Below are positions 1 to 64,000 of a stretch of 64,000 nt of DNA, piece after piece; positions within the stretch are counted from its first letter, which is position 1; each line of letters opens with the position of its first letter. The notes below the pieces were generated by a model. It was not told the DNA's origin. It did no database searches and saw nothing but the letters and a program-made list of their open reading frames with translations. The DNA is from Macrostomum lignano. Lineage: Eukaryota. Position numbers and translations under genes: made by a program. The DNA lies in contig NIVC01001183.1 in NCBI GenBank assembly GCA_002269645.1, positions 268,206 to 332,205 of the forward strand. Reading direction: 5' to 3'.

Positions 1-188
1 AGTGTTGTCACTTCCTAGGCCTCAATCCTGTACTCTTCTTATCTTTATAGTCGTTCAAGAAATAATCAGACTCGACAAGAAAGCATTGGAAAAAGCGCAC
101 AGAAGGTCACGAAGTGAACAAGTGTGTATTTAAGTTGCGATAGCAACGACAGTCAGTTGGGATCGTCAGGTTTGGCCAGCCGGCGGTC

Positions 189-546
189 TCAGACTGCCAA
201 GCCGAAGACGCTCACAATAACGTACATCGACTTGTCTCCATTTGATGATGCAGGACCCATCCGTCTGGCTGTCCCAGTAACAGGAGGAGGCTGTGTTCAG
301 GCCGGCGCCGTTCTTCTGCATCACCAGACAGGTCACGATGTACTTGAACGGCTTGCCCAGGCGGGTGAGCTGGTTGACGCACTGCTCGATGACTGACGAG
401 GTCCACTGGCCGACTTTGTTGTGCGAGTAGTGCGCCGTGCCGATGACGTCTTCCACGCTCTCCTTGATGATGTTGCTGACTTCGTCGACGGAGAAGCTGC
501 TCTCGTCGGTGGCTTCGAGGTTGTCCATGCCGGCTTTGAATGACAT
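189..546 (-). CDS. DYNLT1: Dynein light chain Tctex-type 1, single exon, apparent 2-nt frameshift near 235-241
   Basis: ORF 166..546 reads [53 protein letters not shown]. The canonical tail ([14 protein letters not shown], stop 189-191) is present in another frame after tggagacaag. Confidence 0.9.
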
Positions 547-839
547 GAATTCGGTTCGAAATGGTTCCTGACTGTTTTTAGTATTTTAAAGTTACGGGCA
601 GCTAAATGCATACGATTGGAAACAATAAATTTGTATCCAGCATAAATATAAATAAATAAATATTTATTTATTATTATAATATTAAATTATAATAATTATT
701 ATTATATTAAAATATTTATTATTATAAATATTCATTATTTATTTAGCATTGAAGAAAAAGTCGATAAGCAAATCCTATGGTTACACCAGTGGTACATGTA
801 ATTCCCAGAAATTTCCAAGTATTGATTTTGCATTAGCAA

Positions 840-1199
840 ATAAAATATCTTAACTTAGCCGAGGAGACTAAATGATAATGAATACTGAAGGAAATACAAA
901 CAGAATTCTAAATGATCAGTTTAGCCAAGCAAATCTACAAGGACGTGATAATGCGCAAGGAAATCTCCAAGGACATGTGCATACAATCATAGCTAAAAAG
1001 TGCTAAAAAGTGACACAACTTATCGAAATTGATAAAATATCGTTCCAGTAGTCGTTAACAATATTTTAGGTCTTTAGAATTTAGTCTTTATAATTTCTGA
1101 TCAAATGGTGCAATTTCGAGGAAAATCGGTTGAGCCGTTTTTTCTCCAATCGAACACATAGATAGATAGACACAGACAGACCATTTTTAGTATATGGAT
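840..1199 (+). mobile_element. Possible non-autonomous Helitron/DINE-like element 3' end (left boundary uncertain)
   Basis: aaaatcggttgagccgtttt followed by a GATA/GACA microsatellite and catttttagtatatggat resembles DINE-1/Lep1-type 3' ends (pattern recall, not a search). Confidence 0.3.
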
Positions 1200-2384
1200 A
1201 TTAATTGTTATCAATAAAGGCAGAAAATTCATCAGTGGATCTTAATATTATTGACAAAGATAAAGATTCAAAATGTTTTTTACTTTTTATTTCATATTTT
1301 TTGGCGTAATAGTTCAATTGTTGCCGAGTTTCCTAGAAAACTTTACTAATTGTTTCACTGAATGCAGTGTTTTTTTAGAAAAAATTGCCCTTAACTACTA
1401 AGCTATGTTGTGAATCAAGAATACTTAATTCATATTAGTTTCTACAATGCAGTACATAGCCCATGTCATCCCTGAATACAAATTGTCTCTTCAAACCTGT
1501 CTTTCTTGAATGAACTTGTAAATTGCTAAAAGATAGTTTTTAATTAATAAAAAAGTTTTTTTAACTGCTTTATGACCTTTAGTAGATCAAGATTTTCATT
1601 TTTAGTATATGGATTTAGAATACTAGATATAAGTTGTGCAAGTGAAGCTGAGCTGATAAATTAAATTTCTTTGTTACATTTAGTTTAGTTAATTTTCTGC
1701 ATAATAGTGGAAAGTAACTTGATGAAGTTCTATAAACGAATAGATATAAAATGGGTAACTTATGCTCATTTATGCACGGAATATTCACTGAGGAAAATGT
1801 AACAAAATAAATGTAACTAAAAACATATTTTAGTCAAAAAGATTTGAATAGCAAAGTCAAAATATAGACACGATGTATACTAACAACACAAAAAAGCATT
1901 GATTTTTTAATATTTAAAGCAGTTTATAATATGGTAATAATATATATAGAGATAGCAGCGCACAAATGCCTTTTGTTTTCTGTAGAGATTGCTTTATGCT
2001 TTAGTTTGTTTTATTATATCTACAGTTTAAATTGTGAATTTTTTTCGTGTTACGTTAAAAATATTAGATGCATGTACTCGTACATGTATGCACGTGCATG
2101 TTTAAAAATCGGTAAATAATTCTCGATTTTTTAAATAGCTTAAAGCAGAAGGCTTTTCTTTGCAATTTCATATTGTAAGGCTCTAATTAGTTCCCTCCCA
2201 ATTGGAGTTATACCCCTTTCAAAAATCTCATACAGCTATCTTACGCGGGTTACGCCACTGAGACAACTTGGTTCCAACTTGCGCGTATTTTACTTGACTG
2301 GGTTTTCCTTGATTTAGCTGTTGGATGGTTCGTTTGACTCGGTTAAAACTGGCTAGTATCTTTTATTTTTATTACGGGATATTA

Positions 2385-3016
2385 CCAAGGACCACTAGAA
2401 GAAGAAGGACGGGACACTTCGTTTCTTGGAAAATTTATTAAAGGCTGATTTTCACGAAAAAATGCACTAGCGAGATAGGAACATTTCACTTTTTTCACTT
2501 TAAAATGGTGATAGCTTTTTTTTGGAAGCAGATACAAAGCTCTTCTTTTGATATAACTTACAAAACATGTTGCTTCGTCGGATTTTATAAAGATTTTTTT
2601 ATGAATAATTGATCTTCATATTATTTTAGTTACTAGCTATAACATGCAGCAATTATAGTCTAAAGCTAGGCCTTAAGACTAACTTTAATTTTACAATATC
2701 TGTTTAATCGAATGCATCTATTTATTAGCAATATATCATTAAAAAACAGTTTTAGCTTTAGACTTTATAACTATAAAATAATATGAAGATCAATTATTCA
2801 TGAAAATTTTTTATAAAATCCGTCGAAGCAACATGTTTTGTAAGTTATATCAAAAGAAGAGCTTTGTATCTGCTTCCAATAAAAAACTATCACCATTTGA
2901 AAGTGAAAAAGTGAAATGTTCATATCTCGCTTAGTGCATTTTTTCGTGAAAATCTGCCTTTAATAAATTTTCCAAGAAACGAAGTGTCCCGTCCTTCTTC
3001 TTCTAGTGGTCCTTGG
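2385..3016. mobile_element. Foldback-type MITE, 632 bp, ~265-285 bp inverted arms, 6-bp TSD ATATTA
   Basis: Starts ccaaggaccactagaagaagaaggacgggacac and ends with its exact reverse complement gtgtcccgtccttcttcttctagtggtccttgg. The arms stay similar for ~270 bp. atatta flanks both ends (2379-2384, 3017-3022). Confidence 0.85.
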
Positions 3017-3923
3017 ATATTACATGTACATAATGTAATTGTTTTATTTACTTTAATTTAAGGCAGTTTACTTTTGTTTAGAATTCGATATCTAATTAAA
3101 AAACAGAATTTTTGAAGCCTTTCTGCAACCCTTGTGAGCATATTTATTATTCATTCACGCTGCCACCGTAGAGCATGTGAACTCAGCAAGTCTTTCAATA
3201 ATTTTTGTTCAGATGCAGGATTAAGCATGCACATTTGGCCGTGATGATTGCGGACGTTTAAGTGAAAATGTGCATATGTGTTTTTCAATTTGTGCATTCA
3301 TATATTTGTTATGTCAACTACCGGTTAGCAGCGCACCGAGGTGCAAAAATGTTTGTACATGTACATCATGCGTACACAAGCTTCACAGATTGCAGTCGGT
3401 TCGGTGTGCGCCTCAGCTCCGCGCACTCGCGGCCAGTTCAGGCATCGACAAGTCGGAATCCGCCCGGATGGACAGGCCGGAGCTGCGCGCCATCAGCGGA
3501 CGAGACAGCTGCAGAGCAGGGGGTGAAGGTGCATGGCGGTTCTGTAAGACTGTAGCCCTACATGTAGCTTATCAGGATGGCAGTCCAGTAGTCAAATCTA
3601 TACATGTACATGGCGGTAGCTCGTAGACGCAATGGAGAATTGCGGGGTTTAACATATCAATCAATTAAGAAGTTAAACAATTTGTACACGCACTAACTTA
3701 CATGTATAAATAATCCGTGAAAATTTAACAATACATGTAGATGTATAACAGTAATGTAAAAGTACATGTATACCAATCATGATGTGTACACACTAAAATC
3801 GGGGTATCCGCGCCCATGTATATCTCACTTCAACTACATGTAAATGTGGATGGCCTACGCTGCCGATGTAGGTCTTTGCAGTTTATTCATTTCCGGTCCG
3901 TCCTGACTTGACCGCCATGCGCA

Positions 3924-4442
3924 TCAGGAACTGACAGACACCGGATTTTCTGCTTGCCAGTTGGCGACCTCCCGCTGCGCACAGCAAAGCCTTAGGAAGA
4001 AGCTGCATCCCCCAACCCAACCTGTCCACGCAGACCGCGGCCCGCAGACCGAACTCACAAAGTCGTCCAGGGCGTCCCAGCGCCGACGGAGGCGCTGAAG
4101 GCCGGCAACGGCGGCCGAGCAGCCGGCGACCAGCAGGGAGACGCCGCCGACCCCGCAGAGCAGCAGGAAGGCCAGCTTGAAGCGGACCTCGCAGCGCACG
4201 GTAGGTCGCGGGCCGCCGCCCTCGGCGCAGCAGTAGCCGTAGGTCAGCGCGCTGTCGGTGAAGTTCACCGCCGACACCGCCGCCGCGCCTCGCCGAGACG
4301 GCAAGCCGGCGCTGCACAGCTGCTCAGCCATGGTGGCGTCCTCCGCTGACGCCGCAGGCTGCTGCGACTGCGCTGTGGCAGAAATTCCGACCAGCGCAGC
4401 CAGCAGCAGTGAGAGGCCGGCTCGCAGCATCCACAGCTTCAT
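3924..4442 (-). CDS. Orphan type-I membrane protein (signal peptide, small Cys-containing ectodomain, one TM); possible spliced last exon 3508-3438
   Basis: MKLWMLRAGLSLLLAALVGISATA is signal-like; ectodomain has C, CC, C; hydrophobic FKLAFLLLCGVGGVSLLVAGCSAAVAGL is followed by basic QRLRRR. GC-rich coding-like composition. Donor at 4021 and acceptor at 3509 are phase-compatible. Confidence 0.6.
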   Translation of the reverse strand: MKLWMLRAGLSLLLAALVGISATAQSQQPAASAEDATMAEQLCSAGLPSRRGAAAVSAVNFTDSALTYGYCCAEGGGPRPTVRCEVRFKLAFLLLCGVGGVSLLVAGCSAAVAGLQRLRRRWDALDDFVSSVCGPRSAWTGWVGGCSFFLRLCCAQREVANWQAENPVSVSS

Positions 4443-5113
4443 CAGGACTCAAAGCAGCGCAAAGAATGTTTTTTACTGAGCCCAAAAAAAAAATCGCCGG
4501 GACTTACGCGAAACCCCGGCTAATGCGATGATTGATATAAACCCGCAACACTCCATAGGCTTCACTGGGGGCTCCGCCCATGACAGCTCAAGACCGCAGA
4601 AATCGATATGAAATCAAAGCGGCTTTCACTGCCCGGATATATTGAGCAGCAGTGGCAGTCTGACAGCAGTTTAGCTAGTGCGTTGCTGCAGTGTATTTCG
4701 GAGGTGAAGTAGTTAGTAAAAATATAAATAGAAGCATAAGCAGATCCAGTCAGACCGGGATAAATAGCTGTATAAAAAGCACGTTGAAGCGCGGGTGGCA
4801 CACGCAGACTCTCCGGATAAAATTCAATATGGAAAATTGTCACAAAACGGCGTGAGAGGGTAATTGAAATTTCTGTCACTAAAAGTGTGAAATAGAAAGT
4901 CGCAGTCTAGCGAAGATAACAACAGTTTAATCCAACAAAAATGAGCACCACAGGTCAGTGCTTGCTTTGATTTTGATTTGAGAACAGCGGCCAACACAGA
5001 AAAACTTGGAGAAAGCAGCACACAGCAGAAATGGCATGACAGAAGCGGAGGAACAAGTTAAAATGAGTAAAACTGTTGGTTAAAAACGGGAATGCTGCTG
5101 TTAAAAACTCCGC

Positions 5114-8100
5114 TTAGCGCAGCTCCGGGAACTCCTCGTCTCGGACGCTGAATGGCCGGTGAAACCCGGCGGTGGCTCCGGCCGCCTGCGGCTGCTGTCG
5201 GCGCTCGGGCGGCCCGGGCTGCCAGTCCCAGCCGGACTGCCGGGCGCGCCGCTGCGGCCAGAAGCACCGCAGGTCCGGGCGCCACGCGAACCGAAGGCTG
5301 GAGTCGTCCGGCAGGCCCGACCGGTTGAGCCGGCGCCGGTCGCCTGTCCGGTCCGGGAAGTCGTCCGGGTGGGCCGGGATGCAGCCGCTGCGGTCCAGGC
5401 GGTCCAGCAGGCACGACCACATCCGGTTGGTGCGCAGCAGGCTGCGGTTGCCTGCGGCGGCGGGGTGGCAGCGGGCGACGGATGAATGCTGAGTGTCTGC
5501 TGAGTGACTGCTGAGTGACTGCTGTGCGTATGCTGTGTTTATGCTGTGTCCGCTAAATGTATGTGTCTGATGTGTCTGCTGTATCTGATGTGTGGGCTGT
5601 GTCTGTTGTGTATGCTGTGTTTTATGCGTCTGATGTGTCTGCTGAGTGTCTCATGTGTCTGCTGTGTGTCTGCTGTGTGTCTCATGTGTCTGTCGTGTCT
5701 GTTGTGTCTGCTGTGTGTCTCATGTGTCTGCTGTGTGTCTCATGTGTCTGTCGTGTCTGTTGTGTCTGCTGTGTGTCTCATGTGTCTGCTGTGTGTCTGC
5801 TGTGTGTCTGCTGTGTGTTTCATGTGTCTGATGTATCTGCTGAGTGTCTGCTGTGTGTTTCATGTGTCCGATGTATCTGCTGAGTGTCTGCTGTGTGTCT
5901 CATGTGTCTGCTGTGTCTTATGCGTGTCTTCTGTGTTTCTGCTGTGAGGCTGTTCCCTCCCGTTCCTATCCTGATCCCCAAGAATTTATTTCCGCTTCCT
6001 AAAAAGTCCTAATAGAAAAGCTGCCCCACCCCAGCCGCCAGCAGTCTCGAACTCACCAATGATGATGAGGCCGCGCCTGGCCCTGGTCAGAGCCACATTA
6101 ATCTGATTCTCATCCGTGATGAAGCCCAGGTACTTGTTCTCCCAGCCTGGCAGCGGGCACTTGGGGATCTCGTACTCCGGCAGAGACCGCACCAGCGATA
6201 GAATGACGTAATCAAATTCGCTGCCTGCGGCGTTAATGAGAGATAACTTAGTTATATTGACTACGCTACATATCGGCAGCCTGACAGACTTACCCTGGCT
6301 GGCAATGACAGTCTGCACCGCGGGATTGGCGAATCCCTCCTGCTGCAGCTTCTGCTTGATGACGCTGACCTGGTAGCGGTACTGCGACAGCACCCCGATG
6401 GAGCTCTCGACAAACCTGCGCGAACTCAGCCGCTGCATGATGTTCTTGTAGATGCGCACCTGCGGTGGGGTGGCGGGGTTGGGCGTGAGCAGGGCGGGAT
6501 CCTCAGGTTCATGTTCAGGTCCGATGGGTCAGTGAACCTCATATCCCATGGGTCAGTGAACCTCAGATCCCATGGGTCAGTGAACCTCATATTCCATGGG
6601 TCAGTGAACCTCATATTCCATGGGTCAGTGAACCTCAGATCCCATGGGTCAGTGAACCTCAGATCCCATGGGTCAGTGAACCTCATATTCCATGGGTAAA
6701 TCGTCACCAAACCTTAAAGACCTCCCGAACTCCTGATGCACAAAAGCATAAAATTCACCAACAGTTGCAGATATTTTGATAAATAATATCGATATCTACA
6801 ATAAGTAGCAAAAAACTCTTATGCCTACTGCCAACCTGCAGTAAGTAGTGCAAATGGCGCATTTTTTGGGTTCGAAAACGAAAATGTCTGGGCAGGAGTG
6901 TGCGGGCACGTAGCCCAGCCAAATGCGGTGCAATAGAAAATGGCAGTTTCCAAGAAAATCTGCAGAAACGCGTCAGGGATAAAAATAGACTTGGTCAACA
7001 GCTGGCGCTGGCTGCAGTGTACAGCGGTGCAACACAGATATGCGCAACTCAGCACTGCGCTGCGTGCCAGCTGGTCTCCAGCGATAAGCCAAGAGTGTTA
7101 ATAATTGTCCTCCTATACTCGTAAGTGCAGACTGATTGCTGAGCGCAAAGTTCATGTGCACTTTTTTGGTTTAACATTTTGATCCAGAGTTTGTGCGCAA
7201 TGGCATGTTTGACCAGCCTACGCACAATTCATGCTCCATTTGCCTTGCCTCAATATTTAACTGAATGCTCATCTTTTTTTAGAAACAAACCTGCCCCAGC
7301 CTCCATCATCAAGCAGGCCCAGACTTACCGCACTCTCAGCCTCCCTCATCATCAAGCAGTCTCAGCCTCCCTCATCATCAAGCAGTCCCAGCCTCCCTCA
7401 TCACCAAGCAGTCCCAGCCTCCCTCATCACCAAGCAGTCCCAGACTCACCGCAGTCTCAGCCTCCCTCATCATCAAGCAGTTCCAGACTCACCGCAGTCT
7501 CAGCCTCCCTCATCATCAAGCAGTTCCAGACTCACCGCAGTCTCAGCCTCCCTCATCATCAAGCAGTCCCAGACTCACCGCAGTCTCAGCCTCCCTCATC
7601 ATCAAGCAGTCCCAGACTCACCGCAGTCTCAGCCTCCCTCATCATCAAGCAGTCCCAGACTCACCGCAGTCTCAGCCTCCCGCTCGTTGCAGCGCGAGTC
7701 CTCGTGCCCCTCGTCGCTGGCCACGGTGGTCCGCTTCTCCTTGCCGGCGATGTGCAAGAAGACGACCCGCTCCTCCTCGCCCATGGGATGCAGATCCCCC
7801 ACATGCGCATCGGGCATTGTTGAGTAGACAAATCCCTGCTCCACACAGCGCTGCCGGGTTCGAACCCCGGCCAGCAGCCGTACAGAACGTTGGCGTTGGT
7901 GGCCAGCATTCGCTCGTAGGCGCTGTCCTCAGCCAGCAGGTGCGTGTTGACGCCGTTCCAGTAGCGGCCGGCGTCCTTGCGGATGTTGCCGTAGGGCTTC
8001 AGGCCGGTCCAGGACGGCGAGCGGCGGGTCTGCAGGCCGGGGCCGTTCGGCTGGCCGTCCTGGCCGCTGACGTTGTAGAAATACTCGGCGGGGAAGTCAG

Positions 8101-8140
8101 CCAGGCTGGGGTGCTGCGGGTATTCGTGTGGCATGCCGAA

Positions 8141-8192
<52 letters not shown>

Positions 8193-11100
8193 TTAATATC
8201 TATCTATCTAGCCAATATATTTGCTTTTAAACCCGTAAAAATAAACCCCGACGAAGGCCAGGATCTGGCCGAAATTATCGGTTCTTTTCGAATAATAGAC
8301 AACTGGCAAACTTCAATCTTCCGTGTGCGTGGTGTGCAGTTTCAAACTGCCTTATGCATATCTATCTATCCGCTGTGCCCAACCCGACACGAGAGAGGCG
8401 GTCTAGCATCAATCGTCCCCTGCTTATCCCAGCTCATATTTCATAAATTTGTCAGAACCGAAAGTCAGTAGAGGCGGCTCAACGAGCAGCATCCAGGCTG
8501 ATGTCGGCTCTGAAATTACACGCTTTTAATTGCTTTCACCTGCCAAGACTCAAAATCGCCTACCCGAAACGAAACCCACCCAGAACAGGTTTTGCGTCAT
8601 CGTCCATCGTCCCGCAGCCAGCGCTGAGGCAATTCTGCCCGTTCCACTGACTCCTGAGCACACAAAGCGCGCAACACATAGGCATGTACATCCAGTGTCT
8701 GGGGGCTGGCCCTCACGGGTGAGTCGGCACGATAACCACTAGCCAAATTAAATTAACTAAATTAAACTAAAATTAACGCTCTAAATTAACGCGCAAGACT
8801 CAGTGCATACCATTCTGTACTGGTAGCGCAGCATGATCATGTTGTCGGACTGGTACTCCAGGAACGACTTGCGCAGGCCCAGCAGGGCGGCCGTCTTGTT
8901 CTGGATGATGGGGCACAGCTGCTTGTGGTCGCCGATCAGCACCAGCCGTTCGGCATAGTGCGACCCCAGCCTTGTCGGCATCTCCGCGCCGCTGTCGTCC
9001 ACGCTGCCGGCCGGTGCCGCCCGAAGGTAGCCGACAACCGGCACGAGAGTCTCCGGCTGGGTGCACATGCCGGCCTCGTCGATGATGATCTGGCAGAAGC
9101 GGCAGGACTTCTGCAGCAGGCCGGACGAGCTGACGGAGGTGGTGCACAGGACGACCTCGAAGCGCTGCAGGGCGACGGACTTGGCGTCCGAGAGCGCCAC
9201 CCGGTACAGCTGCGTGATGGTGGACAGGTCCATGTCCCACGGCTGCAGCGGCTCGTTCCGCGTGGGATCAGTGAGCAGAGCGTACTCACGCAGGTGCGCC
9301 CTCAGGTACTTGTCCAAGTCAGGCAGCGAGGGCAGCATCTGGCAGTTTTGGAGTAAATGAAAAGCAGCTGGTGTTTTACCTGCTTTGCAGCAATGCATCA
9401 TCGATTTTGAATAAACAAAGTTCCAGGTACACGGGTTCGCCTCACATCTCACAGGTATCTCAAAGCACTACAGGTGAGTCCGGACACTTGTTACTAACTA
9501 AGGAGGTGACTTTAGTTTACTTTAGTGTTTAGTGTCACAAGAGCATTGACCCACCCGCCTCAAACAGACTGGCGCTGACCTGCACAAGAGCATTGACCCA
9601 CCCGCCTCAAACAGACTGGCGCTGACCTGCACAAGAGCATTGACCCACCCGCCTCAAACAGACTGGCGCTGACCTGCACAAGAGCATTGACCCACCCGCC
9701 TCAAACAGACTGGCGCTGACCTGCACAAGAGCATTGACCCACCCGCCTCAAACAGACTGGCGCTGACCTGCACAAGAGCATTGACCCACCCGCCTCAAAC
9801 AGACTGGCGCTGACCTGCACAAGAGCATTGACCCACCCGCCTCAAACAGACTGGCGCTGACCTGCACAAGAGCATTGACCCACCCGCCTCAAACAGACTG
9901 GCGCTGACCTGCACAAGAGCATTGACCCACCCGCCTCAAACAGACTGGCGCTGACCTGCACAAGAGCATTGACCCACCCGCCTCAAACAGACTGGCGCTG
10001 ACCTGCACAAGAGCATTGACCCACCCGCCTCAAACAGACTGGCGCTGACCTGCACAAGAGCATTGACCCACCCGCCTCAAACAGACTGGCGCTGACCTGC
10101 ACAAGAGCATTGACCCACCCGCCTCAAACAGACTGGCGCTGACCTGCACAAGAACATTCCGAAATGCGCCGGCCGATTTCACTCTGCGCTGCAGGAAGCT
10201 GCGGAAAATTTTGTCGAACGATTTGAGCAGGCGGGCCGACTTTCCGTTGCCGGTGCGCACGACCTCGTGCAGGGTGACCGGCTCCAGCTCGGCCGAGATC
10301 TCCGTCTCCGCGTTCACCTTCGACTTGGAGCCCTCGCCGGGCACCGGGTAGCGCCGCTGCTCGATCTGCTCGCTGGCCACGCGGACAATGCGCGGACACT
10401 TCAGGCGCAGCCGGTTCTGCAGGTAGGTCGCCACAACGTCCACAGACGCGTTGGACGGCCCGCAGTACAGCACCTGCCGCCGAGTCTGCAACTCCTTGCT
10501 CTTGTCCCGACCTTTGGCGCACATTTTCTTCTTCACGGGCTGCTTCGGCTGCCGGGCTTCTTTCGGCTGAGCCTCGATGCCCATCTCCTCGTACCGGATG
10601 CGCACGTCCGCGTCCGCCGCGTCCTCGTCCTCCACAGCTTCCTCGTCTTCCTGGTCGTCGTCCATCGCATCGTAGTAATCGTCGGCCTCGTGCCAGGTGT
10701 CGTCGATGCAGCGGTTGATGAACACGTACCAGTAGGTGAGCATGATGCCGGTGGAGGTCTTGCCGGTGCCTGCGAGTCGGAGAGCATTAGTGCAACAAGG
10801 TCATTAGTGCAAGGGTATTAGTCCAATAGTGTGAACACGTTTAGTCTAAAAAAATGATGGGAATTCTTTTGAGCGTCGCTTCCTGAGGAGCGTAACGAAC
10901 CTGGAGGCTTCCTTGGATACAACTATGTGAGCATGAGTGCTCAAGGGTCAGGGTAGTCTTACTGTGGACCAGAAGTTGCACCAAGGCCAGCAGTGCAAAT
11001 AAATAAAAAATAAGGACAATCATTTACCTGGCGGGCCCCAGATAAGCGTCACTGGCTGGGTCATTGCTTTGGAGATGGCCTTCTCTTGGCTGTCATTGCA

Positions 11101-14100
11101 CGGGATCGATTCAAAATGCTTTAAGTTGTTCTCAGCCGGAAGCCGGATGACATACTGTTGAACACCCAGGTTGCGCAAATGGTTCAGGTAGATGGTCCAG
11201 TCTCCGGCTAAAATGGGGTAAGTGAAGGTTTTAGCCAATCTAACAAAACGCCTGTTAATAACTTTACTGCATCAGAGCAAAAGTCGCCTACTGGCATCCA
11301 GTCTCCGCCGCTCGCACTCCAAGTTGATCAGCCTGCTGGCCAAATCGAACTTTTCAACGTCGACTAGCTTCTGCAAGGCGATTTCCTGCCGCCTGGAGGG
11401 CAGAAACTTGTAGATGACTTCAATGCTGGCCCGGCTGAGGCTCTCTTGCGGCGCGCTGGCGTCGCAGGACACTTCGTTCAAATGGAACACGACAAATCTG
11501 CAGATGTGAACTTTTGGCGCGCCGCACAAGACGGACTTGGTGTGCGGGGAGATGTACACCGACACGATGCCGCCGTGTCCAATCCAGGTGTGCGAGTCGC
11601 GCTTGGACCGGAGGCAGATGTATTCGGCGTAGCGCAGGCCCTCGATCGATTCTGCTATTCTAAACGCCTCATCTGTTGGGTCAATATCTGATTTGCTGAC
11701 CGCGTGTTCCTCCAGCTTCTCCTTTCTTCTCGGATCGTGATAAACAGAGTCGGAGAAGCGGATCAGTCTGTTCTGGCAGTACTGCTCAGTCAGGCAGAAC
11801 AATCCCAGGTGGCGCTTGTTCTTGTCATCCCAACGCCACAGCAGCTCCGCATCATGAACAACGAACGAATCATCAGCGGCGGCTGCCACGGTCGCAGACT
11901 CCATAGAAACAATTGGAAGCCAGACGTTGGCGTAATGCAGAGTATCCCGATAGGAATTCGAGCTGGCTTCATCAGCGATGCGCTCGAATGACGCCACTGG
12001 CCGCATTCTGTGAGCGGTGCACATGTCAATTGTGTCGCACAGTTCGACCATCTGAATAGTTGGTGTTAGCAGCCCGCTACTCATAACGTTGTAGAACTGC
12101 ACTTTCATTATATCGCCAAGTCGAACTTCTTTGCTGACGTGGCTGCTGCTGTTCATGATTGAGTTTTCCTGCTGGGCGGACTCTGAGCTAACAAAAAAAC
12201 TGCGAGCGACAAGCTCATCTGGAATTTCTACGATCCGATCTGCAGAGCTTTCGCAGTGCTGCCTTACACGATCGTAATTTCCTTGAGAATTCAGCAACTG
12301 CTCTTTTAAGCTTTTGGCACAGTTAAAATCAACAAAATCAAAGTATTGAGTACTTGAAACAACACATTCAGAATTTCTTTCCGGCTTTATTCCATGCTCA
12401 ATAAACGAGTTCCAGCGCTCGGAGCTTGGATGGCAAAAAATCTTTTTCTTCCACTGGAGCCGCATGCATCCATTGCTAAGCACAGGCTTGTCAATCAGGC
12501 TCAGGAAGCGCAGCGGAATGGTTTTGGACAAAGCCGGCAAAAATTCCAGAGATGATCCGGTGAAAAGAAGCTCGTCCTCTGACATCTCCCTAACTACAGA
12601 TAGCAAGCACTGCGGCTTTGTTTTGTTCAGCTCAGCAAACTCAAAACATTGACCGTCTTTTTCGAACCGTTTGCTCCGCTGCATCACACAATTCATGTAT
12701 TCTGCGAGATCTTCAATAGATTCGACTTTGCCTTGAATTTGGGCCTCAAGCTGAGCGCGCAATGCCCGATGAGCAAGAATATCAGGGTAACGGCGGAGTG
12801 GACTGGTGAAATGCACATAGTTTTCTATGTTCAGGTCGTAGTGCAAGCTTGGTAACTTCGGTTGTTGAGCTTGAAACTCGATGTACCTTGCCGGTTGAGA
12901 AATTTTATGCCAGTCTGAAATCGCCAAGAAGAGATAGGGAAACCGAGTCTCTGAGTACAGCATCAGAAGAGCGCTTCTCGGATCTTGAGAGCAAAGCTGT
13001 TGCAAAAGCCGCGAATCATCTTTGAAAATTCGAATATTCTGCCTCGGCACTCTCGCTTCATCATAAATTGCCGATAGGTTCCGGAAATGTCTGCTCAGCT
13101 CGGCCGATTGCACAACAGAAAATTCAAACTTTGAGCGCCACAGGTCGACATCAACGTCACGCGGCGACTGCTGTACCCGATTTACAAATGGCTCAAGGTA
13201 CTTGCTAGAAGCCAGAAACTCGCCAACAGTTCGATTGGCCAAAACCATGAACTCTTCAACCAGGGCGCTTGCCTCAAATTTGTCTCCAATGGCTGATTGC
13301 GCATCTTCCAACTGATCTCGCAGCACAAATGCCGCAGAACCCATTCTGTGAATTCTCAGCTCTTTCGCGATGCTCCATAAATAGCGTATAGCTGCTATGA
13401 GCTCCTGTGATGGAGGGACGTCGAAATCCGCCTCTTTGCCAAGCAGTATGTCATGCACCGCATCCTTGTTCAGACGATGATTGCTGTTAATAAGAGTCAT
13501 TGCGGGAGTTCGTCTTCTCAGATCCCACTCGCCAGTCAGATCCTGTTTGAATTCAAAAATAGTCGATAGACAGCGCCTGTCCTTTCCCTCCACAAGACTA
13601 AGAAGTGACTCAGACAGATCGCTTGGAAACAAATGATTGGGAGTGACACCAGCCTGTTTGGCAATCCTCGGTGGGTAGATAGTCACCACTCTGTTTCTGC
13701 CCAGCTTGTCAAGGTGCGAGTCCTTCTCGATGTAGTAGCTGACGTCGGTGATGTGAACGCCAACAAGGGCTACCCTAGTTTGCTGATTGTACTGGAAGCT
13801 GATGGCATCATCCATATCCTTAGTATCAGGGTTATCAATGGTAATGGTAAAATGACTTCTAAAGTCGCGGCGCTTTGGGTGGTCTGACGTGTCTGTCGCA
13901 ATGGTTCTAATTCTCTCCAGGTCTCGCTTTACTGCTGGCGTCTCAAGCATCTTTCTTGGCAAGGAATGCTTTAACATTAAAACCTCTAGGGTGCTTTTGA
14001 GGCTGTCAACGCGATCGAAAACGTGAACTACTTTACCAGTCGGATAAAACTGATTGACGTTCCAGCCGAGGTAGCAAACCACAAACAGTTTGTCGCAGTT

Positions 14101-15123
14101 GTGCTTCTGAACATGCAAAGGATTTCCATAAGGAGAAAACTCGAACTGAGCTTTGCTTTGAGCATTTTTACTCGCCATGTCAAGGCCCCTCTTGCCCTTT
14201 TTGCCTTTCTGTTGGTCCCTTTTGATTTCGGCACTTTCCACAAGCCTCTTCCGCGGGTTGTACACTGACACGTAGTGCAGATTGGCGTACTTCTCCACAT
14301 CCTCCATGCCCCTCTCATCTCGATTCTGCACACCAGTGGCCCTGCGACTTTGAAAGGGCTGACTGCGCATAACATTTTGCTCATAATATTCTCGGTACCA
14401 AACCCGGGCATGCCTGTTGTCGTAGCCAATCTTTGGAAAGCTGTGGCACAGAGGCCGCATGAAAGAGCCATCGTCATAGATGATCTCGCAAATAAACAGC
14501 TTGTAAACCAGTTTCTCATGCTGTTTGAGCACACCAACAACTCTACCGTGACCTAAACGCGGATTGTCTTCATCTTTATCCAGCACTTCAACGAGAACAG
14601 TGTCTCCCTGACACGCCCGGCCGCAGTTTGTGCGACCCTTCAGCTCCACCTTCTCCAGCTCATCTGTCGCTTCAACGGGCACCGCCCAGCCTTGCTGCGA
14701 GCCCTCCAGTTGCAACTCGCAGACTCGAAAGTTTTTCGGCTTTCGCGCCATGATTTTGCTGATTCTTGACTTTGAGAGCATGGCATACTTTTCCTCATTG
14801 CAATATCGACCTTCGATGACACCTTCAGCCTCGGTAGAATTATACTGGCGATTGGTGATGCGGACAACAATGCGCTCATCCTGGAGGATGCTTGTAACTC
14901 TGGATGTCAGACGAATGCGCAACACATTGTTGATGACGGCCTCAGGGATGGCAACAGGATACGAGCCTTGGTCGAAACGCATCCTGCACAGCCTGTATTC
15001 GGCAACATTATTCAGTTTGCTCCTCCATTTCTCTTCGGAGGACTGCACTGTAGTATCAAATTCGTCATATTCCTGACAGCTGTCAAAAAGCTTCAGTATT
15101 CGGGCCAGCTCCTCGGGCGAACT
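5114..15123 (-). CDS. HELZ2: HELZ2-like protein: RNB (RNase II/R) domain plus UPF1-like SF1 helicase. Exons 15123-11292, 11207-11028, 10769-10144, 9338-8811, 8113-7665 (1-nt frameshift), 6459-6057, 5451-5114; 5' end uncertain
   Basis: RNB motifs TIDNPDTKDMDDAIS and HFTSPLRRYPDILAHR. Walker A GPPG|TGKT spans an intron; also YCGPSNASVD, IIIDEAG, LIGDHKQL, QYRM|HPSLADFP, SQGKSV and NVALTRARRGLIIIG. RVVFLHIAGKE..DEGHEDSRCNERE matches a HELZ2-specific segment. All junctions are GT-AG and phase-consistent. Confidence 0.9.
5488..5945. repeat. Degenerate TG-rich minisatellite (ctgctgtgtgt / ctcatgtgt units) in the last HELZ2 intron
   Basis: Visible tandem low-complexity units; the overlapping ORFs are repetitive. 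Confidence 0.85.
6523..6697. repeat. 24-bp minisatellite, ~7 copies, intronic
   Basis: Unit catgggtcagtgaacctcatattc / catgggtcagtgaacctcagatcc. Confidence 0.95.
7296..7681 (-). repeat. 43-bp minisatellite whose unit contains the exon end and 5' splice site
   Basis: Minus-strand unit gagggaggctgagactgcg|gtgagtctgggactgcttgatgat; ~6 full copies plus degenerate ones. Confidence 0.95.
8141..8210. repeat. (CTAT)n microsatellite, reads GATA on the HELZ2 sense strand
   Basis: Direct reading. Confidence 0.95.
9537..10153 (-). repeat. 47-bp minisatellite, 13 near-identical copies, unit spans the exon/donor junction
   Basis: Plus-strand unit acaagagcattgacccacccgcctcaaacagactggcgctgacctgc, period 47 (9537, 9584, ...). 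Confidence 0.97.
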
Positions 15124-16173
15124 CTACAAAGGAATTTTGATAAAAAGTAGTTTGCTACAAAATGGCATCTTAAACCTTAATAAGTTATGTCAAACTTTTT
15201 GTCAAATTTTCTAATTTAAACTATTTTAATAGGTAAAATGCTTTTTTCCATTATACAAGAGATAATATACATAGAAGTTATAATCAAAAGTTTCTATCCT
15301 ATATTCCATAGTCTCAAATATTTATCATACACAAAATTTTTTGGCCCACAGATTGCTGCTGGAGATCAATGGCTTCTCTATCTGTGCTACATGCAGAGAG
15401 ATAGTAGCTATTAACGAATATTGCCAATGCACTAAGAGATAGACTATTGCATGTGGAAAATAAATTTTGCTATGCAGCTCATATAAATAACTTTTTTGCA
15501 CCCTGATGCAGGCAAAATATTTATTCATAAAATAGCAGTCTCAAAACTATAGGCTATAATATACTTGTACTTACTTATAGTTCTAATTGTATAGATATGC
15601 ATCATTAACTATAGGTAGATAAAATTCTTTAGGTTTTCAATTTTTTAACTCTTACTAAGTACTTAGGAAGTGACTAAAAAGCAAAAAAACTACCATACTT
15701 TAAAACCTCCTGTTTTACATACCTTGGTTGTTAGTCATTGACTCTTAGTCAAAGAATCTCTTAATTTCAAAAAAAATATTAATCTAAAATTCAGTAGGTC
15801 ACTGTATTTATTGAAGTTTGAAGTTTAAATTACAAAGTATAGTTGTCCCCTATTTTAATCATTAGTTAGTTGATGACAAGGTATCATAAGTATTCAACTA
15901 TTAATAAATTATTTGGTTACTTCATTATCCTTCTTTGGCTATCCAGAAAGTTGTGAGAAGATATATATTGTTAATAAATATATTTTAGACCTATAAAAAA
16001 TAGCACTAGTTGATAATGTGATCTTCCCTTGTATTGATTATAATTGTCAACAAGTAATCAAACCTAAAATTTTAAGTAACCAAACAATCTTTACCAAAGC
16101 CTCTTGTCAATTGCAATATAACTTCTTAAAATTTACTGTAATCACTAAATATGGTTGATGATCCCTTTGATCC

Positions 16174-16470
16174 CATACATGCGCAACGTCCAAAATTCGG
16201 TCGGCCGTGCGACTTAGTTTTAACAAAAATGCGACGTAGTTTTTGGCCAAAAATGCGACTTACATGTAAAAAAACCCTAAAGCAAAATTAACGCAACTTT
16301 GGGTAAACGGCGGGAGTAACTATGACTGTCTTATCAGGCAAAAATGCCTCGTCAGCTACTTAGTACTACTGCGTGGGTATTTTTTGGGTGGGCATTTTTG
16401 CGACTTCCTTGGTTGGCTGCCAAATCAGTCGGCCGGATCGGCCGACTCGGCCGACTGTTGCGCATGTATG
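16174..16470. mobile_element. 297-bp non-autonomous TIR element (P- or hAT-like) carrying a 28S rDNA fragment
   Basis: 14-bp perfect TIR catacatgcgcaac (16174-16187) / gttgcgcatgtatg (16457-16470). 8-bp TSD tttgatcc (16166-16173, 16471-16478). Subterminal gtcggccg and aaaaatgc repeats. Confidence 0.88.
16301..16364 (+). other. 64-nt fragment of eukaryotic 28S rDNA (helix 69-71 region; R2/I-PpoI target), not a functional rRNA gene
   Basis: gggtaaacggcgggagtaactatgactgtcttatcaggcaaaaatgcctcgtcagctacttagt aligns without gaps to the recalled conserved GGGTAAACGGCGGGAGTAACTATGACTCTCTTAAGGTAGCCAAATGCCTCGTCATCTAATTAGT. The first 27 nt are identical; 53/64 overall. Confidence 0.92.
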
Positions 16471-16502
16471 TTTGATCCCCAGTGTAAAAAATGGCAAATA
16501 CC

Positions 16503-17421
16503 CTATAGTTTAGAAGACAAGGGTACTTGCTATTTGTTAGCATATATCAGTATACATCCTAGTGTATATGACATAGTAGAAAATTTTAAACTTACATCTA
16601 TGACATACCTACGTACATTTTAGGATCAAATAAAGTGAGTGACTTAATATAGAATATGCTACATGCAACACCATCATTATGGAACAAAGAATAATAAAAA
16701 ACAATTTTAAACCATGCATCCTTAAAAACTTGTTTTTATTTTATTTTTAGCAAATAAAAAATCTATAAAGTACTTCTTTTAAAATTGTTTTTTTTTTCAT
16801 TGAATTTTGTAAAAGTGCATAATTTTTAAGTTTATTATTTTATATAAATAATAAATTCAAAACGAAAAAATGTACAACTTTGGCATACATATATTATAAT
16901 AAAAAACTTTTTAGTCCCAATTTTCTGGAAGGCATATTTTTGCTCTTGCTGACAATCTTGGTGTACACTTGGCATATAGAATTTTCAGGTTCAACATGAA
17001 GTATATACAGTTGGCATACAAGAAATAGCCAAGTTCAAGGCTAATGTAATTGTGTAGTTAAATATCAACCAACATCGAAAGCTCTTTAAAAATAATTGGA
17101 AACTAAAATAGAAAATATTAACGCAATCATAAGAAAACCTTAATTAAAACATAGAATACCAGTTTTTAGCAAAATAAAGCTGTTTTAAAGTTTAAAATTC
17201 TTCAAAATATGGTATATAAACAATTTTAGTCATAACATAATTTTTTTTAATTTTATGTTAGTATAAAATAAAAAAACATGAATTTTCATTCTAGCATGTG
17301 CTTGCAATGATCCAGACTATGGACTAGACTTGGCATACACTAATATACAATCCAAACTATGGCAAGTACCCTTGTTGTATGCCAGGAAATCCTGGAATAC
17401 ATGTTACTTTCTAAACTATAG
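16503..17421. mobile_element. Degenerate inverted-repeat element (possible TA-TSD MITE)
   Basis: ctatagtttagaa + acaagggtacttgc at the left end; reverse complements gcaagtacccttgt and ttctaaactatag at the right end, with a ~35-nt indel between arms. TSD not clean. Confidence 0.45.
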
Positions 17422-19496
17422 TATGTCTATAGCATGTATATAATGATTTCCCATAGTCAAAAAGGTGGCCTTTGCCACAGAAAATTCTAGAGCACACAAG
17501 GGGTCCAAGATGCACTCAGCACATAATCACAGCATATATAAGGGATCCACAATGCTCCTAGTGCACAATCATAGTGCATGGAAGGGGTTCCTGATAACTG
17601 ATATATTAGCACATAATCAAAGCAGAGATTGATATCTCTAGTGCATGCAGCACACAAGTTTTTTGGCAAAAATGTTGTTAAATTGTAATGATTAGTTCAT
17701 CCAACTTTTACTAGATAAAATGATAATTTATAATAATTTATAATGTATGTTCAATTGGGCTTAAGTTATATTGTGATGTTTTAGTGAATTGATATTTCCA
17801 TCAACAGTTTTTTATTAGGATTCATTTAAAATAAAAATTAAATTAAATTAAGCACTATAATCATCGTGTATGTAAAAAATATACCCAATTTCATCATGAT
17901 TGGGACATTCTGTCCATCCAATACTTACATATTGTTCGCAGCGTCTATTATTGGACATATTCAGTGGGTTTTAATTTTAAGGTGCAGTGGAGATTAAAAA
18001 TATGAACACAAGTCTTCAATACTGCAGATAGTGCATTGAAAATTTATCGTCACGTAATGTTACGAGATTCCGCAACTCTCTTTCCTGGTCGTGACTAACG
18101 AAAAAGGTGTGTAAGCAAACGACTTGTCGCGGACGCGGACAAAATAAGTAATCGATTTCAAGGAAATTAAAGAAATTAAAATGGTAAATTTTCGTTTTGC
18201 ATTCATTTTAACTAAATGAAACATAGTATAAATAAGTTCTATATTTACAAAAATTCGTATATTAAAACAAAAAAATGCTACAGTAGCAATTTGTTCATCA
18301 GTGGCCGTTGATTTTTGTTGAATCAGTTAAACCTACGTAAATAATTAGCATATATTAAATTGGTAGATCATATTTTGTGAGACAAATGGAAGTCTAGATA
18401 AAAAATAGCTAGTGAATTAATTTTATTTTGATCAAATTAATTTGGGCTTATGATGAGGACCGAATTCTACAGCCAGTAGAGATATCAGTTTTTTTTCTTT
18501 CCTCTCTTCCTTCTTATCCTGTCTCCCCCATAAATCTTATTCTGAATTCGATCTCATATCCGATCATTTTCATTTGATTCTAACAGCATACTTTTTTTCA
18601 AGTCATAGTTATAACCAGATGTCAAGGTATCAGGCTGTCTGTGGGTCTACAGCCGTTATATGGCCTGGTAGAATCATGTGACTATACTGGCGCTTTCTCA
18701 TTTTTGACACCATATGAATCGCTTTGAGATTTCGACCTATACATGGTAATTGTTGGTGATTGGTCCATATTGGTTCGTGGTTGGGATTTTTATACAAGCG
18801 GTCAATATTTTGATAACTGTGACCCGTCCTGACCGCTATCCCTAAAAATATTTTCGTTTTAATCTTAATCTGCTAGCGGATTATCCAATTACACTCTTAT
18901 CTTCATCCCTTCATAGTCATATTTTCATTGACTTTGGACTTGGCATTGCTGAAACTTGTAGATGCAAATAATTTTAAATCAAAATTGAAATTCAAGACAA
19001 ACAAGCCGTCTGCTATTAGCAAGCCGTGGCCCAATAGTAAACATTTGTGGCCTTTTGCAGACAGCGAGGAAATCAGTTTATTGTTAGTAGGCTGAAGAGG
19101 GAAAACAGGCAAGCTTACACTGCTGGTCAAAGATTCTGAACAAAGAAGAATTCAACTTAAAATATACAGATTTTTTGCGAACTTAAAAATTAAGAGCAGA
19201 CAAGGGCGAACTAAAGCTTTGAGTCGTTTGAGTCAAAGCCTAGCAGAAAATGATTTACTAATCTTCTACCAAAACTTAAACCGAATTCACACACATGAAA
19301 CTGCGCAAAACAGTTCCGATATTAAATAAAGTCCACAGGCATCAGCAGGGCTTGAGTAAAATATTAAATTGAATGAATCACAATGCCTAAGGACAGGCCG
19401 TTGCTTGCCTCCTGCGAACACACGCGGCAAAGTATTTCTGAACGCACCATGCAAAAAACATTTCTTTATTGTATAGCAACGGGAAATTCTTGACGG

Positions 19497-20047
19497 ATAG
19501 CAACCGGATTCCCTTGCAGCATAGTATCCGGGTTCCCTTGCCACATAGTAACGGGGTTCCCTTACCGATAGCAACGGGATTCCCTAGCCACATAGCAACG
19601 AGATTCTCTTGCCACATAGCAACGGGATTCTCTTGCCACATAGTAACGAGGTTCCCTTACCACATAGTAACGGGGTTCCCTTACCTCATAGTAACGGGGT
19701 TCCCTTACCTCATAGCAATGGGGTTCCCTTGCCGAATAGCAACGGGATTCCCTTACCTCATAGTAACGGGGTTCCCTTACCTCATAGCAATGGGGTTCCC
19801 TTGCCGCATAGCAACGGGATTCCCTTACCTCATAGTAACGGGGTTCCCTTACCTCATAGTAACGGGGTTCCCTTACCTCATAGTAACGGGGTTCCCTTAC
19901 CTCATAGTAACGGGGTTGGTTCCCTTGCCGCATAGCAACGGGATTCCCTTACCTCATAGTAACGAGGTTCCATTAACTCATAGCAATGGGGTTCCCTTGC
20001 CGCATAGCAACGGGATTCCCTTACCTCATAGAAACGGGATTTCCTTG
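19497..20047. repeat. 24-bp minisatellite, ~22 copies
   Basis: Unit catagtaacggggttcccttacct. Confidence 0.95.
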
Positions 20048-20438
20048 CCTATATACTTCTTGGATTTTCTGAGTACACAAAGCACTCTAATTCAACCAGT
20101 AAACATGTCGCTATGCGGACATGCCACAATGAGTTGCCTGTGTATTAAAAAAGGGATGGTAAGAGAAGTTAATCGGGGGGATGGAGAACATCGGCTCAGC
20201 TAAAAAGCCCCAGTAACTGAGAATAAAGCCTAGAAATTGAAATGAGCAAAATGAGGGCAGATTGTGCGGTCAGGCCGTCAGCCGCTACAGTAAGAACAGC
20301 ACGCACCATTTTCTAAGAAGTCGCATTCGCTAACAGTGCAGTTTCTGAATTTGTGGTGAAATAGAAAAATTCTGAATAAAATCTGTCCGAGTTCGAACAG
20401 CCAAATAAAAAAACACCCGACATCATCGCCAGCTCGGC

Positions 20439-23400
20439 TCAGTCGCAGTCGTCCTCCACGTAGTCCCGACTGCGCCGGCGACCTCCTCGGCTGGGCCCCT
20501 GCCGGGACTCCGCCGTACTGGAGGAAGAAGAAGCGGAGGCGGCAGCGGCGGCGGCGGCGGCGGAGGCAGCGGCAAGGCGAGTGGCGAGCCCCACAGGCGG
20601 GAGGAAGCCGCCGACGGCGCCTAGCTGTGCGGCCTCGCTGTCAGCCGCGTCCGCATCTTCGCCAGGCGCCGCTTCGTCGTGATCCCCGTCGGTGCCAGAC
20701 GCAGACAGGGGGCTCCGGCAGACCGGGCAGGTGCCGCGCTGAAGGGAGTCAGAAAGGGAGCGCATGGGATGCATAGGGTTGCCACAAGGGATTATTTAAT
20801 GGCTATCGGACCGTCATGCATTTCATATAAGCTGGGTGGCTTCATGAACTGGGTGAGGCACTGGAGTCCCGCTGACAGCACTGGGTGAGGCACTGGAGTC
20901 CCGCTGACAGCACTGGGTGAGGCACTGGAGTCCCGCTGACAGCACTGGGTAAGGCACTGGAGTCCCGCTGACAGCACTGAGTGAGGCACTGGAGTCCCGC
21001 TGACAGCACTGGGTGAGGCACTGGAGTCCCGCTGACAGCACTGAGTGAGGCACTGGAGTCCCGCTGACAGCACTGGGTAAGGCACTGGAGTCCCGCTGAC
21101 AGCACTGGGTAAGGCACTGGAGTCCCGCTGACAGCACTGGGTGAGGCACTGGAGTCCCGCTGACAGCACTGGGTGAGGCACTGGAGTCCCGCTGACAGCA
21201 CTGGGTGAGGCACTGGAGTCCCGCTGACAGCACTGGGTGAGGCACTGGAGTCCCACTGACAGCACTCTGGAGTCCCGCTGAGAGAGATAGCGAAGTCCCA
21301 CTGAGGGAACAAGATGCAGCAAGAAATACCTTCTCCAGCCAGGGCTTGATGCACTGTTGGTGGAAGTGGTGCTGGCACGGCAGAACATCGGCCGAGACGC
21401 CCTGCTTGAACTCGTCGAGACAGACAAAGCACTGAAGGCCATCTTTCACCTGCGATTGAAGAGGAGAGGTGTGGGAGGCGACTTTGTAGGCTGAGACGAG
21501 TTGCTGATTTAGTCTGCTAAAATAGAAGGCGGAATGATAGACTCGGCTGTACTGCTGAGGAGCTTGATTGGGTCAGGAGCAGTGAGCTGAGAATGAGATG
21601 CAATGAACTGAGAATGAGATGCAATGAGTTGAGAATGAGATGCAATGAACTGAGAATGAGATGCAATGAACTTAGAATGAGATGCAATGAGTTCAGAATG
21701 AGATGCAATGAGCTGAGAATGAGATGCAATGAGCTGAGAATGAGATGCAATGAGCTGAGAATGAGATGCAATGAACTGAGAATGAGATGCAATGAGTTGA
21801 GAATGAGATGCAATGAGCTGAGAATGAGATGCAATGAGCTGAGAATGAGATGCAATGAGCTGAGAATGAGATGCAATGAGCTGAGAATGAGATGCAATGA
21901 ACTGAGAATGAGATGCAATGAACTTAGAATGAGATGCAATGAACTGAGAATGAGATGCAATGAGCTGAGAATGAGATGCAATGAGCTGAGAATGAGATGC
22001 AATGAGTTCAGAATGAGATGCAATGAACTGAGAATGAGATGCAATGAGTTCAGAATGAGATGCAATGAGCAGAGAATGAGGTGCAATGAGCTGAGAATGA
22101 GATGCAATGAGTTCAGAATGAGATGCAATGAACTGAGAATGAGATGCAATGAGTTCAGAATGAGATGCAATGAGTTCAGAATGAGATGCAATGAGCAGAG
22201 AATGAGATGCAATGAGCTGAGAATGAGATGCAATGAACTGAGAATGAGATGCAATGAGTTCAGAATGAGATGCAATGAACTGAGAATGAGATGCAATGAG
22301 CTGAGAATGAGATGCAATGAGCTGAGAATGAGATGCAATGAGTTGAGAATGAGATGCAATGAGCAGAGAATGAGATGCAATGAGCTGAGAATGAGATGCA
22401 ATGAGCTGAGAATGAGATGCAATGAACTGAGAATGAGATGCAATGAGTTGAGAATGAGATGCAATGAGCTGAGAATGAGATGCAATGAGCTGAGAATGAG
22501 ATGCAATGAGTTCAGAATGAGATGCAATGAACTGAGAATGAGATGCAATGAGTTCAGAATGAGATGCAATGAGCAGAGAATGAGGTGCAATGAGCTGAGA
22601 ATGAGATGCAATGAGTTCAGAATGAGATGCAATGAACTGAGAATGAGATGCAATGAGTTCAGAATGAGATGCAATGAGTTCAGAATGAGATGCAATGAGC
22701 AGAGAATGAGATGCAATGAGCTGAGAATGAGATGCAATGAGCTGAGAATGAGATGCAATGAGCTGAGAATGAGATGCAATGAGTTGAGAATGAGATGCAA
22801 TGAGCAGAGAATGAGATGCAATGAACTGAGAATGAGATGCAATGAGCTGAGAATGAGATGCAATGAGTTCAGAATGAGATGCAATGAGCAGAGAATGAGA
22901 TGCAATGAGCTGAGAATGAGATGCAATGAGTTCAGAATGAGATGCAATGAACTTAGAATGAGATGCAATGAGTTGAGAATGAGATGCAATGAACTGAGAA
23001 TGAGATGCAATGAACTTAGAATGAGATGCAATGAGTTGAGAATGAGATGCAATGAACTGAGAATGAGATGCAATGAGTTCAGAATGAGATGCAATGAACT
23101 GAGAATGAGATGCAATGAGCTGAGAATGAGATGCAATGAACTTAGAATGAGATGCAATGAACTGAGAATGAGATGCAATGAGTTCAGAATGAGATGCAAT
23201 GAGCTGAGAATGAGATGCAATGAACTGAGAATGAGATGCAATGAGCTGAGAATGAGATGCAATGAACTGAGAATGAGATGCAATGAGTTCAGAATGAGAT
23301 GCAATGAGCAGAGAATGAGGTGCAATGAGCTGAGAATGAGATGCAGTGAGCTGAGAATGAGATGCAGTGAGCTGAGAATGAGATGCAATGAGTTGAGAAT

Positions 23401-26400
23401 GAGATGCAATGAGTTGAGAATGAGATGCAATGAGCTGAGTTGCGCAATGACTCAATGCAGGGCTAACCTGCTCCTCAGCTATTGTGACAGTTTTAATCGC
23501 GGCCAACTGTTGCCGCGTGGCCGGAGGCGGAGCGCCGCCGTTGCTGTCCACCTGTCCGAGCAGATGGGTCATGACCTGGTCCAGAGCGCCGGTCTCCAGG
23601 AAGTTCATCATGCGGTGCATGCCGAAGCTGAACAGCGGTACAGACTGGTGCTGCTGAGGCCCCTCCTGGTGATGCAGATGGTGCAGCAGGTGGCGCAGAT
23701 GCTGCGCTGTGGCACTGGCGGGTGCCGAGGGAGTAGCAGGTCCTGCCGGCTGGTGAGGGGGGGCATTGACTTTGTATAACACTGAAAAAGCAAATTTGCA
23801 GCAAACAGCGCTTCTCTGGCAAGCAAGCTCTACTTACTTTGAGTCGTTAATCTCTTCAAGGAAGTCCATGCCACATTGACTGCAGGTGATAGTCTAAAAA
23901 CATTTAGAAGAGCAAGCCTACTTTAGTCAAGTTGCCATTTGCTCTTATTTGATTGCTTTGATCAATTTGATTAGTTTATTTGATTGCTTTGATCAATTTG
24001 ATTAGTTTATTTGATTGCTAGACTGCCTAGATATAGCAGGCCTAAACAATGATTTACATACAGGTGACAAATTCTAAGAGAATAAGAGCATATAGGGGCA
24101 TAACCTAGATAGTTTGACTCATACATATGCAACCTTGGGAAGCACCTGGCCATTTCTATTGGCAACACACACATGTAAGTCGCTATTGGCTAAGAGCAAT
24201 TGCATGATTACTATTCTATCCAATAGCGACTTATGGCTTCTTCTTAATCTATATTTCTGACACTATAAACCTTAAAGAAGAAAAGGAAATTTTAGTAGCT
24301 ATATAATATATATATATGAAAGAAAAGTTTAAGTAGCATTATAAAAAAATTACTCTACATGTAAAAATATTAACATTAAATTGAAAATATATATTAGCAC
24401 TATTTTGTCTTTATAATTTTAGGCCTACACCTACATTTTTTTGTAAAAATTGTAAAAATATAAAAAATTATATTTTATTAGCTTTTTATATTAATATATC
24501 AATATTTTGCTTATTATATAGGCTAATAAATAAGTGTTTAACTAAGTAGGAAATTAGAAGATTGCCTGTCTATGCCTATAGGTTGATATAGGCCTTTATC
24601 TATTTAGTCAAGTTTATTTTATTTAATAGTATAGTTATAAAATGAACTTTAATAAAGCATAATATAAAAAGGCCAAAAAATCACAATATAGGCTTAATAA
24701 GCCTGCCCTAGGCTAAATATGGCATTAAGCACTAGTGTTCCACCATAGCCAAAGCTATGGCTATAGGATCCTATGACAAATATGGCAAAATAGGTGCCTA
24801 TAGCAGCTACAGATAGGCCTATGATAGCTAGCTGCTCTTATGGTTACGACTATAGAAATATGGTAGTTACTATCATATTCCATAGATTCCCATAGCCATA
24901 GTTATTAATTTAAAAAAAAAGTGAAAAAATATTAGAAGGAAGTGCTTATTCCCATGGTCCCGTGCCAATAATTCAAATTTTATCCACACGGATCTGTGTT
25001 GATAATTTCTAGCTTATCTTTATGGCAGCTTATTTGGAATAAAGAACATTAAAATGAATCTGTTTAAAAATTGCTTTCACTGTTTTAAAAATCTTCCAAA
25101 AAAACTATATGTATTGAATACTGAATAATATCGAGTTTGTTAAAATTGTTTCATCATTAAAAGGGTTAATTTTAAATATTTGCTTAGCTGCCAGCTGTGC
25201 TTAGAATGACCAAATGACCCAAATATTGAGGCAAATGAGACTTGCAAAATTCAAAATTCAAAATATAATAATAATGATAATATTACTAATAATAATGACA
25301 ATATTGATTTAACGTCAATACACAAAACTAAACACAAGCAACTGCACAATCTTAGCCGTGGGGATAAGCTAAAAATTATTGACACGGATTTGTGTGGATA
25401 AAATTAGAATTATCGGCATGGGACCATGGGGATAAGCACTTCCATATTATTAGAAACAGGTAGAATAAAACAAAGATATTTTAGTAAACTGTATTATCAA
25501 CTTAGAAACTTATATAATATACCTCATAAAGTACAATAAAACACTAGCAAATTTGAATTTTTATTAATGTGAAAAAGTTCAGAATTAGTACTTTCAGTAG
25601 TGATTAAGTATTGTTGCTCAATAAAAAGATGAAATATAATCTTACAAAGACAATTAAGTGTGTCTTTTATTTTCTAACTTAATTTGCAGTTGTTTAAGCA
25701 CTAGGTTATCTTCGTGACCAGGTCCAGGATGGAATTTTTGTGCAAAATCCTAGATGCATTCCATGCATGCTAAAAAAAACTTGTGCACTTGTGCATACAT
25801 TTCTAGCAAACTTGCACAACTTTAAAAAGCTTACGTGCGCACAGCTTAATATTCTAAGAAATCTTGTATAATTTAATTTAAATTTTGAATATTGCACTTG
25901 TTACAGTAAAATAAAGTTATTGCAAATTAAAAAAACAAAGCTACTGGGAACTACAATAAACTAAAAAGAATAATATTTTTAAAGGATTTATTTAAACTTT
26001 AATTAAACATTGTAAAAATATTGCTAAGAAATTCAAGTGGCAAAAAAATTGTGCTTTCATAGGTAAAAAACTTTTTGTTCCAAACTTGTCATATAAAGAT
26101 TCCATCCTAGCAAGTTCTTGATTCAAAATATAAATTGTTTTCTAGACTTTTTGTTAAAACTATGGCTATGGCTATAGGAACTATGGGAATGGGAATATGG
26201 TAATATTAGGGTCCCTATGGCTACAGAATATAGAGAATTGGAATAAGCCATAGTTTTGCTTATGGCTACAGCTATGGTACATGGACCCTCCTTATGGTGG
26301 AACACTATTAAGCACTATGAAGGTTAAAACTAAAAACTAAAGATAAAGTAGGATAAGCAAGTCTTACCGAATTGTCAATGTCATTTGATACTTCAGAGCT

Positions 26401-26442
26401 AGCACGTTCAGTATTGCATTGGTGACAAAAATAGGAAGGCAT
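20439..26442 (-). CDS. RNF126: RNF115/RNF126-family RING-H2 E3 ubiquitin ligase. Exons 26442-26368, 23893-23838, 23781-23468 (apparent frameshift), 21449-21330, 20738-20439
   Basis: N-terminal zinc finger MPSYFCHQC..|TITCSQCGMDFLEEI; LDQVMTHLLGQVDSNGGAPPPA; RING-H2 CFVCLDEF..LPCQHHFHQQCIKPWLEK|RGTCPVCR. GT-AG junctions. RNF115 and RNF126 cannot be distinguished by eye. Confidence 0.88.
20848..21282. repeat. 32-bp minisatellite, ~13 copies, intronic
   Basis: Unit ggcactggagtcccgctgacagcactgggtga. Confidence 0.95.
21583..23440. repeat. 21-bp minisatellite, ~88 copies, intronic
   Basis: Plus-strand unit gagctgagaatgagatgcaat; produces the spurious 637-757 aa ORFs in the track. Confidence 0.97.
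24733..26307. mobile_element. Non-autonomous hAT-like element (1575 bp) in RNF126 intron 1
   Basis: 15-bp TIR tagtgttccaccata / tatggtggaacacta; 8-bp TSD ttaagcac (24725-24732, 26308-26315); subterminal gctatggctatag-type repeats at both ends; no transposase ORF. Confidence 0.88.
24938..25443. mobile_element. Mutator-like MITE (506 bp) nested in the hAT-like element
   Basis: ~80-bp TIRs starting ggaagtgcttat(t/c)cccatggtccc. Left flank atattagaa and right flank atattattagaa fit a 9-bp TSD with a 3-nt slippage. Confidence 0.75.
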
Positions 26443-28967
26443 TTCCTTTCTTCTCCTTTTGCTCTAAAATTCACTTGTCACTAATGTCAATGATAGGGCC
26501 TAGGCTACGAAGGGCAAACAAAAGTCCTGTCTTGTGTTTGATTTATGAGTATGATGCAAAACAATGCCAATGGTTATGGTGGAGCAACTTAAATAGAAAA
26601 GCCTAGCTTACAGGTGTAGCTTTTAAGTATAAGTATATCAAGCCTTGACTGGACCCTAAATTAGATCAACTTAATTTTGTTAATTGTGCTAAATATATTG
26701 CTTTGCCTTTGCCAGGTTAGACCGTCACCTGTCTCGAAATTCCAGTTTCAAGCCTAACTAAATGTCAAACGATAACTTTTTGAAAAATCGGGCCTCAATG
26801 CCCTAAATGAAACTTGAACTTGGAACTTAAACACAGACTACAGTGTCTGTATAGTAGGCTGTTTTGCACTTAAATGTACTGTTGACCTTATTGGATTCAG
26901 GAGCTGAAGCTGAACGATCCTATTTTATAATTACTTCGTTTTCCAGCAGGCGAAACACCCTCTGTTTATAAGAAATACGCTAACCGACACTAGGGCCTGG
27001 AAATTCGGTAGTATGAAAAATATTACTTATGGAGTTTTACAAAAATATTTTGGTGTTTTATTGTGCTGAACGTTAAGAGCACTGGAAACTGCAATAAATT
27101 TCGCCAATAGTAACTATTTTTTTGTTATAACTTTCAGAAAAAGATCAAATCACAGAAATCACTATACTTACCTTTTTTGACCACCACAATTGCTACTGTA
27201 GAAAAAAATAATTACAATACCTCCAGAACCAGCTGATTTACACTTTTCGTTGACCTCGCTTTACAACACAACTGAAATACAAGTATATTGAATTACAGCT
27301 TTCATGAAAGATATACTATATACGTATATTAAAGGTACACAATTTAGTAGCGTACTAAGGGGTGGGAGGACCACCCCATGGTAAAAGCTGTGGGGCATGC
27401 CAATGCTTTGAGCCCTGCTCCTTAATTTAATAATTTTGATTGAAAGTGCCAAAATGAGTGCCTGTGCTGCTGAGAGCCAAAAATTATAAGAGTGTCGGTG
27501 GCGCAAAAATCAGTAGTAGTAACAACACTGCTGATTCCCAAAATAATAAACGAATTCTTCGTTTAGAATTCTTGGTTTTCCATAATTCTCCAGGATTTCT
27601 CTAACGGGTCGCAAGGTGGGTCGGGACATGTCCCCAAGCCCGTACAGCAAATTACGTACATTGCATATTTGGATACGTAAATGTGATTCTACGGGAAGGT
27701 CCTCCCAGTGACCACGCACCTGCACGTACAGCTATCTATCTAGTAGTACACATGTCCATGCACTTAATGTTTCGTCGACTGCTTGTGCTGGCTGACTCTG
27801 AATACATAATATTTTTGCATGTACACTGTTTGCGGCATTTGCCGCTCTTGATGCTAAATTTGAAGAAAATGCGCCCGACTTGCGCACAGTCAAGATGGCA
27901 ATTAAATCCGGTTAGAGGATTGTCAGAGAATTAAAACATGAATCAGCACTATTAGCCAGCAATTAAAGAGCTGGGGGGGGGCAATCGAAAAGTCTATCAG
28001 CTGCCCAACCAAGTATGCTAAAATAACGACTAAAAAGTGCGGGAAGCTACTCCAGCCCTCCGCTACTCTGACTCAATGCATGTTGCTTCTACACGACATT
28101 CAAGAAATAAAAAAGCGTGGTTTAAAAAAGACGCACTTGCTGGACGGGGCTGTCCAATCAGAATGCGCACCCCTACAGCAGCTGCTGGTCCCGCTGTATG
28201 CGCTACCACACAGATACTCATGCAATAAGATGAGAACCAATTTTGCTACCCGAAACATATCATCGTCTAATCCATCAGGTGTTATCGGCTAAACCGAGCA
28301 TTGTCACCAGGATTCTCAGGCTGTTCTCCCCGTCTCCATGCCAATATCCCGAGCTCTCCCAGCCAGCCGAAAATCAAGCCTGCGATCTCCCCGTCTCTGC
28401 GTTGGCGCTGAATAAATTTGTGCGCGTCTTCTTTCTTTCTTTCTTTCTTTCGCCAGTATGGAGACGAACGGCGTAGCGGAGTGGAAGAGAATAGCAGAGG
28501 CAGACGGCCTTTGCGAGTGCGCAGCTCGCAGTCCCCCGTTCCAGGCGTAGACTTTGCTCAGGGACAGAGAAGTGCGCCCTCTCCGGCTCTACGCGGCTCT
28601 CTTTCGCGCCAACTCTTATTTCTATTCTGCGTAGATCAAAAACTAAAAGCAACAGACTGTCTCTACCTGTTCCGCTCCGTTGTCTTTTAGCATATCAAGT
28701 AGCTTATCTGCAGCGGCAGATCAGTCAGTGAAGCAGACAGCAGAGAGCGTGAATCCCGGATCTTCCAGCGGCTACCGTAAGTCCCCATTCAGCCAACTGC
28801 AACTCGAACCGAGCAGAGTCAAACACATCAAACTCAATTAGCAGCAGGCGGGAGCCAATGCGGCCCGGCAGCGAACACCGCGCGCACGTGGCCCCGGCAG
28901 AGGCAGCGACACCTGCGCAGCTGCGCGGCACTTCGTGAACGAAGCTCTGCAGCCTGCGTGAGGCATC

Positions 28968-55208
<26,241 letters not shown>

Positions 55209-55987
55209 CGGGCCGGATAAGCCCAGCGCACGGCTGAGCGCTCCGATGCCGCCTGCATTGAAAAGCAGCGCCGACCAGCTCCCTCATTCAAGTCTCCACT
55301 GCGCCAATGCGGTTTCAACAGTCGGCAGTCGCTGATGAGAGGCGCTGCTCAACCGCGGATGCACCCTCGCTATTTTCCTCACTTGTCTTGTCATGAACAG
55401 AAATTTATTCTAGATCCCAAGATTTATGGCCCGGCAATCGCCTCCATTGAAAGACAGTCAGCCATAGTCGGTAACCGGATTGTGGGGCCAGCTTGAGTCC
55501 TAATTATCATATAAATATTCTATTTTTATTCGCGGCTAAATTTCACAAAACAAAAACTGTCTAATGAATTTTTTTGAATTTCTGAGTCTGCAGATAATCG
55601 CTTTCTCTTCCTCAAATCCCTGTACTCGTCACCTCCCGCGCACTGCTGGCATGCGGATGTGAAATACACTGTCGAAGAATTCAGCGCTACAGAGTCGCTC
55701 CACTGTGCATAAGCCCAACTGCGGATCCATCAACTGAAGCCAAGAATTTTTTTTTGTTTCACAGCGCTGGGAAACTTGCCCCCGCGTGTCACTTGGACAC
55801 TTGGGTGGCAATTCAAACCCGTGCTTTAAAGTATTTTGTCATTGCATGTACACATATAATGACATAGAAAGTAGTACATGTAGAACAAAAGATTGATGTT
55901 TTATAAGCTGTAGCTGTCTCAGTACATCTTGGGTGCATGGACCACACACACTACTAATCTGCTTGTCGGTGGTTTCAACTGAACTCG

Positions 55988-56187
55988 TCTCAAATGCATC
56001 GGTCTCAAATCCACCGGTCTCAAATGCACCTGTCTAAGTGCACCGGTCTCAAATGCACCTGTCTAAGTGCACCGGTCTCAAATGCACCAGTCACAAATGC
56101 ACCGGTCTCAAATGCACCGGTCTCAAATGCACCTGTCTCAAACGCACCGGTCTCAAATGCACCTGTCTAAGTGCACCGGTCTCAAAT
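55988..56187. repeat. 14/15-bp minisatellite, intergenic
   Basis: Unit gtctcaaatgcacc(g/t). Confidence 0.9.
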
Positions 56188-56707
56188 GATATCTGCACAA
56201 TTTAGGAGTGCAGCCCCCTAGAGCAACTTAGTTGCCCGGGAATCCTCAACCTTCGGCACAGAGACGAGAAAAAGGTAGAAACGAAGAGCAAATATTTGTG
56301 AGCAATCGAAGTATTGAATTTAAACACACGCAATGCAATAAATAAATATATTTCCATAGAGCAGCAGATTATTGCTTGAATTGAAAAGGCAAAACCATGC
56401 AAAAAAGGCTCGGCAGGCGGACAGTCTGAGCTCAGCGAGATTGGCGAACAGGAGCAAATCAGGCGCAGCCCAGTGCAAGGCTGGATACTGCAGATTAGCG
56501 GACTCGGCTGTGCGTACATTGATTCACATTATTAATGCTTAACAGTTAAAACAGCAAGTCATTTTCTGCAAGTTCAAATCAAGACATCTAAATTTGCTTC
56601 TCGAATTACTTAAAGCTGCTTAATAACCGGGGGGAGCCCGTTTTGGGAAAGTCGAGGAAAACCGAGTGGAAAAGAACTGGCTTGGACTGAGTGGGGTTGA
56701 AAATGGT

Positions 56708-58150
56708 AGGGAGTGCACATTGGGAGGATAGGGAGTGTACATTGGATGGATAGGGAGTGTACATTAGATGGGAGGGAGTGTACATTGGATGGTTGGGGAG
56801 TGTACATTGGGTGGGAAGGGAGTGTACATTAGATGGGAGGGAGTGTACATTAGATGGGAGGGAGTGTACACTGGGTGGGAAGGGAGTGTACATTGGATGG
56901 ATAGGGAGTGTACATTGGATGGGTAGGGAGTGTACATTGGATGGGTAGGGAGTGTACATTAGATGGGAGGGAGTGTACATTGGATGGGTAGGGAGTGTAC
57001 ATTAGATGGGAGGGAGTGTACATTGGATGGGTAGGGAGTGTACATTGGATGGGTAGGGAGTGTACATTGGATGGTTGGGGAGTGTACATTGGATGGGAGG
57101 GAGTGTACATTGGATGGTTGGGGAGTGTACATTGGGTGGGAAGGGAGTGTACATTAGATGGGAGGGAGTGTACATTAGATGGGAGGGAGTGTACACTGGG
57201 TGGGAAGGGAGTGTACATTGGATGGATAGGGAGTGTACATTGGATGGGTAGGGAGTGTACATTGGATGGGTAGGGAGTGTACATTAGATGGGAGGGAGTG
57301 TACATTGGATGGGTAGGGAGTGTACATTAGATGGGAGGGAGTGTACATTGGATGGGTAGGGAGTGTACATTGGATGGGTAGGGAGTGTACATTGGATGGT
57401 TGGGGAGTGTACATTGGATGGGTAGGGAGTGTACATTGGATGGGTAGGGAGTGTACATTGGATGGTTGGGGAGTGTACATTGGGTGGGAAGGGAGTGTAC
57501 ATTGGATGGATAGGGAGTGTACATTGGATGGGTAGGGAGTGTACATTGGATAGTTGGGGAGTGTACATTGGGTGGGAAGGGAGTGTACATTGGGTGGGAA
57601 GGGAGTGTACATTGGATGGATAGGGAGTGTACATTGGATGGATAGGGAGTGTACATTGGATGGATAGGGAGTGTACATTAGATGGGTAGGGAGTGTACAT
57701 TGGATGGTTGGGGAGTGTACATTGGGTGGGAAGGGAGTGTACATTGGGTGGGAAGGGAGTGTACATTGGATGGATAGGGAGTGTACATTGGATGGATAGG
57801 GAGTGTACATTGGATGGGTAGGGAGTGTACATTGGATGGTTGGGGAGTGTACATTGGGTGGGAAGGGAGTGTACATTGGGTGGGAAGGGAGTGTACATTG
57901 GGTGGGAAGGGAGTGTACATTGGATGGATAGGGAGTGTACATTGGATGGATAGGGAGTGTACATTGGATGGGTAGGGAGTGTACATTGGATGGTTGGGGA
58001 GTGTACATTGGGTGGGAAGGGAGTGCACATTGGATGGGTAGGGAGTGTACATTGGATGGTTGGGGAGTGTACATTGGGTGGGAAGGGAGTGTACATTGGG
58101 TGGGAAGGGAGTGAACATTGGGTGGGTAGGGAGTGCACATTGGGTGGGTA
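56708..58150. repeat. 21/22-bp minisatellite, ~65 copies, between convergent genes
   Basis: Unit gggagtgtacattggatggata and variants. Confidence 0.96.
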
Positions 58151-58752
58151 AAGCAGTTATAAGGCCGAGTCGATCAGCAAAGATCTGCAACCGCGGCACC
58201 GCGTCGTGTGTAGAATCGGATTACATTGAAAATAAGCATCTGCAGGGCATTCAGTAAAAGCTTCGCTATTGACACAAGCCAAATTAATTAGCAATTAATT
58301 CGCCACTCACAGAGTAAAAAATTAGCGCTACTAACAGTAGTAGTAGACAGAGCAGTTAAACAAATAAATTCGCTACTAAAAGAAGCTTATTGCGGGTCGG
58401 CAAGAAAAGAGAATAAGTAATAAATAGAACTGCAAAGTCGCAGACTGGAGAGATTGCCACGGAGCAGAAAAAAAGCAACACACTATTGCAGAAGCAAGCG
58501 CACGCGGAAGCGCCAGCAGAAACACCCAACTCAAAGTAGCGATGGATAAGAATAAACAAACAACTCGGCTAGACAGCAGCGGGGCCGGGAAGGCAAACTC
58601 GAGTTTTATAAGATAAGCCGCTGTAGACTTGTGCTATTGAAAGAACTCATTGTACTATTGCAGCAGTTGAAGCAGTACGAATACAGCACGCATATATATA
58701 TAATGAAATAGTTTATAATAGGTGTGCTGCAACTGTTGCTGACAGCGGTCGG

Positions 58753-61511
58753 TCAGGTTTCCATCCGCCTGACCATCTCCAGCACGCGGGAGTTCCTGTT
58801 GCTCGCGTCGGCAGCTGAAGAAGCTGAGCTCGGCTTGGCTGCTGTGGCGAGCGGCGGTCGAGGCGGTCGCTGCTGCGGCTGTCAAATGCGGATGTGGGAT
58901 GGGGGTATAGCCAGTTTGATGAAGGGAGGCTGCGGGCGCTGCCGCAATCAAGTTTGAATCAATCAAATTGACAAGCCAGTTTGATGAAGGGAGGCTGCGG
59001 GCGCTGCCGCAATCCAGTTTGAATCAATCAAATTGACAAGCCAGTTTGATGAAGGGAGGCTGCGGGCGCTGCCGCAATCCAGTTTGAATCAATCAAATTT
59101 GACAAGCAAGTCTGATGAAGGGAGGCTGCGGGCGCTGCCGCAATCCAGTTTGAATCAATAAAATTGACAAGCCAGTTTGATGAAGGGAGGCTGCGGGCGC
59201 TGCCGCAATCAAGTTTGAATCAATCAAATTTGACAAGCCAGTTTGATGAAGGGAGGCTGCGGGCGCTGCCGCAATCAAGTTTGAATCAATCAAATTGACA
59301 AGCCAGTTTGATGAAGGGAGGCTGCGGGCGCTGCCGCAATCAAGTTTGAATCAATCAAATTTGACAAGCCAGTCTGATGAAGGGAGGCTGCGGGCGCTGC
59401 CGCAATCCAGTTTGAATCAATCAAATTTGACAAGCTGGAAATTTTAGACTGGAACAACCTCGCTCATCCACTTTAATGAGTTCGAAGATACGAGACTTAG
59501 AGCTCGTGAAGTCTGATGGATTGACTCTCCCAGTCCGCCAGTCCCAGATAACGCACGCACGCGCTCGCACACGGTGGGCGCAAAGCGGCCCTGACTTTCT
59601 CATCCTCAGATGAAGCACAAACTGCAGGAGTCCAAACTAATGATAGAATGTTTAGAGACTCGAACTCCGCACTTACCGGCTTGGCTTCCGCCGCAGTCGC
59701 AGGCGATTCATCAGCAGCTGGGGAGGCTGCCGTTGTCGGCGGCACATCGGCGACTGCCTGCTGCTGCTGCAACGGCGGCTCAGTGGCCAGCGCCGTCACA
59801 GGTCGGAGGCGCCGCCTAGCGAGAAACTCCGGGGTCGGTGTCGAAGTGGCAGCGGCGCCGGCCGTGGCAGCGGGAGCGGTCTCCTGCCGGCGCTTGACGA
59901 ACACAACGGAGGTCGGGCGGAGAGCGGCACCGCTGGCTGTCGGCGGCGGCTCCACGATGGGCAGCATGGCCTTGGCGGTCTGCACTGCCGTCTCCTCGCG
60001 GATGAAGTCCAGCAGAAGCGGGGCGGTCGCCGGACCGGCAGCCGCTGAGGTTGGCGAGGCCGCCGCTGAGGAGGCCGCAGAGCTCAAAGAGGCCGCGCCG
60101 GTCGCGCTGGCCGAGGCGGGCGAAGTCGGCCGGGTAGGCGGGCGGCGCCGGCGAACGGCCATGCGGTGGTGCGCGGCCGAGTGGTCAAGCGACTGCATGC
60201 CAGCGTCCAGCGATGCGGCGTCCGAGGCGGCTTCGTCGGCCACGGAGGAGCCGTATGACAGCAACGACCGCGTGGAGGCCGAGCGGCTGCCGCCGCCGCC
60301 ACTGCCCATGATCCGACCGCCTCCTCCGCCGCTGCTGCCGGAGATGACGGCGGTGGGACTGCGCGGGAGGCCTTCGTCATCAGAGGCGGAGGCCGCTGGT
60401 GGGCCGCCGCCAGACTGGGACCGCTCCGGCCGGGGCCGGAAGGAGGGCGGCCGCGGGCCGAGCACAATAGGCAGCTGGCGGTCGGACAGTTTCTGCTCCT
60501 AGAAGAGATGGGATAAAAAGAGATGAACAGCGGTGATAAACCGGGATTAATAAGTAGATTGCTTTAGAGAGGATTAAGAGGCATTCTTGGGATGAGGATT
60601 AAAAGACATTCTTGGGATGAGGATTAGGAGACATTCTCAGGATGAGGATTAAGAGACATTGTCGGGATGAGGATTAAGAGACATTCTCGGGATGAGGATT
60701 AAGAGACATTCTCGGGATGAGGATTAAGAGACATTGTCGGGATGAGGATTAAGAGACATTCTCGGGATGAGGATTAAGAGACATTCTCGGGATGGGGATT
60801 AAGAGACATTCTCGGGATGGGGATTAAGAGACATTCTCGGATGAGGATTAAAAGACATTCTTGGGATGAGGATTAAAAGACATTCTTGGGATGAGGATTA
60901 GGAGACATTCTCAGGATGAGGATTAAGAGACATTGTCGGGATGAGGATTAAGAGACATTCTCGGGATGAGGATTAAGAGACATTCTCGGGATGAGGATTA
61001 AGAGACATTGTCGGGATGAGGATTAAGAGACATTCTCGGATGAGGATTAAGAGACATTCTCGGGATGGGGATTAAGAGACATTCTCGGGATGGGGATTAA
61101 GAGACATTCTCGGGATGAGGATTAAGAGACATTCTCGGGATGAGGATTTAAGAGACAAATAAAAATTAGCAGGCTCACCAGCCCCATCAGGCGGGACTTG
61201 AAGTCGCCCAGCGATCCCGCAGGTGCAGTCCTGCCGAGACTGCCATGCAGAGCGGACGAAGGGCCGCCGGCAGCTGAAGCGGCAGCAGGTGTGGCAGCGG
61301 CGGACTCGCCAGCAGCGCCGCCGTCGCCAACGTCAACAGCCAGCAGCTGGGGGTCGAGTGATTCAACGCCGCGGCACACCGACAGCTCTGGCTCGGACTG
61401 CCAGCGGTCCGTCCCGGCCGCAGCGGCGGCTCCGATCGCCTGCTGGTCCGGCGGCGGCGGCTGCTGCTGCCGCGGCCCGCCTCGGCGGAACAGATTTCTC
61501 AGCCGCTTCAT
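58753..61511 (-). CDS. Low-complexity ~426-aa protein with a CRACD/KIAA1211-like motif. Exons 61511-61179, 60498-59677, 58878-58753
   Basis: Three phase-0 GT-AG joined exons give MKRLRNLFRR...SLDHSAAHHRMAVRRRRPP...SRVLEMVRRMET*. The motif resembles the recalled KIAA1211-family LDNSAAKHKLAVKPK. Confidence 0.65.
58910..59435. repeat. 65/66-bp minisatellite, 8 copies, intronic
   Basis: gccagtttgatgaagggagg recurs at 58910, 58975, 59040. Confidence 0.95.
60576..61157. repeat. 25-bp minisatellite, ~23 copies, intronic
   Basis: Unit gggatgaggattaagagacattctc. Confidence 0.95.
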
Positions 61512-62435
61512 CAGCTGCTGGGAGGCTGCAAGCCGAGGGCTGGAGTGAAGATTCGATACTGTCAGAATTATTAATTACTGGGACAAATCCAAACTTGCCC
61601 CTGGCAACTATCAGCAACAGGCCTCAAGCGCTAAGCTAAGCAAAAGAAGAAACGAAGCAAGACAGAAGCATTTTGCTTTTTTGCTTGATTTTGAACTAAA
61701 TTTATTTGACAAACATGCCGGTCGAATATTCTTTTAAATGTACGCGCAATATTTGCAAATTACAGACGCGAGACATGATCGGTGGCTACAAATTGATGCT
61801 TACACAGGCTGGGTGCGCCAGGGGCTGCCGCTGAGAACTGCTCCGAGAACTCAGAGATGGACAAACAGAGAGCCAGAATTAGAGCAGAGGCAGGGAATCA
61901 CCATACATGAATATATATAGAAGTATATAAGTTATAACAAATAAGAAAATATGTAAAGCCCAGTCTAAGCGAAGGGGAGAGGAACTGGGGCAGCGCGATA
62001 CTCCAATAGGCGAGAACAACAGAATTTTGTTGCAAAAATTACACGGGGCTGCCAACTTCAAAGGGCCGCAGACGATGCAAAATCAGCGATAGGAGGACAC
62101 TGGGCCTCATCTGCGCTGCTTGGACTGGTGCGTAAGCTGCGCGTACGCAGGCAAATTTATCTGGTAAATAAAGCCGCATGACTGACAGCTCGCGGTCTGT
62201 CAATCTCTCTCTCGCAGTCCCCGGCGCCGCACTCAGCCTTCACTGCAGCCACAGTAAGCCGGAGGGTCTAAAAACGGCACAGAATCAATCGGACGCGATA
62301 GAAAGTGCGGATCGGACAGGCAAACGGAAAAAGCTGGTGCAAACTGCGCCCTGGCGGCAATACAACAGCAGCTATTATAGCGGGAGGGGCGGCTGAGACA
62401 CAAAAATAGCGGAGATGCGGGATTGCTGACAGCCG

Positions 62436-63623
62436 CTAAATGGGATCCTGCGGCAGCGGGAACTGGCGCAGAGGATAGCCCGGATTGTAGCCGCCGTCAT
62501 CCTCAGGAGACGCGGCCACCTGGGCGGCTGCCGGGAGACGCAGCTGCTGATGAGGCTGGCCGGCCTTGCCGGGGCTCGGGCGCAGTTTGCGGCCCCAGTT
62601 GCGCAGGTGCTCGGCTTTCTCGCACGGCCGATGCCGACTGTAATAAGCGGCGTCGGTGAGGTCCTCCGACATGCCAGGCGTCTCCTGGAGGCGGCACAGG
62701 CGGAGCGCGGCCTGGGCGGGGGCGGCGCCGTTGGCGGCCGCAGGCTTGGCCAGCTTGGCGTACACGCGGATGTCCGAGGCGGGCGGCAGGGCGGGCACGG
62801 GGCGCCAGCTGGGGGTGGAAATCTCCCGGTACTCGATGGGTTCGTAGTGGTGCGGCGTCCACGGGGGCGACTCCGGCGACAGCTCGCCGTCGTCCGCCGC
62901 GGCCAGGTCGGCTGAGCCGTTGAAGCCAACAGCGGCATCGCCGTCCGCAGGTTTCTGATGCTGCTGGAGCGGCGGCTGCAGCTTCTTCATCAGCGCAGTG
63001 GAGGTGAGGGATGGGATTTTCAATGGCGGCGGATTCTGGCGCTGGCGGCGGTGAGGCTGCTGCTGCTGCTTTTGCCTGGCCGCTGAAGCGCTGGAGGAGG
63101 ACGAGCTCGCCTGCGACATCGCGTCAAGGGATGACGGCAGAGGCTTCCTGCGGTGCTGCTGCTGCTGCTTGGTGGCCTGGCCTGCCTGCTGCTCCTGCTG
63201 CTGGCGCTGCCTGGACCGCTTCTTCCTGAAGATGGACGACACGGCCGTCTCGATGTGCTGGCGATCGGCCGGCGGCCCCAGCGCCGGGTGGCAGGCGGGG
63301 TCCAGCTGCTGCGCCCGCTCTGAGATCGGCGCCTGCGCGTTCGCCGGGCGGACCCGATTACGCCAGCCGCCGCACAGAGCGCAGCCGGGCAGCGGTGGGG
63401 CGCAGGAGCAGCGCACGAGGCCGCCGGCGGTGCTGGCGGCGGACATCCGTGGCGGCTGAAGCCGGACGCGGCGCCGGCCGCCGGCCAGCAGCTGCGGGGG
63501 CGCCGGCACGCAGCGGCTGGCGGAGCTGGTGGGATCGAAGCGCCAGGGCTTGTTGGACAGGCGATCGCAGAGGTCAGAGTAGGCGCGGAGGCGGCAGTCC
63601 ACGTCGCTGAGCTGCTGGCTCAC
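62436..63623 (-). CDS. KANSL1: KAT8 regulatory NSL complex subunit 1 (KANSL1/NSL1), terminal exon with PEHE domain; gene continues beyond the window
   Basis: VSQQLSDVDCRLRAYSDLCDRL, CSC..GCALCGG, PISERAQQLDPACHPAL, ISTPSWR, EDLTDAAYYSRHRPCEKAE and RQFPL parallel recalled KANSL1 segments. Acceptor cgcag at 63624-63625. Confidence 0.88.
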   Translation of the reverse strand: MSQQLSDVDCRLRAYSDLCDRLSNKPWRFDPTSSASRCVPAPPQLLAGGRRRVRLQPPRMSAASTAGGLVRCSCAPPLPGCALCGGWRNRVRPANAQAPISERAQQLDPACHPALGPPADRQHIETAVSSIFRKKRSRQRQQQEQQAGQATKQQQQHRRKPLPSSLDAMSQASSSSSSASAARQKQQQQPHRRQRQNPPPLKIPSLTSTALMKKLQPPLQQHQKPADGDAAVGFNGSADLAAADDGELSPESPPWTPHHYEPIEYREISTPSWRPVPALPPASDIRVYAKLAKPAAANGAAPAQAALRLCRLQETPGMSEDLTDAAYYSRHRPCEKAEHLRNWGRKLRPSPGKAGQPHQQLRLPAAAQVAASPEDDGGYNPGYPLRQFPLPQDPI

Positions 63624-63717
63624 CTGCGATAGCGCGGGTTGGAGGAGGCAAAGGTAAGAGCAAGTAGGGATATTATGGGTGCCTGATGACTGCCTCTCCA
63701 GATACTGCACGTGCATT

Positions 63718-64000
63718 TCCCTGACCCCAACTAGGGATTGATGAGGTGCAGCCACCCCAGATACTGCATGTAGATGTCCCTGACCCCAATTAGGGATTGA
63801 TGAGGTGCAGCCACCCCAGATACTGCATGTAGATGTCCCTGACCCCAACTAGGGATTAATGAGGTGCAGCCACCCCAGATACTGCATGTAGATGTCCCTG
63901 ACCCCAACTAGGGATTAATGAGGTGCAGCCACCCCAGATACTGCATGTAGATGTCCCTGACCCCAACTAGGGATTGATGAGGTGCAGCCACCCCAGATAC
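63718..64000. repeat. 59-bp minisatellite, intronic, runs off the window
   Basis: Unit ccccaactagggattgatgaggtgcagccaccccagatactgcatgtagatgtccctga (63902, 63961). Confidence 0.95.

Follow-up and report, generated by a model that had tools for sequence, protein, structure and literature searches.

A recently mobile miniature DNA transposon of Macrostomum lignano with a core derived from the 28S rRNA gene

The element in a HELZ2-like gene and its empty homeologous site

The window analysed here is a 64,000-nucleotide (64-kb) stretch of the Macrostomum lignano contig NIVC01001183.1 (assembly GCA_002269645.1; locus L002). An open reading frame of 1258 codons on the minus strand (11272-15048), with the domains OB_HELZ2 and RNB, neighbours the element described below and is 100% identical to both BOX15_Mlig017669g1 and g2 of M. 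lignano, which lie on different contigs of the same assembly. The window holds g1, and the homeologous gene g2 is on NIVC01000542.1 (L001). Mapping of the annotated protein places exon 1 of g1 at 17958-17929, bordered by the donor GTAAGT, and exon 2 from position 15123 onwards, after TTTGTAG, both on the minus strand. The intron between them, intron 1 of this HELZ2-like gene (15124-17928, minus strand), contains the element, whose 28S-sense strand runs antisense to the gene.

A perfect 8-bp target-site duplication (TSD), TTTGATCC, occurs at 16166-16173 and again at 16471-16478, and bounds an element of 297 bp (16174-16470). The terminal inverted repeats (TIRs), CATACATGCGCAAC on the plus strand at 16174-16187 and, on the minus strand at 16457-16470, a repeat that reads GTTGCGCATGTATG on the plus strand, are complementary at 14 of 14 positions. 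The element, its perfect 14-bp TIRs and its perfect TSD had been described in a sequence-only reading of this DNA, and all were found again. A TIR pattern allowing up to two mismatches has four matches in the window (0.67 expected), of which the element owns only the two perfect ones. The G+C content of the element is 46.8%, against ~27% for the surrounding intron. The element lacks coding capacity: its longest frame free of stops runs for 67 codons, a protein search with this 67-aa frame returned no candidate sequences, and exact look-up of an internal 37-aa ORF gave no protein on record.

From the left TIR inwards, the left subterminal and interior region (16188-16300, plus strand) contains one CGGCCG (16202-16207), three GCGAC[G/T]TA motifs (at 16209, 16231 and 16255), two CAAAAATGC repeats (at 16224 and 16248) and the block TTTTTGGCCAAAAATGCGACTTAC, which is conserved in all three copies of the family. 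The 28S (LSU) rDNA-derived core follows at 16301-16364 on the plus strand. To its right lies the family-specific block GGGTGGGCATTTTTGCGACTT (16386-16406, plus strand), identical in copy A (see below), and then a subterminal array of three TCGGCCG motifs (16428-16456, plus strand; CGGCCG at 16430, 16439 and 16448); a single GCGAC[G/T]TA is also present on the right side. Folded as single-stranded DNA, the element reaches z = -5.6 relative to shuffled sequences, with pairing between the two TIRs and within an internal inverted repeat, i.e., between the left CAAAAATGC and GCATTTTTG at 16392-16400, that brackets the 28S core.

The flanks of the element are 99.95% and 99.5% identical between L001 and the window. 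L001 is without exactly 16174-16470 and one copy of the TSD, and the window flanks joined by a single TTTGATCC are present there verbatim. This exact empty site, which bears no footprint, demonstrates a true and recent insertion in the window, and the verbatim joined flanks rule out both chance and a chimeric assembly, the latter an artefact that the sequence-only reading had allowed for. The polymorphism is reciprocal: two further copies, A and B, are inserted at 18927-19341 of L001, and the window is empty there, with the target GTCCGGAC at 9478-9485. The reciprocal empty sites date both insertion events after the two homeologs diverged. The M. lignano genome comprises three homeologous subgenomes, which show a SNP difference of 1.4-2.4% and are set apart mainly by large indels (PMC10733133); a look-up with the Tctex-1 gene of the locus returned the window's own contig and no other, and hence no third homeolog.

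With TIRs, a TSD and empty site, small size and no coding sequence, the element is a MITE, i.e., a non-autonomous class II TIR transposon, and a genuine and recently mobile one. The two insertion events, each with an empty homeologous site, likewise bear out the earlier claim of a mobile family.

Other features of the locus concern annotation and repeats. The annotated g1 protein (1558 aa; gene 9319-17958) ends inside a 47-bp minisatellite, with residues 1428-1553 mapping to 10519-10142. Downstream of this end are ORFs with the helicase domains AAA_11 and AAA_12 (8781-9452 and 5986-6459), and the g2 model comprises 2105 aa; the g1 gene model of BOX15_Mlig017669 is probably truncated. The minisatellite has 13.3 copies in the window (9536-10158) and occupies ~1.4 kb in the homeolog (L001 17494-18926). 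The Tctex-1 homeologs (window 166-531, minus strand; L001 29035-29382) differ by a C-terminal frameshift, giving 121 aa versus 115 aa, and the annotated product has no initial methionine in either. Micro- and minisatellites are extremely dense in the window, where 32 TRF rows have scores of at least 400, including a 21-bp unit repeated 88.6 times and (AGAT)n repeated 277 times (examples are at 21579-23439, 39066-40172, 41885-43317, 49320-50664 and 56705-58150). These repeats account for numerous long but spurious ORFs and for the alternation of GC-rich with AT-rich stretches along the window.

Three copies with one 28S-derived core

The three copies measure 297 bp (window), 239 bp (A) and 168 bp (B). 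Copy A is complete, with TIRs CATGCATGCGCAAC and GTTGCGCATGTATG, and copy B is inverted and truncated, ending in ATTGCGCATGTATG; the left TIR of the window copy is conserved in A and B at 12-13 of 14 positions. On the outside, the A/B pair is flanked by a perfect duplication of the palindromic GTCCGGAC. The whole double element (L001 18919-19349) consists of the complete copy A, ATCCGGAC and the inverted copy B without its inner end, and looks like two hits in one 8-bp target or a 'double-Ds'-like rearrangement. It lies ~50 bp from the edge of the 47-bp minisatellite.

Copies A and B are members of the family diverged by 17-25%, and the interiors of the three copies are 71-83% identical in pairwise comparison. 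The window copy is longer than copy A mainly by a ~23-bp extra AAAAATGCGAC[G/T]TA unit on the left (16224-16262) and by two TCGGCCG motifs on the right, and these differences in unit number indicate that the subterminal arrays expand and contract between lineages.

These three copies, from two insertion events, come from ~137 kb of M. lignano DNA, i.e., the window, L001, a further locus L003 and the extra part of a fourth, L004. In the same four sequences, an nhmmer search with a three-copy profile found no further members, and loose TIR pairing (up to three mismatches, up to 12 kb apart, with a TSD check) found neither an autonomous partner nor core-less relatives. A family-specific 21-mer and two gapped signatures had 0 matches in viral, bacterial/archaeal and metagenome contigs, which contain essentially no flatworm DNA, and no matching sequence strings occur in the supplements of the M. 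lignano genome paper, which dropped short and unclassified repeat models from its repeat library.

The first 27 nucleotides of the core, GGGTAAACGGCGGGAGTAACTATGACT (16301-16327), show no difference from the Rfam eukaryotic LSU consensus, which served as the LSU reference, and the whole core (16301-16364), aligned to 64 LSU positions, is identical to it in 57 of 66 columns. The claim of 64 nt colinear with 28S, identical at the first 27 of 27 positions, is thus borne out. The local alignment score of 85 compares with a maximum of 24 among 500 shuffles, and a 22-mer of the core has a single match in the window, where chance would give 0. The covariance model RF02543 extends the similarity weakly to 16285-16366, aligned to model positions 2228-2310 of 3401, with 33.7 bits and E = 4.6e-7 in a 116-nt search, a score that falls short of the gathering score of 50 and profits from the truncated-end mode; in a 651-nt search the same match scores only 11.8 bits. 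The core thus lies below the 50-bit score (RF02543) that would mark an rRNA gene or pseudogene. Across the 64-kb window no Rfam family reached its gathering score, which indicates that no other rDNA is nearby, as the earlier reading had stated. A search of viral contigs for the intact 28S site gave 0 matches.

Homology of copies A and B to 28S came from direct alignment, with the LSU not being reported for them by Rfam in E-value mode. Each of the three copies covers the same 64 LSU positions; identities are 57/66 (window), 52/66 and 52/64, and the alignment scores lie between 60 and 85, where shuffled sequences reach at most 27. The copies have derived states in common (C to G in ACTCTC, TTAT for TTAA, and the loss of bases in TAGCC), and each keeps some ancestral 28S states that the others have lost. 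The identical LSU boundaries and the shared derived changes point to one capture in the ancestor of the family, followed by divergence, rather than to independent captures or chance. A one-off capture by a single element, which the earlier reading had considered, is rejected by the presence of the core, with the same boundaries, in three of three copies. We regard as negligible the alternative that the core is unrelated to a DNA transposon and represents a chance match, an assembly chimera, or one of the dispersed rRNA pseudogenes or retroposons, of which SINE28 is an example. The Rfam score below the LSU gathering threshold would suit such an origin, but the alignment scores far exceed those of shuffled sequences in three independent copies, exact TIRs, TSDs and empty sites are found on two contigs, and neither a poly-A tract nor other hallmarks of retroposition are present.

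The core could instead be the relic of a composite, in which two elements inserted close to each other in a 28S gene and were later moved as a unit by their outer ends, together with the intervening rDNA. An adjacent double insertion does exist, in that copies A and B have a shared outer TSD, and this stretch of 28S is a known hotspot for mobile elements (PMC10946416). However, the core is not bordered by inward-facing TIR remnants and no copy inserted in rDNA was seen, and we judge a composite origin to be improbable.

Target-site motifs and conservation of the core

The segment of 28S from which the core derives includes the targets of R2, I-PpoI and Pokey. R2Bm needs an R2 upstream motif (RUM) at -34 to -22, with the consensus A-31 WWWGCNNNA-22, and a cleavage motif, RASIN (T-6 TNANNT+1), at a spacing that tolerates at most one extra base; mutation of T(+1) abolishes cleavage (Wilkinson et al., PMC10499050). 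The fixed RUM letters A-31, G-27, C-26 and A-22 are kept in all three copies, as AACGGCGGGA, AACGGCAGGA and AACGGCAGAA. The first of these, in the window (16306-16315, plus strand), equals the wild-type 28S motif from -31 to -22, and the identity of this copy to 28S extends from -36 to -10. RASIN at an allowed spacing (0 or +1) is absent from all three, which have TTATCAG, TTATAAA and TTATTAG in its place. The critical A(-3) and T(+1) are altered in each copy, and TTNANNT, sought across the whole core, occurs in none. The TTAA used by Pokey is absent from the site region of all three copies, as is the I-PpoI site CTCTCTTAAGGTAGC from the copies altogether. What is left of the site in the window (16326-16344, plus strand) is CTGTCTTATCAGGCAAAAA, with 14 of 19 identities to the LSU sequence CTCTCTTAAGGTAGCCAAA. 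Depending on the copy, 11-14 of these 19 positions around the site still match the LSU, compared with 22-25 of the 25 upstream and 18-19 of the 20 downstream.

The description of the cargo as the 28S target site therefore holds for the neighbourhood and for RUM, but RASIN (by R2Bm criteria), TTAA and the I-PpoI site are missing from every copy. As judged from these motifs, the core does not provide a functional target for R2, I-PpoI or Pokey; for R2 the scoring used R2Bm rules, which may not transfer to flatworm R2s, members of a different clade. Landing pads for elements that depend on cleavage are accordingly disfavoured on motif content, and the ideas of decoys, landing pads and a source of small RNAs put forward by the sequence-only reading are speculation. 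With the sites cut by rDNA-specific elements destroyed in every copy (n = 3), the element is a curiosity with an unusual cargo rather than a proven decoy.

The mimic explanation holds that dispersed copies bind R2 protein or other factors of the rDNA site, as decoys, sponges or landing pads. The intact RUM letters, the match of the window copy to 28S upstream of the site, and the occurrence of R2 elements in Platyhelminthes (PMC13188248) would be consistent with it. The missing RASIN at any spacing, the changes at A(-3) and T(+1), the missing TTAA and I-PpoI sites, and the lack of an inserted element in any of the three cores speak against it, and we consider it very improbable. Only slightly less doubtful is a version in which the 28S blocks are kept for function, either as copies of the R2 recognition sequence that are competent for binding and dead for cleavage and that would titrate R2 or a site factor, or as binding sites for a host or rDNA-binding factor acting as a cofactor of transposition.

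Conservation within the core is uneven. In two 28S-derived blocks, 7 of 45 columns vary among the three copies, much as in the TIR (2 of 14), and in the middle of the core 10 of 18 do. In the remaining left interior, 27 of 75 ungapped columns vary and 39 more are gapped (Fisher p = 0.02 in a test that rests on three copies and on blocks defined post hoc). Identity of the blocks to the LSU is 88-100% per copy, which is roughly what neutral decay would give at the overall divergence.

The main rival to a passenger is a core whose blocks were co-opted as cis-acting sequences for transposition or persistence, for example as binding sites of the transposase or of a host factor. The blocks are as invariant as the TIR and nearly free of indels, the internal inverted repeat brackets the core, and the element folds strongly. 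In addition, copies that parted well before their recent insertion have kept the blocks, which could reflect constraint on the lineages that remained mobile. Against this, only three copies are compared, the blocks were picked after inspection, copies A and B are not independent (they have common changes such as GGCAG), and the block identities are roughly those expected from neutral decay. We therefore favour a passenger module and regard the cis-acting role as unlikely, though worth taking seriously. Two further ways of maintaining the core were rejected: upkeep by gene conversion from rDNA, given the degenerate middle of the core in each copy, and upkeep of an rRNA-like fold, given that the H69 and H71 stems, by inspection, are broken in copies A and B.

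Superfamily, related systems and significance

The TSD is 8 bp at both insertion events, and an 8-bp staggered cut suggests a P- or hAT-like enzyme. P elements start with CATG and target GC-rich, palindromic sites, and hAT elements have a terminal motif of the YARNG type and the target consensus nTnnnnAn. The termini of the family are CATAC/CATGC (copy A starts with CATGCATG, the window copy with CATACATG) and resemble the CATG start. One target, GTCCGGAC, is a GC-rich palindrome and resembles the P-element target consensus GGCCAGAC, whereas the other, TTTGATCC, is neither GC-rich nor palindromic. By the hAT traits the termini are a misfit, GTCCGGAC fits nTnnnnAn and TTTGATCC does not. The earlier proposal that an 8-bp TSD with CA(T) termini fits P or hAT thus stands for the length of the TSD, which is compatible with hAT and with the 7-8 bp of the P superfamily (PMC5199201), and fails for the termini with respect to the hAT motif. 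The element resembles MITEs of these two superfamilies in its 8-bp TSD, in the CA start of its short TIRs and in having subterminal motifs that recur. It differs in that its target in the window fits neither consensus well and that no transposase partner was found in the window, L001, L003 or L004.

The explanation that we consider probable is a P-/hAT-like MITE family, mobilized in trans, that captured a piece of 28S once and carries it as a passenger module rather than as a functional target. A transposase encoded elsewhere would recognize the 14-bp TIRs, and probably also the subterminal CGGCCG and GCGACTTAC motifs, excise the element and reinsert it via the 8-bp staggered cut, and the family would have been mobile in this way since the recent genome duplication of M. 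lignano. A single uptake of ~64-82 bp of a 28S rRNA gene would have occurred in its ancestor, most probably when filler DNA was copied in the course of double-strand-gap repair or in a comparable event, and the cleavage and integration motifs would have been lost in that ancestor, with all descendant lineages carrying the 28S piece as an internal module. We observed directly the structure of the element, the empty sites, a core present in every copy and the disappearance of the site motifs, whereas trans-mobilization, assignment to a superfamily, the way in which the 28S piece was captured and its role as a passenger are inferences.

Pack-MULEs and the filler DNA of Ds and P deletion derivatives resemble the element in having non-autonomous TIR ends around host sequence, presumably captured by gap repair. 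Captures by DNA transposons usually involve protein-coding genes and are limited to one element or a small subfamily. In contrast, the capture here is a short, highly conserved rRNA segment that is ancestral to lineages diverged by 17-25%. Pokey and mPok of Daphnia (piggyBac superfamily) are, like this family, DNA transposons and MITEs with rDNA-derived internal sequence, and Pokey inserts at the TTAA inside the very 28S neighbourhood from which the core derives. However, the rDNA module of Pokey is from the IGS and that of the family from the 28S coding region; Pokey makes TTAA duplications and targets rDNA, whereas the family makes 8-bp TSDs, has been observed in gene introns only and no longer has the TTAA in its core.

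Among retroelements, the 5S-derived SINEs (SINE3 etc.) and the Cassandra/Ajax TRIMs also have an rRNA-gene module in every member, but there the 5S module is a Pol III promoter of clear benefit, and we know of no promoter in an internal 28S fragment. The mammalian SINE28 is likewise a dispersed mobile body derived from the 28S/LSU rRNA gene. It is a Pol III retroposon of the LSU 3' end (Longo et al. 2015, PMC4994717), whereas the element described here has an internal LSU segment (2228-2310 of 3401), TIRs and an 8-bp TSD, and moves as DNA. A SINE or retroposon identity is rejected on these features, with SINE28 having variable TSDs, an A-tail and no TIR.

A 2024 review of rDNA and transposable elements lists the 5S-derived SINEs, Cassandra/Ajax TRIMs, SINE28 and the Pokey IGS repeats as rDNA-derived sequences of transposable elements; its table contains no DNA-transposon family with a core from the 28S coding region, and further literature searches returned no description of a MITE with a 28S core. 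The earlier reading knew of no described case, and as far as could be checked a MITE with a family-wide 28S core is new to the literature.

Families of transposable elements with an rRNA-gene module are known almost only as retroelements with a 5S promoter, plus SINE28, and the family described here indicates that cut-and-paste elements can also fix such a module. Members of the family have transposed after the recent duplication of the genome of M. lignano, a model flatworm amenable to transgenesis, and the two homeolog-polymorphic insertions are ready PCR markers. Annotation of the M. lignano genome calls for caution, in that rRNA-like matches may be MITE cores, and the intronic copy in the window would yield a pre-mRNA with a 27-nt perfect complement of 28S. 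If the 28S blocks are unconstrained, the family amounts to an elegant but unremarkable instance of sequence capture; if they are constrained, it would be a tractable case of an rDNA fragment co-opted as a cis-element of a transposon, or of cross-talk with R2.
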